Source of the DNA: Trueperaceae bacterium
Lineage (GTDB): Bacteria; Deinococcota; Deinococci; Deinococcales; Trueperaceae
NCBI GenBank assembly: GCA_035703635.1
Contig: DASSXV010000065.1
Location: 1-64,000, forward strand
Direction: 5' to 3'
DNA: 64,000 nt
Below the pieces are notes generated by a model. The model ran no database searches and had not been told where the DNA came from. It saw only the letters and a list, made by a program, of their open reading frames with translations. The position numbers and the translations under genes were made by a program. Numbering within the stretch: position 1 is the first letter of the stretch; every line of letters starts with the position of its first letter. Positions 1 to 64,000 of this stretch are shown here, one piece after another.

Positions 1-4
1 ATTC

Positions 5-763
5 ATGTTTCAGCCCATCGCCAGCCTGGCGAGTGAGCGAGACGACTGGTCAGAAGCGTTAGTTCGCTGGCAGATGCCAGACGGCACCGTTCGCGGTCCG
101 CTCGATATCTTGCCGCGCTGGTTGGCTCCAGCACGGATCGAGATATTCACGCACTTCACGCTACTGAGGGGAGCGCAGGCGCTCGCCGCGCACCCTATGG
201 CCCGCTTGTCCATCAACCTAACGCCCGCCCAGATCCTCCTACCGGAGGCGCTGCGCACGTTAGATGGCATGCTGCCTAGCGTCACGGATCGCCTCTACAT
301 CGAGGTAGTCGAAGGGGGCACCTCGGAGGCGCCAGCAATGGCACGGCAGTTGTGGCTCCTGCGCGAGCGCTGCGGCGGCATCTTCCTGGATGACGTCACC
401 CCGCACGACCTGACCAACCGCGTCCGTTTCGACGTGCCGGTAGACGGCGTCAAACTCGACCGCAGCGTGGTTTACACCGCGCTTTACGAGGGCAACGACG
501 CCCTGCGCGAAACGGCGCGGGACTTCGTGAGGAGCACGAGCGAGCGCTACGCGGTCGTAGTGGCAGAGGGCATCGAGGACCTGTCCGCATGTGAGGAGTT
601 AAGGGCACTTGGCGCGAGCCACGTGCAAGGCTTCGGGATAGCTAAACCTGGAGCTGAACTGCGGACGGGCATGTGTGGCTTGCTCAACTTGCCTTCTGGG
701 CGCACGGCGGTGCCCAAAGCACCCGTTGCCGAAGTCGAGTTGAGTGCACGGCCACCAAGCTGA
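5..763 (+). CDS. EAL-domain protein (c-di-GMP phosphodiesterase-like), probably 5'-truncated by the window edge
   Basis: FQPI, EALVRW, SINL, KLDRS, VAEGIE and QGF..AKP motifs of EAL domains. Confidence 0.8.
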   Translation: MFQPIASLASERDDWSEALVRWQMPDGTVRGPLDILPRWLAPARIEIFTHFTLLRGAQALAAHPMARLSINLTPAQILLPEALRTLDGMLPSVTDRLYIEVVEGGTSEAPAMARQLWLLRERCGGIFLDDVTPHDLTNRVRFDVPVDGVKLDRSVVYTALYEGNDALRETARDFVRSTSERYAVVVAEGIEDLSACEELRALGASHVQGFGIAKPGAELRTGMCGLLNLPSGRTAVPKAPVAEVELSARPPS

Positions 764-880
764 GGGCCGCGCCAGGGTAACCGCCGAGCGGCGACCGCTA
801 GCCAGCCGCACCGCTCGGTAGGGTCAAAGAGAGGGAACTTCGCGCTAGGGGCGCGACCAGGACATGGGGGTCCTGGCCGG

Positions 881-921
881 AGGAGGTCGCAGTGGGCACT
901 GGCCAACTGCGACCTTCTTTC
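881..921 (+). terminator. Probable intrinsic terminator after the EAL gene
   Basis: Stem aggaggtcgcagt (881-893) / actgcgaccttct (906-918) running into a short T-rich tail; a second hairpin ccaggac/gtcctgg lies at 857-876. Confidence 0.5.
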
Positions 922-995
922 ATAGTCACCAGCGTTGGGCTCGCGATATCCTCCCCGAAACCGCTCCGGTCACCGGTAGCAGGAAGGAGTGACCT

Positions 996-2255
996 TTGCG
1001 CTTCCGCTTCGCTCACCTAGCCGACCTCCACCTAGACACCCCGTTCCAAGGGCTGCGCGCCAACCGCCCAGACCTAGCCGCCACCTTGCGCGATGCGTCA
1101 CTGACCGCCTGGGATCATGCCGTGACCGCCTGCCTAGCCGCCGAAGTCGACTTCGTGGTCATCGCAGGTGACGTCTACGACGGTGCGGAAGCAGGCGTGA
1201 GGGCTCAGCTGCGCTTCCGCGACGGACTGGCGCGGCTCGCCGCCGCCGGAGTTCAGTCCTTCGTGGTGCACGGCAACCACGACCCGCTAGGGGGCCGTTG
1301 GTCGGCGATAAGCGACTGGCCGCCAGGTGTCACGGTGTTCGGTCACGACGACGTAGCGAGCGCGCCCGTTGTCAAGGACGGCCAACAACTCGCGCTCGTT
1401 CACGGCATCTCGTACGCAAGGCAGGAAGTCACTGAGAACCTCGCCCTGCGCTTCAAGCGCGACAGTAGCTTCGTCGGCTACCAAGTCGGCTTGCTGCACG
1501 CGAACGTCGACGGGCGCGGTGGGCACGCCAACTACGCGCCAGCCTCCCTCGCCGACTTGCGCGCTTCCGGCATGGACTATTGGGCGCTCGGCCACGTGCA
1601 CGTGCGCGCCGTGCTGAGCCACGAGCGCCCCCTCGCCATCTACCCGGGCAACCTGCAGGCGCGTCACGTCAACGAGACGGGCGAGAAAGGCTTCTACCTA
1701 GTCGACGTGGATGACGGGCGGGCGACGGCCAGCTTCGTCGAGGTTGGCCTCGTGCGCTTCGACGACATCCAGTTGGACATCGCGGGCCTCGCTAGCGTCG
1801 CCGAAGTTCACTCCGCCCTGACTGCCGCAGCGCTACTGCCGAGAGGCACGGCGCTGACGCAAGTCCTGCGCGCTAGCCTGCACGGTTCGGGGCCGACCCA
1901 CGCTGCTCTGCAGAAGGCTGGCGAAACCGGGCTCCTCGAGTACCTGGTCGACGTCGCCCCCGCCGGCGTGTGGTGGGACGAGGTCCGGCTGCGCACTAGG
2001 CCGGAACTCGACCGCGAGGCGCGGCTACGAGCTGGCGACTTCATCGCAGACCTCCTGACCCTGAGCGACGCGCGCCGGCCAGACGCCTCCGCGCACGTCG
2101 GTAGCCTCGTCGCCGAGTTGCAGTCGCACGCGCTACTCCGCAACGTCGCCGACCACTTGGGCCTCGAGGCGTTGATCGCCGAGGCTCAGGCGCTGTGGGA
2201 CGAGGCAGCCATCGCCGCCTTCGACCTGGTCGACGCAGAGTCGGCGGAGGGCTAG
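996..2255 (+). CDS. yhaO: Mre11/SbcD-like metallophosphoesterase DNA repair exonuclease (YhaO-like)
   Basis: HLADLHL, AGDVYD, GNHD, ALGHVH and YPGNLQAR motifs. Confidence 0.88.
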   Translation: MRFRFAHLADLHLDTPFQGLRANRPDLAATLRDASLTAWDHAVTACLAAEVDFVVIAGDVYDGAEAGVRAQLRFRDGLARLAAAGVQSFVVHGNHDPLGGRWSAISDWPPGVTVFGHDDVASAPVVKDGQQLALVHGISYARQEVTENLALRFKRDSSFVGYQVGLLHANVDGRGGHANYAPASLADLRASGMDYWALGHVHVRAVLSHERPLAIYPGNLQARHVNETGEKGFYLVDVDDGRATASFVEVGLVRFDDIQLDIAGLASVAEVHSALTAAALLPRGTALTQVLRASLHGSGPTHAALQKAGETGLLEYLVDVAPAGVWWDEVRLRTRPELDREARLRAGDFIADLLTLSDARRPDASAHVGSLVAELQSHALLRNVADHLGLEALIAEAQALWDEAAIAAFDLVDAESAEG

Positions 2256-2258
2256 AAC

Positions 2259-5180
2259 GTGCGCATAGACCGCGTGGCAGTCACGCGTTTCCGCGGGCTG
2301 CACGACCTCGAGCTCGAGTTCGGCGCCGGACTGATGGTCCTCGAAGGCCCGAACGAAGCAGGTAAGAGCACCCTCATGGCCTTCATTCAGGCGCTGCTCT
2401 TCCCGACCACGCTGACCGCGACCACGCGAGTGACTGGCAGCGTCGACATCAGCGTCTCCGGCAAGCGTTACCGCGTTTCTCGCAGCGGCGCGCGAGCCAC
2501 GCAGCGGCTGCGAGACCTGGACACGGGCGAGTCGCTAGCTTCAGCGCACCTCGCCGCGCTCACCGGCCAGCTTGACGCCAGCGTCTACCGCAACGTGTTC
2601 GCGTTCGGCCTTGGCGAGCTCCAGTCGTTCGAGGCCCTCACCGACGCGGCCGTGAAGGAGCGCCTCTACTCTGCGGCCGTCGCGGGGGCGGGGGCCAACG
2701 CCGGTCGCGCCTCTCGCGCGCTGGATGACGAACTGAACGGCCTTCTCAAGCCAAGGAGCCCGGCCACGACGCTTGGCCAACTAGCTGGAGAGCTGACGAG
2801 CGCGCTCAACGCAGCACACGCCGCCAGGCGTGAGGCGGCCAACTACGCTGCGGCGGTCCGCGAACGGGTCAGCGTGGCGGCGGAGGCGGAGCAGCGCGCG
2901 GTTGAGCGCGCGGCGGCGGCCGAACGCGTCGGGTGGTTCAGCGCCCTGCTTGACGCGTGGCCCAACTGGCAGGCGGGCGCAGCTGCCGGCGTCGACCTCG
3001 CCGCCTTGGAGGCTGAGATCGCGGACTACGCGGCTGGCACAGGCGCTGGCCCGGCTCCCGCGCTGTGGCTGGCGCATGCCGAGGGCGTCAAGGGGCTGGA
3101 GGCCAGGCTGGCCGCGTTCGAGCAGACCGCGGCCGAGGTAGAGACGCGTCAGGAGGAGCTAAGCCAGCATGTTGCCGACTTGCGCGCTGGCCTCTCAGCG
3201 TTAGGGCCGCGTTGGAACCCTAAGCGGTTAGCTGACTTCGTGGATGGCGCGGGGTGGCGTGCGCGGGCCGCCGCCGCGAGGACGGCGATCGAGGAGAAGA
3301 CCGCGGCACTAGCTCGCTTGGAGGGGGCGAAGGCCGAGGCTGAACTTCAGGTCGGCCTGGCCGCTGGACGTGAGGAGGCCGCCCGCGACGAGCGCGAGCG
3401 CCTCCTGCGTGAACCCTTGCTCGTACGGGCGTTCGCGCAGGTCGAACCGGAACCCGCCGACGATGACGCAGCCGTAGACGCCGCCTTGGCGCAACTAGCC
3501 GAGCGCACGCGAGAGCGGAAGGCCGGCATGGCCCGCGTGAGCGACCTCTTCACCGAGTTGGCCGAGGTGCGTGACGCGCGCGCGCAAGCCAACGAGCAGC
3601 TGCGGGTAAGCGCGATGCGGGCCGCAGGCTGGCAACGCTGGGTTGGTTGGGCGCTCGTCCTGTGCCTCGCGCTCGGCGCCGGCTGGCTAGGGTGGCGTTC
3701 GGACCGCGCGTATCTGGCGGCCGCGGCCGCCTCGGTGGTGGCAACGGTGCTCCTGTGGCCGCGCTGGCGACGGTCCCGGGTCGCCGCTGCCGCGCTGACG
3801 GAGCTCGAGGAGCGGGCGGCGGCGTTGCGCGCGGAGGAGACCGACTTGACCGCGGACTTGCAGTCGGCGTTGGCGGCGCTTGGGCTCAAGAGGGACGCGC
3901 GCTCGGCGGACGTGGCGGCGGCGAGCCGCGCAGCGCTGGAGCTAGACGCCGCGCTCGAGGCGGCAGCCCGCAGCGGAAGCGACCTTGACCGCGCTGCACG
4001 TGAAGCCAGGGACGCTCGCGCGGCCTTCGCCACTCACGCAGGCAACGCAGCCAAGCTCGGCGAGGAACGCACGGCGCTACTGAACGCCTGGGCAGAGTGG
4101 TGCCGCGCAGCCGGCGTGCCAGCCGACTTGCCGCCGGAGGAGCTGCCGGCTTTCCTAGCGGACATCGAGCGGCTGCAGGCCGTGCAGTCTGCCTTCAGGG
4201 ACGTTGACGCCAAGCTGCGGCCCGCCATGGCGCGAGCCGATGACTACCGCAAGCAAGTCGGCGCGTTGGCTATGGCGCTAGGCCTAGCCTCCGAACCCGA
4301 AGCCGCGGCCAGCACGGTTAGGGCCTGGGCGGCGCGCGCCAAGGAGGTGGAGGCGCGCTACCTGGAACTAGAGCAGAAGCGCCTGGCGTTGCAGGCAGTG
4401 GTTGTCACGGCACTGCGCGATGTCGCTGCCCGCTTCGGGGCCCGCGCCGACCAGGCGCGTGAGGCGTTAGCCGCGGGAGACCCGCAGGGCTGGCAGGCGA
4501 GCCTCACTCTCGAGCAGGAGCGCGAGCGCACCCTGGCCACGGCAGCGCGCAGGCTCAACGAGCAGACCGGAGCCCTCACGCAGAAGCTGGAGGAGGCAGA
4601 GGCCTCCGCCGACCTAGCCACTCAGTTGCAGACCGCTGAACGCGTCGCAGCGGAAGCGCGCGCCCAAGTGCGGCGCTGGGTGGTCGCGCGCCTCGCCAAG
4701 GGCCTGATCGACGACACGCTCGAAGAGTACGAGCGCACGAAAGTCCCAGAGGTGCTGCGCCGCGCCGGGCATCACTTCGGAACCATGACCGCGGGCCGTT
4801 ACGTGCGCGTTCACCTCCACGAGGGCCGCGAGCTGCGGGCGTTCACTCCGAACGACGAGGTGCTCGCAGCGGCGGACCTAAGCCGCGGCACGTTCGAACA
4901 GCTCTACCTCGCCGTGCGCCTCGGCCTCATCGAGTCGTTCTCCGCCGCCAACGTCGCCCTTCCGCTCGTGCTCGACGACGTCCTCGCCAACGCTGATCCC
5001 GAGCGCGCCGCGCGCCTCGCGGCGGTGCTCGCCGACCTCGCCGAGCGCCAGCAGGTCCTCTTCCTGACTTGCCAGCCGCACATAGCCTCCCTGCTAGTCG
5101 CCCAGGCACCGCGCGCCAAGCACGTCGTCTTGCCGCACCGTGTGGGAGCCGCACTGGCGTTTGACGACGGCTCTAGCTGA
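2259..5180 (+). CDS. yhaN: Rad50/SbcC-like ATPase with long coiled coil and two internal TM helices (YhaN-like)
   Basis: Walker A GPNEAGKST, C-terminal LSRGTFEQLYLAVRL signature, LVLDDVLANAD Walker B; follows the nuclease gene. Confidence 0.85.
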   Translation: MRIDRVAVTRFRGLHDLELEFGAGLMVLEGPNEAGKSTLMAFIQALLFPTTLTATTRVTGSVDISVSGKRYRVSRSGARATQRLRDLDTGESLASAHLAALTGQLDASVYRNVFAFGLGELQSFEALTDAAVKERLYSAAVAGAGANAGRASRALDDELNGLLKPRSPATTLGQLAGELTSALNAAHAARREAANYAAAVRERVSVAAEAEQRAVERAAAAERVGWFSALLDAWPNWQAGAAAGVDLAALEAEIADYAAGTGAGPAPALWLAHAEGVKGLEARLAAFEQTAAEVETRQEELSQHVADLRAGLSALGPRWNPKRLADFVDGAGWRARAAAARTAIEEKTAALARLEGAKAEAELQVGLAAGREEAARDERERLLREPLLVRAFAQVEPEPADDDAAVDAALAQLAERTRERKAGMARVSDLFTELAEVRDARAQANEQLRVSAMRAAGWQRWVGWALVLCLALGAGWLGWRSDRAYLAAAAASVVATVLLWPRWRRSRVAAAALTELEERAAALRAEETDLTADLQSALAALGLKRDARSADVAAASRAALELDAALEAAARSGSDLDRAAREARDARAAFATHAGNAAKLGEERTALLNAWAEWCRAAGVPADLPPEELPAFLADIERLQAVQSAFRDVDAKLRPAMARADDYRKQVGALAMALGLASEPEAAASTVRAWAARAKEVEARYLELEQKRLALQAVVVTALRDVAARFGARADQAREALAAGDPQGWQASLTLEQERERTLATAARRLNEQTGALTQKLEEAEASADLATQLQTAERVAAEARAQVRRWVVARLAKGLIDDTLEEYERTKVPEVLRRAGHHFGTMTAGRYVRVHLHEGRELRAFTPNDEVLAAADLSRGTFEQLYLAVRLGLIESFSAANVALPLVLDDVLANADPERAARLAAVLADLAERQQVLFLTCQPHIASLLVAQAPRAKHVVLPHRVGAALAFDDGSS

Positions 5181-5242
5181 GCCGCTGTTCTACCGCCAAC
5201 TCGGGCCCGGCCTTGACACGCATCCACCCAAAGGATTAACTG

Positions 5243-5271
5243 AACCTGACATCTGAATCAGTAGTCAGGTT
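5243..5271. promoter_or_regulatory. Inverted repeat, candidate TetR operator
   Basis: AACCTGAC-at-CTGA-a-TCAG-ta-GTCAGGTT, downstream of TTGACA (5213-5218) and upstream of tetR. Confidence 0.7.
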
Positions 5272-5325
5272 AGGGCGCGGCGCCTCAGCGGCCGTCTCGC
5301 CCAACCGTCAAGAGGAAGGCACGAG

Positions 5326-5934
5326 TTGAACGCACTCCCACGTCCAAGCACAGCCCGCGGCGAGGCAACGCGCCGCAAGCTGCTCACCGCGGCCGAGATC
5401 GAGTTCGGCCAGAACGGTTACGTGGCCACCGCCGTCTCCGACATCACGAAACGTTCCGGAGTGGCGCAGGGGACCTTCTACCTCTACTTTCCCTCCAAGA
5501 TCGACGTGCTGCGCGAACTCGTGCGAGACATGGGCAGGCAATTACGGCACGCACTTAGCGAGGGCACGGCGGGCGCAACCGACCGCCTCAGCGTCGAGCG
5601 CCTCGGCCTCGAGGCGTTCATCGCCTTCTCCCTCAGCCACCAGAACCTCTACAAGGTCGTCATGGAATCGCAGTTCGTCGACGAGACCATCTACCGCGAG
5701 TACTACCAGACCCTAGCGGACGCCTACACCGTCAACCTCGAACGCGCCCAAGCCAGCGGCGACGTGCGCCAAGGCAACGCCAGCGCACAGGCGTGGTCCC
5801 TCATGGGCGTTGCTCACTTCCTCGGGCTGCGTTACGCCATCTGGCGCCACGAAGCGCCGCCGCAAGAGATCTTCGACGCCACCTTCGAGCTCATCGCCAA
5901 CGGCCTCGCTCCCGACCCTGGCGGCGGCGCATGA
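5326..5934 (+). CDS. TetR/AcrR family transcriptional regulator
   Basis: N-terminal HTH (GVAQGTFYLYFPSK); TTG start after gaggaagg. Confidence 0.92.
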   Translation: MNALPRPSTARGEATRRKLLTAAEIEFGQNGYVATAVSDITKRSGVAQGTFYLYFPSKIDVLRELVRDMGRQLRHALSEGTAGATDRLSVERLGLEAFIAFSLSHQNLYKVVMESQFVDETIYREYYQTLADAYTVNLERAQASGDVRQGNASAQAWSLMGVAHFLGLRYAIWRHEAPPQEIFDATFELIANGLAPDPGGGA

Positions 5935-6986
5935 CCCGCGACCACGTCGGCATCACCGGGCTCGGCACCTACGTTCCGGCCGGGCGCTTGAGCGCCGCCG
6001 ACCTCGCGGAGGCATCCGGCCTACCGGAGTGGGTGGTGAGGGAGAAACTCGGGATAGCGGCGCGGGTGCTGCCTGGCGCGGACGATCACCCCGTGGCCAT
6101 GGGCGTGACGGCCGGCGCTCGCGCCCTGCAGGACGCCGGCGTGAGACCGGAAGACGTCGACGTCGTCATCTCCATGACCGAGGAGTACAAGGAGTACCCG
6201 GTTTGGACGGCGGGCATCAAGCTCGCTTACGACGTCGGAGCGCGTAACGCCTACGCTTACGACCTCGGCCAGAAGTGCGGCACCGCCGTCCTTGCCCTCA
6301 AGCAGGCCAATGACCTGCTCATCGCGGACCCTAGCGTCGACGTCGTGCTCGTGGCCGGCGGTTACAGGAACTCCGACCTGATCCGCTTCACCGATCCGGA
6401 CGTCCGCTTCATGTACAACCTCGGGGCGGGCGCTGGCGCGGCCGTTGTGCAGCGCGGCAAAGGGCACCGGTTACTTAGCGCCAGCATCGTCACCGACGGC
6501 AGCTTCTCCCTCGACGTGCTCGTGCCCGTCGGCGGCACCAAGGCGCCGCTCACGAGCGACAACCTTGACGATTACCGCCTGCGCGTGCCCGACCCGGCAG
6601 GCATGAAGGCGCGGCTCGAGAGCACCAGCCTCGACAACTTCGTGACGGTCGTCGAGCGGGCCGTCGCCAAGAGCGGCGCCAGCATGGCGGACATCGATTA
6701 CCTCGCCATGCTCCACGTCAAACGCAGCGCCCACGACTACCTGCTTGGCCGCCTTGGCCTGACCGAACGGCAGAGCACCTACCTCAACGATTACGGCCAC
6801 CTCGGTCAGGTCGACCAACTCCTCTCGCTAGAGATCGCGCGTGACAACGGCACCCTCAAGCCGGGCGACCTGGCGGTTGCCGTGGCGGCAGGTGTCGGCT
6901 ACGTGTGGAACGCCATCGCGCTCCGATGGGCGGGCGCTGACGGAGCGCAAGCTGACGGGGCGCCAGCTAGCGGGGCGCCCGCATGA
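5931..6986 (+). CDS. 3-oxoacyl-ACP synthase III (FabH-like) family protein
   Basis: ATGA overlap with tetR; VGITGLGTYVP, catalytic Cys (QKCG), His (MLHVK), YGHLG, AAGVGYVW. Confidence 0.85.
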   Translation: MTRDHVGITGLGTYVPAGRLSAADLAEASGLPEWVVREKLGIAARVLPGADDHPVAMGVTAGARALQDAGVRPEDVDVVISMTEEYKEYPVWTAGIKLAYDVGARNAYAYDLGQKCGTAVLALKQANDLLIADPSVDVVLVAGGYRNSDLIRFTDPDVRFMYNLGAGAGAAVVQRGKGHRLLSASIVTDGSFSLDVLVPVGGTKAPLTSDNLDDYRLRVPDPAGMKARLESTSLDNFVTVVERAVAKSGASMADIDYLAMLHVKRSAHDYLLGRLGLTERQSTYLNDYGHLGQVDQLLSLEIARDNGTLKPGDLAVAVAAGVGYVWNAIALRWAGADGAQADGAPASGAPA

Positions 6987-8482
6987 TCCTCGACGTCGCG
7001 GCCCGGCGCGCCGACCTCACCCCCGAGCGCGACGCGCTGTGGTGGGACGGGCGGTGGTACACGTACTCCGAACTCAACGAACGCGCCGCGCGCACCGCCG
7101 CCCTCCTAGCCAGCATGGGGGTTCGCAAGGGCGACCGCGTGGCCATCGCGGCCCACAACCACATCGGACACCTCGACCTCATCCTCTCTACGGCCAAGCT
7201 AGGGTTCATCTTCGCCCCGCTCAACGTGCGCCTCGCCCAGCGCGAGCTCGAGGGGTTAGGCGCCTACCTGAAGCCGAGCGTCGTCCTGCACGACGCCGAG
7301 CACGCGCCGGCAGCAGCCGCGGCCGCTGGTGGCGGCGCGGTGCTCGAGTTGGAGGCCTTCTGGCGCGAGGCGGCAAGTGGCGCTGCGCTCCCTGCCGTGC
7401 CTCGCCCAGACTTGGGTCCGGAAGACGTGCAGATGATCCTCTTGACGGGCGGCACCACCGGCCTGCCGAAGGGCGCCATGCTGCCGTACCGCCAGAACTT
7501 CTACAACGCCGTCAACACGGTGTTCTCGTGGGGCCTGAACGAGAGCGACTGCGTCGTGCAAGCGACGCCCTGCTATCACGCCGCCGTCAACGCCTTCACC
7601 ACGCCGTTGTTCCAGGTCGGCGGGCGCACCATCCTGCAGAGGAAGTTCGATCCGGAAGAGTACCTGCGGCTCGTGGAGGAGCTAGGCGCGACCGTCCTCT
7701 TCCTCGTGCCGACCATGTACGCCATGGTCGCCAACGACCCGAGCTTCGCCACGCGCGACCTGAGCAGCGTGCGCTGGGCCATCTCCGGCGGCGCCGCCTG
7801 CCCAGAACCCGTTCGTCACGCGTTCGCCGACCGCGGCGTGCGCTTCCGGCAGGGTTACGGGCTGACGGAGGCGGGCGTCAACTGCTTCGCCATCACCCTA
7901 GAGCAGGCGCAGCGCCGGCCGGAGTCGGTCGGCAAACCGCTACTGCATGCGGAAGCGGCCGTGCGGCGGCCGGACGGCAGCGTCTGCGACCCTGGCGAGG
8001 TCGGCGAGCTCACCCTGCGCGGGCCCCACGTTTTCCTCGGCTACTACGAGGGGCCGCAAGCTACGGGCGAGGTCTTGAGGGATGGCTGGTTGTGGACGGG
8101 CGACCTCGCCACCACGGACGTCGACGGCTACTACACCGTCGCAGGAAGGCGCAAAGAGATGTTCATTTCCGGCGGGGAGAACGTCTTCCCCACCGAGATC
8201 GAGAGCGCCCTCTACGACCACCCAGCCGTCAACGAGTGCGCAGTCCTTGGCGTGCCAGACGAGCGCTGGGGCGAAGTCGGCGTCGCGTACGTGACCCTGC
8301 GTCCCGGCGCGGCCGCCTCCGTGGAGGAACTGCGCGGTCACCTCCTCGCGCGCCTGGCGCGCTACAAGGTCCCGAAGCACATCGAACTAGCTGAAGAGCT
8401 GCCGAAGAGCGGCGCAGGCAAGATCCTCAAGACGACGCTGAAAGAGCGCTTCGAGCGCTCCCACCAAGGAGGGGAAGCATGA
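6983..8482 (+). CDS. Acyl-CoA synthetase / AMP-binding ligase
   Basis: TGGTTGLPKG, GYGLTE, TGD, SGGENV and PKSGAGK motifs. Confidence 0.92.
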   Translation: MILDVAARRADLTPERDALWWDGRWYTYSELNERAARTAALLASMGVRKGDRVAIAAHNHIGHLDLILSTAKLGFIFAPLNVRLAQRELEGLGAYLKPSVVLHDAEHAPAAAAAAGGGAVLELEAFWREAASGAALPAVPRPDLGPEDVQMILLTGGTTGLPKGAMLPYRQNFYNAVNTVFSWGLNESDCVVQATPCYHAAVNAFTTPLFQVGGRTILQRKFDPEEYLRLVEELGATVLFLVPTMYAMVANDPSFATRDLSSVRWAISGGAACPEPVRHAFADRGVRFRQGYGLTEAGVNCFAITLEQAQRRPESVGKPLLHAEAAVRRPDGSVCDPGEVGELTLRGPHVFLGYYEGPQATGEVLRDGWLWTGDLATTDVDGYYTVAGRRKEMFISGGENVFPTEIESALYDHPAVNECAVLGVPDERWGEVGVAYVTLRPGAAASVEELRGHLLARLARYKVPKHIELAEELPKSGAGKILKTTLKERFERSHQGGEA

Positions 8483-9303
8483 CGGCAGGACAGCGGATCG
8501 GCGTGCACGTGTCGCGCCCAACGGGCGGCGCAGCGGCCGACCTCACCATCGATTACGCCCGAGCTGGCGCTGGCGCCCCCGTGCTGCTCGTGCATGGCAA
8601 CTTCGCCAGCCGCCAGTGGTGGCTCGAGCAGCTGACCGACCCGGCGCCGGGCCTCGACCTCATAGCCCCGGACCTGCCGGGCTTCGTGCGCTCGGACCCG
8701 CTGCCAGGCGCCTGGCCGACTAGCGAGTGGGTTGACGCTTGGGCAGACACCATGGCCGAGTTCCTCAAAGCGCTCGGCGTCGAGCAGGCTGGCGTCGTCG
8801 GGCACAGCCTTGGAGGCGCGGTGGCGCAAACGTTGGCGGTGCGCCACCCCGAACTAGTGACGGCGCTACTCCTCGTCGACGCCGCGCCACCTGCCGGGTT
8901 CGTGACGCCGGAGGCGCACTTCCCCGTGCTGAGCGCTTACCGCACCAACCGCGAACTCCTAACGGCGGGCCTGAGCGCCATCACGCCGACCCGCCAACCC
9001 GCCTACTTCCCCGCGCTGATCGACGACGCCATGGGCATGGACGAGCGCAATTACCAAGGCAACGCCAGGGCGCTCGGGGAGTACGACCTCAGCGGCCGCA
9101 CCACAGCCGTGACGGTGCCAGTCACCGTATTGCACGGCGGCAAGGACCTGCTCGTGCCGGCGGCCGCGGCCGCGGCCACCGCCGACGCCTACCCGAACGC
9201 CACCCTCATCACCTGGGAGGACGTCGGCCACTCACCGCCGCTCGAGGCGCCGGCCGCCTTCCGCGACTTGCTAGCCAAGACCTTCTCGGGGGGCGCCAAA
9301 TGA
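8479..9303 (+). CDS. Alpha/beta hydrolase
   Basis: LVHGN, GHSLGG nucleophile elbow, GGKD, GHSP. Confidence 0.9.
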   Translation: MTAGQRIGVHVSRPTGGAAADLTIDYARAGAGAPVLLVHGNFASRQWWLEQLTDPAPGLDLIAPDLPGFVRSDPLPGAWPTSEWVDAWADTMAEFLKALGVEQAGVVGHSLGGAVAQTLAVRHPELVTALLLVDAAPPAGFVTPEAHFPVLSAYRTNRELLTAGLSAITPTRQPAYFPALIDDAMGMDERNYQGNARALGEYDLSGRTTAVTVPVTVLHGGKDLLVPAAAAAATADAYPNATLITWEDVGHSPPLEAPAAFRDLLAKTFSGGAK

Positions 9304-9388
9304 GATGAGCCCACCTGCTACCGCCCAGAGGCCCCACACCCATCAGACTCCTGGCATCGCCCGGAGACAGACCTTCCAAGGAGGAAGC

Positions 9389-10579
9389 ATGAAGCGCATA
9401 CTCGCCACCCTCGTCCTCGCCGTACTCGCCTTCGCTGCGGCGCAAGGCGTGACCATCGGCGTCCTAGCGCCCCTAACCGGCGGCGCAGCCGGCACCGGCC
9501 AAGCCCAGAAGGCCGGCTTCGAGCTGGCCCTCGAAGAGATCAACGCAGCAGGCGGCGTACTCGGCCAGCCACTCAAGATGATCATCGAAGACACGAAGGC
9601 CGACCCCGCCACCGGCGTCGCCGCGTTCGAGAAGCTCATGACGGAGGACAACGTCGAGTTCATCGCTGGCGGCTACTCCTCCGGCGTGACCCTCGCCCTC
9701 GTCGAGTCGTTCAAGACCTTCCAGCCCATCGTTAGCTGGATCGGCGGCGCGGTCTCCGGCATCGGCATCGACAACTTCGACGGCATCGAGGAGCTCCTCG
9801 GCCAAGAGGAGTGGTTCTTCCACATCCACCCGTGGGATTACGCGAATACCGAAGCCTCGACCGCCTTCCAGGTCTACACCGGCGTAGACACCGTTGCGCT
9901 GCTCCACGAAGACGGCGCGTTCGGCGGCCCAGGCGCAGCAGGCGCCCAGGCGCTCCTGGAAGCAGCCGGCATGAAGGTCGTGCTCAACGAGGCCTTCAAG
10001 TCCACCCTGACCGGCGGCACGGGCGACTTCCGCGCTGCCATCAGCAAGGCAGCGGCCAGCGGCGGCGAGATGCTCTACTGGATCGCTTACGACGGCGACG
10101 CCCAGCCCCTCGTCAGCCAAGTCCGCGAACTCAACTACCACCCCAAGTACATCTTCGGCGCCCCTCCGGGCTGGCCGTCCGACTTCGACAAGGTGCCGGA
10201 AGCGCAGTGCGTTACCGGCATGATCGGCTACCTGCCCAACCTGCCCAACCCAGAGGCCAAGGCCTTCCTCAACAGCTACCAGGCCAAGTTCGGCACGGCG
10301 CCAGACAACTACATGGCCGCCCTCGCATACGCCAACCTCTGGAGCTATGCCGACGCCATCAACGCCGCCGGCACCACCGACCAGGCCGCCGTCATCAAGG
10401 CGCTGCAGGAAGGCACCTTCCGCTCGCCGATGGGCGACTGGAGCTTCAAGCCCTCCATCGAGGCCCTGCACCAAGGCTTCGGCTCCGAGATGTGGTTCAT
10501 CTTCCAGTTCCAGGACGGCGTCCGCGAGATCGTCTGGCCCGTCAACATCAGCACCTCGCCGCTGCAGACCTGCCCGTAA
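9389..10579 (+). CDS. LIV-type ABC transporter substrate-binding protein
   Basis: SD ggagg then MKRILATLVL signal peptide; IGVLAPLTG..INAAGGVLG..EDT typical of the LivK family. Confidence 0.88.
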   Translation: MKRILATLVLAVLAFAAAQGVTIGVLAPLTGGAAGTGQAQKAGFELALEEINAAGGVLGQPLKMIIEDTKADPATGVAAFEKLMTEDNVEFIAGGYSSGVTLALVESFKTFQPIVSWIGGAVSGIGIDNFDGIEELLGQEEWFFHIHPWDYANTEASTAFQVYTGVDTVALLHEDGAFGGPGAAGAQALLEAAGMKVVLNEAFKSTLTGGTGDFRAAISKAAASGGEMLYWIAYDGDAQPLVSQVRELNYHPKYIFGAPPGWPSDFDKVPEAQCVTGMIGYLPNLPNPEAKAFLNSYQAKFGTAPDNYMAALAYANLWSYADAINAAGTTDQAAVIKALQEGTFRSPMGDWSFKPSIEALHQGFGSEMWFIFQFQDGVREIVWPVNISTSPLQTCP

Positions 10580-10608
10580 GGTTCGCGACTAGCAACTTAC
10601 AAGCACCC

Positions 10609-10635
10609 GCCGGGGAGGGAGCGACCCTCCCCGGC
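10609..10635 (+). other. Intercistronic GC-rich hairpin after the SBP gene (mRNA stabiliser or attenuator)
   Basis: gccggggaggg-agcga-ccctccccggc, 11-bp perfect stem, no U tract. Confidence 0.6.
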
Positions 10636-10673
10636 AACCCATAACCGCGAAGGGACCCGGACGCTCCAACCTC

Positions 10674-11540
<867 letters not shown>

Positions 11541-11549
11541 GGGAGCGTC

Positions 11550-12635
11550 ATGAAGCGCCGCATCAACCCACTAGGCCGCGACCTGCTCCTCGCGCTGCTG
11601 TTCTTCGCAGTGCTGCTGTTCCTGCCGCCACTGCTACGGGCCGCGTTCGGGCGCGCGTCCGTGAGCTACTTGTCGCTCGGCATCAACGCCCTCGTGCTCG
11701 CCACGCTGGCGCTCTCGTGGGATTTGCTCGCCCGCACGGGCCAGTTGTCGTTGGCGCACGCCGCCTTCACTGGCGCGGGAGCCTACTCGACCGCCATCTT
11801 GCTGCGCATGGCTGACGTACCGCTCTGGCTCGGCATCCCGCTAGGTGGCGTCGTCGCTGCGCTGCTCGCGTTGGCGTTGGGATCGGTGACGTTGAGGCTT
11901 TACGGCATCTACTTCGCCATAGCAACGCTAGCCTTCACCGAGGTCCTCAAGACGGTCGTGCAGGAGTTGCCAACGAAGATCGCGGGCGGCGCGCCAGGCA
12001 TGAACGTGACCGCCCTCTTCAGGCCCGCGCTCGCACCAGGCATGGAGCGCTGGGAGCTGGCCTTCGTGCGTAACCAAGGTTACTTCTGGGTCTACGCCGC
12101 GCTACTGCTCGTAGCCGTCGTCATCTCCGTCTTCATCCAGCGCTCGCGCTTGAGGTCGGCCTTCACGGCCATCCGCACCAACGAGCTCGTGGCTGGCGTC
12201 ATGGGCGTCAACCCTGCGCGCCTCAAGCTGCTGGCCTTCGTGCTCTCCAGCTTCGTTGCCGGCACCCTTGGAGCGGTAGAGGCTCACCGCCTCGGCAGCG
12301 TGAGCCCGGATGGCGCTTTCGCCGTCTCCACCACCGTTCTCGCCCTGGTGACGCCGATATTCGGCGGTCTCTACACCACCGTCGGCCCCATCCTCGGCGC
12401 CCTCGTGCTAGCTGGCCTCGAGGAGACCCTCAAGCGCACGTTCGCGGACGGCTACCTGATCGGCTACGGCATCGTGCTGGTGGCGTCGATCCTCTTCATG
12501 CCGCGCGGCCTCGTCGGGCTCTTGAGTGGGGTGGCCAGGCGCCTCAGGCGGCAAGGCGGGAACCCGGAGGGCGGCATGAGCAGTGCCCGCGCCATAGCAG
12601 ACGAACCGTTCACTGCCCCGGAGGAGACGCCATGA
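11550..12635 (+). CDS. livM: LIV-type ABC transporter permease (LivM-like)
   Basis: TGQLSLAHAAF, GIYFAIATLAF, AIRTNE..A..MGVN. Confidence 0.88.
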   Translation: MKRRINPLGRDLLLALLFFAVLLFLPPLLRAAFGRASVSYLSLGINALVLATLALSWDLLARTGQLSLAHAAFTGAGAYSTAILLRMADVPLWLGIPLGGVVAALLALALGSVTLRLYGIYFAIATLAFTEVLKTVVQELPTKIAGGAPGMNVTALFRPALAPGMERWELAFVRNQGYFWVYAALLLVAVVISVFIQRSRLRSAFTAIRTNELVAGVMGVNPARLKLLAFVLSSFVAGTLGAVEAHRLGSVSPDGAFAVSTTVLALVTPIFGGLYTTVGPILGALVLAGLEETLKRTFADGYLIGYGIVLVASILFMPRGLVGLLSGVARRLRRQGGNPEGGMSSARAIADEPFTAPEETP

Positions 12636-13384
12636 GCGCGGCGCCGCTCCTCAGCGTCACGGGCCTAAGCAAGAGCTTCGGCGGGCTGCGCGCCGTGCAC
12701 GACGTCAACTTCCAAGTCTTCCCCGGCGAGATCTTCGCCATCATCGGACCGAACGGCGCCGGCAAGACGACGACCCTCAACCTCGTCTCCGGGCTGTTGG
12801 CGCCCAGCGCTGGCAGCGTCGCCCTCGCGGGGCAGGACCTCACCAAGCTGCCGTCTCACAAGCGTTGCCACCTCGGCCTCGGGCGGGCGTTCCAAGTCGT
12901 GCAGCCGTTCCCCGAGATGACCGTGCTCGAGAACGTGCTCGTCGGCGCCCAGTTCGGCTCACCTAACGTGAGCGCCGCCGAGGCGAACAGGCGCGCGGAG
13001 GTGGCGCTCGAACGTTCCGGCCTGGCCGCGCTACGCGACCAACCCGTCGAGGACCTCAACCTCTTGCAAGAGAAACGCCTCGAGATCGCCCGCGCGCTGG
13101 CCACCAAGCCGCAGGTGCTGCTGCTCGACGAGGTCATGGCTGGCTTGAGGCCCGCCGAGGCGCGCCTGGCAGTAGAGCTCGTGCGCGCCGTGCGCGCCGA
13201 AGGCGTAACGGTCGTGTTCATCGAGCACGTCATGCCGGTCGTACGCGACTTGGCCGACCGCGTGCTCGTCATGGACCACGGCTCCGAACTGGCGCTCGGC
13301 ACTTACGCGGAGGTAACCGCCAACCGCATGGTGATCGAGGCGTACCTCGGCAAGGAAGAAGACGAAGCGGAGGACGGCTTGTGA
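12632..13384 (+). CDS. livG: LIV-type ABC transporter ATPase (LivG-like)
   Basis: KSFGGLRAV, GPNGAGKTT, LLLDE, EAYLG. Confidence 0.9.
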   Translation: MSAAPLLSVTGLSKSFGGLRAVHDVNFQVFPGEIFAIIGPNGAGKTTTLNLVSGLLAPSAGSVALAGQDLTKLPSHKRCHLGLGRAFQVVQPFPEMTVLENVLVGAQFGSPNVSAAEANRRAEVALERSGLAALRDQPVEDLNLLQEKRLEIARALATKPQVLLLDEVMAGLRPAEARLAVELVRAVRAEGVTVVFIEHVMPVVRDLADRVLVMDHGSELALGTYAEVTANRMVIEAYLGKEEDEAEDGL

Positions 13385-14097
13385 GCAAGGCCCTTGACAT
13401 AGAGCGGCTGCGCGCGGGCTACGGCAAGATCACGGTGCTGTGGGAGATCGACCTACACGTCGAAGCCGGCGAGCTCGTGACGATCATCGGCGCCAACGGC
13501 GCTGGAAAGACGACGCTCCTGCGCGCCATCAGCGGCCTCATCCCTACCAGAACCGGCAGCGTGAGCGCGTTCGGCAACCGCCTAACGGGCCTCAGCGCCG
13601 CGCGCGTGGTGCGCTCGCAAGTCGGCCACGTGCCGGAAGGGCGGCAGCTCTTCCCACTCATGACGGTCGGCGAGAACCTGGAGAGCGGCGCCGAGTACCT
13701 GCCGCACGCGCGCGCCAACGCCAAGCGCAACCGCGCGTTCGTTTACGAACTCTTCCCCCGCCTGGAGGAGCGCCGCGGCCAGCTGGCTGGCACGCTCTCG
13801 GGCGGCGAGCGGCAGATGGTCGCCATCGGGCGTGCCCTGATGAGCAACCCGCGCCTACTGCTGGTCGACGAACCGTCGCTTGGCCTCTCGCCTTCCCTCG
13901 CCCTTACGGTGTTCAAGGCCCTCAAGCAGATCAACGAAGACGGCGTTACCGTCGTGCTGGTCGAGCAGAACGTGCAGCAGTCGCTGCGGATCGCCGACCG
14001 CGGTTACGTCCTCGAGAACGGGGAGATCGTCAAAGAAGGCACGGGCCGTGAACTCCTCGGCGACCCGGCCGTGCGCGAGGCCTACCTTTCGATGTAG
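13381..14097 (+). CDS. livF: LIV-type ABC transporter ATPase (LivF-like)
   Basis: GANGAGKTT, VPEGRQLF, LSGGERQM, DEPSLGL. Confidence 0.92.
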   Translation: MSKALDIERLRAGYGKITVLWEIDLHVEAGELVTIIGANGAGKTTLLRAISGLIPTRTGSVSAFGNRLTGLSAARVVRSQVGHVPEGRQLFPLMTVGENLESGAEYLPHARANAKRNRAFVYELFPRLEERRGQLAGTLSGGERQMVAIGRALMSNPRLLLVDEPSLGLSPSLALTVFKALKQINEDGVTVVLVEQNVQQSLRIADRGYVLENGEIVKEGTGRELLGDPAVREAYLSM

Positions 14098-14101
14098 CGC
14101 C

Positions 14102-15277
14102 CTACTGCGCTAGCAGGACGGGAACGTGCAGGGCGGCATCGTTCTGCGGGAGGTCAGATGGGTTGTCGCGGGCCAGCACGATGGTGGCCGCGCCGCCACG
14201 GTCGCCAGCCTCGAAGGCCACCTCGCCCTCGAACGGCACGAGGTCGGTCGTCATCCAGTCGCCCTGCGCCGAAACGCTGCCCTGGCCGATCACCGTGCCG
14301 TCTTCCGCCACGACCGTCACCGGGAACGACCCCTCGAAGTACCACTGCCCGACGGCCTCCCCGCTGAGTTGCAGCGGGCTCGTCACGCTGGTGCCAGGCC
14401 GCGGCGTCGCCAGGCGGATGAACGGTGCCAGGTCGGAGGTGCCAGAGGCCGGCCACGTTACGCTCCGGGTGCCGGACGGTAGCTTCAGGCTCACGCGCTC
14501 GAGCGCGTCACTCAGGTGACCAAGCACCGTTTGGCGGTCAGCGGCGGTGAACTCCGTGATGGTGCCCGTCGGATAGTTGCCGAACTGCGACTCCACGACG
14601 CGACTCGTGAACTCGTAGCAGCTTCCCGCCACGTACAGGCGCCGCAGCTCGCCGTTGGCGTAGGTGCCTGCCGCGCCGTCCATGAGCCCGGAGAAGCGCG
14701 CGGTGGACGCGGCGTCCGGTCCCTCTGGTTCGACGACTAACCCGGGTTGTAGCGACTGATAGCCGGACGGTTGAGCCAAGAGACACGAGGTCTGCGATGT
14801 GAGGTCCGCGCGCAGTTCGATGGCCGTGCCAGCCGCCCTGAAGTTCGTGCCAGCGTAGCTCCCTTGGGGCAAGTAGAGGCAGTAGTCGAACCCCTCGTCG
14901 CACGGCGGGATGGTGGACGTGGCCAGCAGCGGCTCGCCCGCGACGGCCAGGCTGAGGTCGGCCGGCACTTGCAGGGTGACTACGCCGCCGGTCAGCGTCA
15001 ACGAGGTCTCCGGGGCGAGGGTGTGGGTTGGCGTGGACGGTGCGGCGGACGCGGACGTGGCCGCCGGCGGCGTGCCAGCGGCTGCCCGCCCGGCCGCGGC
15101 TGCGGTTGCGGGTTCGGTTGCGGGTTCGGCCGCGGGTTCGGCCGCCGCCGCTGGCGGCGCTTCGTTGGATTGCGGCCGGGCGGGCTCGCCAACCAGCCGC
15201 GTGACCACCACGGCGACGAGCGCGATCACGATCACCGCGCTGAGGAGTACTGAGTACCTGCGCTTCATGGACGCCAT
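14102..15277 (-). CDS. Membrane-anchored secreted protein with C-terminal Gmad2-type Ig-like domain
   Basis: N-terminal TM, Ala/Pro linker, C-terminal SPLQLSGEA.GQWYFEGSFPV...GDWMTTDLVPF...DNPS. Confidence 0.65.
   Translation of the reverse strand: MASMKRRYSVLLSAVIVIALVAVVVTRLVGEPARPQSNEAPPAAAAEPAAEPATEPATAAAAGRAAAGTPPAATSASAAPSTPTHTLAPETSLTLTGGVVTLQVPADLSLAVAGEPLLATSTIPPCDEGFDYCLYLPQGSYAGTNFRAAGTAIELRADLTSQTSCLLAQPSGYQSLQPGLVVEPEGPDAASTARFSGLMDGAAGTYANGELRRLYVAGSCYEFTSRVVESQFGNYPTGTITEFTAADRQTVLGHLSDALERVSLKLPSGTRSVTWPASGTSDLAPFIRLATPRPGTSVTSPLQLSGEAVGQWYFEGSFPVTVVAEDGTVIGQGSVSAQGDWMTTDLVPFEGEVAFEAGDRGGAATIVLARDNPSDLPQNDAALHVPVLLAQ
15108..15143. repeat. Three in-frame copies of a 12-bp tandem repeat encoding the (A/T)EPA linker
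   Basis: gcgggttcggtt gcgggttcggcc gcgggttcggcc. Confidence 0.7.
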
Positions 15278-15357
15278 GTTGCACGCTTAGCAGGTGTGGA
15301 GGTCTGTGCGCTCCGCCCCTGGGCCTCAGCAGTCCTTAACGTTCCGCGCTAGTGACC

Positions 15358-16200
15358 TCATGCCCGCGCGGCCGCCAGTCCAGCCGCCACCTCGGGCAGC
15401 ACCTCACCCAGTCCGGCCTCCAGGCGCAGGCTGGCCTCGGCGTCCGCGCGCGTAGGTCCTTGGTTGACGACCGCCACAGGCTTGCCTTGCGCGATGGCTG
15501 ACTTCACGAAGCGGTAACCGGAGAACACCTCGAGAGACGAGCCGAGCACGAGCAGCGCGTCCGCCGCCGCCAGCCAGTTGCTCGCCTGGTCAACACGCAC
15601 GCGCGGGACGTTCTCTCCGAAGAAGATGACGTCCGGCTTGAGGACGCCGCCGCACACGGTGCAGACAGGCACGCGAAACCCCTGCGTGAGGGTGTCTGCA
15701 AGCGCGGCGTCACCGTCCGGGAGCAGCGCGACCTGCAGGTCAACGAACTGGGGGTTGAGGTCAAGTAACCGCACCTGAAGATGCTCGCGGGCCTCGCGCG
15801 TTCCGCACTCAAGGCAAGCGACTAGCGCGAGGTCGCCGTGCAGCTCGATGAGCGCCCTCGTGCCCGCCTTGCGGTGCAGCCCGTCAACGTTCTGCGTGAC
15901 GACGCCCGTTGTGAGGCCCAAGCGCTCGAGTTCCGTAACGGCGAGGTGCCCGGCGTTCGGCTGCCGCTCCGCCATGCCTCCCCAACCGACGGTGCTGCGC
16001 GCCCAGTAACGGCGCCTTGCCTCCTCGCCGCCCGTGAACTCTTGGAACGTCATCGGCTTAGGCGCAGGAGTGCGGCGGTGAACGCCGCGGTAGTCGGGGA
16101 TGCCGGAGTCGGTCGAGATACCCGCGCCCGTCAGGACGAGGCTCCGGCCTACTGCGAGGAAGGACGCTAGTTCCTCCACGCCAGCGCGCTCGTTGCTCAT
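15358..16200 (-). CDS. cobB: NAD-dependent protein deacylase, sirtuin class II (SIRT4-like)
   Basis: TGAGISTDSGIPDYR, TQNVDGLH, ELHG, two CxxC, LKPDVIFFGE, GSSLEVFSG. Confidence 0.92.
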   Translation of the reverse strand: MSNERAGVEELASFLAVGRSLVLTGAGISTDSGIPDYRGVHRRTPAPKPMTFQEFTGGEEARRRYWARSTVGWGGMAERQPNAGHLAVTELERLGLTTGVVTQNVDGLHRKAGTRALIELHGDLALVACLECGTREAREHLQVRLLDLNPQFVDLQVALLPDGDAALADTLTQGFRVPVCTVCGGVLKPDVIFFGENVPRVRVDQASNWLAAADALLVLGSSLEVFSGYRFVKSAIAQGKPVAVVNQGPTRADAEASLRLEAGLGEVLPEVAAGLAAARA

Positions 16201-16268
16201 GACTGATGCTACCGAGCGCGGGACCTCGCAGGAGCCGCTCGCGCGACCCTAAAGCGGTAGCATCGCGC

Positions 16269-17678
16269 ATGCTCAACCACGACACCTACGCCGCGCTCAT
16301 CAAAAGGGGCCGCAGCGCCGGAGCCGACTACGTGGAGGTCTACGCCGAGCGTTGGCGTCGCCGCCTGCTCCGGTCCATCGACGCCAACGTCGAGGAGGCC
16401 ACCAGCAGCTTGCTCTACGGGGCTGGCATCCGCCTGTTCTTCGGGACTGACGTCGTGTACGGCTACACGAACGACCTATCTGACGCCGCGCTTGGCGAGC
16501 TCCTCGGCAACCTGCTCGCCGTGCGCACTAGCGCGAACGGCGCGGCCGGCGTGCCTGACGCGGAGGGCCGCGGTGGCCTCGACCTACGCGTCCGCGACGC
16601 CGGCCCGTTCGTTCACGCGCCAGCAGTGCCGTTCGACGCGCGCAGCAAGGCGTGGCGGCTAGAGCGCCTGCGCGAACTCGACGCGGCCGCGCGCATAGCG
16701 CCGGAGGTCAAGCAGGTGGAGGGGCGGCTGCTCGAGTGGGAGCAGGACGTGTCGGTAGCGAACTCGGATGGCGTTGTGGCCGACGACCGCCGCGTGCGCA
16801 CGCGCCTGATCGCGCAGGTCATCGCGAGCAACGGCGTAGATACGCAGTCCGCGCACGAGGGTCCTGGCCTCTCGATGGGGTTGGAGCTTCTCGACCTGCA
16901 CCCCCCAGCGGCGATCGGGCGGCGCGCTGCCGAGGTCGCGCTCCTCAACCTGACCGCCCGCAAGGCGCCCGCGGGCAGCATGCCGGTAGTGATCGGCAAC
17001 GCCTTCGGCGGCGTCATCTTCCATGAGGCGCTAGGGCACCTGCTAGAGACGACGGCTGTCGCGCGCAACGCGTCCGCCCTCACGGACAAGCTTGGCGAGC
17101 TGGTGGCGTCAGACGTCGTGACTTACGTCGACGACGGCACGACGCCACACGGTTGGGGTTCTTCGCGCTTCGATGACGAGGGCGCACGGACCGAACGCAC
17201 GGTGCTCATCAACGCGGGCGTGCTCGAGAGTTACATGGTCGACCGCTGGGGCGCGCTCATGACTGGCTATCGCCCAACGGGATCTGGCCGCAGGCAGGAC
17301 TACACGTACGCCCCCACCTCGCGCATGCGCAACACCTTCGTGCTGCCTGGCACCACCCCGAAGGAAGAGCTGTTCGCCGGCATCGAATTCGGCCTGTACG
17401 CCAAGTCGATGGGCGGCGGGCAGGTCATGCCTGGGTCGGGTGAGTACAACTTCGCGGTCGACGAGGGCTACCTCATCCGCAACGGTCAGCTAGCCGAGCC
17501 CGTGCGTGGCGCCATGCTCGTTGGCAAGGGTCCCGAGTCGATAAAGCGCATCGTCGCCGTGTCCGACGACGTCTCGACTGCGCCAGGCATGTGCGGGTCG
17601 CTGTCGGGGTCGCTGCCTGTCGAAGTGGGTCAGCCGCACCTGCTCGTCAGCGAGCTGATCGTTGGCGGCGAAGCCTGA
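16269..17678 (+). CDS. tldD: TldD metalloprotease
   Basis: HEALGHLLE zinc motif, SGRRQDY..PTSRMRNT, GMCG. Confidence 0.92.
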   Translation: MLNHDTYAALIKRGRSAGADYVEVYAERWRRRLLRSIDANVEEATSSLLYGAGIRLFFGTDVVYGYTNDLSDAALGELLGNLLAVRTSANGAAGVPDAEGRGGLDLRVRDAGPFVHAPAVPFDARSKAWRLERLRELDAAARIAPEVKQVEGRLLEWEQDVSVANSDGVVADDRRVRTRLIAQVIASNGVDTQSAHEGPGLSMGLELLDLHPPAAIGRRAAEVALLNLTARKAPAGSMPVVIGNAFGGVIFHEALGHLLETTAVARNASALTDKLGELVASDVVTYVDDGTTPHGWGSSRFDDEGARTERTVLINAGVLESYMVDRWGALMTGYRPTGSGRRQDYTYAPTSRMRNTFVLPGTTPKEELFAGIEFGLYAKSMGGGQVMPGSGEYNFAVDEGYLIRNGQLAEPVRGAMLVGKGPESIKRIVAVSDDVSTAPGMCGSLSGSLPVEVGQPHLLVSELIVGGEA

Positions 17679-17680
17679 CC

Positions 17681-18508
17681 TCAGCAACTGCTGCTACGGC
17701 GCACGAGGTGAGTGCTAAGCAGCGTGCTACCAACTAGTGGTTGGCCAGACAACTGCGCCATCAACTGCCGCGCGGCGCGGCGGCCCAGCTCGACGACGTC
17801 GGCGGCCACCGTCGTAACGCCGGCCGCCTCCGCTTCTGGCCCATCACCGAAGCCGACCACGGCCAGGTCGTCTGGCACGCGTAACCCAGCCGCCAGCACC
17901 ACGGCTTGCGCCTCGATGGCCATGAGGTAGTCGGCCGCTATCACGGCGTCGCACTGCCCGCCACCTGCCAGGAAGGCGGCGAGGGCGTCGGCGGCTAGCC
18001 GCGGCGTGAACTCGCCGCGCAAGTAGTTCTCTGGTGGCACCGTCAGGCCGTGGCGCACGGCCTCGTCGCGGAACGCGGACTCGCGCTCCTGGCCGTCTAG
18101 CTGTGACGTGTCTCCCCCAACGAACACCGGCAGGCGCCTGCCGCAGGCCTCCACCACGTGCTGCATGAGCAGGGCGACGCCCTGGTGGTTGTCGAACATC
18201 ATGGTCGGCAGCTCGAGGTGCTGCGTGCCGTGGCTTATCAACGTGACGGGCAGTCCGGACTCCGCCACGACGGCCAGGTCGTCGTCGGCCACGGCGTTCG
18301 CGAGGACAAGCACGCCGCTTGCGCCACTGATGGCCTCGGCCACCTCCGCCCGCACGGCGTCCGGCGAGCGCAGGCCGACCAGGGGGTGGGCGGCGAGGCC
18401 AAACCCGTTGGCGGCCGCCACCTCCTCGGCGCCCTGCAGCACGCTCAGTTGGAAGACGCCCTCGAGGTTGTTGACTAGTACGGCGATGGTGCCTGCCGCG
18501 CGCTTCAC
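17681..18508 (-). CDS. LacI/GalR-type ligand-binding domain protein without an HTH
   Basis: FDNHQG, ERESAF, GLRVPDDLAVVGFGD, LVRRSS; begins directly at the ligand-binding domain. Confidence 0.75.
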   Translation of the reverse strand: MKRAAGTIAVLVNNLEGVFQLSVLQGAEEVAAANGFGLAAHPLVGLRSPDAVRAEVAEAISGASGVLVLANAVADDDLAVVAESGLPVTLISHGTQHLELPTMMFDNHQGVALLMQHVVEACGRRLPVFVGGDTSQLDGQERESAFRDEAVRHGLTVPPENYLRGEFTPRLAADALAAFLAGGGQCDAVIAADYLMAIEAQAVVLAAGLRVPDDLAVVGFGDGPEAEAAGVTTVAADVVELGRRAARQLMAQLSGQPLVGSTLLSTHLVRRSSSC

Positions 18509-19641
18509 GCGACCAACCCAAGTTCCGTGAGGTTAGCTAACGCAACGGCGCCCATCGCGCCAAGGCGGTTGGAGTAGGCGAGGGTCAACTCGAGGTCGTC
18601 CAGCGCCCCTTGCCCGAGCAGCAGGCCAGCTTCTGCGGCCAAGCGCTGCAAGAACACCTCGCCTAGGTCGGTTACGCCGCCAGCTAACGAGACCTGGGTT
18701 GGCTGCAGCAGGGAAACGATCCACGCGAGCGGACGGGCCAAGCCAGCCGCGAGCTCGAGCACGAGCTGCCGTGCGGTTGCGTCACCGCGCTCCTCCGCGC
18801 TGCGGACGTGCAGGTAACGCAAGCCACCGCCGCCTGGCAGCGTGCTGTGAGACTCACCGCTCAGTTCGGCCGCGCGCAGCTTGAACGCCGTCCAGCCTAG
18901 GCGTAGTTCGTCGATCATCGGCCCTGACAACTCGCTGCCGAAGTGCGCGCCGCTCGGGTGCAGCACCACGCCAAGCTCGAGGTCCTCATCGAGGATGAGG
19001 GTGACGAGGGTGCCCGTCTGGGCGTTGCTCTGCGGCCCGAAACTATGCTGCCCGAGCGCGCAGAGTTCGGCCAAGTTGCCGACGTGCACGGGCACGGCGA
19101 GCCTGGTGGTGAGGAGTTCGGCGAGGGGTGAGTCGTTGAGGTTGAGGACCGCAGACCTGCGCACGACGCCGGTGCCGGGCCTCACCCTGCCAGGTACGGC
19201 AACGCCGACGGCGAGCAGCGGGGCGTCTAGTTGCGGCAGCAGCGCAGCGACGACGCTCTGCACGGCGCTAAGGACCGCCTCTTCGCCAGTGCCGCGCAAG
19301 TCGAGGACGTGAACGGCGCTGCTCTCGCCAGCCAAGTCGGTGAGGACGGCGCTCACGCGCTCACCGCTCAGCGCGACGCCAATCAGGTGGCGCGCGCGCG
19401 GGTTGAAGGCGAGGAGCGTAGGGCGTTTGCCGCCGCTGCCGCTGGCGCGCCCGAGGCCTTCCTCGACGACGAGGCCCTCGTCGATGAGTTCGCCAACGAG
19501 GTTCGAGATGGTCGGCTTGGTCAGCCCGGTCACGGCGGCGAGGGCAGCGCGGGTGTTGACCTCGTCCTGGTAGAGCATGCGCAGCACGAGGCGGCGGTTG
19601 TGGTCGCGCAGTTGCTCACGCGTTGCCTTGATGGGCGTCAT
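18505..19641 (-). CDS. ROK family transcriptional regulator
   Basis: NRRLVL..TRAALAAVTGLTKPTISNLV HTH; GGKRPTLL; GVAVPG. Confidence 0.85.
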   Translation of the reverse strand: MTPIKATREQLRDHNRRLVLRMLYQDEVNTRAALAAVTGLTKPTISNLVGELIDEGLVVEEGLGRASGSGGKRPTLLAFNPRARHLIGVALSGERVSAVLTDLAGESSAVHVLDLRGTGEEAVLSAVQSVVAALLPQLDAPLLAVGVAVPGRVRPGTGVVRRSAVLNLNDSPLAELLTTRLAVPVHVGNLAELCALGQHSFGPQSNAQTGTLVTLILDEDLELGVVLHPSGAHFGSELSGPMIDELRLGWTAFKLRAAELSGESHSTLPGGGGLRYLHVRSAEERGDATARQLVLELAAGLARPLAWIVSLLQPTQVSLAGGVTDLGEVFLQRLAAEAGLLLGQGALDDLELTLAYSNRLGAMGAVALANLTELGLVA

Positions 19642-19658
19642 GGGCGAACCATACCGAG

Positions 19659-20705
19659 TTAGCGGGCACCCTCAGCGGCGTCCAGGCGGAGCGCGCAGGT
19701 GGTGGGCCGCGCGGCTCTGAGGGCGTCCCAGGAGGCGGGGTCCTCGCCGCCGAGCCCCCAGATGGCCACGCCGCCAGTCGGCGCCTCGGCCTCCCCGAGC
19801 GCCGCCAGGCGGCCGACCGTGGTTGCGCCGTCTGACACGTAAACGGTCTGTCTTGGCAGGCCGGTGACGTCGAGCTCGACCAGTAGTTCGAGGCTGTCTG
19901 GGTCGCGTTGCGGCGCTAGGCCGAACTGCGTGATCATGCGCTCCGTTGCCTCCCAGGTCGTGGCCGCTGCGGGCGGGCTGCCGCGCTTCCAGGTGTAGCC
20001 GTAGAACGGCATGCCGACGAGGAGCTGCGTCTGCCCAACGGCCCCAAGGCCGTACTCGACGACCTTGGAAACCCAAGAACGCGGCGCCACCGGCCCAGGT
20101 GGCTCGTTGCGGTTAGTGAAGTCGTACGTCATGACGTTGAAGAGGTCGGCCGCCGCGGCCAGGCGCGGCCAGTCCTGAGCCGCCGCGCTGGGGAAACCGG
20201 TCGGACTAGCCTCCGTCTTGGCGTGGACCGTCACCGAGAGAAGCTTGCCGCGTTCATGCAGCGCCGCCCCGAGCCGCTCGACGAAGCCGCTGAACGCAGC
20301 GCGCGTTTCGAGCGGGAACATCTCGTAGTCGAGGTCAAGCCCGTCGAAGCCGGCGTCGTCGACGAGGGCGACGAGGGCCGCCACGTGAGCGCTTAGCAGC
20401 GGCTCTGACATGAAGGTGCTGTGGTTGGCGAACACGCTCGGCACGACGAGCAGGCCGGCCGAGCGCCAGGTCGCGACCTGATCCTCCCAGTTGGCGCCCG
20501 CCTGCGAGAGGATGGCGCCCTCCGCGTTCGGCGTGAACCAGAACGGGAAGACGACGTCTATGACGTCTGCGTTGGCGACGATGGTGTCGTAGCCGCCGGG
20601 GTGGTCGGACGACGGGTACCAGACGGCGACGCACCAAGACGGCGGCGCGGCGGCTAGCGCGCTAGCCGCCGCGAGCAGGCAGAACAGCGCTGCCAAGCGC
20701 CTCAC
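19659..20705 (-). CDS. Secreted GH18 glycoside hydrolase (chitinase-like)
   Basis: Signal peptide; GFDGLDLDYE (DxxDxDxE), VMTYD, GMPFYGY, GVAIW. Confidence 0.85.
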   Translation of the reverse strand: MRRLAALFCLLAAASALAAAPPSWCVAVWYPSSDHPGGYDTIVANADVIDVVFPFWFTPNAEGAILSQAGANWEDQVATWRSAGLLVVPSVFANHSTFMSEPLLSAHVAALVALVDDAGFDGLDLDYEMFPLETRAAFSGFVERLGAALHERGKLLSVTVHAKTEASPTGFPSAAAQDWPRLAAAADLFNVMTYDFTNRNEPPGPVAPRSWVSKVVEYGLGAVGQTQLLVGMPFYGYTWKRGSPPAAATTWEATERMITQFGLAPQRDPDSLELLVELDVTGLPRQTVYVSDGATTVGRLAALGEAEAPTGGVAIWGLGGEDPASWDALRAARPTTCALRLDAAEGAR

Positions 20706-22231
20706 GGCCGCGCCCGCTCGTCGGTCAGCGCGGCGGGTGGCACGGCGACCGGCAGCCGCCCTCTCCCCTCCAACTCACCACACAGCAGCCGCGCCACCGC
20801 CTCCGTTTGAGGTTCTCGCCTGCCGTAACTGCAGATGGCGCGGCGCACCGCGCCCGCCGCCGCCACGTCGAGCGGGTTGCGGAGCGCTACGAGGATGGGG
20901 TCTGTGCCCATGGCGACGAGGCGCCGCAAGAGGCTCAGTTGTGCTTCGTCTCCGGCAGCATTGACGGTGGCCACCACCACCTCGCCACCGCCCGCAGCGC
21001 GCCAGGCAGCCACCTGCCCGGCAACGGCGTCCACGGCGGCGGCCGGGGCGCTGCGCTCTAGCACGACCTCGGTGATGTCTGGCACGCGCGCGCGCAGTTG
21101 CGCGGCAAGGCAGGTAGCCCCGCCCGGCGCCGTCTCGGCGGGCGTGAGGGCGCCGGCTGCCACGCTGACGACGAGCACCCGCGCCCCAGCGGCCAGTCGC
21201 GGGTCGCCGCGCACCACGGTAATGGCGGCCTCCGAGCTGACCCGCGCGACCTCGCGGTGCGCTTGGCTGCCGATCACCGACAGGGGCGGCAGCTCGGTTG
21301 GCAGGCCGCGCCTGACGGCCAGCACGCGTGCCGCGCTGGCGGGGTCCGTCTCGGCCTCGAGCTCACGCACGATCTGTTGCTGGTCGGGGAGGTGCCCAAG
21401 CATCGCGAGGTCCGCGCCGGCGCGCAGCGAGCGCCTGGCGCGCTCAACGCCAGGCAGGTCGCCAACTGCGCTCATGTCGAGCGCGTCGGTGACGACCACG
21501 CCGGCGTACCCCAGCTCGTCTCGCAGCAGCCCCGTGAGGACGGCGCGCGAGTGCGTGGCAACGGCGTCGTCTAGCGCCGGGTAGATGGCGTGGCACGACA
21601 TGATGGCGGCAACGCCTGCCTTGATGGCAGCCGCGAACGGCACGAGCTCGCGCCGCTTGAGCAGCTCGAGCGGCGCGGTGATGACGGGGGTGGAGTGGTG
21701 GCTGTCTAGCTGCGTGTCGCCGTGACCAGGGAAGTGCTTGGCCGTCGCCAGCACGCCGTTACTCTGCATGCCAGCGATGAGGGCAGCCCCGAGGGCGGCG
21801 ACTCGCTGCGGGTCGTCACCGAAGGCCCTCACCCCCAGCACGTCGCTGGCTTGCTGCGTGGCGAGGTCGAGGACGGGCGCGATGTTCATGTTGCACCCGA
21901 GCGCCAGGAGTTCGCTGCCGAGCACCTCGCCGGTGCGGCGCGCCAACTCCACCGACCCTGCGGCCCCTAGCGCTAAGTTGCCTGGCAGCTCGGTGGCGCC
22001 GTGACCGACGGCCATGAGCTGGCCGCCTTCCTGGTCTATGCCGATGATGGGGGGCGGGTGGCCGCCGGCAGCGGCGGCGGCCATGAGGCTGAGGTTCAAC
22101 TCGCGCAACTGCCTCAACGAGGCGACGTTGAAGCTGAAGAGGCACACGGCGCCGACGGCGCCGGATTCCAACGCGGCGAGCACCCAGGCGGGCGCTTCGT
22201 GGCCGCGGAAACTGATCATGCATGAGCCCAT
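20702..22231 (-). CDS. nagZ: GH3 beta-N-acetylhexosaminidase
   Basis: IDQEGG, APVLD, KHFPGHGDT..DSH, TDALDM; start trimmed to the ATG downstream of the preceding permease. Confidence 0.85.
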   Translation of the reverse strand: MGSCMISFRGHEAPAWVLAALESGAVGAVCLFSFNVASLRQLRELNLSLMAAAAAGGHPPPIIGIDQEGGQLMAVGHGATELPGNLALGAAGSVELARRTGEVLGSELLALGCNMNIAPVLDLATQQASDVLGVRAFGDDPQRVAALGAALIAGMQSNGVLATAKHFPGHGDTQLDSHHSTPVITAPLELLKRRELVPFAAAIKAGVAAIMSCHAIYPALDDAVATHSRAVLTGLLRDELGYAGVVVTDALDMSAVGDLPGVERARRSLRAGADLAMLGHLPDQQQIVRELEAETDPASAARVLAVRRGLPTELPPLSVIGSQAHREVARVSSEAAITVVRGDPRLAAGARVLVVSVAAGALTPAETAPGGATCLAAQLRARVPDITEVVLERSAPAAAVDAVAGQVAAWRAAGGGEVVVATVNAAGDEAQLSLLRRLVAMGTDPILVALRNPLDVAAAGAVRRAICSYGRREPQTEAVARLLCGELEGRGRLPVAVPPAALTDERARP

Positions 22232-22239
22232 GAGTGACG

Positions 22240-23151
22240 TCAGCCTTTCGAGCCCGTGAGGGCGATGCCCTCGGTGAAGTAACGCTGGGTGAGGATGAAC
22301 ACGACGAGGACGGGGATGACGAAGAGCACGCTGGCCGTCATGATGTCCTGCCACGGAATGGGCGACTCCTGCAGGTTGTTCTTCTGCGCGACGTAGATGG
22401 GCATGGTGAACAGCTCGGCTTTCTGCAGGTAGAGGAGCGGCTGCACGAGGTTGTTCCACTGGCCGACGAAGAGGAAGACCGTTACCGTCGCCACGGCTGG
22501 CCGTGAGAGCGGCAGGATGATGAGCCACAGGAGTTGCAGTGGGTTGGCGCCGTCTATGAGGGCGGACTCGTCCAGTTCGCGTGGGAGCGTGAGCATGAAC
22601 TGCCGCAGCAGGAACACGAGCGCCGCGCCGCCAGCGAAGAAGCCGGGCAGGGTGATGGGGTTGAAGGTGCGCAGCCAGCCGAGTTCGTAGAAGAGCACGT
22701 ACTGCGGGACGAGCGTGGCTTGGGCAGGCAGCATGAGGGTGCCGAGCATGAGGCCGAACACGAGGTCGCGGCCGGGCCAGCGCAGGCGGCTGAACGCGAA
22801 CGCCACGACCACGAGGCTCGAGACGGTGCCGAGGAGCACGATGAGCACGGTGTAGAGGCTATTGCCGTAGGCGCGGTAGAAGTTCTTCTCTGCGAGCTGC
22901 TTCGTGTAGTTCGACCACTGCGGCGTCTCAGGGAAGATGCTGAGTTGCGCCTGGCCTACCTCCTCCACGGTCTTGAGTGACGTGCCCGCCATCCACGCAA
23001 CCGGGAAGAGGAAGAAGATGCCCGCACCGATGAGGGCGGCGTAGAGCACCAAGACGCCGGTGGCGCGCCAACTGCCGCGCCAGAAGCGCATGCCGACGCG
23101 GCGGGTGTTGCCCCGGCTGCGTGCGCCGGGGAGGGCGCTAGTGTCATTCAT
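22240..23151 (-). CDS. Carbohydrate ABC transporter permease (MalG-like)
   Basis: LPRELDESALIDGA EAA motif; QRYFTEGI. Confidence 0.9.
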   Translation of the reverse strand: MNDTSALPGARSRGNTRRVGMRFWRGSWRATGVLVLYAALIGAGIFFLFPVAWMAGTSLKTVEEVGQAQLSIFPETPQWSNYTKQLAEKNFYRAYGNSLYTVLIVLLGTVSSLVVVAFAFSRLRWPGRDLVFGLMLGTLMLPAQATLVPQYVLFYELGWLRTFNPITLPGFFAGGAALVFLLRQFMLTLPRELDESALIDGANPLQLLWLIILPLSRPAVATVTVFLFVGQWNNLVQPLLYLQKAELFTMPIYVAQKNNLQESPIPWQDIMTASVLFVIPVLVVFILTQRYFTEGIALTGSKG

Positions 23152-24787
23152 AGTGGACCCACCTGCTGTAGCGGAACTGTGCCACGGTTAGGAGCACGAT
23201 GAGCACGGCCAAGATCCAGCTCGCGGCGGCGCCCTGAGCGATCTCTAGTTGCCTGAAGGTGCGGACGAACAGGAAGTACGCGGCCGAAGCGATGCTCTGC
23301 TCCGTCAGGGTGTTCTGGATGATGTAGACGGCCTCGAACGTCTGCAATGCCGCGATCAGCCCGATGACGACGTTATAGAACATGGCGGGCGAGATCATCG
23401 GCATGGTGATGTTCTTGAACTTCTGCCAGCCCGTCGCGCCGTCGACGCTAGCTGCCTCGTAGAGGGAGCGTGGTACGCCCTTGAGGGCCGCGAGGAAGAT
23501 GAGCATGCCCGCGCCCGAACTCCACATGGTTATGAGCACGAGCGACGGCTTCGACCAGAGCTCGCTCGAGAGCCAGAGCGGCACGCGGTTGGCGTCAGGG
23601 AACTGGGCTACGACTTGGCGGAAGAGGGCGAAGTGGTGGTTCGCCGCGCCGGTCGCGGCCGCCACCGCGTCGTAGGCGGCGAAGTAACGCACGCCGTCGG
23701 TGGTGGCGCCGATGGCTAAGAGCCCGAACAGCGCCCCGACGACGCCCAGCAGCCAACGCTGCCTTGACGCACCACGCCCGTAGCCGACGATGGCGGCCAC
23801 GCCGACGAGCACGGCGAGCAACCACAGCGCGGACGGCGCCTGCGCCGCGTAGCCAGTAGTCAGGTAGTCGAGGTCGCCGGCGGCGCGCAAGCTCGAGCGC
23901 TGCGTGATGAGGTCGAAGAGCGTGCCGAGGCGACCGAGCACGCGCGGCACGAAGCTGCCGCCCGTGATGGCGCGCACGGCGAGGAACACGAGCAAGATGG
24001 CGCCGCCGATCTCGACCAACGTGCGCGCCATGGTGTGCCGCGTTGCCTCGGAGGCCGTGAGGAAGAGGGCGAGACAGGCGCCGAAACCGAGCAGCGCCGG
24101 AATGGTGTACATGAGGGGCCCGACTGGGTCGGCGCGCGAGACGCCGATGAAGAAGGCGTTGAAGCTCTCGACCACGAAGATGAAGGAGCGGTAGAGCCAG
24201 TCGAACGGCGGGAACATCTCGGCGAAGCGCTTGAGCGTGACGTTGATGAAGCCGCCGTTGCTCGCGAGCATGTAGCGCCACGCCAGCAGGATGGCTGGGC
24301 CGCCTGCCAGGATGACGGGCACGTAGAACACGAGCCTGAAGAACGCCATGCCCCGCAGCGGCTGTGCAACGAGGACAGCCATGAGCAGCGCCGTCGCTAT
24401 CTGCAGCGGCACCCCGACGATGGCGTAGTAAGCGGAGTTGTACATGGCCTGCACGAAGCGCCTGCCGTACGCGCCAGCGCCCGCGAGGAGGGAGCGGTAG
24501 TTGTCTAGGCCGATCCACTCGATGGGGCGGCCGAGTTTGTAGTCGGTGAACGAGTAGTAGAGAGATAGCACGGCGGGTCCGAGGACGAAGATCACGAACC
24601 CGAGCAGCCAGGGTGAGGCGAGGGCGTAACCCCAGAAGACTCGGCGCCGTTGCAGCAGGCCAGCGCCGCGGGCGGCGCTGATGCTCATGGCCAGCCGGCC
24701 GACGAGGTAGCTGCCTAGGACGATGAACGCTACGGTCCCGAGCGACCAGTACAGGTTGTTGAGCCGGGCGGCTACGGCCAGGTCCAT
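23144..24787 (-). CDS. Carbohydrate ABC transporter permease (MalF-like) with large membrane insertion
   Basis: SPWLLGF, GLDNY, LYEAASVDGA, ITMPMISP; 547 aa. Confidence 0.85.
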   Translation of the reverse strand: MDLAVAARLNNLYWSLGTVAFIVLGSYLVGRLAMSISAARGAGLLQRRRVFWGYALASPWLLGFVIFVLGPAVLSLYYSFTDYKLGRPIEWIGLDNYRSLLAGAGAYGRRFVQAMYNSAYYAIVGVPLQIATALLMAVLVAQPLRGMAFFRLVFYVPVILAGGPAILLAWRYMLASNGGFINVTLKRFAEMFPPFDWLYRSFIFVVESFNAFFIGVSRADPVGPLMYTIPALLGFGACLALFLTASEATRHTMARTLVEIGGAILLVFLAVRAITGGSFVPRVLGRLGTLFDLITQRSSLRAAGDLDYLTTGYAAQAPSALWLLAVLVGVAAIVGYGRGASRQRWLLGVVGALFGLLAIGATTDGVRYFAAYDAVAAATGAANHHFALFRQVVAQFPDANRVPLWLSSELWSKPSLVLITMWSSGAGMLIFLAALKGVPRSLYEAASVDGATGWQKFKNITMPMISPAMFYNVVIGLIAALQTFEAVYIIQNTLTEQSIASAAYFLFVRTFRQLEIAQGAAASWILAVLIVLLTVAQFRYSRWVHYE

Positions 24788-24816
24788 CGTCAGGTGGTCC
24801 TTCGCAAGATAGGGTT

Positions 24817-24839
24817 GGGGGCGCCATTGCGGCGCCCCC
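24817..24839 (-). other. Intercistronic hairpin after the sugar SBP gene
   Basis: gggggcgcc-attgc-ggcgccccc. Confidence 0.55.
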
Positions 24840-24847
24840 TTCGAGGG

Positions 24848-26080
24848 TTAGAGGAAGCCGTTGTCCTCGAGGATGGCGTCGTACTCCTCCTTGAGGGCTT
24901 CTTGGGTGGCGGCTAGGCTCTGTTGGTCCGAGAGGAACATGCTGATCTGCTCGGCGAGGAGCGGGCGCAGCTCCGCGCTGGCGCGGATGTCTGAGAAGGC
25001 GCGGCCGTAGTCGACCGCGGCGTCGAGCATGGCGTTCCACACGGGGTTAGCGCGGAGTTCGTCCCAGGCGTCCTGGCGCACGGGCGTGAAGCCGGCGACT
25101 TGACTGAGCTGGATGGCCTTGTCTTGGCTGCCGATGAACTTGAGGAAGGCGGCCGCCAGTTCTGGGTCCTTGGCGTACGCGGGCACCGAGAGCCAGTCCG
25201 TGAACACCTGGATGAGGGGCTTGCCGTTCGCGCCCGCGGGGTACGGGCCGATGGCGATGTTCTCCCACAGCGGGTCGGTGGTTGGGGGCATGTTCCACAT
25301 GGGGAAGATGCCGCTGATGACTAGGCCGGAAGCGATGGGGTAGCCGTTGATGGGCGGCAGGCCCGCGGTGAGTTCCGTTGGCTGCACGGCGCGGCGGCGG
25401 TCGTACATGAACTGCAGCGCCTCCGCGGTGGCTGCGCTATCGAACGCGCTGCTGCCGTCGGCGTTGTAGAGCTCGCCGCCTGCGCTCCAGACATAGGCGA
25501 TGAACTCCTGGGAGTCGAACAGCCCGCCACCGATGTCCATGAAGCCCATCTTCGTCATGGCGCCGTCCGCTACCGCGGAGTTGTCCGCCACGAACTTCAC
25601 GGAATCGGCAAACGTGAGGGGCGGGATGGCGTTAGCGTCCGCCGCTAGGTCGGTGCGGAAGAACATGGGCCGCGGGCTCATGAGGAGCGGGAGGCCGACC
25701 ATGTGCCCGTCGTACGAGGCGACGCTGAGCGCCGCTGGCAGGAAGTTGCTCAGCTCGCTCCAATCGGCAAGGTACGGGTCGAGGTTGGCGAGCAGCGGGC
25801 CGAAGGTAGCCGCGTACTCGGAGCCAAGGTAGACGATGTCCGGGCCCGAGCCGGTGGTTATCCAGCCTGCCACGGCTGCGTCGAAGTCGCCCCAGCCACC
25901 TGTGAGGATGTCGAGGGTAACGCCGGGGTTCTCGGCCTCGAACTCAGGGAACGCGACGTCGCGGAACCAGGTCATGGTGTCCTCGGTCAGGCCGGTGATG
26001 TAGATCTCTAGGTTGCGTTGCGCGCTGGCCGCGCCGAACATTAGCGAAACGGCGGCCAACAGGGTCAAGAACTTCTTCAT
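24848..26080 (-). CDS. Carbohydrate ABC transporter solute-binding protein
   Basis: Signal peptide, FEAENPGV, GPDIV, AAAFLKFI; SD ggagg. Confidence 0.88.
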   Translation of the reverse strand: MKKFLTLLAAVSLMFGAASAQRNLEIYITGLTEDTMTWFRDVAFPEFEAENPGVTLDILTGGWGDFDAAVAGWITTGSGPDIVYLGSEYAATFGPLLANLDPYLADWSELSNFLPAALSVASYDGHMVGLPLLMSPRPMFFRTDLAADANAIPPLTFADSVKFVADNSAVADGAMTKMGFMDIGGGLFDSQEFIAYVWSAGGELYNADGSSAFDSAATAEALQFMYDRRRAVQPTELTAGLPPINGYPIASGLVISGIFPMWNMPPTTDPLWENIAIGPYPAGANGKPLIQVFTDWLSVPAYAKDPELAAAFLKFIGSQDKAIQLSQVAGFTPVRQDAWDELRANPVWNAMLDAAVDYGRAFSDIRASAELRPLLAEQISMFLSDQQSLAATQEALKEEYDAILEDNGFL

Positions 26081-26183
26081 CTATGCCTCCACGGTTCGTT
26101 TGGGGCTCGCCGGAGCCTACCGTTGCTTGGCTCCGAGGTAGCTGGGGGCTGGTCTCGCTGCGGGCGTTCACCTCCCTGCGCAG

Positions 26184-26247
26184 TTAGTAAAGCAGCATTA
26201 CTTACTATGACTGGCTAAAGGGTAGGGGCTGGCACCGCGCTTGTCAA
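26184..26247 (-). promoter_or_regulatory. Sigma70 promoter with downstream candidate ROK operator
   Basis: Minus strand TTGACA (26247-26242)-N17-TACCCT (26224-26219); AT-rich inverted repeat TAGTAA-N11-TTACTA at 26185-26207. Confidence 0.7.
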
Positions 26248-26318
26248 GCACCCCGTGATAGGGTCGCTGACAACGCGCCAAGGGCACCCGCGACCGGGCG
26301 CCGCTCAGGAGTCGCACG

Positions 26319-27632
26319 ATGAACGTGACCGAAGCGAAACGCTGGCTACTCACGGAAGCCGCCAAGCGCGGCGTCGCACTAGAGGTGCTAGCCACCAGCG
26401 AGAGCAGCTTGAGGCTCGAGACGCGCGGCGGCAAGGCCTCTGACGTCCACTCGTCGACCCAGGCTGGCATCGGCTTGCGCGTGGTGGCAGACGGCCGTAC
26501 TGGCTACGCCTCGACGGAGGAGCTAACGGCCGACGCCCTCGCGTGGGCCCTCAACGAGGCGATAGAGAACGCTTCGCTAACCCCGGCGGGCAACGCCGCC
26601 TTGCCGGCTGGCGGGCAACTCGGCCGCGTCGACCTCCTCGGCGAGGGCCTCTCCGCCACCATCAAAGACAAGCTGGCCACCGCGGCGGCTTTCGAGGCCG
26701 GCCTCACCCAGGACCCGCGCCTGCAGTCCATGCAGATGGGCCGCTACATCGAGTCGGAGCAGCGAATCGAGATCGGCTCTAGCGCCGGCGTGGACGGCGG
26801 TTACCGCGCAGGCACCGCCGCGCTCGTGGCTGGCGTGGTCATGCGCGAAGGCGCCAGCGTCAAACAGGGTTTCAACGTTCACGCGGAGGGCGACTACCAC
26901 CAGCTCGAGCCCGGTCGCACCGCGCAAGAGACCCTGACGAAGGTCGGTCGCCACCTCGGCGCGAAGGCGCTAGTGACTGGCCGCCGCCGCGCCACGTTCG
27001 AACCGGACGTCGTCGGTCAGCTCCTCCAGCTCCTCGCGTACTCCCTCTCAGGCAAGGCCGTCGCCGAGGGCAAGAGCCACCTGGCGGACAAGCTAGGGAA
27101 GCGCGTAGCCGCGCCGCTCATAACGCTCGTCGACGACGCCACCCTCTCCCACGCGCTCGGCTCGCGGCCGTTCGATTCGGAAGGCACGATCTCACGACGC
27201 CTAACCCTCATCGAGGGGGGCGTGCTGCAGTCGTTCATGCACAACTCCGCAACCGCCAGGCGCACGGGGCAGAAGAACACCGGCCACGCGTACCGCACGT
27301 ACGCAAGCACGCTCGAGGTGCGCCCAAGCAACCTCGTTCTCCAGCCCGGTAGCGGCGTGCCAGCAGGTGACGGCGTGACAGTAACCGACCTCATGGGCGT
27401 CCACGCTGGCGCCAACCCCATCAGCGGCGAGGTGAGCGTTCAGGCGATGGGCCTCGAAACTCAGGGCGGCGAGACCCTGCCCGTCGACGACTTCGCGATC
27501 TCGTTCAACCTCTTCGACCTCTTGGGCCGAGTGAGCGCCGTCGGCAACGACCCGACCTGGGTCTTCGCCTTCGGAGCCCCTATCCTCACGCCTAGCATCA
27601 GCGTCGAGGACGTGAGTTTCGCAGGCGGGTGA
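26319..27632 (+). CDS. pmbA: PmbA/TldE protein
   Basis: GIGLRV..GRTGYAST, SRPFDSEG, TGHA, GVHAGANPISGE; no HExxH. Confidence 0.88.
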   Translation: MNVTEAKRWLLTEAAKRGVALEVLATSESSLRLETRGGKASDVHSSTQAGIGLRVVADGRTGYASTEELTADALAWALNEAIENASLTPAGNAALPAGGQLGRVDLLGEGLSATIKDKLATAAAFEAGLTQDPRLQSMQMGRYIESEQRIEIGSSAGVDGGYRAGTAALVAGVVMREGASVKQGFNVHAEGDYHQLEPGRTAQETLTKVGRHLGAKALVTGRRRATFEPDVVGQLLQLLAYSLSGKAVAEGKSHLADKLGKRVAAPLITLVDDATLSHALGSRPFDSEGTISRRLTLIEGGVLQSFMHNSATARRTGQKNTGHAYRTYASTLEVRPSNLVLQPGSGVPAGDGVTVTDLMGVHAGANPISGEVSVQAMGLETQGGETLPVDDFAISFNLFDLLGRVSAVGNDPTWVFAFGAPILTPSISVEDVSFAGG

Positions 27633-27636
27633 ACGG

Positions 27637-28158
27637 GTGCGCTTCGCGTTCCTGCGGGCCGTCAACGTCGGTGGCCGCAGCAAACTGCCGATGCGCGAGC
27701 TGGTAGCCGCCGCCGCGGCAGCCGGCCTTGGCACGATCGAGTTCCTCCTCCAGTCAGGCAACCTGGCCGTGCACGACTCCGCGCTCAGCGACCAGGAGCT
27801 GCGCGCGGCCTTGGAGCACCTGGCGGCCGAGCGCTTCGGGGTTGCCACCCGCATCGTCCTGCGCACGCCTAAGGCCCTGAGCGACACCCTGGCGCTGAAC
27901 CCGTACGCTGACCAGCCAACCGTGTACCTGAACATGTGGGACGAGGAACCGACGCCCACCGCAGTGGAGGAGTTGGCGCGCTCGAAGTTCGACGACGCCG
28001 CCTTTCACATCGTGCCGGGCGCCATGTTCATCCTCTATGCTGGCCAGTCGCACACCTCGAAGCTCACCAACACGTTCATCGAACGCAAGCTGGGCGTCTA
28101 TGCGACCGCGCGCAACCTGCGCACGCTCGTGCGCATGCTCGAGCGCTGGCCAGCCTGA
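27637..28158 (+). CDS. DUF1697 family protein
   Basis: AFLRAVNVGG..LPM, QSGN, IERKLGVYATARN. Confidence 0.85.
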   Translation: MRFAFLRAVNVGGRSKLPMRELVAAAAAAGLGTIEFLLQSGNLAVHDSALSDQELRAALEHLAAERFGVATRIVLRTPKALSDTLALNPYADQPTVYLNMWDEEPTPTAVEELARSKFDDAAFHIVPGAMFILYAGQSHTSKLTNTFIERKLGVYATARNLRTLVRMLERWPA

Positions 28159-29406
28159 CTACCGCGTAGAGGGCCGCGGAGCGTCGCTTGCTTCCAGCTG
28201 CGCTGGCTCGTCTGGGTAGTCATGCGCCGCGCTGGCCCCCGCGTTGAAGCGCCGCAAAACCGTGAGGGCCAGCAGCCCGAGCGCCGCCAGCGTCACGCCA
28301 GCCGAGGCGAAACCGAAGCGGAACGAGGTGGCCGCCACCACGAGGCCACTGAGCGTCGGCGCGAAGACCTCGACGGTGTGATTGATGGAGAGCCGCAAGC
28401 TCAGGGCAACGCCGCGGTCGCGGGCCGGCACGTGCGAAGCCACGGCCACGATGCTGAGTGGGAACGCGATGCCCGTGCCGAAACCGACGAGCACGGCGAG
28501 CGCGGCGAAGCTGGCGACGCTCTGCGCCACCGACAAGAGGCCAACGCCGACCGCCACCGCCCCCATGGACACGACGAGCGTGTTGCCAGTGCCGCCCAAC
28601 GTGCGCGTGACGAGCGGCATGATAGGCCTGATCAGCACGGAGGTAAGCGAACCAAGACTGACGAGCGACCCGATGAGCGTGGCCGACATGCCCATCTCGT
28701 CGAGCATCACCGGGAGGAACGCCTCGCGCATGGTTATCGCGAGGAACACGCCAGCGCTGGTGAGGACCGCCATCTGCAGGCCGGCGTTGCGCAGGGTCGC
28801 CACGACGGCGCCCTTGCGCGGCGGGCCGGGGCGGATGCGCCCACCCGCCGTGTGACGCGCGGAGCGCACCACCATGAACCCGAAGACCATCGCCGCGAGG
28901 AGCACGACGAACACGGCGGCGTAGCTGATGCGGTACCCGGCGCTATCGATGATGGCGCCGACCAAGACGGGCCCGACCATGCGGCCGCCAGCCAACCACG
29001 TCGAGTGCACCGCGAAGTTGCTCTCGTGCGTGCGGCCGTTGCCGAGCGAGGCCACCAACGACTGCGACGCGAGCGTGAAGAAGATGTAGAAGAACCCGAG
29101 CACGAGCCGCGAGGCCGCCAGCGCGGCGACGCCGGGGAACACCACCACCCCTAGCGGCGCCAAGCCCAACCCGACCAGGCCAAGGAAGAACCAGCGTTGC
29201 GCCCCGAGCGCGTCAACCCAGCGCCCGGCGGGCAACGCGAGCAAGACGGGGAAGATCCCGGGCAGCGCCATGAGCACCCCGAGCCACTGAGCCCCAAGCC
29301 CGAGGGCTACGGCGTAGAGGGGCACCATGACCGCCATCATGCTGGAGGCCATCGTCATCAGGCCAGAAGCCAGGCACTGGTAAAGGAAAGTACGAGTGAC
29401 CGGCAC
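28159..29406 (-). CDS. MFS transporter
   Basis: About 12 hydrophobic helices, GRWVDALG motif A-like. Confidence 0.85.
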   Translation of the reverse strand: MPVTRTFLYQCLASGLMTMASSMMAVMVPLYAVALGLGAQWLGVLMALPGIFPVLLALPAGRWVDALGAQRWFFLGLVGLGLAPLGVVVFPGVAALAASRLVLGFFYIFFTLASQSLVASLGNGRTHESNFAVHSTWLAGGRMVGPVLVGAIIDSAGYRISYAAVFVVLLAAMVFGFMVVRSARHTAGGRIRPGPPRKGAVVATLRNAGLQMAVLTSAGVFLAITMREAFLPVMLDEMGMSATLIGSLVSLGSLTSVLIRPIMPLVTRTLGGTGNTLVVSMGAVAVGVGLLSVAQSVASFAALAVLVGFGTGIAFPLSIVAVASHVPARDRGVALSLRLSINHTVEVFAPTLSGLVVAATSFRFGFASAGVTLAALGLLALTVLRRFNAGASAAHDYPDEPAQLEASDAPRPSTR

Positions 29407-29497
29407 GGTCTTATTCCTTCATGAACGAGATGCTCGTTGGCCACCCCGCCAGCGAGTGACGCCCAGGGTAACGCCGCGGGCCTACAATCAGGCCCAG

Positions 29498-30394
29498 ATG
29501 CCAGCGACTTCGGTAACCAAACAGATAAATGCGGACTCTACTTCCTGGCTGGGCGACCTGACCGCCTGGCGCACGCAGCGCGTTAGCAGCCTCCTCGGAC
29601 CGTTCGGCTGGTGGTCGATCACGTGCCTCGTGTGGCTCGACGAGGGCGTGAACACCGTCGGGAGTGGCGCTAGCAGCACGGTGAGCCTCGCCCGCCGCCT
29701 GCCGGAACTTGCCGCTACCCTGGTCGTCGACGGCGAGCACCTGACGATCGACCCTGCGCCGGGCGCCGACCTTACCGTCGGCGACCTCAAAACGGGCGCT
29801 GCAGACGCGTTCACCGAGCCGCTGACGGTGACGGGCGATCAGGCGTTCACCGTGGGTGACGCGCAGCCGGTAAAGGTCGCCGTCGTGCGGCGCGGCGACG
29901 CGTGGGGCGTGCGCGTTCACGATCCAGTCAACGCGGCAACCAAGAGCGCGGCGACCGACGTGGCGTGGTTCGACGCGGCCCCACGGTGGGTGCTAGACGC
30001 AGAGTTCCTGCCCGCCACCGACCACGAGGAAGTGCCGATCAGCAACGTGATCGGGCAAGTGAGCATGCAACCGGTAGCCGGGCGCGTGCGCTTCGAGCAC
30101 GAAGGCGCCAGCTACACGCTGCTCGCAACGCCAGCCGGCCGCGGCAAGCTGTTCATCAACTTCCGCGACGCCAGCAACCAGGACTACGACCACCCGAGCG
30201 CCGAACCCATGAGCTACTCTGGCGGGCGCTTCCTGGTAACCGCTGCGCCCGTTGACGGCCGCGTGACGCTCGACTTCAACCGCGCCCACCACCCGCCGTG
30301 CGCGCATACGCCGTACGCCACCTGCCCACTCCCGACGCCAGGCAACAAGCTGCCTTTCGCCGTAACGGCGGGCGAGCGGCTGCCACCTGCTTAG
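29498..30394 (+). CDS. DUF1684 family protein
   Basis: FINFRD..SYSGGRFL, LDFNRAHHPPCAHTPYATCPLP..N. Confidence 0.85.
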   Translation: MPATSVTKQINADSTSWLGDLTAWRTQRVSSLLGPFGWWSITCLVWLDEGVNTVGSGASSTVSLARRLPELAATLVVDGEHLTIDPAPGADLTVGDLKTGAADAFTEPLTVTGDQAFTVGDAQPVKVAVVRRGDAWGVRVHDPVNAATKSAATDVAWFDAAPRWVLDAEFLPATDHEEVPISNVIGQVSMQPVAGRVRFEHEGASYTLLATPAGRGKLFINFRDASNQDYDHPSAEPMSYSGGRFLVTAAPVDGRVTLDFNRAHHPPCAHTPYATCPLPTPGNKLPFAVTAGERLPPA

Positions 30395-30421
30395 CGCTGG
30401 GCGCGGCTAGCCCCTCCGCGG

Positions 30422-30847
30422 CTAATAGCGCACCTCGCCAACGAGCACGCCCGTCAGGCTCACGTCTACACCGTCTGGTCGGTGGGTAAGCGCGAGCGGC
30501 TCAGCGCCGGTGGCACTGACGCTGTCGCCGTTCCACCATTCGCCCTTGCTTAGGCCTAGCGAGGCAACGAGGTCGATCTCCTCCGTCATGCCCGACTCCG
30601 GGTCGGTGAGGTGCAGCACCGAGCCGGTCACGCGTACGAGGAACCAATCCGCGCCGCTCGGGTCGTGCATCTGCCAAGTGCCGGCTGGCAGCTCGCCCGC
30701 CTCGCCGGCAGTTGCTGGCGTGAGGACGTAGGTGTCTGGTCGTCCGACGGTGCCAGGCTTCGGGTGGTCGGTGACCGTCACCTGAGTGGCGCCGAGCGGT
30801 GCCAGGTTGAGGCCGAGGGCGATGAAGACCGCTAACAGCGGACCCAT
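30422..30847 (-). CDS. Hypothetical exported protein
   Basis: Hydrophobic N-terminus MGPLLAVFIALGL; start trimmed to avoid overlapping the next gene. Confidence 0.55.
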   Translation of the reverse strand: MGPLLAVFIALGLNLAPLGATQVTVTDHPKPGTVGRPDTYVLTPATAGEAGELPAGTWQMHDPSGADWFLVRVTGSVLHLTDPESGMTEEIDLVASLGLSKGEWWNGDSVSATGAEPLALTHRPDGVDVSLTGVLVGEVRY

Positions 30848-30931
30848 CAGCGGTCCGCATCCATGGTGGAGGTAAGGCAGTGCATAGCCGAGTCTAGCGC
30901 CCTGGCGGCAGCAAGCGTTTAGTCTGGGCGC

Positions 30932-32023
30932 ATGCCTGCTCATGCCAGCCTCCCAGTCGCGGCGACCCGCGTTGACACCATCGACACGCCTTGCGTGATC
31001 GTCGACCTCGATGTCGTCGACCGCAACATCGGCCGCCTGCAGGAGTACCTGAGTGGGCACGGCATCGCCAACCGTCCGCACATCAAGACGCACAAGCTCC
31101 CCCTCCTCGCGCACGCGCAAGTCGCGGCGGGCGCCAGCGGCATAACGGTGCAGAGCATCGGCGAGGCGGAAGTAATGGCGGCGGCCGGGCTGGATGACAT
31201 CCTCATCACCTACAACGTCATGGGTGACGAGAAGGTCAGGCGCCTAGCGCAAGTAGCGCAACTCGCGCGCGTGCGCGTGGCGCTTGACAACGAAGTAGCG
31301 CTAGAGGCCGTCGCGGCGGCCGCCCTGCTGGCCGAGCGCAAGATCGGCGTGCTCATCGAGTTCGAGTCCGGCAAGTTGCGCCAGGGAGTCGTCACGCCGG
31401 AAGAGGCCGTAGAACTGGCCAAGGTCGCCGCTGAGCGGCCGTACCTCGAGTTCCTCGGCCTCCTCACCTACCCCAACTCGGGCGCCGTGCCAGCGTTCGT
31501 GACCCGCACGCGCGAGTTGCTCGGCGAGGCCGGGCTGGAGCTCAAGGTCGTTTCCGTCGGCGGTACGCCGCTCATGTGGAGCGCTCACGTTGCCGGTGTC
31601 GCAACGGAACTGCGCGCAGGCACTTACATCTACAACGACCGCAACAGCATGGCCGCAGGCGCGGCTGCGCTCGAGGATTGCGCGTTGCACGTGCACGTGA
31701 CGCTGGTAAGCAAGCCAACGGCCAACCGCGGCGTCATCGACGCCGGTTCGAAGACCCTCACGAGCGACTTGTTCAGGGCGGACCGCGGCGGCGGTTACGG
31801 CCTCATCCTCGAGTACCCGGACGCGAAGATCACGGAGTTATCGGAAGAGCACGGCGCCGTCGACTTCTCGGAGTGCTCCCGAACGCCCGTCATAGGGGAG
31901 CGCCTGCGGGTGGTGCCTAACCACGTCTGCCCCGTGTCCAACTTGCATGATGAGGTCTACTTGCATCGCGGCGGCGTGTTGGTGGCAACGCTGCCGGTAG
32001 CTGCGCGCGGCAAGACGAGGTAA
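30932..32023 (+). CDS. D-threonine aldolase / D-serine dehydratase family PLP enzyme
   Basis: DTPC, RPHIKTHK, GGTP, ELRAGTY, DAGSKTL, SEEHG, PNHVC. Confidence 0.9.
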   Translation: MPAHASLPVAATRVDTIDTPCVIVDLDVVDRNIGRLQEYLSGHGIANRPHIKTHKLPLLAHAQVAAGASGITVQSIGEAEVMAAAGLDDILITYNVMGDEKVRRLAQVAQLARVRVALDNEVALEAVAAAALLAERKIGVLIEFESGKLRQGVVTPEEAVELAKVAAERPYLEFLGLLTYPNSGAVPAFVTRTRELLGEAGLELKVVSVGGTPLMWSAHVAGVATELRAGTYIYNDRNSMAAGAAALEDCALHVHVTLVSKPTANRGVIDAGSKTLTSDLFRADRGGGYGLILEYPDAKITELSEEHGAVDFSECSRTPVIGERLRVVPNHVCPVSNLHDEVYLHRGGVLVATLPVAARGKTR

Positions 32024-32286
32024 CCCTCGGCCGACACGGGAGTCCGCGCAACTTCGTGACCATTGCTTCCGTTAGCTGACCTTTCGGGACTACCCTGATT
32101 GTGCTTCGGGATACGCTGCGCGGTCGCCCTGATGGCCGGCAGCGGTACCCGGACAGGCGTGCTGTCCGCGCCGCCTCGCCCGCCGCAACTAGCCTCCGCT
32201 AGCCCACGGCCCGCCTGGACAGTCGACAGCCAACACCGGCCGGGGGGTCCGAGGACGTCAGTCCATCAGGGAGAAAGCCGGCGAAC

Positions 32287-33459
32287 ATGCGCACTAGCGT
32301 GCGGCCAGCCCTGCGAGCGTTCCGCCTCGTAGTGGTGGCCATACTAGTAAGTGGCGCCGCCTGGGCGCAGGACGCGTCCTCCATCTCGGTCAGCTCATTC
32401 ACCAGCGACTTCTCCGCAATGAAGCTGCTCACCGACCTGGCTAGCAAGGGCACCGGAAAGATCGGCGTACTGCTGCCAGAAACGACGACATCGGCGCGCT
32501 ACACGGCGTTCGACGCTCCGTTCCTCAAGCAGGCCTTCCAAGCCGCTGGGGTGCCCGACTCCGACGTCATCCTCACTAACGCGCAAGGCAGCGAAGCAAC
32601 GCAGCTCACCCAGGCCCAAGCCGCCATCACCCAAGGCGCGACGGTCCTCCTCGTCGACCCCATCTCGTCAGGCGTAGGCGCGTCGATCGAGAAGTACGCA
32701 GCAGATAACGGCGTTGCCGTGATCGACTACGACCGCCTCACGCTCGGCGGCTCGCGCGCGTACTACGTGAGCTTCGACAACGTCCAGGTCGGGAAGCTCA
32801 TCGGCGACGGCTTCGTGGCTTGCGTCACCGACTGGAAAGTCGCCAACCCGCACGTCCTGATCATGAACGGGGCGCCGACCGACAACAACGCCACGCTCTT
32901 CTCGCAGGGTTACCACTCCGTGCTCGACCCGCTCATCAAAGCAGGCACGTACACGCTAGTTGGCGAGCCGGCAGGCACGTGGGACCCAGCCCAGGCGCGC
33001 ACCACTTTCGAGGGGCAGTACACGGCGCATAACGACATCAATGCCGTCGTAACGCCGAACGACGACAACGCCAACGCCGTTATCGCCTACCTCAAGACCC
33101 TCAACGTGCCAGCCAACACCTTCCCGACCACTGGTCAGGACGCCACGCTTCAGGGCCTGCAGAACATCCTTGCCGGCTACCAGTGCGGCACCGTCTACAA
33201 GCCCATCAACCTCGAGGCGCAAGCCGCCGCCGCCCTGGCGATCTTCTTGCGCGCAGGTGAAGTCCCGCCATCCGGCCTCGTCAACAGCACCACGCCGGAC
33301 ACGGAATCCAAGATGGACGTACCGTCCGTGCTCCTCACCCCGATCTGGGTGACCACCAAGAACATGGCCGACACCGTCGTCAAGGACGGGTTCACCAAGG
33401 CAGCCGACCTCTGCGCTGGTTTCACCGACCAATGCAAGGCCAGCGGGATCGGCCAGTAG
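32287..33459 (+). CDS. Monosaccharide ABC transporter substrate-binding protein (XylF-like)
   Basis: SARY..FDAP, VIDYDRL, YVSFDN, TGQDA, TVYKP. Confidence 0.88.
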   Translation: MRTSVRPALRAFRLVVVAILVSGAAWAQDASSISVSSFTSDFSAMKLLTDLASKGTGKIGVLLPETTTSARYTAFDAPFLKQAFQAAGVPDSDVILTNAQGSEATQLTQAQAAITQGATVLLVDPISSGVGASIEKYAADNGVAVIDYDRLTLGGSRAYYVSFDNVQVGKLIGDGFVACVTDWKVANPHVLIMNGAPTDNNATLFSQGYHSVLDPLIKAGTYTLVGEPAGTWDPAQARTTFEGQYTAHNDINAVVTPNDDNANAVIAYLKTLNVPANTFPTTGQDATLQGLQNILAGYQCGTVYKPINLEAQAAAALAIFLRAGEVPPSGLVNSTTPDTESKMDVPSVLLTPIWVTTKNMADTVVKDGFTKAADLCAGFTDQCKASGIGQ

Positions 33460-33469
33460 GCAGATCAGC

Positions 33470-34249
33470 ATGACCTCCGAGCAGGCTCGGCAACCACAGG
33501 CAGCGGCTGCCGAGCCGCTCCTGCGCCTGGAGGGCGTTCGCAAGAGCTTCGGCGCTGTGAACGCCCTCAAAGGCGTCAACCTCACCCTCCCGGCCGCGCA
33601 AGTGACGGCCCTCGTCGGCGACAACGGAGCGGGCAAGTCCGTCACGGTGAAGGTCGTGGCTGGCACCTACCTCCCTGACGAGGGGCACGTGTACTGGAAC
33701 GGCAAGCCCGTCAGGCTCCGCACCCCGCGCGAGGCGTCCGACCTCGGCATCGAGGTCGTCTACCAAGACCTAGCCCTGTGCGACAACCTCGACGTGGTGC
33801 AGAACATGTTCCTCGGCCGCGAGGTCGTCAAGCGCGGCCTGCTCCAAGAGGACAGCATGGAGACTGCGGCCATGAAGACCCTGGCCGACCTGCGCGTAAC
33901 GACCGTGCAGTCAGTACGGCTGCCGGTTGCCGCGCTCTCAGGTGGGCAACGCCAGTCCGTCGCCGTAGCCAAGGCCGTCATGTGGAACTCCAAGCTCGTC
34001 ATCCTCGACGAGCCAACCGCCGCCCTCGGCGTGGCCCAGACGCGTCAGGTGCTCGAGCTAGTCAGGCGCCTGGCCGAGCGCGGGTTAGGGGTCATGATCA
34101 TCTCGCACAACCTAACCGACGTCTTCGCCGTTGCAGACCGCATCGCGGTCATGCGTCTAGGCAAAGTGGTCAGCGAGGGGCCAGCCGCTAGTACCGACGT
34201 GCAGTCCGTGGTCGAACTGATGACCACCGGAAGGGCGAGTGCCGCGTGA
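33470..34249 (+). CDS. Sugar ABC transporter ATPase (single domain)
   Basis: GDNGAGKS, YQDLALCDNL, LSGGQRQ, DEPTAALG. Confidence 0.9.
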   Translation: MTSEQARQPQAAAAEPLLRLEGVRKSFGAVNALKGVNLTLPAAQVTALVGDNGAGKSVTVKVVAGTYLPDEGHVYWNGKPVRLRTPREASDLGIEVVYQDLALCDNLDVVQNMFLGREVVKRGLLQEDSMETAAMKTLADLRVTTVQSVRLPVAALSGGQRQSVAVAKAVMWNSKLVILDEPTAALGVAQTRQVLELVRRLAERGLGVMIISHNLTDVFAVADRIAVMRLGKVVSEGPAASTDVQSVVELMTTGRASAA

Positions 34250-35463
34250 CGGACGAAAGCGTCAGCACCGCACCGACCGCGGCAACCGAGAAGGCCGTCA
34301 AGCGCATTACTGGCGGAGGCGGCACCAGCGTGCTGCCCGTCATCATCGGCGTCATTCTCATCGCCGCGATCTTTCAAGCACTGAACGACCGCTTCCTATC
34401 TACCGGCAACCTCGTGAACCTCCTCGTTCAAGCGTCTGTGTTCATGCTCATCGGCATGGGCGAGGTGTTCGTGCTGCTCTTAGGCGAGATCGACCTCTCA
34501 CTCGGCTACGTGGCTGGCATCGGTGGCGTGGTCGTCACCGAACTCGTTCAGGTGCGCGTCGGTTGGCCATGGTGGGCCGCCATCCTGGCGGCGCTGGTCG
34601 TAACCGCAGCCATCGGCTTCCTGCAGGGCTCGCTCATCACGCGCCTGCGGTTACCGTCCTTCGTGGTCACGTTGGCTGGCTTGCTCGGCTGGCAAGGCGT
34701 GATGATCATCTTGCTCGGCACGGGCGGCACCATCCCTATCCCTAGCGACACCATCAACGCCATCGCGAACGGCACCCTATCTAACCTCGGCGGCTGGATC
34801 CTCACGGCAGTGGTGGTCATCTTGTTCGCACTCGTGACCTTGCGCTCTGATGGCCGGAGGCGCAAGAGCGGCCTCGCGGCGCCGAGCGCGCTGCGCACCG
34901 TCCTCACCGTGGTGGGCGCCGCCGTGGCCGCCGTCGCCCTCACGCTACTTACCAACGCCGACCGCGGCGTCGGCCTGTACAAGCTGCGCGGCATGCCTTA
35001 CGTGCTGCCCATCGTGTTCGCCGTCCTCATGCTCTGGTCGCTCGTCCTCACGCGCACGCGTTACGGCCGTTACGTTTACGCCATCGGCGGCAACGCAGAG
35101 GCAGCGCGGCGCGCGGGCATCTCCATCGCGTGGGTGCGCACGCTCGCCTTCACCTTCGCGGGCGCCACGGCTGGAGTCGGCGGCATCGTGTACGCGTCGC
35201 GGCTGCGGTCAATGTCGACGAGCTTCGACGGCGGCACCATCGTGCTTTACGTCGTGGCCACCGCCGTCATCGGCGGCACCAGCCTCTTCGGCGGCCGCGG
35301 CCACCCGCTGCACGCCGTGCTAGGCGGGATCGTCATCGCCGCCATCGTCAACGGCATGGCCCTGCTCGGGCTCAGCGCCGCCATTCAACTCATAGCCACG
35401 GCCATCGTGCTGTTGGCGTCGATCTTCGTCGACGTCGTGGTCAGGCGGCGCGGCGCGGCTTGA
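34246..35463 (+). CDS. Sugar ABC transporter permease (XylH-like)
   Basis: GEIDLS, PSFVVTLAG, YAIGGNAEAARRAG, IGGTSLFGG. Confidence 0.9.
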   Translation: MTDESVSTAPTAATEKAVKRITGGGGTSVLPVIIGVILIAAIFQALNDRFLSTGNLVNLLVQASVFMLIGMGEVFVLLLGEIDLSLGYVAGIGGVVVTELVQVRVGWPWWAAILAALVVTAAIGFLQGSLITRLRLPSFVVTLAGLLGWQGVMIILLGTGGTIPIPSDTINAIANGTLSNLGGWILTAVVVILFALVTLRSDGRRRKSGLAAPSALRTVLTVVGAAVAAVALTLLTNADRGVGLYKLRGMPYVLPIVFAVLMLWSLVLTRTRYGRYVYAIGGNAEAARRAGISIAWVRTLAFTFAGATAGVGGIVYASRLRSMSTSFDGGTIVLYVVATAVIGGTSLFGGRGHPLHAVLGGIVIAAIVNGMALLGLSAAIQLIATAIVLLASIFVDVVVRRRGAA

Positions 35464-35548
35464 GCTAGCAGTAGGGTGGCATTTTGCTCGGCCTCCACCC
35501 GGGGGGCCACCGCTGCCATCCGACCCGGAGCCGTTACTCGAGCAGGAG

Positions 35549-36199
35549 ATGGCGCTGAACTTACCGGCCACCTACCCCGACGTCTCGCACGTCCGCGTCG
35601 TGCTCTACGACGAGGCTGGCTCGGGGGTTGCCACCTCCGGCACCCTCGAAACGCTTGGTGAGGGCTTATACGGCGGGCCCAACAGCGCGGTGAAAGCAGA
35701 CGGCAGCGCCAGCATCGTCATGCCAGACGTTGCCGACTTGCCCCCTGCCGTATTCACGCCCCCGGCTGGAATCAACACCAACATCGACTCAGCGACCTGC
35801 GAACCCGACGTCAGCGACCCAACCGTGACGGTAACGAAGACCTGCCTTCTACTCATAATTGGATTACCTAACGTATTCATCCGCTCTGGCGGCGGCTGGG
35901 CAGCATCCCTCACGGCCTCGGCGTTGGTCGACCCAGACGGTTCAGAACTCGACATCGAAAGCGCAAAGATGATCAGCTGGGTTCACGCCGACGGGGACGT
36001 CAAGATCTCTACAGTTGAGGCAGGCTGCGTTGGGTCACTCCTGCTCTCGTATCACCTTGACCTAGACCTGGTGGAAGGCTGGAACCAGGTCGCCTACTCG
36101 TTCGAGCTCACTGGCGAGGACCTCACGGACGTGACGCTGCGAAACAGCAACTTCGCGAGCGTGTTCGTAACGCCACTCGGGGACCCGCCTTCGCCCTAA
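35549..36199 (+). CDS. Hypothetical beta-rich protein, possibly 5'-truncated
   Basis: 216-aa ORF filling the gap; DLDLVEGWNQV motif; frame stays open upstream through a Pro-rich stretch. Confidence 0.5.
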   Translation: MALNLPATYPDVSHVRVVLYDEAGSGVATSGTLETLGEGLYGGPNSAVKADGSASIVMPDVADLPPAVFTPPAGINTNIDSATCEPDVSDPTVTVTKTCLLLIIGLPNVFIRSGGGWAASLTASALVDPDGSELDIESAKMISWVHADGDVKISTVEAGCVGSLLLSYHLDLDLVEGWNQVAYSFELTGEDLTDVTLRNSNFASVFVTPLGDPPSP

Positions 36200-37161
36200 T
36201 ACCCCCTAGACCGTTCGATGGCGTTGAGGAGCGGCTGCCCACTGTTCAGCCGCTTCACGTTCTCGCGCACGAGGGCTTCCGCGCCGAGCGGGCGGCCCCC
36301 CGCCGCGTGCGGCGAGATGATGACGTTGCGTTGGCCCCAGAGTTCCGAGCTGGCCGGCAGCGGTTCCTCCGAGAACACGTCGAGGGCCGCGCCGCCCAGC
36401 TCGCCTCGTGTCAGGGCGCGGATGAGGTCTGGCTCGTTGATGGTCGCGCCGCGCCCGACGTTGACCACCCAAGCGTGGCGCGGCAGGAGCGCCAGGAGCT
36501 CGGCGTTCAAGGCGCCGGCGGTGACCGGGGTGGCTGGCAGGATCATCACGAGCGCGTCGGTCGTGGGTAAGAGTTCGGGCAACCGGTCGTCGGTGACAAC
36601 CGGGTAGCCGCCGCGCGTACCCGCCTTCGTGGCAACGCCGGTGACCTTGGCGCCTAGCGCCGTCAGCATCGGCGCCAACGTGGCGGCGATGCTCCCGAAC
36701 CCCCATATCGTTACGTTCGAGTCAAGCAAGGTAGTGAACACGTTCGGGTCGCGGTCAGGTTGCCCCCCGCCCAGTTCGCCTGGCCAACGGTGCTCGTGCT
36801 GAGCGTCGCGCATGAGGTGAATGCGGCGCGCGGCCGTCAAGAGCAGCGCCACGGTGTGCTCCGCCACCGGCTTATCGTGCAAGCCGCGGCCGTTACTGAC
36901 GTACACGGAGCCCGCGAACCCCGCCGCCACCAGGGTGTTGACTCCAGCCATGAGGCCCTGCACGAGCCGTAGGCGCGGCAGTTCTCTCGCGGCGCCTGCC
37001 AACTGCGCCGGCGGGTTCAGCCACGCTACCAGCACCTCGGCGTTCCGGTGCTCGGCGGGGATGGGCTGGCGTTGGTCGTACGCCACGAACTCCACGCCCT
37101 CTTGACCCCTCGAGAGGTCGAAGTTGAGGTTCTGAGGGATGAGGACCTTCGTCGCCGCCAT
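36196..37161 (-). CDS. D-2-hydroxyacid dehydrogenase family protein
   Basis: GFGSIA, VNVGRG, AALDVF..EPLP, SPHAAG. Confidence 0.9.
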   Translation of the reverse strand: MAATKVLIPQNLNFDLSRGQEGVEFVAYDQRQPIPAEHRNAEVLVAWLNPPAQLAGAARELPRLRLVQGLMAGVNTLVAAGFAGSVYVSNGRGLHDKPVAEHTVALLLTAARRIHLMRDAQHEHRWPGELGGGQPDRDPNVFTTLLDSNVTIWGFGSIAATLAPMLTALGAKVTGVATKAGTRGGYPVVTDDRLPELLPTTDALVMILPATPVTAGALNAELLALLPRHAWVVNVGRGATINEPDLIRALTRGELGGAALDVFSEEPLPASSELWGQRNVIISPHAAGGRPLGAEALVRENVKRLNSGQPLLNAIERSRGY

Positions 37162-37166
37162 GGGCT

Positions 37167-37418
37167 TTACGCGACAGGTGCGCTAGCGACGCGCTGGTCG
37201 ATGCTCTGCAGGACCTCTTCGAGATCGAACTCTTCCGGCTTGGTGTAGACGCGTTCGGCGCCAACGTCGATGGTGAAGATGCCGCCCGCGCCAGGCTTGA
37301 GCGTCACGCCGCCTAGACTCTCGCCGAAGCGCTCGAGGATGGCCTTCTGAACGTCTAACGCACGCGGCAGGTGACCGCAGGGAACGCAGTATTGGATCTG
37401 AACGGTGGTCTTTGACAC
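37167..37418 (-). CDS. SelT/SelW/SelH (Rdx) family redoxin
   Basis: IQYCVPCG CxxC; LKPGAGGIFTI. Confidence 0.8.
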   Translation of the reverse strand: MSKTTVQIQYCVPCGHLPRALDVQKAILERFGESLGGVTLKPGAGGIFTIDVGAERVYTKPEEFDLEEVLQSIDQRVASAPVA

Positions 37419-37526
37419 GTTTAGTACTCCTCTAAGTGATTACCTCCCAGGATAGGCCGCTTGGCGCGCGTGTGGGGTGATGGAGGGAATGACGGCGCGT
37501 TGACGGCTCGTGGCTATGCTGCCAGC

Positions 37527-38498
37527 ATGAGTGTTCGTCAGTTGATCAGTGGAGTACGTGTTGGTCGCGCGGGCATGCTCGTGGCGCTCGCCCTTCTCTT
37601 GGGAATGGCGTGCGCGCAGCAGGCTGGCCAGGCGCTCGATCAGGAGATCGCGGCGTTCGTTGGCGGCGACTACGTGCAGCTCGACACCGAGGCGCTCGAG
37701 ACCGCCGTGGAAGCCGCGCTGCCCCCGAGCGACTCGGTCTTCCTCGCCTCGGCCGAAGTCGGCGTGCTGGCGAAGGCGCTGCTCGCGTTAGAGGCGGCCG
37801 ACGGTGTGCTCGAGCGCACGCGCCACCACGGAACCGTGCGCGTGCTCAGCACCGAGCGGTCCCCCGTCGTGTTCGTGCAAGTCGATCGCTACAACCTTGG
37901 CCCGTCGCTGCACGCGGAGCTGGTGGCCGAACACGGCGCAGTGCACGTGGCGCCGCTCGAGGAGTTCGGCGTGGGACAGCACGTGTCTTGGCGTTTCGTC
38001 ATGCACCAGGTCATGGGGCAAGAGGCCGCGTTGCTCGCCGCTGCGCGGGCGGTGATCGGCGACGCGCAGGCCGACGCAGCGCCGTGCCTCGGCAAGCCGT
38101 GCCTCCTTACCAGTGGCGGCATCGACGATAACGCCGTGTGGCATGAGTTCGAGGCCGTTGACCTCGGCCCGGAGACCAACACTCTGGATCTCGCCTCCGC
38201 GGCGGGGGCGCTCGACTTGGCGGCCTCCTTGGCGTTCTTCGACCCCTACCAGGTGGAGGTTGACAGCAGCGACGCCCTAGTTGCCGAGTTCGTCATGGAG
38301 ACGGGCCTGGCCCAGGAGCAGGTGGTAGACGTTGCCTTGCGTCAGGGTCAACTCATGGATGACTCGTTGGCCGCACAGTGGCAACGTCTACTTACCCTCA
38401 CTGGTTGGGACAGCGCGCCTGAGGCTTACGCCGCGCAGGCGTTCGAGTGCAGGCGCGGCGAGGGTGGCTTCGCCCCGGCGGGCGAGTACTGCCTCTAA
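37527..38498 (+). CDS. Hypothetical exported protein
   Basis: Signal-like N-terminus; TATGCT-N6-ATG start. Confidence 0.65.
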   Translation: MSVRQLISGVRVGRAGMLVALALLLGMACAQQAGQALDQEIAAFVGGDYVQLDTEALETAVEAALPPSDSVFLASAEVGVLAKALLALEAADGVLERTRHHGTVRVLSTERSPVVFVQVDRYNLGPSLHAELVAEHGAVHVAPLEEFGVGQHVSWRFVMHQVMGQEAALLAAARAVIGDAQADAAPCLGKPCLLTSGGIDDNAVWHEFEAVDLGPETNTLDLASAAGALDLAASLAFFDPYQVEVDSSDALVAEFVMETGLAQEQVVDVALRQGQLMDDSLAAQWQRLLTLTGWDSAPEAYAAQAFECRRGEGGFAPAGEYCL

Positions 38499-39394
38499 CC
38501 CTGCGTTAGCACCTCACGGAGCTTGGCGGCGAAGGCGTCCGGTTCGCCCGTCTGGCCGTACTCGCCGCCAAGGAAACCGCCGTGATCGCCAGGGAACACG
38601 ACCGGCTCCAAACCCAACAGTTCTGCGACCGCGCGGCCAGCGCGTTCTGCAAGCTGCCCGGCCGATCCAACTCCGACGGCGATCACGGTGCGGGTGGGGG
38701 CGGCGCGCAGCGCGGCGATGTCGGGCTGGTAATGCGTGCTAGAGATCATGTTCTGCGCGAACAGCGGGTCGTTCCTTGACCCGTCGTCCGAGGTCGGCAG
38801 CCCGAACATGGCTGGGTCTGGGTCGGGCGCGTCGAGGTAGTCAGCTGGCAGCGGGCCAACGTGACTGACGAGCATGATGAAGCGCGCCATGGCCGGGCCC
38901 AAGCCACCGCGTTCGTACGCCTCGTTTATGGCCTTGCTGGCGCGCATGGCCGTTGCGCTATCGGGCACGACCCGGGCGAGGGGCGGCTCGTGCGCAACGA
39001 GCGTGCGCACGTCACCTGGGTGGGCGGCCACGAACGCGAGCCCGTTCACTGCGCCGCCACTGCTGGCGAAGACGTCGACCTCACCCCCGTTCAAGTGGGT
39101 TACCAGGCGGTGGAGGTCATCGGCGTGCTCCTCTGGCGTTGAGGTGCTTACGCCGTCGGTGCGGTGGCTGCGCTCCACGCCACGCGGGTCGTACGTGATG
39201 ACGGTGCGGTCCGGGAAGTGGCTGGCCAGCGTCGCGAAGCCAGCCGCGCCCATCGGCGAGCCGATCAGAAGGAGCGCCGGGGCCGTGGTGCCAGTAGCTG
39301 GCCTCACGTCGTAGGTGAGGACCGCCGTCGGGACCTGCAGCGTGTGGGTCTCTGGCGCGCGCGGTTCCCGAGTCGAGCCCGCCTGCCCGGTCAT
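38495..39394 (-). CDS. Alpha/beta hydrolase
   Basis: YDPRG, ASSGGA, HEPP, FPGDHGGF. Confidence 0.88.
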   Translation of the reverse strand: MTGQAGSTREPRAPETHTLQVPTAVLTYDVRPATGTTAPALLLIGSPMGAAGFATLASHFPDRTVITYDPRGVERSHRTDGVSTSTPEEHADDLHRLVTHLNGGEVDVFASSGGAVNGLAFVAAHPGDVRTLVAHEPPLARVVPDSATAMRASKAINEAYERGGLGPAMARFIMLVSHVGPLPADYLDAPDPDPAMFGLPTSDDGSRNDPLFAQNMISSTHYQPDIAALRAAPTRTVIAVGVGSAGQLAERAGRAVAELLGLEPVVFPGDHGGFLGGEYGQTGEPDAFAAKLREVLTQG

Positions 39395-39897
39395 GCGCCC
39401 ACCTGCGGAGTCTCCTCCAGGAGCGCATCGATCTGCCCAACCGCCGCGGTCATGCCTTCTTCCATGCCCATCTTCAACATCGTCTCCATCGTTTCGCGGT
39501 TAGGGAACAGGCTGACGATCGACATGCGCGTGCGGCCCTCGTCGATGCCCTCGATGGTCACCTTGACGGTAGCTGGCGGGATGGTGCGGTCGGGGGTGCC
39601 GTCAGGATTGGCGAAGCCGTCGCTGAAGGTCAGGCTGCTTGGCGGATCGACCTCCGTGAACTCCCAGTAGCCGTGCGGCTGGTCGCCCGTTGGGCCGGTC
39701 ATGTGATAGGCGACGTGCCCCCCGCTGCGCAGCTCATGGGAGGTGACCGTCGCCGGGTACGTGGGTGGTCCCCACCAGCGCTCGAGTTGGCGCGGGTTGG
39801 CCCACAGCTCCCACACGCGCGCCTGAGTGGCTTTGAACTCGCTGACGACGGTTAGCGTTAATGCGGACGGGTTCTTGTGTACTGCGGTAACGCTCAT
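39391..39897 (-). CDS. SRPBCC/AHSA1-domain protein
   Basis: RVWELW..P..LERWWGP, MGMEEG. Confidence 0.88.
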   Translation of the reverse strand: MSVTAVHKNPSALTLTVVSEFKATQARVWELWANPRQLERWWGPPTYPATVTSHELRSGGHVAYHMTGPTGDQPHGYWEFTEVDPPSSLTFSDGFANPDGTPDRTIPPATVKVTIEGIDEGRTRMSIVSLFPNRETMETMLKMGMEEGMTAAVGQIDALLEETPQVGA

Positions 39898-40229
39898 GCC
39901 CACTGCTCCTCGGAGCCCTGGAGCAACTCCGCCATGCGGTCTACGCGCCCGCGCCACAGCTCCTCGTACTCGTCGAGCAGCCTGCGGACCGCTTGTAGAC
40001 CCTCCAGCCGGGTGGTGACGACGAGGCGGCGTCCCTCACGCTGCTTGGTGACGAGCCCCGCCTTCTCCAGCACGGCCACGTGCTTCTGCACCGCGGCGAA
40101 GCTCATGGGGTAGTGGCTGGCCAGTTGCACTACTCCCTCACCGCCGGTCATGGCGCGCAGCAGGATGTCGCGGCGCGTCTGGTCGGCTAGAGCCGCGAAG
40201 ATGCGGTCGGTGTGAGCGGCCTCGAGCAT
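39894..40229 (-). CDS. ArsR/SmtB family transcriptional regulator
   Basis: FAALADQTRRDIL, AVQKHVAVLEKAGLV. Confidence 0.9.
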   Translation of the reverse strand: MLEAAHTDRIFAALADQTRRDILLRAMTGGEGVVQLASHYPMSFAAVQKHVAVLEKAGLVTKQREGRRLVVTTRLEGLQAVRRLLDEYEELWRGRVDRMAELLQGSEEQWA

Positions 40230-40232
40230 TGG

Positions 40233-40265
40233 TACAACCATATGGTTGTATTGTCGCTTTGTCAA
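40233..40265 (-). promoter_or_regulatory. Leaderless promoter with perfect 18-bp palindromic operator
   Basis: Minus strand TTGACA (40265-40260)-N17-TATGGT (40242-40237)-N7-ATG; TACAACCATATGGTTGTA at 40233-40250 covers the -10. Confidence 0.85.
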
Positions 40266-41353
40266 GGTCGAACCGCCACCCGCAAGCGCGTTGCGCGGTG
40301 CAGCCACAACACCCACGTGCCGAACAGCAGTAATGCCGTCGCCTGGTGGGTGGCCGCGAGGTCAAGCGCCACGGCTGACAGCAACGTAGCGACCCCGAGC
40401 GCCCCCTGGATGAGCACGCCGCTCAGGAGGACTGCGGCCCAACCGACGTCGAGGCGCCCGCCCGGCTCAGCGCGGCGCCGCAGGGCAGCTACGAGCAGAC
40501 CGGCCGCCACGACGAGTAGGAGAAGCGGCAGGGTGCGGTGGATCCACTGCACCGTCGCGATGTTGTCGAGCAGGTTGAGAAGTGGGGGCTCGAGCCGCCA
40601 AGCCGCCGGCGGCCAGAAGCTTCCGGCCATGAGCGGGTAGGTGTTGAAGGCCTTACCCGCGTCGAGGCCGGCGACGAAGGCCCCGTACGTTACCTGCAGC
40701 ACGAGAACTGCGCCGAAAGTCACCAGCCAGCCGTAGAGTCTAGGGGCGCTGGCGGCCTCACGAGGCCTGGCCAGCAAGTCGTTAGCGGTCCACAGGCAGT
40801 ACGCGAAGATGGTGAACGCCAGCAACAGATGCGCGGCCAAGCGTTCGTGCGCCACGGCCGGCCGGTCAACGAGGCCGCTGGCCACCATGAACCAACCCAT
40901 CACCCCCTGCAACGCCCCGAGCCCGAACAGCAGCAGTAGCCGCCTGGCTAGCGGCCCGTTCAGGTAGCCCCGCAACCAGAAGAGCAGGAACGGCAAGAGG
41001 AACACCACGCCGATGGCCCGCGCGAGCAGTCGGTGAGCGTACTCCCAGTAGTAGATCGTCTTGTACTCCCCCAACGTCATGTCCGGCCGCAGCTGGCGGT
41101 ACTCGGGGAAACGCTGATACTGCGCGAAGGCGTCCAGCCACTGGGCCTCGTTGAGGGGTGGCACCACGCCGACGAGCGGCGCCCACTCCACGATCGACAG
41201 GCCCGATTGCGTGAGGCGCGTGACGCCGCCGACAACCAGCATCGAGAAAGTGAGGGCAGCACCGAGCCACAGCCAGGTGACGAGGTGACGTCTACGCGCT
41301 TGGCTGAGGTGCGCACCGAGGGGAAGGGTCTCGAGAGTCGCGGGGTTGGTCAC
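40262..41353 (-). CDS. ctaA: Heme A synthase (COX15/CtaA)
   Basis: GGVTRLTQSGLSI.EW, YWEYAHR, GWFMVASGL, QWIHR, HQ. Confidence 0.92.
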   Translation of the reverse strand: MTNPATLETLPLGAHLSQARRRHLVTWLWLGAALTFSMLVVGGVTRLTQSGLSIVEWAPLVGVVPPLNEAQWLDAFAQYQRFPEYRQLRPDMTLGEYKTIYYWEYAHRLLARAIGVVFLLPFLLFWLRGYLNGPLARRLLLLFGLGALQGVMGWFMVASGLVDRPAVAHERLAAHLLLAFTIFAYCLWTANDLLARPREAASAPRLYGWLVTFGAVLVLQVTYGAFVAGLDAGKAFNTYPLMAGSFWPPAAWRLEPPLLNLLDNIATVQWIHRTLPLLLLVVAAGLLVAALRRRAEPGGRLDVGWAAVLLSGVLIQGALGVATLLSAVALDLAATHQATALLLFGTWVLWLHRATRLRVAVRP

Positions 41354-41442
41354 TCTCTCGAACTCTACTCCCACCGGCGTTTGGGGCCGGGGTTGTAACG
41401 ACGCCCACGCGTTTAGGCCGCGGCACCACATACAGTAGTCGG

Positions 41443-41745
41443 ATGCATTCCGAGATAATGCCCCAGGACTTGACGGCGTGGCGCGAACGCGGCGCCCAAG
41501 TGATAGACGTGCGCGAACCGTGGGAGTACGCGAACGGGCGGGTGCCAGGGTCCGTGAACGTGCCGCTCGGCGAGTTCATAGGGCGCATGAGCGAGCTCAA
41601 GTCGCCCATCGTGCTCACTTGCGCCAGCGGGGCGCGGTCCGCGGCCGCGGCCGAGTACCTCGACCGGCATGGTTACACGGAGGTCGCGAACCTCGTTGGG
41701 GGCATGCATCTGTGGGAGGACAGTGGGTTGCCCGTCGAGAGGTGA
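41443..41745 (+). CDS. Rhodanese-like domain protein
   Basis: IDVREPWEY, CASGARS, NLVGGM..W. Confidence 0.9.
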   Translation: MHSEIMPQDLTAWRERGAQVIDVREPWEYANGRVPGSVNVPLGEFIGRMSELKSPIVLTCASGARSAAAAEYLDRHGYTEVANLVGGMHLWEDSGLPVER

Positions 41746-41807
41746 TCCGGCGGCTCGCCGGCGTTCGGCCACCAGTGACGGCATAGGCTCGCTAAGGAGA
41801 TGACCCC

Positions 41808-42482
41808 ATGAAGCTCCTCCTCACTTCAGCTGGAATCAAGAACGCAAGCATCCGCAGCGCGCTGGTTGCGATGCTCGGCAAGCCGATCGCAGAATCGAGC
41901 GCCCTAGCCATCCCGACCGCGAGTTACGGCCACCCGCTGGTCACCCCGGAAGGGGCGCTGAGCTTTCTCAACGGCACCGCCAGCACACCGATGTGCGAAC
42001 TCGGTTGGAAATCACTCGGGATTCTCGAGCTCACCGCGCTTCCGAGCATCGACAGAGAACGCTGGGAGCCCTGGGTCCGCCAGGCCGATGCGCTCCTCGT
42101 GAACGGTGGCGACGCGCTCTACCTAGCCCACTGGCTGCGCGCGTCTGGCCTGGCGCACCTACTGCCAACGCTCGACGACACCGTCTGGGTCGGCCTTAGC
42201 GCCGGCAGCATGGTGATGACGCCGCGTGTTGGGAAGGAGTTCGTCGAGTGGAAGCCGCCCATCCCCGGCGACGACCGTGCGTTGGGGGTCGTTGACTTCT
42301 CGATCTTCCCTCACCTCGGCCACCCCGACTTGCCTGACAACACCATGGCGAACGCCGAGCTCTGGGCCTCGCGGCTCGGCGGGCCGGCCTACGCGCTTGA
42401 CGATGACAGTGCCATCGCCGTCGTCGACGGTGATGCCGAGGTGGTTTCCGAGGGGCGCTGGCGGCGGTTCGACGTCGAGTAA
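41808..42482 (+). CDS. Peptidase S51 (dipeptidase E-like)
   Basis: MKLLLTSAG, IPTA, GGD, GLSAGSM, IFPH. Confidence 0.85.
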   Translation: MKLLLTSAGIKNASIRSALVAMLGKPIAESSALAIPTASYGHPLVTPEGALSFLNGTASTPMCELGWKSLGILELTALPSIDRERWEPWVRQADALLVNGGDALYLAHWLRASGLAHLLPTLDDTVWVGLSAGSMVMTPRVGKEFVEWKPPIPGDDRALGVVDFSIFPHLGHPDLPDNTMANAELWASRLGGPAYALDDDSAIAVVDGDAEVVSEGRWRRFDVE

Positions 42483-42619
42483 GCTGTCCCTCACGGCCCC
42501 TTAGCAGCCCTCGGGCCGACAGCGAACCAGGTACCCTGGCCACGAGGCGGCAAAGCTACTCGTATGACGAGCGTTTCATCCACTAGGTCGACGCACGAGG
42601 TTCGGAGCGCTGGCGCGGC

Positions 42620-43237
42620 GTGACCGCGGCCGCGCTCGCCGGCTTCGGCCTCAGCCTCTCGATAATCGTGGCGCTAGGAGCGCAGAACGCCTTCGTGCTC
42701 CGCCAAGGCCTACGCCGCGAGCACGTCGGAATCGTTGTGGCCATCTGCACGGTGTCCGACGCCCTCCTCATCGCCGCGGGCGTCGCGGGCCTCGGGTACG
42801 TCCTCGAGGTCGTGCCATGGTTGACAAGCGCAACGCGGTGGTTAGGCGCCGCCTTCCTGATCGCTTACGGACTCCTCGCAGCCTGGCGCGCGTTGTGGGG
42901 CAAGGGTGAGGGACTAACGCCAGCCGTTGGCGGCGCTGCTGGCACCGCCGCGCTCCGTCCTGTGATCCTGCTGACACTAGCCATGACGTGGCTCAACCCG
43001 TCGGTCTACCTCGACACGGCCTTCATCATCGGCTCCGTGGCCGCAACGCACGGGGCAGCCAATTGGGCGTTCGCCGTCGGCGCCATGGCGGGAAGCGCGA
43101 TGTGGTTCACGGCGCTAGGCTTCGGCGCGCGCTACCTGGCGCGGTGGTTACGCACACCGCGCTCTTGGCGTTACCTAGACGGCGTCATCGCACTGCTGCT
43201 CTTCTACACAGCGGCGCGGTTAGTGGTTGGGCACTAG
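42620..43237 (+). CDS. LysE/ArgO family amino acid exporter
   Basis: GAQNAFVLRQG, TWLNP.VYLDT. Confidence 0.9.
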   Translation: MTAAALAGFGLSLSIIVALGAQNAFVLRQGLRREHVGIVVAICTVSDALLIAAGVAGLGYVLEVVPWLTSATRWLGAAFLIAYGLLAAWRALWGKGEGLTPAVGGAAGTAALRPVILLTLAMTWLNPSVYLDTAFIIGSVAATHGAANWAFAVGAMAGSAMWFTALGFGARYLARWLRTPRSWRYLDGVIALLLFYTAARLVVGH

Positions 43238-43391
43238 GCCTCGCCTCAACCTGAGTGCATCTCGCGCCGCCTACACGTTCGACGTCTACCTCACGACGAG
43301 CGGTCTGGCGCCCCCCGGGCCGGTCGGCAGTAAGAACCTCGTGTAGGCGCAATGGATAAGCTGGCGTATACAGAGATCCGGGGGAACCTAC

Positions 43392-45449
43392 GTGAAGTAC
43401 AACGTCGTCTTCTACGACACCTTCGGGGGCAGCCTCAAGGAGCTGACCCTCGCCGAGCAAGGCGCCGTCATGAGCACCATGGTGGAGCTGACCGAGTCGC
43501 CCGACAGTCCCGGGCTCAACGTACACCGCATCGGTGACGCCTCCACGAAATGCTGGTCCGCCCGCGTGAACGACGACATCCGGCTCGTCTTCTTCCGCAC
43601 CGAGGCGATCGTGGTGCCGGCCTACGTGGGCCACCACGATGCGGCCTACCGCTGGGCGGAGGGACGCGCCCTGGACGTGCACCCAGGTACGGGCGCCGCT
43701 CAGATCGTCATAATTGGTGAACGCCGCGAAGAGATCATCAAGCGCATCGTCGTTCCCAAACTCGACGACCCGTTCGCCAAGCGCCCGTTCGAGCACCTGA
43801 CCGACGAAACCCTGCTCGCGTACGGCACCCCGAAAGCGTGGCTGCAGCCCATCAGGGAGGCAACCACTCAGGCGTTCCTCGACGAGATCGGCGACTTACT
43901 GCCCGCCGAGGCGTGTGAGTTCCTGATGGCGGTCGCGGCTGGCGAAACGCCGCCACCGCCACCAGCTCCGAAGCTCAGCCTCAACCCCTTCACGCACCCC
44001 GACGCGAAGCGGCGCTTCTACCTGGTGGAGTCCGACGAGGACCTAAGACGCGCCCTGACGCTCGACTGGGAGCAGTGGATGCTTTACCTCCACCCAAGCC
44101 AGCGAGAAGCGGTCGACAGAGAGTTCGCGGGACCCGCCCGCGTTACCGGCGGGCCCGGCACCGGGAAGTCGGTAGTGGCCGTCCACCGCGCCGCACGCCT
44201 GGCGCGACACGGCAACGGGCGCGTGCTGCTCACCAGCTTCTCGAAGACGCTAAGCAACCACCTGCGCCAACAGCTCGACCAGTTGCTGGCAGGCGACCCG
44301 GCCAGGGAACGCGTGGACGTGGTGCACTTGCACCAGCTCGCCGTCGACCGCCTCAGCGAGGCGCGTGGCGAGAGCCTCAAGGTGGCCGACGGCCCGGCGG
44401 TCGGCAAGGCGGCGAAGGGAGCCGCAGAGGCGCTCGGCGCTGCCACCGTAACCCCGGCCTTCCTGGAGGCCGAGTGGAACATGGTGGTAGACCCCTACGG
44501 GGTGACGACCTGGGAAGAGTACGCCGCGGTGGACCGCGCCGCCCGCGGCACGCCCCTGAACCGGGCCCAACGCGAACTAGCCTGGCGCGGCATCGAGGCT
44601 ATGCGGACGCCGTTGGAGGCCGCCGGGCTCACCACCTGGTCGAGGGTGTGCTGGGAACTGGTCGGGCGGCTGGAAGCGGGCGACGAGCGCCCGTACGCCC
44701 ACGTGATCGCCGACGAGGCGCAGGACTTCGGCCCCGCCGAGCTGCGCCTGCTGCGCGCCCTAGCCGCTAGCGGCACGAACGACGTGTTCCTCGCGTCCGA
44801 CGCCAACCAGCGCATCTTCAAGCCCTACACGCCCGTGGCGCGCGCGGGGCTCGAGGTGCGCGGTCGCTCAGTAACGCTGCGCGTCAATTACCGCATGACG
44901 GAGCAGATCCGCCGCGTGGCCGAGAGCATCATCGCCGGCAAAGTCGAATGCGACGAGCCGACGGCTGGGTCAATATCGCTCTTGGCTGGCCTTGAGCCGG
45001 AGGTCATCGTGGCGCCCGGCGTAACCGTGGAGATCCAGAGGGTGGCCGACTGGCTCAAGAAGCTGGTAGCCAACGGCTACCGCCCGGGCCAGATCGCCAT
45101 CTTCGCGAGGAAGAAGGACATCATCCAGAACCGGATCCATGCGGCTGTGAAAGCGGCAGGCCTAGAGGTGTTCGGTCTCGACTCGGACGACACGCCGCCG
45201 CCCAACCGCGTCGCCATCGGCACGATGCACCGCAGCAAAGGGCTGCAGTTCCGCGCCATCGCCATCATGGGGGTCGAGGACGGAACAGTGCCGCTCAACT
45301 CGGTGCGAACGCGGCAACCCGACGAGGCCGCGCAAAGGGCGTTCATGGAGATGGAGAGGAACTTGCTCTACGTGGCCTGTTCGCGGGCGCGGGAGCGGTT
45401 GTTGATCACGGGAGTTAAGCGGGGGTCGGAGTTTGTGTCGGCTAGCTAG
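43392..45449 (+). CDS. UvrD/SF1 helicase with N-terminal RelE/ParE-like domain
   Basis: GGPGTGKS, IADEAQD, DANQRI, NYR, TMHRSKGLQF, LYVACSRARE; N-terminal SARVNDDIRL..YVGHHDAAY. Confidence 0.85.
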   Translation: MKYNVVFYDTFGGSLKELTLAEQGAVMSTMVELTESPDSPGLNVHRIGDASTKCWSARVNDDIRLVFFRTEAIVVPAYVGHHDAAYRWAEGRALDVHPGTGAAQIVIIGERREEIIKRIVVPKLDDPFAKRPFEHLTDETLLAYGTPKAWLQPIREATTQAFLDEIGDLLPAEACEFLMAVAAGETPPPPPAPKLSLNPFTHPDAKRRFYLVESDEDLRRALTLDWEQWMLYLHPSQREAVDREFAGPARVTGGPGTGKSVVAVHRAARLARHGNGRVLLTSFSKTLSNHLRQQLDQLLAGDPARERVDVVHLHQLAVDRLSEARGESLKVADGPAVGKAAKGAAEALGAATVTPAFLEAEWNMVVDPYGVTTWEEYAAVDRAARGTPLNRAQRELAWRGIEAMRTPLEAAGLTTWSRVCWELVGRLEAGDERPYAHVIADEAQDFGPAELRLLRALAASGTNDVFLASDANQRIFKPYTPVARAGLEVRGRSVTLRVNYRMTEQIRRVAESIIAGKVECDEPTAGSISLLAGLEPEVIVAPGVTVEIQRVADWLKKLVANGYRPGQIAIFARKKDIIQNRIHAAVKAAGLEVFGLDSDDTPPPNRVAIGTMHRSKGLQFRAIAIMGVEDGTVPLNSVRTRQPDEAAQRAFMEMERNLLYVACSRARERLLITGVKRGSEFVSAS

Positions 45450-45506
45450 CGCTGTTCGAAAATGAGGTGACCCTCCTAACTTTCACGGCGTGGACGCGCT
45501 CCGACA

Positions 45507-46058
45507 CTAGGCGGTAACCAGGGCTGGCGGGGTCATTGCCCCTTCGATACGGCGCCTTATGTCCAGCACATCGTAGGTGCCGCTCACTCGAACCCGGACA
45601 AGCGGCACGCCAGCCGCGGCTAGCGCTCCGTTCTTCAACGCGTCAGCTCGGCGTGCTCTATCGCTAGCGTGGCTGGAATCGTCCAACTCCACCGCGCACA
45701 TAATGCGCGTCGAGTCAGGATCGACCAACACGAAGTCCAGGTGACGCGAGCTAATGCTGTTCCTAGCAGCCTGTCTTTCACTCTCCGACAGTCCGCGTCG
45801 GACCACAACCACGTCCTCCAGGCGCACCTTCCCGAACACCGCCATGTCTGGGGCAGCCTCGCGCAAGATGTGGAGGAAGCGCGTCTCGGTCTCCGTGAAG
45901 AGGCTAGGGCGCCGCTCGTACGGGAACCCGACCTTGCGCCGTTTGGTGGATCCTCCCAGGCGACCCTTAAGGACTGCCAAGCCGACAAGGCCAAGCAGCG
46001 CAACGATGAGCAGTGGCCCCATCTGTCGGAACGCGTTACTGAAAGCTTCCTCTAGCAT
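45507..46058 (-). CDS. DUF2726 domain protein with N-terminal TM helix
   Basis: LFTETE.RF, KVRLEDV, HLDFVL, AVELDDSSH, KN..L..AGVPLVR; SD ggggagg. Confidence 0.85.
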   Translation of the reverse strand: MLEEAFSNAFRQMGPLLIVALLGLVGLAVLKGRLGGSTKRRKVGFPYERRPSLFTETETRFLHILREAAPDMAVFGKVRLEDVVVVRRGLSESERQAARNSISSRHLDFVLVDPDSTRIMCAVELDDSSHASDRARRADALKNGALAAAGVPLVRVRVSGTYDVLDIRRRIEGAMTPPALVTA

Positions 46059-46280
46059 TGACCTCCCCAAACCAACACCTTGGACACTACGCCGAGGTAG
46101 TACGTGACATCGATACGCACGAGTAATCACTCTCTGAGCCCAACAGTGCTTCGTAGAGGCTACCGCATATTCCGCCGCACTTCGACCGTGATTGAGGGGC
46201 GCCGCCTTGCTACGAGACCCAGGCGGAAGTGAAGGGGTCCTATTGCTGCGCCCAGAACTCCTACGTCATCCGATAGCTCG

Positions 46281-46868
46281 TTAGCCACTGGGGAACGTGG
46301 TCTCAATAGTGCTCGCAATACGGCGCCTCGCCCTCTCGACATGTTCCGCCTGATCTTTCGACTCGACCGCCCCTGGCTGTAGACGACGAACGATTGCGAT
46401 GGCATCCTCGGCCGAGCGCCCGAAAGTCATGAGGACTATTGACACAATCGTGCCCGTCCGCCCGCGCCCGCCGCGGCAATGAACCACGACGGTCTCCCCC
46501 TCCACGAGGGCCGAGCAGACTTCGTTGACCAGACGATCGACATCATCCGCCTGAGAATCAGTCGGTATATCCCATAGACGATGGGAAAGTGGTGCACGCG
46601 GATGCCTCGCTGTTCCGCCGCTACGGAAAATCCCGGGATCCCAGGCATCACGTCTTCGAACGGCTCCGCAAGCGACCCGAGCGCTTGGACGCCATATACG
46701 TCCCTCAAGCGGGAAAAGTCGGCGTCGAGGCTCCATTCTCACCGCGCCCCCGTGACTAGACCGCCTTCTTGCTTGCCTCGGGCGGGCGTGTGGCCCAGAC
46801 CGCCGGATTCACCTTCGGCGGAGGGGCCCACCCAGCTTGTTCTTGATGATCTTCTGATCTGTCGTCAT
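46281..46868 (-). pseudogene. Pseudogene of a CDKN3/PTP-like phosphatase (paralogue of 48611-49216)
   Basis: Collinear with the intact copy; TGA at 46741-46739 replaces Trp of GARW; frameshift near 46575; keeps HCRGGRGRTG. Confidence 0.85.
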
Positions 46869-47038
46869 CACCAACCTCCACATCAACTAGAGATCGATGA
46901 CTGTCAGGCTAAGTCCCAACCATCACACGTAATCTCATGAGCGGAGGTTCCTCTCCCTGCAGGAATGGAACCTCCATTCTTTAACCGACCACCGTCACAA
47001 CAGAAGAAGGACTCAAGCATCACTGCAACCCGGTACCC

Positions 47039-47315
47039 TCAGCCGGAGGCCGCCGCGCGATTGATCTCACGGACGCGGCCCAACATCCGCTGCGCCAGAG
47101 CGATCTCGAAGGCGCCCAGGAAGGGTCCCTCGGCGAAGTGTTCCTGCCGGATGATCAGGGTGAACGGCTTCACGAGTTGAGCGACCGTGGCGTTTTCTAG
47201 CGCTCGGAGATCAATGCGCGGCGTCCGCGCCTCTCGCGTCCCCGCCCAACCTAACCAATCGATGCCCGTGAGAACTCACCCGTCCTCGTGCACAACCTTG
47301 ACCAGTTCGTCATCC
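47039..47315 (-). pseudogene. DUF6508-like pseudogene
   Basis: Manual translation HEDG*VLTGIDWLGWAGTREA...ATVAQLVKPFTLIIRQEHFAEGPFLGAFE; internal TGA at 47278-47276; no start found. Confidence 0.6.
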
Positions 47316-47376
47316 TGTGCAGATCCAGGTAGCGCTAATCAACAGAAGTAAGAACTCCTGCGCCCCCGACCAGTCA

Positions 47377-47604
47377 TCAGGCGCCGACTCGAACCTTCCC
47401 GTAACGACGTTGCAGTTGGGACCGCCACCCCTCCGGCCCCATTTCGTACCGGACCTCCATCACGTTGTAGGCGGCCTGAGACCCCAGCGCCCTAATCTCG
47501 TAATGTTTGGTCCTGACGTTGTAGGAGTACCGAGAACCCCGCGGCGCATACCCGTACTCACCGGTGGTGAAGTTGTACGTGAGCACCCAGCCGTCCTCAG
47601 TCAT
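47377..47604 (-). CDS. Small protein with 18-aa YN-x5-Y repeats, apparently frameshifted
   Basis: SD ggggagg; three repeats in frame and a fourth after a +1 shift. Confidence 0.55.
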   Translation of the reverse strand: MTEDGWVLTYNFTTGEYGYAPRGSRYSYNVRTKHYEIRALGSQAAYNVMEVRYEMGPEGWRSQLQRRYGKVRVGA

Positions 47605-47651
47605 CTAGAACCTCCCCTTGGTCGGGTTGTAACAGGCCTCCGCCACGCCTG

Positions 47652-48614
47652 CTACCGCGCCAGTTCGGCCAGCCCAAGGGCCAGACGCTCGATCTCGTCA
47701 CGCATGGCCAGCTTCTCGATCCACCGGCGCGGAATTCCACTAGCCCCGTAGTAGGCACCAGCGATCTGCCCGTACACCGCTCCGGTGGTGTCGGCGTCAT
47801 CGCCGAGGTTCACGGCCAGCAGGGCGCCCTCTTCGAACGAGTCGCTCTTCGCGAACGCCCACAGCGCCGCTTCCAAAGACTCCACCACGTAACCGCTGCC
47901 CCTGATCTCGGGCGGCTCCTTGCGCAGGAACGAGCCGGCGGCCACCTGCGCGACCTCCTTGCAGAGCGGCTCGGCGTTCCACGAGCCGGGGATCGGCGTG
48001 TAGTCGGGCGCCAGCAGCTCCTCCTTGCTGGCACCGTGGATGGCGCCCACGAGCAGGCCAGCCAGGTAGCGGCAGGCGTCCACGCAGGTGAGCGCGCCGT
48101 GCGTCGTGCGCGAGCTCTCGCCCGCGAGGCGGATGGCTTCGGTTGGGTCGTGTGCGAGCGCCATGGGCACGGGGGCCAAGCGCATGATGCTGCCGTTGCC
48201 AGCCGAGTTCGGATCCGTCGAACCGGCGAAGGGCTGGCCGCTATGCTCGAAGCGCTCTAGCGCCGTGCGCGTCGCGTTGCCGATGTCGAAGTAGTACCCC
48301 TTGACGCTGAAATGCCCCTCGCGGTACCAGCGCACGTAGCGTTGCATCTGATCACGCGGGTCGAAGGCGTGCTTCTCGACCAGGCTCTCCGCCAGGCAGA
48401 GCGCCATGCTCGTGTCGTCTGTCCATTCGCCTGGCTTCAGACTGAACGGCCCACCACCCACCATGTCGGTTAGGGGCTCGAAGTGGCCCGGATGTTGGAA
48501 CTCGAGCGTGGTTCCAAGGGCATCGCCTGCCGCTAGGCCGAGCAAAGCGCCGCGGCTTCGGTCGAGAGTGCTTGCAGCAGCGGCATCACCACCAACCGCG
48601 CCAGGAACGGTCAT
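47652..48614 (-). CDS. ADP-ribosylglycohydrolase (DraG/ARH family)
   Basis: [33 protein letters not shown]. Confidence 0.95.
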
Positions 48615-49216
48615 CGTGCGCCTCCGACGCGAGACACCGCGCTAGAAGCCAGGCGCCGGCTCGCCTCCCGAACGTACTGCTGCTGCTGTAAGTTCTCGAC
48701 CGCACGCGGCTGCGCGTCGCGAACGATTCGGATGGCGTCCTGCGGCTCATGCCCGAACGCGGTCAGGATAATCGAGGCGATCGTCCCCGTCCGCCCCTGG
48801 CCACCGCGGCAATGCACCACGACGCGTTCACCCGCACTCAGGGCTTGGCGGATTACACCCACGAGCTCGTCAACCGCGTTGGCCTGCTCGGCAGTAGGTA
48901 CGGACGTGTCGACAATCGGGAGGTGGTGGACGCGGATGCCGCGCTTCCTGGCTTCTGCGAACAGCGTCGGAATCCCAAGCATGTCGTACTCGAACTCCTC
49001 CATCAGCGACACGAGGACGTCGGTGCCGTGATGGTCCTTCAACCGGTCGAGGTCGGCGTAGAGGCTGCGCTCCCACCGGGCGCCGGTAACCATCCCTTCC
49101 CCACGCTTGCCGGGTGCGAAGGTAAGCCCCAGCTTGCCCTGGTTCGCGTGGGCCCCCGCCTCGACCCAGAACACCTCTATCGGGTGACTCTCGGAAGTTC
49201 GAACTTCGGTCGACAT
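48611..49216 (-). CDS. CDKN3-like protein-tyrosine/dual-specificity phosphatase fold protein
   Basis: [38 protein letters not shown]. Confidence 0.88.
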
Positions 49217-49324
49217 GTTCCCCCTTCGTTACGTGCCACTGATGCTCGCATCCGCGAGCGACGAGAAGTGACGCTCTGGGGCCAGCGGCTACCCTAAACC
49301 TGATCCTGCCCTCGCGGCGGTCCT

Positions 49325-49624
49325 CTACCGAGCCTCGTTCCGCGGAACTATCAGCCTTCCGTGCCCATCGACAGCGAGTCTTCCAGTGGCCATGGCACGG
49401 TCGACGACCTTGTTCATGCGGCTCCGTAGGCCGTTGGCCAGGTTCCGGATCACCGGCACGCGGTTGTGAGCGAAGGCGTAGGTGAGGCTGTCCCAGGCCT
49501 GGACGTCGATCTCGAACGGACCTGCCTCGGCGACGACCGACGCTTCGCTCGGTATCGGCTCGACCTCGAGCTCCTTATCGATCATGGGTTCCAAGTTGTC
49601 GTCAGCGTTCACCGTTACCCCCAA
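49325..49624 (-). CDS. Hypothetical protein or gene remnant
   Basis: 99-aa ORF co-oriented upstream of the phosphatase; weak start. Confidence 0.35.
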   Translation of the reverse strand: MGVTVNADDNLEPMIDKELEVEPIPSEASVVAEAGPFEIDVQAWDSLTYAFAHNRVPVIRNLANGLRSRMNKVVDRAMATGRLAVDGHGRLIVPRNEAR

Positions 49625-49888
49625 GTCCTAAAAGCCGCGACGCGGTCTCTGATGCATGGCAAGAGTGCTGACCTAGCTCAGCCTAGAAACGCCTAGCTGT
49701 CGGCACTCTTACTACTAGCGCTACGGCCCAGGCCGGACCGTATTCACCTCCATCGCGATTGGGCTTACGATTACAAACCAGCGCGAGCTTGTCCATGGGC
49801 CCGAGTCGCATGCTAGCCGGCGGATGCGACGCGTACTGCCGCACCTACCAGCTACCGAGGCGCTGAAATGGCGCGGCCCAACCCCTCT

Positions 49889-50368
49889 TTACTCCACCAC
49901 ATCCGTCTGCTCAGCAAACCACGCACGCCAGTCCCACGAGCTCTTCATAACCTCCGCGAGCTGGAACGTCTCAGTACTCAGGATCCCCGTGACCGCCTGC
50001 GGCATGGTGGTCGACACGAACTTCAGTAGCGCCTGAACGGTGGGGTGCAACGTCTGGATGATGATGTCTGCCGAGCCGAACGAGAGGCCAACGAAGCGGA
50101 CGTTGGGGAACTCGGTGAGTTGTTGCGCCACGGTCTCGGAGTGGCCGGGCTGGACCTTGATGAGGGTGACGGCCACCACGTCGAAACCCAGGCGGAGGGG
50201 GTTGCCCACGGCGGTGATGCGGATGAAGCCCAGCTCGATGAGCTTCCCGACGCGGCCGCGGACAGTGGCTTCCGAGACGCCGAGGTCGCGGGCGATGTCG
50301 CGGTAGGCGCGACGGCCGTCGTCCTCGAGGGCGACTATGAGTGCTTGGTCCAAGGCATCAATGCGCAT
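49889..50368 (-). CDS. Lrp/AsnC family transcriptional regulator
   Basis: LEDDGRRAYRDIARDLGVSEATVRGR; start uncertain (50368 or 50392). Confidence 0.9.
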   Translation of the reverse strand: MRIDALDQALIVALEDDGRRAYRDIARDLGVSEATVRGRVGKLIELGFIRITAVGNPLRLGFDVVAVTLIKVQPGHSETVAQQLTEFPNVRFVGLSFGSADIIIQTLHPTVQALLKFVSTTMPQAVTGILSTETFQLAEVMKSSWDWRAWFAEQTDVVE

Positions 50369-50473
50369 CGTCTTACAGGATACATTGCGCATCGCATAAG
50401 TCTCAAGCCACTGCGCGTTGACATCGCGCAATGGCGCCGCATATGCTCGACCTTGCAAACCTAGGAGGAAACG

Positions 50474-51970
50474 ATGAAGCGTCTTTTCACCACGCTGCTA
50501 GTGCTGATGCTCGGATTCGGCATGGCGCAGACAACGATTCGCATCGGCCTCGCCGAGGACCCGGACATTCTCGACCCGGACCTTGCGCGCACCTACGTTG
50601 GCCGCATCGTCTTCACGAGCGTGTGCAACAAGCTCTTCGACATCACCCCTAACCTCGAGATCGTTGGCCAGCTCGCCACCAGCTATCAGGTCTCGGCCGA
50701 CGGCCTAGCTCTCGACCTCGAACTGCGTGACGGCGTGACGTTCCACGACGGCACGGTCTTCGACGCTGAGGCCGTGAAGTACAACATCAACCGCTCGCTC
50801 ACCCTGCCCGGCTCCACGCGCGCCAGCGAGATCTCGCAGGTCTCTTCTGTCGAAGTGACCGGCCCACTTAGCGTGCGCATCAACCTCACGCAGCCGTTCT
50901 CGCCCCTCATCGCGCAGTTCGCTGACCGCGCTGGCATGATGATCTCCCCAACCGCCGCCGAGGCGGCTGGTGAGCAGTTCGGCGCCAACCCCGTCTGCTC
51001 CGGGCCGTACAAGTTTGTCGAGCGCGTTGCTCAGGACCGCATCGTCCTCGAGAAGTTCGACGCTTACTGGAACGCGGACGCGTACTCCTTCGACCGCGTG
51101 ATCTTCCTGCCGATCCCGGACACGAGCGTGCGCCTCGCCAACCTGCAGTCCGGCGACCTCGACCTCATCGAGCGTCCGTCCCCCACCGACCTTGGCACCA
51201 TGGCCGCCGACTCGAGCATCGCAGTGGCTAGCGTCCCGAGCTTGGGCTACCAGGGCATCACCGTCAACATCGCCAACCCCGTCCAGCACGACACGCCGCT
51301 CGCTTCCGACCAGCGCGTGCGTGAAGCCTTCGAGCTTTCGCTCGATCGCGACGTCATCAACAACGTCGTGTTCGACGGCCAGTTCATGGTCGGCAACCAA
51401 GCCGTTCCGCCCACCAGCCCCTGGTACACCGCCTCCTACCCCATCTCGCAGCGCGACGTTGAGAAGGCCAAGGCCCTCCTCGCCGAGGCAGGCTACTCAG
51501 GCGCCGTGCCCGTCGAGCTGATGGTGTCGAACAGCCCAGACAGCATTCGCGTTGGTGAGGTCATCCAAGCCATGGCCGCCGAGGCGGGCTTCAACGTCAC
51601 GGTGCGCGCCACCGAGTTCGCTACCGCCCTCGACTTGCAGGATGCCGGCCAGTACGACGCGTTCCAAGTCGGTTGGTCAGGCCGCCTCGACCCGGACGGC
51701 AACATCCACTCCTTCGAGACCTGCACCGGCGCCCTCAACCAGTCCGGTTACTGCGATCCAGAAGTCGATAAGCTCCTCAACGACGCGCGCGCAGCGAGCT
51801 CCACCGCCGAGCGCAAGGCCCTCTACGACGAGGCCGCCCTGCGTTACCTGCCGAACCGCAACATCATCTACCTCTATCACACCCAGCTGTTCTTCCCGCA
51901 CACCACGGCCCTCAAGGGCTTCGTGGCGTTCCCGGACGGCATGATCCGCCTGCAAGGCGTTTCGTTCTGA
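50474..51970 (+). CDS. Peptide/nickel ABC transporter substrate-binding protein (family 5)
   Basis: Signal peptide; LRDGVTFHDGT.FDAEAVK; GPYKF. Confidence 0.92.
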   Translation: MKRLFTTLLVLMLGFGMAQTTIRIGLAEDPDILDPDLARTYVGRIVFTSVCNKLFDITPNLEIVGQLATSYQVSADGLALDLELRDGVTFHDGTVFDAEAVKYNINRSLTLPGSTRASEISQVSSVEVTGPLSVRINLTQPFSPLIAQFADRAGMMISPTAAEAAGEQFGANPVCSGPYKFVERVAQDRIVLEKFDAYWNADAYSFDRVIFLPIPDTSVRLANLQSGDLDLIERPSPTDLGTMAADSSIAVASVPSLGYQGITVNIANPVQHDTPLASDQRVREAFELSLDRDVINNVVFDGQFMVGNQAVPPTSPWYTASYPISQRDVEKAKALLAEAGYSGAVPVELMVSNSPDSIRVGEVIQAMAAEAGFNVTVRATEFATALDLQDAGQYDAFQVGWSGRLDPDGNIHSFETCTGALNQSGYCDPEVDKLLNDARAASSTAERKALYDEAALRYLPNRNIIYLYHTQLFFPHTTALKGFVAFPDGMIRLQGVSF

Positions 51971-51996
51971 ACGCAAGGGGCTAGGGGAGCCATCGG

Positions 51997-52941
51997 GTGC
52001 TGAACTACATCCTCCGGCGCGTGATGACCGCCATCCCCACGCTCCTCATCGTCACCGTGATGGTGTTCGCCGTGCAGCGAATGCTGCCCGGCGACCCAGC
52101 ACTGGTGCTAGCCGGTGAGGAGCGCGACCCTCAGGTCATCGAGTTCATCCGCGACCGCTACCGCCTCAACGACCCCGTGCCTGTGCAGTACGTAGCCTGG
52201 CTCGGGCAAGTCGTACAGGGCAACCTAGGGCAGTCGTTCCGCACCCGACAACCCGTAACGCAATTGATCCTCCAGAAGCTCCCCGTCACGGTGGAGCTCT
52301 CGCTCCTGGCCATGCTGTTCGCGTTGGCCATCGCCATACCAACGGGCGTCATCGCGGCGGTGCGCAAAGGCACCGCCGCCGATTACGTCAGCACCGTCGC
52401 CGCGCTTTCTGGCCTGTCGCTGCCGAACTTCTGGATGGGCATCATGCTCATCTTAGTCGTGTCCGTGCAGTGGAAACTGCTGCCAGCTTCAGGCTTCGTG
52501 CCGCTCAACGAGGGGGTTTGGCCCAACCTGCAACGCATGATCATGCCCGCCTTCGTGCTCGGTACCGGCCTAGCCGCGGTGCTCATGCGGCAGATGCGCT
52601 CGTCCATGCTCGAGGTGTTGAAGCAGGACTACGTGCGCACGGCCCAAGCCAAGGGCCTCGCGCGCTTCCTGGTGGTTACGAGGCATGCGTTGCGCAACGC
52701 CCTCATCCCCGTGATCACCATCCTCGGCCTGCAGTTGGGCGGCCTGCTCTCCGGCGCCGTCCTCACCGAGCAGGTGTTCACCATCCCCGGCTTCGGGAAG
52801 CTGGTGATCGACGCCGTGTTCAACCGCGATTACGCCGTGGTGCAGGGCATCGTGCTCTTCACGGCCACCGCCTACATCGTCATCAACCTCCTCGTCGACG
52901 TGGCTTACGCCCTCGCTAACCCCAAGATCCAGATGCGCTGA
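51997..52941 (+). CDS. Peptide ABC transporter permease (DppB-like)
   Basis: PGDPA, DYVRTAQAKGL, HALRNA, RDY. Confidence 0.92.
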   Translation: MLNYILRRVMTAIPTLLIVTVMVFAVQRMLPGDPALVLAGEERDPQVIEFIRDRYRLNDPVPVQYVAWLGQVVQGNLGQSFRTRQPVTQLILQKLPVTVELSLLAMLFALAIAIPTGVIAAVRKGTAADYVSTVAALSGLSLPNFWMGIMLILVVSVQWKLLPASGFVPLNEGVWPNLQRMIMPAFVLGTGLAAVLMRQMRSSMLEVLKQDYVRTAQAKGLARFLVVTRHALRNALIPVITILGLQLGGLLSGAVLTEQVFTIPGFGKLVIDAVFNRDYAVVQGIVLFTATAYIVINLLVDVAYALANPKIQMR

Positions 52942-53819
52942 TGGCCACATTAACTACTGCCTCCACGTCCGCACCCGCGCGCACCACCTCGCTGTGGCTC
53001 CGCTCGCTAACGAGCCTGAGCCGCAAGCCCCTGGCCATGGCCAGCCTCCTCATCATCGTGTTGTTCATCTTGGTGGCGGTATTCGCGCCGCAACTGGCGC
53101 CTTACGGGCCCGCGCAAGCCGACTTCCTGCAGGTAAGGAAGGCTCCAAGCGCCGCGCACCTACTCGGCACGGACGACGTTGGCCGCGACGTCCTCTCGCG
53201 CCTCATCTTCGGCGCACGCGCCTCGCTGACGGCCGGCGCCATCTCGGTGATCATCGCCATGATCCTCGGTGTGCCCCTTGGGCTCATCGCTGGCTTCTAT
53301 CACGGCTTCGTATCTGAACTGATCATGCGTTTCACGGACGCCTTGCTCTCTTTCCCGTTCCTTATCCTGGCCGTGGCGCTCGCGGCCGCGTTCGGCCCGA
53401 GCCTCACCAACGCCATGGTTGCCATCGGCATCGCTAGCGCCCCAACCTTTGTTCGCCTCACGCGTGGGCAGGTGTTGGCCGTACGCAGCGAAGATTACGT
53501 GCAGGCGGCCACCGCCAGCGGCGCAGGCGACTTCGGCATCCTCACGAGACACGTGCTGCCCAACAGTCTCGCGCCCCTGATAGTGCAGGGCACCCTCACG
53601 ATCGCGAGCGCCATCATCGCCGAGTCGTCCCTCTCGTTCTTGGGATTAGGCGTGCAGCCGCCAACGCCCAGTTGGGGCGGCATGCTCAACGTGGCCAAGA
53701 ACTTCATGAACCAAGCGCCGTGGATGGCCATCTGGCCAGGCCTCGCCATCTTCATCACGGTGCTGGCCTTCAACCTGTTCGGTGACGGCGTGCGAGACGC
53801 CCTCGACCCGCGCGACTGA
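52941..53819 (+). CDS. Peptide ABC transporter permease (DppC-like)
   Basis: LGTDDVGRDV, LSFLGLG.QPPTPSWG, GDGVRDALDP. Confidence 0.92.
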   Translation: MATLTTASTSAPARTTSLWLRSLTSLSRKPLAMASLLIIVLFILVAVFAPQLAPYGPAQADFLQVRKAPSAAHLLGTDDVGRDVLSRLIFGARASLTAGAISVIIAMILGVPLGLIAGFYHGFVSELIMRFTDALLSFPFLILAVALAAAFGPSLTNAMVAIGIASAPTFVRLTRGQVLAVRSEDYVQAATASGAGDFGILTRHVLPNSLAPLIVQGTLTIASAIIAESSLSFLGLGVQPPTPSWGGMLNVAKNFMNQAPWMAIWPGLAIFITVLAFNLFGDGVRDALDPRD

Positions 53820-53844
53820 TCACCACCGGAGGTAACGAGACCAG

Positions 53845-55443
53845 ATGAAGCTCGACTACGCCCTTCCCTACCCGTCGCAACGCCCCATAGTAATCGCGCG
53901 CAACGTCGTTGCGACGTCCCAACCGCTGGCAGCTCAAGCCGGCCTGCGCATGCTGCAGCTTGGCGGCAACGCGGTTGACGCCGCCATCGCCACGGCCATC
54001 ACCATGACGGTCGTGGAGCCAACGGGTAACGGCATCGGCTCGGATGCGTTCTGCATCTTGTGGGACGGTCGCCAGCTTCACGGCCTCAACGCGTCCGGTC
54101 GTGCGCCGAGGGCGCTAAGGCCAGAGCACGTTGCAGGCACGGAAAGTAAGCCCGCCCGCGGTTGGGGTTCGGTGACGGTCCCAGGCGCCGTGTCTGCCTG
54201 GGTCGAGCTCTCTGCGAAGTTCGGGAAACTGCCCTTCGAGACGCTCTTCGAACCCGCCATCCGCTACGCACGAGACGGCTATCACGTCACGCCGTTGACG
54301 GCGCGCGGTTGGTCGTACGCCGAGAAGGCCTTCGCTGCCAATGAGTTCGCGGAGTTCCGGCGCGGCTTCCTGCCGGGCGGCCGAGCACCAGCAGCCGGTG
54401 AACTGTTCAAGTTCCCCGACCAGGCGCGTACGCTCGAGTTGATCGCCGCGAGCAAGGGTGAGGCCTTCTACCGCGGCGCCTTGGCGGAGGCGATGGTCGC
54501 CGACGCCAAGAGCAACGGCGCGCCCCTCGCCCTGGACGACCTGGCGAACCACCGAGCCGACTGGGTAGGCACCGTCAGCCAGGCGTACGGCGAGTACGAG
54601 CTGCACGAGATCCCGCCGAACGGGCAAGGCATAGCCGCACTGCAGATGCTTGGCATACTAGAGCAAGTTGGGCACGGCCAGTACCCAGTAGACAGCGCCG
54701 AGAGCCTGCACCTGCAGATCGAGGCGATGAAGCTAGCGTTCGCCGACGCCTACGCACACGTGGCCGACCGCGAGCATATGAAGGTGCGGCCAGAACAGCT
54801 CCTCGACCCCGCATACTTGGCCGCACGCGCCAAGCTCATCGACCCGCAGCGGGCGCAAGTGCCCGTGTACGGCACCCCGCCGGCCGGCGGCACCATCTAC
54901 CTGACGGCGGCGGACGAGAGCGGCATGATGGTGTCGTTCATACAGTCGAACTACTACGGCTTCGGTTCCGGCGTGGTGGTGCCGGGCACCGGCATCTCGC
55001 TGCAGAACCGCGGGGCGGGCTTCGTGAACCAGCCCGGCCACCCCAACCACGCCGAGGGCGGCAAACGGCCGTTCCACACCATCATCCCGGCTTTCCTCAC
55101 GCGTGGCGGCGCGCCAGTGATGAGCTTCGGCGTCATGGGCGGTCCGATGCAGCCGCAAGGGCACGCGCAGATGGTCCTGCGCCTGGCCGACTACGGCCAG
55201 AACCCGCAGGCCGCCGCCGACGCGCCGCGCTGGCGCGTGATGGGCGGGTTGGAGGTGGCGCTCGAGGACGGGTACTCACCCGAGACCATCGCGGGGCTGG
55301 AGGCGCGCGGACATGTGCTGCACCGTTCGAAGGTAGGCACCGACTTCGGTTTCGGCGGTGCTCAGTTGGCGCTGCGCTTAGAGGACGGCGCCTACGCGAC
55401 CGGCAGCGATCCGCGCAAGGACGGGCAGGCGGTTGGATACTAG
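53845..55443 (+). CDS. ggt: Gamma-glutamyltransferase family Ntn hydrolase (YwrD-like)
   Basis: GGNAVDAA, GIGSD, TVPG, GTIYL (Thr nucleophile), QNRG, RPFHTI, QPQG, DPRKDG. Confidence 0.9.
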   Translation: MKLDYALPYPSQRPIVIARNVVATSQPLAAQAGLRMLQLGGNAVDAAIATAITMTVVEPTGNGIGSDAFCILWDGRQLHGLNASGRAPRALRPEHVAGTESKPARGWGSVTVPGAVSAWVELSAKFGKLPFETLFEPAIRYARDGYHVTPLTARGWSYAEKAFAANEFAEFRRGFLPGGRAPAAGELFKFPDQARTLELIAASKGEAFYRGALAEAMVADAKSNGAPLALDDLANHRADWVGTVSQAYGEYELHEIPPNGQGIAALQMLGILEQVGHGQYPVDSAESLHLQIEAMKLAFADAYAHVADREHMKVRPEQLLDPAYLAARAKLIDPQRAQVPVYGTPPAGGTIYLTAADESGMMVSFIQSNYYGFGSGVVVPGTGISLQNRGAGFVNQPGHPNHAEGGKRPFHTIIPAFLTRGGAPVMSFGVMGGPMQPQGHAQMVLRLADYGQNPQAAADAPRWRVMGGLEVALEDGYSPETIAGLEARGHVLHRSKVGTDFGFGGAQLALRLEDGAYATGSDPRKDGQAVGY

Positions 55444-55475
55444 ACGAGAGCCCCTTTGCTTCCTCACGCAGCTAA

Positions 55476-55505
55476 TATGACTATCTCACGCTCAAGTCGT
55501 ATACT
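55476..55505 (+). promoter_or_regulatory. HAIR-like (HspR) operator and -10 box upstream of hsp20
   Basis: TATGACT-N7-GCTCAAG (55476-55496) versus consensus CTTGAGT-N7-ACTCAAG; TATACT at 55500-55505. Confidence 0.55.
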
Positions 55506-55568
55506 GCCTCGCGGTAGAACGGTGGCCGCCGCCACGGCCTTGACCGCCGCTTCCGCGAGGAGGGCATT

Positions 55569-56081
55569 ATGGCAACGAAGTTCACGCAACTCACCCCATA
55601 CAGCCGTTACAGCTCCCGTCCAGCGACGCTCGGCAACATCTTCCAAGAACTCGAACAGATGCTGCAACCCTTGGGCGCGGCTGGCGTGAACGCTGGCGGC
55701 GTCGGCACTTACCATCCGATCGATCTCTACGAGACGGACGACGCCGTAGTGCTGGAAATGGCGGTGCCTGGCATCAAGGAAGAGAACCTCGAGATTAGCA
55801 TCGAGGGCCGCCAACTCACCATCCGCGGCAGTAGCGAAGACGAAGTAGAGAAGAGCGACCGGCGCTACTGGCTGAAGGGCATCTCGTTCGGTGAGTTCAG
55901 CCGCACCGTGACGGTGCCGAGCGGCATCGACGCGAACACCATCAACGCGACCATCGAAGAAGGGGTACTCACGGTGACGATGCACAAGGCGCCGGAAGCG
56001 CTCGCCCGCAAGATCACGGTGAATGGATCGAGGGCAGAGGCGAAGCAGATCCCGACCAAGAAAGAGGCGGTGGGTGTCTAG
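55569..56081 (+). CDS. Hsp20/alpha-crystallin small heat shock protein
   Basis: PIDLYET, VPGI, GEFSR, A..EEGVLTV..K. Confidence 0.92.
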   Translation: MATKFTQLTPYSRYSSRPATLGNIFQELEQMLQPLGAAGVNAGGVGTYHPIDLYETDDAVVLEMAVPGIKEENLEISIEGRQLTIRGSSEDEVEKSDRRYWLKGISFGEFSRTVTVPSGIDANTINATIEEGVLTVTMHKAPEALARKITVNGSRAEAKQIPTKKEAVGV

Positions 56082-56109
56082 ACCGTTCCGCGTACCGTCG
56101 TGGTCGAGG

Positions 56110-56142
56110 GGTTGAGGGCGCTGCTTCGCGCCCTCAACCTTT
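56110..56142 (+). terminator. Intrinsic terminator after hsp20
   Basis: ggttgagggcgc-tgcttc-gcgccctcaacc followed by ttt. Confidence 0.7.
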
Positions 56143-56264
56143 GCGCGTGAAGCCGTGGCGTCTTCGGACTACCGCAGGGCCTAGGGATGCGGACCCCCGC
56201 CCTCCGGCAACTCCACGCTCCGGTCGGTGAGTTGCAACGCAGCCCCCGCGAAAGTGGATGGAAC

Positions 56265-56660
56265 ATGGCTCTCTCTGCAACCTCATTCCTGATGTTTCAA
56301 GGCAAGGCCGCCGAGGCGCTGCGTCTCTACACCGAGACCTTCACGAACGCCAGCGTTGAGCGGCTTGAGTTGCGCGGTGAAGGCGATGGGGGCGCGCCGG
56401 GCACCGTCCAGCAAGCGTGGCTGCGCATAGCCGATCAGAAGTTCCGCGTGTTCGACTCGCCAACGCCGCACGCATTCGCCTTCACGCCTTCGTTCTCCAT
56501 CTTCGTCGAGTGCGAGGACGAGGCGGAGCTCGAGCGCGTAACGGCTCAACTGTCAGACGGCGGCGCAGTGCTCATGCCGCTCGACGACTACGGCTTCAGC
56601 AGGCGCTTCGCGTGGATCAACGACCGCTACGGCGTCTCTTGGCAGCTGAACCTCACCTGA
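56265..56660 (+). CDS. VOC/PhnB-like (3-demethylubiquinone-9 methyltransferase family) protein
   Basis: FLMFQG.AAEA, FTPSFSIFV, WINDRYGVSWQL. Confidence 0.88.
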   Translation: MALSATSFLMFQGKAAEALRLYTETFTNASVERLELRGEGDGGAPGTVQQAWLRIADQKFRVFDSPTPHAFAFTPSFSIFVECEDEAELERVTAQLSDGGAVLMPLDDYGFSRRFAWINDRYGVSWQLNLT

Positions 56661-58260
56661 GCGGCCCGAGCAGCGGTTGCGCTAGCGGCACTCCCGCTGG
56701 CGGCGGGTAGAAGGCGAGCAACCCCATGTTCACGCCTTCAAAGCCGCTCACGACCACGCTCGGGGTGGGGCTGCCTGACACGGCCAGCTCGGCGGGTGCG
56801 AACGCCAGCAAGCGACTGTTTGGGTCTGTAACCCAGAGGTTACCGGCGGCGTCGAAGGCCATCCCGCTCGGCCCGCCGAGGCCCGCGAGGATCACCGTTG
56901 GCGTGACGGTGCCGCTAACCTCAAGCTGGTCGGGCGCTAGCTTGACTATCGTCGTGTCATCACTCACCCACAGGTCTCCGCTCTCACTGAACGCCAAGCC
57001 TACAGGCGCGGTGAAGCCGAATGTGTTGATGACCGCGTCTGGCGCGGCGGTCGTGCCGCCAACCAGAGCGCCAGGGTCGTCGTAGCGGAAGAGCTTCCGG
57101 CTGAAGGTATTAGCGAACCACAGCCGGCCAGCGGCATCGAAAGCTATTCCCGACGGGCCGCTTAGTTGGTTGCTGCCGTCGTCGCTCAGGACAGCGGCCG
57201 CCATGGGTGAGCCGCTGGCCACCAACTGCGCCGCGTCGAAGCGCGTGACGGTGGCGTTGCCACGGTTTGTGACCCAGAGGTTGCCGCTAGCATCGAACGC
57301 CAGTGCCGTCGGGTTGTTCAGGCCGCCGAAGGTGAGGGTCACGAGCGGCGTCGGGCTGCCGGAGGCGCCGAGGTCAGGCGCGGCGTACTCGCGAACCGTG
57401 TAGTTGTCCCAATCGCTGACCCACAAGTTCCCACGGGCGTCGAACGCCACCCCTTGGGCCGACGGGGTTCCGCCAAGTAGGAAGGCGGGCGGTTCGCTGT
57501 TGCTGGTCGTGAGCTGGCTCGCCCCATACCCGCCCACCGAACCTGGGGCGTAGCTCGGCAAGTAGACGCGTCCGCTCGCCGGGTCCAGGTGGTAGACGGC
57601 GTGCACGCGGGCCGTCTGGGCGGCGGTGACCGTCACGCTGCACGTGACTCCTCCCGGCATGCTGGGTGGAGGACACGCGAGTTCCGGCCGCCTGATGGCG
57701 TCAAGCGAGCCCTGGCGCACGCGCACGGAGCTAGCGCTGATCGTGTAGTCACCGGGGGCCAGGTCGAGCAGCGTACGAGACGCGGTCAGCGTTGCGCCGA
57801 AACCGCCCGGTCCGGTGACCTCGACGGCGCCCCTCGAGCCCGCTTCTACCAGCTGATCTAGGTAGATGCTGAGGTTCCCCGCCGTGGCGGACACCGGCTC
57901 GACGGTGATGGTGGCGTCGGCGCTTACCCCGGACGAGGTTGCCGTGAGGGTGGCAACCTGGGCGCTCACTACGCTGACAGGTGGGGTGTACAAGACACTC
58001 GGCCCGGCGCTAGCCGACAGGCTGCCGACTCCGGCGAGCGTCCAGCTGACCGCACCCCCGCCCGTGACCGTGGCGTTGAACTCCTGTTCGACGGCGCCAG
58101 CGGCGATGGTCACGGTGGCTGGCTCGATCCTCACGGTCGCCTTGGGCGCCCCGCCCGGAGAGCAGGCCGCGAGCGCCGACAACACCAGCGCGAGAAGCGG
58201 CGACCAGCGACGCAAGATCCACGCGCTTCGCCGCGCGGCGCCGACTCGACGATTCAGCAT
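56653..58260 (-). CDS. Lipoprotein with Ig-like domains and NHL-type beta-propeller
   Basis: Lipobox LAAC; five P.G.AFDA.G.LWV-type repeats. Confidence 0.8.
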   Translation of the reverse strand: MLNRRVGAARRSAWILRRWSPLLALVLSALAACSPGGAPKATVRIEPATVTIAAGAVEQEFNATVTGGGAVSWTLAGVGSLSASAGPSVLYTPPVSVVSAQVATLTATSSGVSADATITVEPVSATAGNLSIYLDQLVEAGSRGAVEVTGPGGFGATLTASRTLLDLAPGDYTISASSVRVRQGSLDAIRRPELACPPPSMPGGVTCSVTVTAAQTARVHAVYHLDPASGRVYLPSYAPGSVGGYGASQLTTSNSEPPAFLLGGTPSAQGVAFDARGNLWVSDWDNYTVREYAAPDLGASGSPTPLVTLTFGGLNNPTALAFDASGNLWVTNRGNATVTRFDAAQLVASGSPMAAAVLSDDGSNQLSGPSGIAFDAAGRLWFANTFSRKLFRYDDPGALVGGTTAAPDAVINTFGFTAPVGLAFSESGDLWVSDDTTIVKLAPDQLEVSGTVTPTVILAGLGGPSGMAFDAAGNLWVTDPNSRLLAFAPAELAVSGSPTPSVVVSGFEGVNMGLLAFYPPPAGVPLAQPLLGPLR

Positions 58261-60671
58261 GGCGGCCCGAAGATCTGGATGGTGACGGACTTGGTCCCGA
58301 TGGGGCTGCCGTCTGCGGTCCGCGCGGTGAGACCGAAGCTGTAACTGTGGGTCGAGCAGAAACCGGGAACGGTCGTCGCGGTGCCGGAACCCGTGCCCAG
58401 GTCGGCGCCGCCTGGACCGGACCAGTAGAGCCGGTCGCTCGGCACCGGGGTGCCGTCGGTGTAGGTAGCGTGGCCGACCAGGTTGACGGTCACCGGACCG
58501 AACGTCGATATCGCTATGCCGGTGCCATTAGTCGGGTAGTCGATGACGACTTCGCCGTTGACGCGCACCGGGTCGATGACCTTGATCGTCGCGCTGGCGC
58601 TGGCCGTAGCGCCGTACTCGCCCGTGCCGGTGAGGGTGACGGTGTGGTTGCCGGTGGTGCCGAACGCCCGCATCAAGGACCTGCCGGTGCCAAGCGCGGC
58701 GCCACTCTCCGTCCAACTCAGCCGCCCAGCAGGCACCACGCCGTCGGGTTGGGCGTAGACGTCATAACTGCTGCTCTGCAAGGTGATGGGCACGTCCCTG
58801 AGGGTCACGAAGCCCACTCGCTCGCCGTCGACCAGAATCGAAGGCTGCGGGACCTCGACCGTTATCCCACCAACTGGGTTGGGCCCAAGCCGGAACGACA
58901 CGTGCTTCACGTCCTGGACGACGCCGCCCTGACTCAAGTTGATCTCGAGGCGCCCGGTCGTCGGGGCGGTGATTGCGCCAACCGCCGTAGCCAAGTTGCC
59001 GAAGTCGAGGTCGACCTCCGCCCTGGAGTATGGCGTCATGGTCACGGTATCCGTGCGCTCGAGCTTGAAAGTATCGTTCAGGTAGAACCGCGCCACGACG
59101 TCGTAAACGTAGAGGTTCTCCGTGATGTTGACGACGTTGAAGCGCGCCTGCAACTGACTTGAGCGCGGCAGTACCCGCCCGAACTCGTTGTCAAGCGGCC
59201 ACGTCGTCGGGTTGGTCTGGTCGACGAAGTAGTAGCCGTTGCGGTACGGGTTGCCGTCCCAGGCCCAGTCGGCGATGAGGGAGCCGCTCGGGTTCGTGAA
59301 GCGGACGGTGCGGAAGGTGTCCTCGGCCGTGCGCGGCCCCAACTCCAATGACCCGCGCCGCGCGTTCTCCGGCCGGGGATCGGCCAGCACCAGCATCGTG
59401 CCTAGCTCCGTGGCCGTCGTATCAAGTTCGTTCTGGGTCTTGAACTGATCCCAAGTCATGGCTGGGTGCGTGCCGTTCCAGCGCGCGTTGCTGTCGTTGA
59501 TGAAGATGCCATCTGCGCTCAGGCCCGTGATGACGAACGCGTGGGCGATCTTGTCCGAGGTCGTGAGCACCGGGCGCATGGGGCCAAGCCCGAAGACGCC
59601 GGTGGTCGCGAGCACGATGTAGCTGGTGAAGGGGGCGCTCGGGATGAGGTCGGCGTCCCACACTAGCCAAGTGTAGAGTTCAGTTGGCACGTTGACGGCC
59701 TGCAGGAACGACACCGGCCACGAACCGCTGCTGGAGTCCTGGCCGAGCAACCCTGCCAGCCCGTAGTTGCTGACCAACCCGCCCGGTGCTACCGGCGTAC
59801 CGGCGAAGCCAGGTAGCGGCTGGAAGTAGTTGAGGTACATGGACGTGGAGGTAGGGCTGCACCACGGCAGGCCCGCCTGCCAGTAGAAAGGCACCTGTAA
59901 GGAGACGTTGCCTCTACCTTCGGCCGCTGGCGCGAGCGCCAGCGGAGCCGGGGCGTTGGCTATGGCCTGCACCGCGTAGGTGGCGGCGCGCGTCATGTCC
60001 ACGGCGGCGCTACCGCCCGCCACGGCCGCGGAGTGGACCCTCACCCCTGGCATCTCGTCACCGGTCGTCGTTGCTCCGCTTTCGGTCACCACATACAGCT
60101 GGTCAGCGCCTTCGGTGAACGGCAGGGTGAGGCTCGCCGGGGCGCCGAGCAGGGCTCCACCGAGGTCGACGCCGACCCGTGGGCCGGCGGGCTTCAAGGG
60201 GTTCTCGTCCTGTGCGGTAGGTGCGTCGCTCACGACCAGCGTCACCAAGGTGTCTTGGTTCAACGCGCCAGCGGGGATGTCGAGAGTGGCGCCAGCCAGT
60301 GCGAGGGTGCCACCCTGCGCTGCCCGGATGGTCCCCGAGGTGGTCGTGCCGGTCATGTCCACCGTTACGGTAGTGGTCGCCTTGCTGCTGCCCGAGCTGC
60401 CGGTAGCCGTCAGGGTGTAACTGGTCGTCACTATCGGCGCAACTAGCTGGCTCGTCTTGCCGCTAACGTCGATGCCGCCGGGATCGAGCTTAAGGCTGCT
60501 AGCACCAGTGACAGACCAGGACAAGGTGCTCTCGGAGCCGCTAGCTATGGTCGCTGGGTTGGCGGCAAAAGCGCTGATGACCGGGCCGGAGCCGCTTGGG
60601 GGGCCACCACACGCCGCCACCAAGACCACCACGAGCCCAGCCACGAGCGCGAACAACCACCGGTGCTTCAT
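58254..60671 (-). CDS. Large lipoprotein with Ig-like, ZU5-like and C39-like papain-fold peptidase domains
   Basis: Lipobox VAAC; LDIPAGAL; LQVPFYWQ...WCSPTS, HAFVITG, FINDS. Confidence 0.7.
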   Translation of the reverse strand: MKHRWLFALVAGLVVVLVAACGGPPSGSGPVISAFAANPATIASGSESTLSWSVTGASSLKLDPGGIDVSGKTSQLVAPIVTTSYTLTATGSSGSSKATTTVTVDMTGTTTSGTIRAAQGGTLALAGATLDIPAGALNQDTLVTLVVSDAPTAQDENPLKPAGPRVGVDLGGALLGAPASLTLPFTEGADQLYVVTESGATTTGDEMPGVRVHSAAVAGGSAAVDMTRAATYAVQAIANAPAPLALAPAAEGRGNVSLQVPFYWQAGLPWCSPTSTSMYLNYFQPLPGFAGTPVAPGGLVSNYGLAGLLGQDSSSGSWPVSFLQAVNVPTELYTWLVWDADLIPSAPFTSYIVLATTGVFGLGPMRPVLTTSDKIAHAFVITGLSADGIFINDSNARWNGTHPAMTWDQFKTQNELDTTATELGTMLVLADPRPENARRGSLELGPRTAEDTFRTVRFTNPSGSLIADWAWDGNPYRNGYYFVDQTNPTTWPLDNEFGRVLPRSSQLQARFNVVNITENLYVYDVVARFYLNDTFKLERTDTVTMTPYSRAEVDLDFGNLATAVGAITAPTTGRLEINLSQGGVVQDVKHVSFRLGPNPVGGITVEVPQPSILVDGERVGFVTLRDVPITLQSSSYDVYAQPDGVVPAGRLSWTESGAALGTGRSLMRAFGTTGNHTVTLTGTGEYGATASASATIKVIDPVRVNGEVVIDYPTNGTGIAISTFGPVTVNLVGHATYTDGTPVPSDRLYWSGPGGADLGTGSGTATTVPGFCSTHSYSFGLTARTADGSPIGTKSVTIQIFGPPC

Positions 60672-60936
60672 GATCTTCCCCTAACATCGGCGCTTCCGTG
60701 GGAGGAACCGAGCCGCAGGAGTAACTCCAGGGAGTCGGGAACCCAGCCCGTGAATTGGTGTCGCCACCATGAACGCGACTTAGTTCAGCCGTTGCGCAGG
60801 GACCCGGGGGACGAGAAGCGTCGGGAAGTGGCAGGAGGATGGGCCGAGCAAGGAGCGCTAGGTGGCGACTCCATCCGGTCGCTTGGCGGCACGATAGCCG
60901 GGGCGTCGTCTGGTGTCGGTGATGGGCGCGCCACGG

Positions 60937-61620
60937 CTACTCATCTAGCGGCACGAACGCCACGCTCAACCTGAAGCGCTGCTTGTCGGCCGGCAGCGCG
61001 CCGCTGTGCGCGCCCGCCGCGCCATCGGGCCGGTAGCGTTGCAGGAGCTCGTACAGCGTCAACTGAACTTCGCGGCTCTCCGCGTCGGTCAAGAGGAGGT
61101 CCGTCCAGTAGTCGATGCTGGCGGTGCGCTGCGGGTCGAGCCAGTCGACTTCCTCTCCCCCGCTCACCCCGCTCTGCACCCAGGTCTCGCCGTGCTCGTT
61201 ACGAAAGAGGTTCTGGCCGTAGAAGCCACCCGCCCGCAACCGGCGCGCCTGGACGCGCGTCCGCTCGCGCAGCTCGGGGAGCTGCTGCTGCCACACGCGC
61301 TCCTCCAGGTCGGCGAACGGCGTGGCCTCGTAAGGCACGAAGTAGGCGTCGTGCACGGAGCGGTAGATCTTGATGGGCCGTCCCTTGCGCTCCTCGCGGC
61401 GCACCACCTGCAGCAGGCCGGCCTTGCTCAGCACGCGGATGCGGTAGAGCATGGCGTTCAGGTCGACGCCGAGTTCGGCGGCGGCGGCGCTGGCGCTGAG
61501 TTCGCGAGCGAGGAACGGGCGGAACGCCTCCTGGAAGCGCGGTTCGCTTAGCAGCCGCGCCTGCTCCGGGTCGCTGACGGTGAAAGCCTCTCTCGGTCTA
61601 CCTGAATCCGGGCCTATCAT
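60937..61620 (-). CDS. Winged-helix (ArsR-like) regulator
   Basis: AAAELGV....LYRIRVL.KAGLL.V..EERKGRPIKIYRS. Confidence 0.75.
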   Translation of the reverse strand: MIGPDSGRPREAFTVSDPEQARLLSEPRFQEAFRPFLARELSASAAAAELGVDLNAMLYRIRVLSKAGLLQVVRREERKGRPIKIYRSVHDAYFVPYEATPFADLEERVWQQQLPELRERTRVQARRLRAGGFYGQNLFRNEHGETWVQSGVSGGEEVDWLDPQRTASIDYWTDLLLTDAESREVQLTLYELLQRYRPDGAAGAHSGALPADKQRFRLSVAFVPLDE

Positions 61621-61650
61621 TCACAGTAGGCTAACACCCACCATGCGCGC

Positions 61651-62955
61651 ATGGGATTACGCCCAACCTACTACCTCGTAAGTTCACTGAACTGGTTCGC
61701 CAACGTCGTGCCCATGGCCGTCATGGTGCTGCTGGCACAGTCGCGCGGCCTGAGCCTCGCGCAGGTCGGCTACTTCATCGGCATCTACTCGCTGACGGTG
61801 GTGGTGCTCGAGCTGCCGTCCGGGGCCATGGCGGACGCCCTCGGGCGCAAACGCATCTACCTGCTGGCCGGCGCGATAGGGATCGTCGCCAAGGCCGTGT
61901 TCCTGTTCGCCTTCGGGCTGCCCATGTTCCTCGCATACGGCGTGCTGTTCGGGGTGTCGCGCGCCTTCGCCTCCGGCGCCCTCGAGGCCTGGTTCATAGA
62001 CGCCCTCCAGGCCGAGAACCCTCACGTCGACCTGCAACCGCCGTTGGCTGCTGCCAACGCCTGGAACCTCGCCGCGTTGGCGGTCGGCACCCTGGCCGGC
62101 AGCGCACTGCCAACGCTGTTCGGCTATCTGCCGCAGAACGAGTTGGCGGTGTTCACGCCGCTCTCGATGACCCTGGTGGCGTCGCTCGCGGCTAGCTGCG
62201 TAGTGCTGGCGCTCACCGCCGTGGTCGTGAAGGAGGCGCCTAGAGCCCTCGCGCCGGAGCGCGCGCGTGACGGCGGCCCGCTCGCCAGCTTCGGCCGCGG
62301 CTTCCGGTCACTCGGCACCATCGTGGTTGGCGCCGCCAGGCTGACCAGCGCCAACCGCACCCTGCTCCTGCTGCTTGGCGTCGATCTGGTCGCTGGCATC
62401 GCGCTGATAGCGTCCGAGAACCTGTGGCAGCCGTTCTTCGCCCAGCGCCTGGGTGGCGCCACGCCCGACAACACCATCGTGTTCGGCGTCGTCCTCGCGG
62501 GCAGCTTCGCGATGGGCATGCTCGGCAACCTTGTCGCCACCCCACTCTCCCGGTTGCTCAAGAAGCGCTACGCGCTGGTGGCTGGGCTGTTTCAGCTTCT
62601 GCAGGGCGGCGCCTTCGTCCTCCTCGCAGCGCAAGGCGGAGTAGCGGCGGCAACGGGGCTGTTCTGGCTGACGTACGTCACGCGCTCGGCCGGGTCGTCG
62701 CCGCACGCCACCCTCTTCAACGAGCAGGTGCCAGGTTCGCACCGCTCCGTCATGCTCTCGGTGCAGTCTCTCGTGGGCTTTCTGGGCGCATTCGTCGGCA
62801 GCGTCGCGCTCGGGGCGCTCGCGGGCGCCACGTCGATCGCGCTGGCCTGGACGGTAAGCGGCGGGCTGCTGGCGCTGGGGGCGCTGCTCTACTTGCCTCT
62901 CACGCGCGCTGCTGGGCGGCCCGCGGCCGCGCTGGCAGGCCACGAACCGGGCTAG
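61651..62955 (+). CDS. MFS transporter
   Basis: ELPSGAMADALGRK, SGALEAW; about 12 TM helices. Confidence 0.88.
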   Translation: MGLRPTYYLVSSLNWFANVVPMAVMVLLAQSRGLSLAQVGYFIGIYSLTVVVLELPSGAMADALGRKRIYLLAGAIGIVAKAVFLFAFGLPMFLAYGVLFGVSRAFASGALEAWFIDALQAENPHVDLQPPLAAANAWNLAALAVGTLAGSALPTLFGYLPQNELAVFTPLSMTLVASLAASCVVLALTAVVVKEAPRALAPERARDGGPLASFGRGFRSLGTIVVGAARLTSANRTLLLLLGVDLVAGIALIASENLWQPFFAQRLGGATPDNTIVFGVVLAGSFAMGMLGNLVATPLSRLLKKRYALVAGLFQLLQGGAFVLLAAQGGVAAATGLFWLTYVTRSAGSSPHATLFNEQVPGSHRSVMLSVQSLVGFLGAFVGSVALGALAGATSIALAWTVSGGLLALGALLYLPLTRAAGRPAAALAGHEPG

Positions 62956-63299
62956 ACGCTTTCTGCGACCACCTCGTTCATGACGTCGAGCGCCAGGTTC
63001 GAGTGAGCGTAAGAGCCGCCCGCGCGCATCTCGGCGGCAACCCAGATAGCTTCCATGATCTCTTGTTGCGAGGCGCCGGCCTTCAACGCCGCCCGCGTGT
63101 GACCGCGGATGCAGTACGGGCACTGCGTCACGTGCGCGACGGCAACGGCGAGCAGTTGCTTGGTCTTGACGTCGAGCGCACCCGCCTTGAACACGGCCTT
63201 GCTGAACGCCGAGAAGGCGTCACCGATCTCGGGGGCTAGGTCGTGCCGCTGATGGCGTAACTCGCGGGTCGCGGCTGGGTACAACGGTTCGTCTGGCAT
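62952..63299 (-). CDS. Carboxymuconolactone decarboxylase/AhpD family protein
   Basis: GALD.KTKQL.AVAVAHVTQCPYCIRGH. Confidence 0.9.
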   Translation of the reverse strand: MPDEPLYPAATRELRHQRHDLAPEIGDAFSAFSKAVFKAGALDVKTKQLLAVAVAHVTQCPYCIRGHTRAALKAGASQQEIMEAIWVAAEMRAGGSYAHSNLALDVMNEVVAESV

Positions 63300-63423
63300 G
63301 GTCCTCACCACTCCTTGCAACGCATGCGGATCGCGGCCAGCTCAGCGTCCGGCCGCGTCTCCTCATGCTAGTGCCGACGTCAGCCAGCTCCAGCCCACAC
63401 ATGTACCAACGGCTGCCGCCGTC

Positions 63424-64000
63424 CTACTCGGCCGCTTTGAGGCGCTCGTCGGCCATGATCTCGGCCGCGGCGGCACTCGAGATGCCGCGCTCGTCCGCCA
63501 GCTTCAGCGCGCGAGCGACCTTGGCGCCGATCTGCGCCACTTGCGCGTACGCGCGGTCGTGATCGTAGCCGCCCGGCTTCAACTCGTCCGCCACGTTGAT
63601 GACGCCGCCGCCGTTGATGATGAAGTCGGGCGCGTAAACGATGCCCCGCGCCTGCAGCGCCTCACCGTGGCGCGCCTCCCCCAGCTGGTTGTTAGCGGAG
63701 CCGGCGATGACGCGCACCTTCAGCCGCGGCAAGGTGTCGTCGTTGACGACGGCTCCGAGGGCGCAGGGGGCGAAAACGTCGCAGTCGACGTCGTAGATGT
63801 CGCTGGCCGCGACCGCCGTTGCCCCGAACGCGCTGACGGCGTGGTCGATGCGCGCTTGAGATATGTCGGTGACTACGAGTTGTGCGCCGCCCTCGTGGAG
63901 GAACTCGCAGAGGTGCGTGCCTACGGCACCCAAGCCCTGCACGGCAACGCGCCGACCACGCACGTCGCCACTACCGAAAGCGTGCTCGAGCGCCGCTTTC
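63424..64000 (-). CDS. Leu/Phe/Val dehydrogenase, C-terminal part (truncated by the window edge)
   Basis: VQGLGAVG, APCALG, AGSANNQL, YAPDFIINGGGVIN. Confidence 0.9.
   Translation of the reverse strand, partial: KAALEHAFGSGDVRGRRVAVQGLGAVGTHLCEFLHEGGAQLVVTDISQARIDHAVSAFGATAVAASDIYDVDCDVFAPCALGAVVNDDTLPRLKVRVIAGSANNQLGEARHGEALQARGIVYAPDFIINGGGVINVADELKPGGYDHDRAYAQVAQIGAKVARALKLADERGISSAAAAEIMADERLKAAE

Follow-up and report, generated by a model that had tools for sequence, protein, structure and literature searches.

A phosphatase–ADP-ribosylglycohydrolase pair, predicted to counter ADP-ribosylation, in a mosaic accessory segment of a Trueperaceae genome

Between the lysE and lrp genes of a Trueperaceae bacterium lies a run of genes with several predicted activities, raising the question of whether they make up a single conflict system or whether only some of them belong together. 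The window analysed here is a 64,000 nt stretch of this genome (GCA_035703635.1 DASSXV010000065.1:1-64000). The original prediction, made from the sequence alone, listed a RelE-headed UvrD helicase, a DUF2726 protein, two PTP-fold phosphatases, a DUF6508 remnant, a repeat microprotein, an ADP-ribosylglycohydrolase (ARH) and a short open reading frame, ORF99, and all of these are present at or close to where they were placed. The block is a mosaic, partly eroded accessory segment of the defence-island or hotspot type, however, and not a single system: its sole conserved functional unit is a translationally coupled operon of one phosphatase, PTP1, and the ARH.

That the segment is accessory, as had been predicted, is evident from synteny. 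Conservation with the closest relative (G010) stops at position 45461, just past the helicase stop codon, and resumes with relatives on the right at the lrp stop, and the variable segment thus spans about 45.46–49.89 kb. The contigs of the closest relative stop at both borders, so that no empty site was seen. A search of the segment found no integrase, tRNA, flanking repeat or RNA family that would mark it as mobile, and the only regulator nearby, Lrp/AsnC, is encoded in the conserved flank. The lower GC content proposed for 45.5–47.6 kb is seen as a dip to 0.586–0.622 over 45.75–47.75 kb, against 0.64–0.72 on the left, but is modest because the lrp flank is equally low (0.61–0.63). GC3 is 0.58–0.68 for the DUF2726 gene and the second phosphatase and 0.79–0.87 in neighbouring genes. 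A 98 nt stretch (46831..46928, no strand assigned) recurs with 74% identity at another place in this genome (C43) and is possibly a small repeat.

PTP1 (48611..49216, minus strand) is an intact PTP-fold member of the rhodanese-phosphatase superfamily, scoring 54.6 bits against the PTP-SAK profile and 55.9 bits against Tc-R-P, and its residues D103, C136 and R142 are invariant or nearly so in alignments of 19 and 80 rows. The PTP1 stop codon overlaps the ARH start by 4 nt (ATGA), with GGAGG preceding the overlap. The ARH (47652..48614, minus strand), the only one in the genome, is likewise intact, belongs to the DraG/Tri1 clade and matches the whole PF03747 profile at 283 bits; the nearest solved structures are the Thermus protein 2cwc (E 3.5e-83) and Tri1 (6dre, E 2.9e-76). 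Columns D66/D67, T171/H172 and D273/D275/T276 are invariant in a 14-row alignment, and these we take, in line with the description in PMC9503650, to represent the metal site and the TH motif. A third gene, micro75 (47377..47604, minus strand), with a strong Shine–Dalgarno sequence (GGGGAGG) 7 nt upstream, encodes a 75-residue protein of ~19-residue repeats (W.L.YN..TG.Y.YAP.GS). The family is rare and adjoins the phosphatase–ARH pair in three other contigs; micro75 probably joins the PTP1–ARH unit.

The pairing extends across phyla. When 80 phosphatase loci were searched with a local HMM, an ARH was found fused to the phosphatase in 23 (with PF03747 in the phosphatase ORF), next to it in the same direction in six and otherwise placed in one, and tblastn revealed one further ARH copy, cut by a contig end. 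No ARH at all was present at 50 of the 80 loci, indicating that the phosphatase can act alone. Among the roughly 30 paired loci the two domains are found in either order and ARH identity is only 23–81%, which implies that fusion arose more than once. PTP–ARH fusions also account for 12 of 30 longer homologues, and a NUDIX–PTP–ARH triple fusion adjoins an MmeI-type restriction enzyme. Within the genus, the phosphatase is found in nine of 17 genomes, as a pair or fusion in G001, G003, G011, G012, G013 and G016 (fused in G001 and G016), with contexts that differ and a locus that changes in nearly every species. These contexts are accessory or defence-like: BrxA/BrxB in G012 and G003, PIN/Phd together with Sir2 in G011, a vWA+Macro protein immediately beside the fusion in G016 and YbjN near the helicase in G008.

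A module of this kind has been described before. Iyer, Burroughs, Anantharaman and Aravind (Viruses 2022, PMC9503650, section 3.8) predicted that a combination of an ARG with a rhodanese-phosphatase counters foreign ADP-ribosylation, and listed vWA, YbjN-type chaperones, Macro, restriction endonucleases (REases) and helicases among its accessory parts; a Nudix- or WYL-HTH repressor occurs in 42% of these systems and is hence optional. In the literature searched, we found no experimental test of the module, the published system itself being a prediction. The original view that the block was not a named system must be amended accordingly for its core, and the locus is a fresh example of the published prediction, not a new system. 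In common with ARG systems, it combines an ARG/ARH with an intact active site and no coupled transferase (profile searches found neither transferase nor sirtuin families among the island ORFs) with a phosphatase whose gene immediately adjoins that of the hydrolase at this locus and is fused to it in relatives. Also shared are a changing set of added parts (vWA, YbjN-type chaperones, Macro, REase-fold effectors and helicases) and rapid turnover between close genomes. The lack of a coupled sirtuin, part of the published description, carries a caveat, as Sir2 is encoded close to the pair in G011. The locus differs in the absence of a Nudix/WYL regulator from 43.3–49.9 kb (a WCX domain protein occurs at one of 30 module loci elsewhere) and of ARPP, in the presence of micro75 and in having as its REase a DUF2726 protein, which the text of PMC9503650 does not name.

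The ARH also invites comparison with Tri1, the arginine-specific immunity hydrolase of Serratia proteamaculans (PDB 6DRE; PMC8120803). Both proteins fall in the same clade, and their chemistry, removal of ADP-ribose from arginine, is presumably the same. The window ARH lacks the N-terminal toxin-occluding extension, however, its match beginning at Tri1 residue 66, and has no Tre1-like toxin or type VI secretion gene as neighbour. With 341.4 bits against the NCBIfam Tri1 model NF041672 (equivalog cut-off 490), from profile positions 63–358 alone, it was rejected as a Tri1 equivalog. It was also rejected as DraG (TIGR02662, 172.5 bits against a cut-off of 337.05); the partner DraT was unmatched in the same genome, a weak negative given that the DraT control matched in no genome.

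Among the remaining genes of the segment decay is apparent, as predicted, and two are eroded. The second phosphatase, PTP2ps (46305..46840, minus strand), is a PTP-fold pseudogene, disrupted by a single in-frame TGA and a single frameshift, in which the HCx5R motif can still be read; its two pieces, in different frames, are 52% (46577–46840, with the internal TGA) and 55% (46305–46571) identical to PTP1. It had been regarded as a duplicate, but groups as sister to the copy in another species, G011 (tree support 97/89), and is therefore not a recent duplicate of PTP1. The DUF6508 pseudogene (47060..47311, minus strand; 54.2 bits) has one in-frame TGA and covers profile positions 48–127 of 129, without the first ~47; the family is present in two of 17 congeners, unlinked to the pair. 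DUF2726 (PF10881; 45507..46130, minus strand) scores 111.5 bits against a cut-off of 24.7, has a GC3 of 0.68 and a hydrophobic N-terminal stretch, judged by eye from the translation, and belongs to a family whose fold, PD-(D/E)XK (REase), has been assigned previously (PMC3424549, PMC3710099). It is absent from all 17 same-genus genomes searched. ORF99 (49325..49624, minus strand) is of uncertain status: although coding-like in composition (GC3 0.80, GC2 0.41), it matches no family and has no homologue in any fetched locus.

Taken together, these results lead us to favour, with a probability of about 0.55, a mosaic, decayed defence-type segment in which PTP1 and the ARH, probably with micro75, are a predicted counter-ADP-ribosylation module. 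Such a module would remove ADP-ribose placed on host macromolecules by foreign ADP-ribosyltransferases, whether of phage or in the toxin of a competitor. In the first step, the ARH would hydrolyse the ADP-ribosyl-arginine bond on modified host proteins; in the second, the Cys-based phosphatase may take the terminal phosphate off a product derived from ADP-ribose, such as one left by Nudix cleavage, or might instead act on a co-modified target. As to the history of the segment, a second cassette, comprising the divergent phosphatase and DUF6508, appears to have decayed in place, the DUF2726 nuclease-fold gene would be a separate recent arrival and the helicase a flank-located orphan of a restriction-like operon family.

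The most credible of the alternatives, although we consider it rather unlikely, is a housekeeping role with no part in conflict. The pair would serve to undo the cell's own ADP-ribosylation, to dispose of O-acetyl-ADP-ribose produced by sirtuins or to remove phosphate from a ribosyl metabolite, the last as a form of NAD or riboflavin-type damage control. Outside the genus, most of the 52 neighbouring ORFs at 30 module loci fall outside defence: 23 match no family, three are for riboflavin synthesis (adjoining 3/30 modules), two are PilZ, two vWA and one each WCX, ligase and PIN, and those left over are mainly metabolic, whilst no helicase, REase or Nudix was found among them. ARH family members also occur in seven of 14 control genomes, and the Sir2 gene of G011 is ~700 bp from the pair. 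Such a role is hard to square with a distribution as patchy as that seen in the genus, at a locus differing in nearly every species, with neighbours that include BREX, a toxin–antitoxin pair, a restriction-type helicase and vWA-Macro; nor would it fit easily with the turnover of cassettes and the decay of a second copy from a different lineage.

A role in healing nucleic acid ends is unlikely. On this view, DNA or RNA whose phosphate ends carry an ADP-ribose cap would be freed of it by the ARH and lose the terminal phosphate to the phosphatase, leaving a ligase or helicase to finish the repair; the module would be analogous, without being homologous, to the DRB0100-DRB0099-DRB0098 operon of Deinococcus radiodurans (ligase–PARG–phosphatase/kinase). 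As described in PMC11833690, phosphate ends of RNA and DNA are cleared of ADP-ribose by ARH-like enzymes, and the operon is discussed there as a defence and repair module. The two loci share the logic of an ADP-ribose hydrolase with a phosphatase, to which G012 adds a co-directional ATP-dependent ligase gene immediately 5' of PTP–ARH, and the window has genes for a helicase and a nuclease-fold protein close to the pair. Nevertheless, an ARH stands here in place of the macrodomain PARG and a Cys-phosphatase in place of the HD enzyme, the window has no ligase, and a ligase neighbour is seen at only one of 30 loci. The ARH, moreover, is closest to arginine-specific DraG/Tri1, its similarity to ARH3 being partial (E about 1e-18, residues 4–180).

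What, then, of the helicase? Encoded convergently with the minus-strand run and not co-operonic with it, the 685-residue protein (43392..45449, plus strand) comprises a RelE/YoeB-fold head, a helical linker and a GajB-like UvrD SF1 helicase (UvrD_C 65.3 bits, UvrD-helicase 54 bits), and the gene looks intact, with GPGTGKS and DEAQD motifs. The head (about residues 1–95) reaches 18.7 bits against a HigB-like profile, under the cut-off, but homologues carry PF05015 and the JGI label 'RelE', and the best Foldseek matches of an AF2 model (pLDDT 78.9) are YafQ/RelE/YoeB (TM by target 0.69–0.83); as modelled, the head is RelE-like, in line with the original prediction. Upstream lie genes for an S51 peptidase and LysE, downstream the convergent DUF2726 gene, and no methylase, Res-like or YprA-like partner is found beside it. 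Members of its family are usually encoded last in a Res-like/methylase operon: of 43 metagenome loci with sufficient DNA on the 5' side, 38 have a large N6/N4 methylase gene ahead of the helicase. The window protein is an orphan of that family. It resembles ArmD of ARMADA type II, described in PMC12458937 as a GajB-like UvrD helicase bearing a RelE-like head, but is not preceded by ArmA (BrxHII-like), ArmB (PglX-like methylase) or ArmC (YprA-like helicase). Amongst the island genes, PADLOC models match the helicase alone, the GajB matches being partial (best 89.6 bits; best stretch residues 433–590); Gabija (GajA-GajB) was rejected on this ground and because no OLD/ATPase nuclease is adjacent. 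Membership of a defence-associated family is nonetheless supported.

Within the genus, helicase and phosphatase co-localise twice independently in differing arrangements, in the window and in G013/G008, where a helicase homologue is divergent and adjoins the phosphatase(-ARH). This hints that the helicase may be no mere bystander, perhaps tied more loosely to the pair, by function or through a hotspot. From these co-localisations, and from the three further contigs with micro75, comes the tentative and rather doubtful suggestion that the pair, micro75 and the orphan helicase are an undescribed working combination in this Deinococcota lineage. In such a scheme, foreign ADP-ribosylation would be sensed or undone by the eraser pair, the effector arm would be the helicase, bearing an RNase-like head, and micro75 might be a new adaptor or inhibitor.

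We regard as improbable the wider scheme originally put forward, one integrated anti-phage system in which helicase and DUF2726 attack nucleic acid whilst ARH and phosphatase process ADP-ribose or RNA ends. The genes from DUF2726 to ORF99 do run in the same direction with short gaps, one phosphatase homologue (P0007) is fused to an SF1 helicase, and section 3.8 of PMC9503650 names REase effectors linked to helicases as variable additions to the ARG core. But the genes do not travel together. DUF2726, DUF6508 and ORF99 are beside the phosphatase at none of 80 genome loci, the helicase is so at three (a single full-length match, from G008) and island genes are beside the helicase family at none of 80 metagenome loci. 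Two members are pseudogenes, and the helicase, although present as predicted, lies outside the operon and in the conserved flank of G010. What survives of the proposed ADP-ribose-processing module is the genuine ARH–phosphatase pair and the helicase's defence-associated family; the seven to eight genes are not one co-inherited module.

A toxin–antitoxin remnant of the DarT-DarG3-helicase (DarHTG) or DraT/DraG kind, with the ARH as antitoxin of a lost transferase, is highly improbable. Decayed genes are present, and the proximity of a UvrD-like helicase to a hydrolase of ARH type recalls DarHTG (Liu-DS3), in which, according to PMC13069673, DarT is combined with a helicase of this kind and an ARH-like antitoxin. 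Here, though, the helicase is RelE-headed, the genes are convergent and not one operon, DarT (PF14487) is unmatched at E<=1 in the 97.65% complete genome, on which ground DarHTG/DarTG was rejected, and reading through 46.1–47.7 kb yields phosphatase and DUF6508 remnants only.

T4 Alt- and Mod-type proteins are examples of phage ADP-ribosylating enzymes, and for the reversal by bacteria of ADP-ribosylation by phages or rival toxins, the main prediction published so far is the ARG–phosphatase module. Together with its relatives, the present locus supplies compact, intact two- or three-gene versions of it that could be cloned, including natural fusions and the Nudix–PTP–ARH triple fusion. The locus also illustrates module turnover and decay within one hotspot, and flags micro75 as a candidate new partner of the pair.

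The gene set that the original prediction gave for the block at 43392..49624 was confirmed by a listing of open reading frames (ORFs) combined with family scans. On the plus strand, the scans identified an S51 peptidase (41808-42482), LysE (42620-43237) and an SF1 helicase of 685 amino acids (43392-45449). Convergent with the helicase gene is a minus-strand run that extends from ORF99 (49624-49325) through PTP1, a PTP-fold phosphatase (49216-48611), the ADP-ribosylglycohydrolase ARH (48614-47652), the 75-amino acid micro75 (47604-47377), a DUF6508 remnant (47060-47311) and a second phosphatase remnant to a DUF2726 protein (46130-45507). Beyond ORF99 lies the Lrp/AsnC gene lrp (50458-49889), with a peptide ABC transporter further on. 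The stop codon of PTP1 overlaps the start of ARH (ATGA), with GGAGG upstream, and micro75 has the ribosome-binding site GGGGAGG. The second phosphatase occupies two frames, 46577-46840 (with one TGA) and 46305-46571, that show 52% and 55% identity to PTP1, whilst the DUF6508 remnant, also with one TGA, matches positions 48-127 of the 129-position profile with 54.2 bits. DUF2726, micro75 and ORF99 gave zero NCBIfam matches, and for micro75 and ORF99 the ESM Atlas returned no usable match, its own models of them having pLDDT values of 0.49-0.50. Scans of the sequence for promoters and terminators gave results at or below shuffle expectation.

Between the two pseudogenes is a 98-nt stretch of non-coding appearance (46831-46928) with a 74%-identical copy elsewhere in the same genome (C43:47474-47559); 87 nt adjoining it match the congener G003 at 80%. 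This stretch may be a small repeat element.

The lower GC content proposed for 45.5-47.6 kb is present, at 0.586-0.622 across 45.75-47.75 kb, with third-position GC of 0.58 in the phosphatase remnant and 0.68 in DUF2726 against 0.79-0.87 in intact neighbours. The lrp flank is likewise low (0.61-0.63), however, and composition alone is therefore weak evidence. The borders were placed by comparison with same-genus genomes (designated G plus a number). Synteny between the closest relative, G010 (protein identity 85-99%), and the window extends from 36.6 kb to 45461, a little beyond the helicase stop codon; after 270 unrelated nt the G010 contig ends, and a second G010 contig begins within lrp. 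The lrp gene and the transporter are common to G016, G017 and G013, in which the sequence beyond lrp has no similarity to the window. As G010 synteny stops at 45461 and similarity to the other three stops at lrp, the variable segment runs from about 45.46 to 49.89 kb. The relatives showed no empty site, the G010 contigs ending at the helicase side and beginning inside lrp. No tRNA gene, integrase or Rfam family was found to mark the segment, and searches for flanking direct or inverted repeats yielded short, chance-like matches only.

When PADLOC HMMs were run on seven of the island proteins, the helicase was matched, as GajB-like or 'NERD+UvrD', and no other protein was. The head of the helicase (residues 1 to ~95) scores just 18.7 bits against a HigB-like toxin. 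When residues 1-230 were used in a word-indexed search, 368 proteins were recovered, most of them 680-705 amino acids long and alike in architecture; JGI calls several of these 'RelE', and a few carry PF05015. Residues H45, D62, R64, H81, H82 and Y86 of the head are invariant in a 54-row alignment, and for an AF2 model (pLDDT 78.9) the top PDB matches in Foldseek were YafQ, RelE and YoeB (TM by target 0.69-0.83). Given these structural matches, the homologue names and PF05015, and the UvrD-type PADLOC matches, describing the protein as RelE-UvrD is correct. The same architecture, a RelE-like head on a UvrD helicase, is seen in ArmD, which is essential to ARMADA type II according to excerpts of PMC12458937.

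The helicase family was surveyed by scanning metagenome contigs with the head alignment, 80 loci (median length 7.6 kb) being kept. Homologues of PTP1, ARH, DUF2726, DUF6508, micro75 and ORF99, sought by tblastn (E<=1e-3) and with a local ARH HMM, were found in none of the 80. Where at least 3 kb of upstream sequence was available (43 loci), 38 loci encode a member of a large same-strand protein cluster whose representatives are N6/N4 DNA methylases, and 26 additionally encode a ~1,000-amino acid ResIII/endonuclease protein; the family is therefore normally the final gene of a restriction-like operon, and the window helicase is an orphan of that operon family. In these loci (L197-L276), the helicase is usually third, after the ~1,000-amino acid ResIII/endonuclease and a methylase of ~1,050-1,100 amino acids.

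The helicase head was detected in four of the 17 congeners. The RelE-UvrD helicase adjoins the phosphatase, in divergent orientation, on two contigs of G013 and in G008; AddB/AddA-like genes follow, and in G008 a YbjN protein is also at the locus. A helicase-phosphatase neighbourhood thus occurs twice in the genus, in the window and in G013/G008, in differing arrangements, which exceeds chance placement in a 3-Mb genome and may reflect a shared hotspot or a function. The AddB-like (PD-(D/E)XK) and AddA-like (UvrD+PD-(D/E)XK) genes form a pair behind the helicase homologue (L011:10469-15999; L012:934-6935), which may be a housekeeping AddAB or belong to a defence locus.

PTP1 homologues are present in 9 of the 17 congeners, and ARH is adjacent or fused to the phosphatase in G001, G003, G011, G012, G013 and G016, the fusions being single ORFs of 493 amino acids in G001 and 524 in G016. 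The surroundings of the pair vary: a ligase upstream and BrxA/BrxB downstream in G012, BrxA and a phosphatase cut by an IS element in G003, PIN/Phd and Sir2 in G011, an LRR protein in G001 and, in G016, a vWA+Macro protein of 655 amino acids (L014:4775-6742, plus strand) that overlaps the start of the fusion; a LysM/coiled-coil protein and DUF488 follow. The second phosphatase of the window had been read as a duplicate. A recent tandem duplication of PTP1 is rejected by a midpoint-rooted tree of 25 phosphatase sequences, hand-chosen from the loci, in which the pseudogene is sister to the G011 copy (support 97/89) and apart from PTP1; it thus represents a separate lineage.

Across phyla, a genome scan with the phosphatase alignment found 125 relatives, 80 loci being kept. 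PF03747 lies in the same ORF as the phosphatase in 23 of the 80; with a local HMM, ARH was fused to the phosphatase in 23 loci, adjacent and on its strand in 6 and otherwise placed in 1, and tblastn added one ARH copy truncated where its contig stops. The two domains occur in either order, and identity to the window ARH ranges from 23% to 81%, from which we infer that the coupling arose more than once. In the protein collection, 12 of 30 longer homologues have the PTP+ARH architecture and one is a phosphatase fused to an SF1 helicase. This protein (P0007, 1365 amino acids) combines the phosphatase family with an AAA_11/AAA_12 helicase and an RNase-H-like domain. Viral contigs were also scanned: a near full-length phosphatase was present in 16 of 80 kept loci and an ARH as well in 5 of the 80, and none gave evidence of a phage-borne pair, the best ARH-containing locus, the IMG/VR contig L140, carrying host-type genes (OprB porin, ZnuABC). 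L140 encodes a 654-amino acid NUDIX-PTP-ARH triple fusion (5368-7332, plus strand) adjoining an MmeI-type restriction-modification enzyme and a DEAD helicase.

DUF2726, DUF6508 and ORF99 do not travel with the pair, adjoining the phosphatase at none of the 80 loci. DUF2726, described in excerpts of PMC3424549 and PMC3710099 as a REase-fold family with multiple transfers, was found in none of the 17 congeners and looks like independent cargo. DUF6508, a name absent from the literature searched, occurs in two of the 17, far from the pair, near McrC in one and MFS/Nudix genes in the other. In G012:C179 an intact DUF6508 gene directly follows a gene of the McrC family, a McrBC restriction component (L105:123-1364 and 1432-1911). 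The placement is a hint that DUF6508 could be linked to defence.

By contrast with these genes, micro75 adjoins the pair on contigs of G012 and G003 and on one other, L028, each time arranged differently (window 47377-47604, minus; L015:2891-3070, minus; L018:8313-8504, minus; L028:3077-3256, plus). The family is rare: 1.84 billion representatives yielded just 8 relatives (E<=1e-3). It consists of tandem ~19-amino acid repeats ('DW.L.YN..TG.Y.YAP.GS'), with a C-terminal membrane segment in some members (P0153, P0155). It matched no Pfam family, and an AF2 model from a 10-row alignment (pLDDT 59.6, six short strands) was too poor for a fold search.

Judged by sequence, ARH and PTP1 both look active. 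The nearest solved structures to ARH are Thermus ARH (2cwc, E 3.5e-83) and Tri1 (6dre, E 2.9e-76), the match to ARH3 being only partial. Excerpts of PMC8120803 describe Tri1 as stripping ADP-ribose from arginine and guarding against the toxin Tre1; unlike Tri1, the window ARH lacks an N-terminal extension, and it falls below the NCBIfam equivalog cut-offs for Tri1 and DraG. PTP1 matches Pfam PTP-SAK and Tc-R-P and resembles small archaeal-type PTPs, DUSP23 and KAP.

Outside the genus, the module is often in ordinary surroundings, as shown by a census, with a codon-position filter on gene picks, of 52 immediate neighbour ORFs at 30 ARH-linked modules, and by the 50 of 80 phosphatase loci that have no ARH. 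The neighbours include three riboflavin-synthesis genes, two PilZ, two vWA and one each of WCX, ligase and PIN; 23 have no family, the remainder are mostly metabolic, and none of the 52 is a helicase, REase or Nudix. Both results count against a defence reading, and the module may have a housekeeping role. In three Chloroflexota-type contigs (L086, L087, L092), PTP-ARH fusions directly follow riboflavin-synthesis genes (lumazine synthase, RibBA), which hints at a metabolic role for this sub-lineage, such as a missing phosphatase step or damage control. Alternatively, the ligase-PTP-ARH arrangement of G012, analogous to a Deinococcus ligase-PARG-phosphatase operon in excerpts of PMC11833690, would be compatible with a role in end repair.

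The reading of the whole block as a conflict island is partly right. The segment is indeed accessory and eroded and has the flavour of conflict, yet its genes form a patchwork, not a single module, with one conserved pair at its core. [quoted passage not shown] Variable additions there include vWA or YbjN-type chaperones, Macro/NADAR, REase effectors linked to helicases, and ARPP. Those authors predict that ARG systems strip ADP-ribose added by viral transferases from host macromolecules, and we found no experimental test of this in the literature searched. In the window genome ARH is single-copy, and DarT and ARPP-1 were not found; nor was DraT, although the control detected DraT in no genome, making that absence weak. 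A lone ARH without DarT or DraT fits action on foreign modifications. ARH would hydrolyse Arg-ADP-ribose and the phosphatase would process ADP-ribose-derived phosphate, a step to which the NUDIX-PTP-ARH fusion lends indirect support. At the centre of this segment, then, is a conserved phosphatase-ARH pair for which a published prediction already exists (PMC9503650).

Follow-up and report, generated by a model that had tools for sequence, protein, structure and literature searches.

A solo ArmD-like gene encoding a predicted RelE-fold domain fused to a UvrD-type helicase in a Trueperaceae bacterium

ARMADA type II is an anti-phage system in which armD is the fourth gene. In the available portion of the original report, removing any one of its four genes abolished protection, and defence was direct and non-abortive (PMC12458937). 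According to the accessible part of a second study, deletion of armD had the mildest effect in EHEC (10.1101/2025.09.22.677730). In the portions of these two reports that could be consulted, ArmD of E. coli NCTC 12900, EDL933 and ATCC 8739 is described as a protein of about 700 aa in which a RelE-like domain at the N-terminus is followed by a GajB-like UvrD helicase, and no mutant or test of the RelE-like domain is reported there. A helicase that carries a RelE-like domain at its N-terminus has also been mentioned as a neighbour of Tiamat type I-K, a GHKL-ATPase defence protein accompanied by a methyltransferase, in the available text of a further report (10.64898/2026.09.30.754977). RNases encoded at restriction-modification (R-M) systems have been proposed to act as a second line of defence once restriction is neutralized (available part of PMC3710099). 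Among free-standing toxins, YoeB uses Glu46 as the general base (His50 in YafQ), Arg59 and Arg65 to stabilize the transition state and His83 as the general acid, as given in the accessible portion of PMC3814384. The fusion architecture considered here is already known, as that of ArmD of ARMADA type II, and an earlier note on this DNA was mistaken in regarding such fusions as not well characterized.

Here, we examined one such gene in a 64,000-nucleotide stretch (the window) of a draft Trueperaceae genome. The gene is an open reading frame at positions 43392..45449 of the + strand (as are all features given below), with exactly the limits assigned to it before; it starts with GTG and encodes 685 aa. 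A Shine-Dalgarno-like GGGGGA (43380..43385), read directly from the sequence, lies 6 nt before the start, and GTG is also used at the equivalent residue of the orthologue in a genome of the same genus (G010). A scan of positions 43100-45700 found no promoter or terminator.

The predicted structure makes it clear that the N-terminal domain has a RelE/YoeB/YafQ fold. It covers aa 1-88 (43392..43655) and follows a beta-alpha-alpha-beta-beta-beta order with a helix at aa 82-89, as seen in the model and in its Foldseek and VIA alignments. By sequence, the match is weak: the HigB-like family PF05015 was hit at E 0.021 with the full protein and at 0.0015 when the domain was taken by itself, neither of which passes the Pfam cut-off. 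Within the protein family, PF05015 was detected at E<=0.01 in 14 of 44 members and ParE_like in 3 of 44. An AlphaFold model of aa 1-230 (pLDDT 84) gave 24 Foldseek matches at E<=1e-3, with YafQ, YoeB and RelE on top. VIA-align ranked YafQ (4ml0_B) best (Z 9.6, rmsd 2.1 Å, 86 of 90 residues, model range 2-87) and 34 chains reached Z>=8; the 50 matches listed were RelE/ParE-superfamily toxins, Cami1 and one insecticidal-toxin domain. The earlier note had proposed a RelE/ParE-type domain from the letters and had suggested AlphaFold modelling with Foldseek as a check; the proposal is borne out, and the objection that the domain might have some other fold can be set aside.

We also mapped the catalytic residues of YoeB (2a6q_E) onto this domain, using HMM alignments at E 0.04-0.2 together with the shared fold. 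The alignment pairs H45 with E46, R58 with R59, R64 with R65 and H82 with H83, which gives predicted catalytic positions at 43524-43526 (H45), 43563-43565 (R58), 43581-43583 (R64) and 43635-43637 (H82). These columns are nearly or wholly fixed in the family: the first is E or H in 44 of 44 members, the second is R in 43 of 44, the third is R in all 44 and the fourth is H in all 44. Because all four YoeB catalytic positions are kept, the reading of the domain as an RNase is strengthened, and the domain is probably active. The domain is fused, and of its 18 matches among related genomes, 17 sit in frames of 540-762 aa and not in a small free-standing toxin of about 90 aa. A search with a profile of the domain returned 4769 matches at E<=1e-3; among the best 150 of these, eight proteins (seven short ones and the 2017-aa P0251) were looked at, and the short ones appeared truncated or frameshifted.

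Behind the RelE fold, the model and the family alignment place a conserved beta-hairpin at aa 92-107 (43665..43712), in which T100, G101 and Q104 are nearly invariant and which lies outside the range aligned to stand-alone toxins. It is followed by a poorly conserved linker at aa 110-128 (43719..43775), modelled with pLDDT below 50, and by a helical region at aa 133-230 (43788..44081) that runs into the helicase Q motif and carries the conserved motifs GVP..W, LP.EA.E, DPF.HPDA.RRF and W..W..LHP.Q. No Pfam match and no family assignment was obtained for the middle region (aa 125-232), and an Atlas feature search was uninformative, returning only unnamed clusters at 0.78-0.83, within the chance range. 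The remainder, aa 231-685 (44082..45446), is a UvrD/GajB-type SF1A helicase core by Pfam, PADLOC, PDB and Foldseek comparison. Pfam detected UvrD-helicase (2.6e-14, aa 234-323), AAA_19 (3.7e-9) and UvrD_C (8.5e-18, aa 605-674). Walker A (G253-S260, GPGTGKS with K259; 44148-44171) and Walker B (D441-D445, DEAQD with D441; 44712-44726) are both present and invariant across 43 homologues. The full-length AlphaFold model (pLDDT 84, pTM 0.75) matched the UvrD/PcrA/Rep structures at a Foldseek E value of 2e-21, and the sequence itself matched UvrD in the PDB at 1e-16. PADLOC GajB models matched down to E 4.8e-26, and the top PADLOC match was a NERD+UvrD model over the helicase part only (aa 434-682). 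The SF1 helicase is thus as intact as had been supposed.

A search for relatives returned 1690 homologues at E<=1e-3; most of the top-scoring 120 were about 680-700 aa long. The ArmD-type protein of one locus (L065) aligned over its full length (32.9% identity, query 5-674, E 7.7e-97). The DNA of that locus is 99.4% identical to E. coli genes located behind those for a 952-aa helicase, a 1638-aa methyltransferase and a 2113-aa helicase; since this is the ArmA-B-C-D layout described in the available text of PMC12458937, the L065 protein counts as an E. coli-type ArmD. All three tests that were applied placed the window protein in the ArmD-like family, that is, a RelE-fold domain joined to a UvrD/GajB helicase. 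In a FastTree tree of 86 rows (SH-like supports only), it fell outside the ARMADA branch, which has 24 rows (15 with ArmC), and within the other main branch (62 of 86).

The gene stands alone in its neighbourhood. It lies 154 bp behind a LysE gene, and the downstream gene is convergent. Pfam identified the neighbours as a LysE exporter, an S51 peptidase, a DUF2726 protein, two PTP phosphatases and an ADP-ribosylglycohydrolase, and 25 further window genes were metabolic, transport-related or without a match. No antitoxin candidate was found: the 154-bp gap holds no ORF of at least 40 aa apart from one that overlaps the gene start in another frame. Among relatives, a small (<130 aa) co-directional ORF occurs within 50 bp upstream in 7 of 67. 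No R-M or partner helicase gene adjoins the gene, nor was a partner seen among the window genes scanned, and the absence of an adjacent antitoxin or R-M gene asserted earlier holds for both the gap and the neighbours. ArmC is missing from its place directly upstream, which LysE occupies, and BrxHII-like ArmA and PglX-like methyltransferase ArmB were not found among the window genes scanned with Pfam. In the genome, no YprA helicase of ArmC size was found, the only such frame being a 778-aa MrfA-type YprA on contig C36. No PF01555 methylase (Mod is an N6_N4 methylase of about 950 aa) was detected in the genome by a search whose control was positive in 10 of 14 genomes, and nothing in the genome matched the Mod or Res of a Type III locus (L011). 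It should be noted that these genome-wide negatives refer to a draft of 88 contigs (97.65% complete), in which a partner could lie on an unassembled piece. One AddAB-like pair is encoded in this genome, on contig C64. The convergent DUF2726 gene (45507-46130) was considered as a partner and rejected as a chance neighbour, having no homologue in loci L001-L110 and a GC3 of 0.68 against 0.87 for the fusion gene. No tRNA gene that could mark an island was found in the window.

We surveyed the genomic context of relatives in the best 80 of 368 genome loci by crude ORF calling with a few BLAST references; of 90 loci in which a helicase ORF was called, 22 were excluded for lack of sufficient flank, which left 68 usable loci. 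Type III Mod was present in 26 of them (15 also with Res); 18 had the giant helicase ArmC/YprA and 7 had an AddAB-like pair, while the remaining 17 had other genes or none; 51 of the 68 are thus accompanied by Mod, ArmC or AddAB-like genes. The fusion comes after the Mod gene in 26 of 68 loci and after ArmC in 18 of 68, and the former count agrees with the earlier statement that such fusions lie beside R-M loci. A same-strand AddAB-like pair adjoins the fusion directly in five loci (L049, L098, L101, L102 and L103), to which L060 may be added. A Tiamat/GHKL partner for the Type III-type operons was considered and dropped, as HATPase_c_3 matches lay outside the operons in the five genomes checked. 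In the best explanation, ArmD-like proteins of other bacteria are products of the last gene in DNA-targeting defence operons, namely ARMADA type II, Type III R-M-like operons and AddAB-like helicase-nuclease pairs.

Within its own lineage, the gene is patchily distributed, occurring in 17 of 61 related genomes and, within the genus, in 4 of 17. The window clade is small, with a common left flank and a variable right flank. The S51 peptidase-LysE flank is shared by the window, G010 and two metagenome loci, L112 (95% identity) and L113 (94%). To the right, the copy is followed by a Type I R-M operon in L114 (86%), by a GHKL ATPase and a SNF2 helicase in L118 (89%) and by an IS transposase and a C5 methylase in L112. 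Signs of gene flux are also found there, namely a truncated PTP copy and, in L113, ARH fragments. As for synteny in the genus, the locus is common to G010 only; the complete genome G003 has the flanking genes dispersed, so that no empty site is definable. The best explanation is that in the window lineage the gene has persisted without partners, at the fixed left border of a variable defence-type island.

All three parts of the gene are under purifying selection. Compared with the G010 orthologue, dN/dS was 0.12 for aa 1-108, 0.16 for aa 109-230 and 0.12 for aa 231-685 at a dS of 0.63, and values against G022 were 0.19-0.30. The frame is intact with every invariant family residue kept, GC3 (0.87) is similar to that of host genes, and the locus has been retained by four or more genomes or contigs. 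Fragments matching the gene at >=95% identity were present in contigs of four RNA-library runs from two studies, which may be DNA carry-over.

The data establish the architecture, the family membership, the lack of partner genes, the action of purifying selection and the conservation of the catalytic positions. We consider the product to be a solo ArmD-like defence helicase, in which a UvrD/GajB-type SF1 motor carries an N-terminal YoeB/YafQ-type RNase-fold domain of predicted function (probability about 0.6). Like related UvrD/GajB motors, its ATP-driven motor would likely engage invading or damaged DNA at its ends or at single-stranded stretches. The conserved catalytic positions suggest, at slightly better than even odds, that the N-terminal domain is an active endoribonuclease. 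Without an antitoxin gene, the rest of the chain might restrain the RNase in cis and couple its activity to what the motor meets; we put this forward tentatively, and cis-inhibition remains a conjecture. The protein would likely serve in defence against phage or foreign DNA, either by itself or with whatever DNA-targeting system the variable island or another part of the genome encodes.

Other explanations were weighed against this reading. The solo ArmD-like protein might be an accessory subunit acting in trans, with its partner encoded somewhere else or within the variable island (such as the AddAB-like pair on C64 or an R-M system) and with a RelE fold that mainly binds nucleic acids or a partner and is not a toxin. 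This agrees with the AddAB-like pairs adjoining relatives, with two genomes of the same genus (G013 and G008) whose sole AddAB-like pair lies 43 bp downstream of the fusion copy and with the need for ArmD as one of four genes in ARMADA (accessible text of PMC12458937). However, binding alone hardly explains why precisely the YoeB catalytic positions are so strictly conserved, and the window clade kept the gene while its right-flank neighbours changed, which leaves it a rather improbable account.

An autonomous abortive-infection module, the kind of one-protein sensor-effector that the earlier note favoured, would use the helicase as both sensor and built-in antitoxin, with phage nucleic acid freeing a RelE-type RNase that cuts mRNA on ribosomes and leaves the cell arrested or dead. 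A solo gene with purifying selection on both domains, kept catalytic positions and no antitoxin or partner genes would suit such a module, for which Cami1 (PDB 8phj), a sensor-RelE fusion that acts on ribosomes, is a precedent among the fold matches. On the other hand, ARMADA type II is the only tested system with this protein, and as far as the available text of PMC12458937 goes, it needs all four genes and is non-abortive, which speaks against the module as the general mode of the family. Moreover, 51 of 68 relatives are operonic with large DNA-processing enzymes, and the chain that continues C-terminally just behind the catalytic His may impede access to the A site. We regard the module as unlikely. 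The same holds for a bolder proposal of a one-polypeptide toxin-antitoxin immune module, in which the UvrD-type motor, the hairpin and the helical linker would hold the YoeB-type RNase shut until loading on phage DNA ends or replication intermediates frees it for RNA cleavage; in a wider sense, ArmD-like proteins would then be a portable RNA-cutting alarm added to at least four kinds of DNA-targeting system (ARMADA, Type III R-M, AddAB-like pairs and Type I R-M). The ribosome-linked quality control also suggested before finds no support in a patchy gene (17 of 61 genomes) at the edge of a variable island.

A housekeeping helicase of repair or transcription-coupled type (UvrD/HelD-like), with an N-terminal domain that merely resembles RelE, is very improbable. 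The closest helicases of solved structure are UvrD, PcrA and HelD, and NCBIfam gave weak HelR/HelD matches; yet all NCBIfam equivalog scores were far below cut-offs, the gene is patchy even within the genus (4 of 17), and its relatives are located in defence operons. Least probable of all, and disfavoured, is a functionless relic of a lost defence operon, with which the absent partner genes and the flux and fragments of the right flank would agree but against which stand the intact frame with its invariant residues, dN/dS of 0.12-0.16 at dS 0.63, host-like GC3 (0.87) and persistence in at least four genomes or contigs.

As a naturally solo copy that is under selection, the gene offers the simplest setting for asking what the RNase-fold domain does and whether it is controlled by the helicase. 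In addition, the survey suggests that ARMADA is not the only setting of the ArmD-type fusion: most of the sampled family lies behind Type III R-M genes, beside AddAB-like pairs or alone. If so, the fusion would be a general accessory of DNA-targeting defence. We found no description of such a wider distribution in the literature, where queries for 'RelE' were noisy ('release') and where Supplementary Table S2 of PMC12458937 may bear on the point.

Finally, we compared the window protein with known systems. ArmD and the window protein share the motif (H/K)HD.AY.WA in the N-terminal domain, and ArmD K266 and D454, mutated according to the available text of PMC12458937, correspond by motif to K259 and D441. 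In contrast to armD, the window gene has no adjoining ArmA, ArmB or ArmC, and its genome has no helicase of ArmC size. GajB of Gabija has the same UvrD-type SF1 core but lacks a RelE-fold domain, and no GajA-type protein (OLD-family ATPase-TOPRIM nuclease) was seen among the window genes scanned. The neighbour of Tiamat type I-K is, by its description in the accessible text, the same kind of fusion, and no GHKL protein was found among the window genes scanned. The ribosome-dependent mRNA interferases YoeB, YafQ, RelE and HigB share their fold with the window domain along the whole toxin (Z 8.5-9.6, rmsd 1.9-2.6 Å, 78-86 residues), and the window domain has its general base (E or H), its pair of Arg and its general-acid His at the YoeB positions, whereas sequence similarity is sub-threshold. 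Unlike these type II toxins, the window domain is fused, has no antitoxin gene and is followed, after the catalytic His, by two extra beta-strands and a 600-aa helicase. Cami1, the CARF-RelE effector of type III CRISPR (PDB 8phj/8phb; Z 7.3-7.7), is likewise an immune effector in which a RelE-fold RNase is fused to a sensor; however, that sensor is a CARF domain binding cA4 and not a helicase, its RelE domain is C-terminal, and it is unrelated to the window protein beyond that domain. The PrrC/HEPN RNases at R-M systems similarly link an RNase-type domain to DNA-targeting restriction genes in the portion of PMC3710099 consulted. They have a different RNase fold (HEPN) and no helicase, and thus serve as an analogy only; by contrast, ArmD is required for the primary ARMADA defence in the available account of that system.

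The gene under study was recovered at exactly the position the earlier note had given, as a GTG-started ORF of 685 aa at 43392-45449 (+) of the window, with a GGGGGA run, read from the sequence, 6 nt upstream of the start on the same strand. Its helicase part was likewise confirmed by Pfam, in which UvrD helicase families spanned about aa 232-675 (UvrD-helicase 2.6e-14, AAA_19 3.7e-9 and UvrD_C 8.5e-18). The helicase matched the GajB models of PADLOC with E-values down to 4.8e-26, the top PADLOC match was a NERD+UvrD model confined to the helicase portion, and NCBIfam matches to PcrA, UvrD, Rep, HelD and HelR were all far under their own cut-offs. UvrD and PcrA were the closest solved sequences. 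In an AlphaFold model of the full-length protein (pLDDT 84, pTM 0.75), the helicase core was predicted with confidence and the linker at aa 110-128 with low confidence, and a helical region spanned aa 133-230; the top structural matches of this model were UvrD, PcrA and Rep.

At the N-terminus, Pfam gave a HigB-like toxin match alone, which was sub-threshold (aa 38-82, E 0.021, 15.7 bits vs a cut-off of 27). Among 44 N-domains of the family, PF05015 was matched at E<=0.01 in 14 (best 1.5e-6) and ParE_like in three. A model of aa 1-230, built by AlphaFold on 43 sequences (pLDDT 84), had the order beta-alpha-alpha-beta-beta-beta-alpha followed by an additional hairpin. When this model was compared with the PDB by Foldseek, 24 matches at E<=1e-3 were obtained, with YafQ, YoeB and RelE on top and TM-scores of 0.65-0.81 relative to the toxin. 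VIA-align superposed model residues 2-87 on YafQ (Z 9.6, rmsd 2.1 A, 86/90 residues aligned); 34 chains reached Z>=8, and the 50 listed entries were RelE/ParE-superfamily toxins, Cami1 and one insecticidal-toxin domain. As modelled, the N-domain is a RelE/YoeB/YafQ fold, and the RelE/ParE-type domain that had been read from the sequence alone withstood this check.

A profile of the 44 N-domains was aligned with residues 21-83 of E. coli YoeB (2a6q_E) at an E-value of 0.21, and with a second YoeB at 0.038. The 2a6q_E alignment paired H45, S56, R58, R64 and H82 of the window protein with E46, S57, R59, R65 and H83 of YoeB. As described in PMC3814384, Glu46 is the general base of YoeB, a role played by His50 in YafQ; stabilisation of the transition state falls to Arg59 and Arg65, and His83 is the general acid. 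Column 45 was occupied by E in 25 and H in 19 of the N-domains, R58 was present in 43, D83 in 43 and Y86 in 41, and R64, H82 and W88 were invariant (44 each). Conservation of this kind fits an RNase-type member of the superfamily rather than a ParE-type gyrase poison.

Among 8000 scored candidates, 1690 homologues of the window protein were found at E<=1e-3; the best 120 were mostly about 680-700 aa, and six homologues carried JGI names such as 'RelE of RelBE' or 'YafQ'. Residues of both the motor and the RNase site were conserved. A protein of Escherichia sp. (locus L065) was 32.9% identical to the window protein over residues 5-674 (E 7.7e-97), and its DNA was 99.4% identical to a gene found in 534 of 5426 E. 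coli genomes. This E. coli counterpart (704 aa; PGAP 'UvrD-helicase domain-containing protein') lies downstream of genes for a 952-aa helicase, a 1638-aa methyltransferase and a 2113-aa helicase. ARMADA type II, an anti-phage system of four genes, ArmA-B-C-D, was described in 2025 (PMC12458937, bioRxiv), and the window protein is a member of the ArmD family, whose architecture has been known since then. The interpretation in the earlier note was supported in part, for a family already described as ArmD. According to that description, loss of any one of the four genes left no protection against phage HK022, ArmD K266A abolished and D454N reduced protection, and defence was direct and non-abortive; its available text reports no mutant of the RelE-like domain. 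Deletion of armD was milder than deletion of the other three genes (10.1101/2025.09.22.677730). The four-gene requirement and the non-abortive defence argue against abortive infection, one of two options that the earlier note had proposed for this protein, as the general mode of the family.

To characterize genomic contexts, we used the best 80 of 368 loci of relatives in one-genome-per-species contigs, and 16 additional regions from related genomes. ORF calling was crude, and partner genes were identified through BLAST against references whose type had been assigned with Pfam and PADLOC. Of 90 loci with a helicase ORF, 68 were retained, each with 3 kb or more of upstream sequence or with a partner that could be identified, and 22 were excluded. 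A Type III methyltransferase (an N6_N4 methylase of about 950 aa; PADLOC MTase_III 1340 bits) lay upstream on the same strand in 26 of the 68, with an additional Res-like gene (ResIII and endonuclease domain) in 15 of these. The giant YprA/DruE-like helicase ArmC was directly upstream in 18 loci, AddAB-like helicase-nuclease genes occurred in seven (co-directional in five), and 17 had other or no neighbours (GmrSD, SNF2, a DNA2-like helicase-nuclease, tubulin-like plus BrxL, TIR). A tree built with FastTree, with SH-like supports and rooted at its midpoint purely for display, separated an ARMADA branch of 24 rows, 15 with ArmC, from a larger branch of 62 rows. Within the latter, 41 rows form a Type III R-M subclade (24 of them with the methyltransferase) and 11 rows form a subclade of the window's own taxonomic family and genus with mixed contexts, and the window clustered with genomes G010 (same genus) and G022 (related) with a support of 100. 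No published description of this branch's contexts (Type III R-M, AddAB-like, Type I R-M, none) was found in the literature search, as far as the available texts extend.

Several other arrangements were observed. In one locus of Meiothermus and one of a related genome (L035 and L104), the ArmD-like gene is last in an operon with VWA, tubulin-like (Tubulin_2), 680-aa and BrxL-like Lon ATPase genes, a context that could not be matched to any named defence system. In Poribacteria (L037/L069), it overlaps the last part of a 201-aa TIR-domain gene of ThsB type, and the co-directional cluster around them also encodes a WD40 protein of 923 aa. One relative of 2017 aa (P0251) has a C-terminal extension of about 1300 aa with a second set of SF1 ATPase motifs, of Dna2/Upf1-like type, and is another fusion form of the family.

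In the window, Pfam scanning of the neighbours found no antitoxin or partner gene adjoining the helicase gene, in agreement with the earlier note. An S51 peptidase and a LysE exporter lie upstream (gap 154 bp), and a DUF2726 protein, two PTP phosphatases, a 75-aa ORF and an ADP-ribosylglycohydrolase (ARH) lie downstream and convergent. The 25 further window genes scanned were metabolic or transport genes or had no match. The genome (97.65% complete, 88 contigs) has a single ArmD-like gene and one AddAB-like pair elsewhere (C64:23857-29921). A 778-aa MrfA-type frame was the only YprA helicase in it, and none of ArmC size was found; it also yielded no PF01555 methylase (control positive in 10/14 genomes) and nothing matching Type III Mod or Res queries. 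A 419-aa gene followed by a 973-aa AAA_27 protein at 996-5180 (+), the larger alone scanned, may together form an exonuclease pair like SbcCD/YhaO-YhaN.

The window copy stands alone, yet is under purifying selection: dN/dS against the G010 orthologue (85.5% identity; dS 0.63) was 0.12 for aa 1-108, 0.16 for 109-230 and 0.12 for 231-685, and 0.19-0.30 against G022. Its GC3 (0.87) is like that of host genes. The S51-LysE left flank is shared with G010 and metagenome loci L112 (95%) and L113 (94%), and the right flank differs in each metagenome relative: an IS transposase and C5 methylase in L112, small ORFs and ARH fragments in L113, a complete Type I R-M operon (HsdM-RhuM-HsdS-HsdR) in L114 (86%), and a GHKL ATPase and SNF2 helicase in L118 (89%). 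The gene lies on the margin of a variable island of defence type. The N-domain was present in 17/61 related genomes and 4/17 within the genus, and 17/18 matches lay inside a 540-762-aa frame, that is, fused to the helicase. RNA-library contigs (four libraries, two studies) contained gene pieces at >=95% identity, which agrees with transcription but does not prove it.

Downstream, the DUF2726 protein (3e-32, N-terminal hydrophobic stretch) and a truncated 153-aa PTP copy (45507-46742, -) look like recently acquired or decaying DNA because of their low GC3 (0.68 and 0.58) within a GC dip of 0.59-0.635 at 45-47 kb; no DUF2726 homologue adjoined any relative of the helicase. A PTP-ARH operon (47652-49216, -; Pfam PTP-SAK/Tc-R-P) lies 2.2 kb downstream of the helicase gene, and its ARH matched the NCBIfam Tri1 model at 4.8e-102, under the model's cut-off. 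In two same-genus genomes (G013, G008), homologous PTP (54% identity) and ARH (71%) genes are divergent from a helicase paralogue 49% identical to the window helicase, 128 bp apart; this linkage covers the window and L102, L103 and L106, and recurs within one genus. In L103 (G013:C12; gap 43 bp) and L102 (G008:C162), the genome's only AddAB-like pair is directly downstream of the ArmD-like gene. Since this pair is only 36-44% identical to the single pair of three same-genus genomes (G000, the window's own, G010 and G003), replacement by a transferred helicase-AddB-AddA cassette is suggested. Farther on, the segment 50315-52000, which carries the end of an AsnC-type regulator and an SBP_bac_5 gene, shares 98% identity with G010:C158:1-1686, vs 83-89% in the helicase region, and may stem from a recent recombination event between these species.

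As for the mode of action, the motor would engage DNA ends or single-stranded DNA, and the N-domain is predicted to be an active YoeB/YafQ-type RNase. Given the absence of an antitoxin, this RNase might be restrained within its own polypeptide, with a coupling to the motor; candidates for the restraint are the conserved hairpin (aa 92-107) and the helical region, since both start right after the catalytic His. For the window protein, two possibilities are considered: that it acts alone, or that it works in trans with an R-M system or AddAB. Compared with ARMADA type II, the window copy shows none of the features by which membership of that system was judged. It is a solo form from an ArmD-family branch whose contexts were not found described in the available literature.
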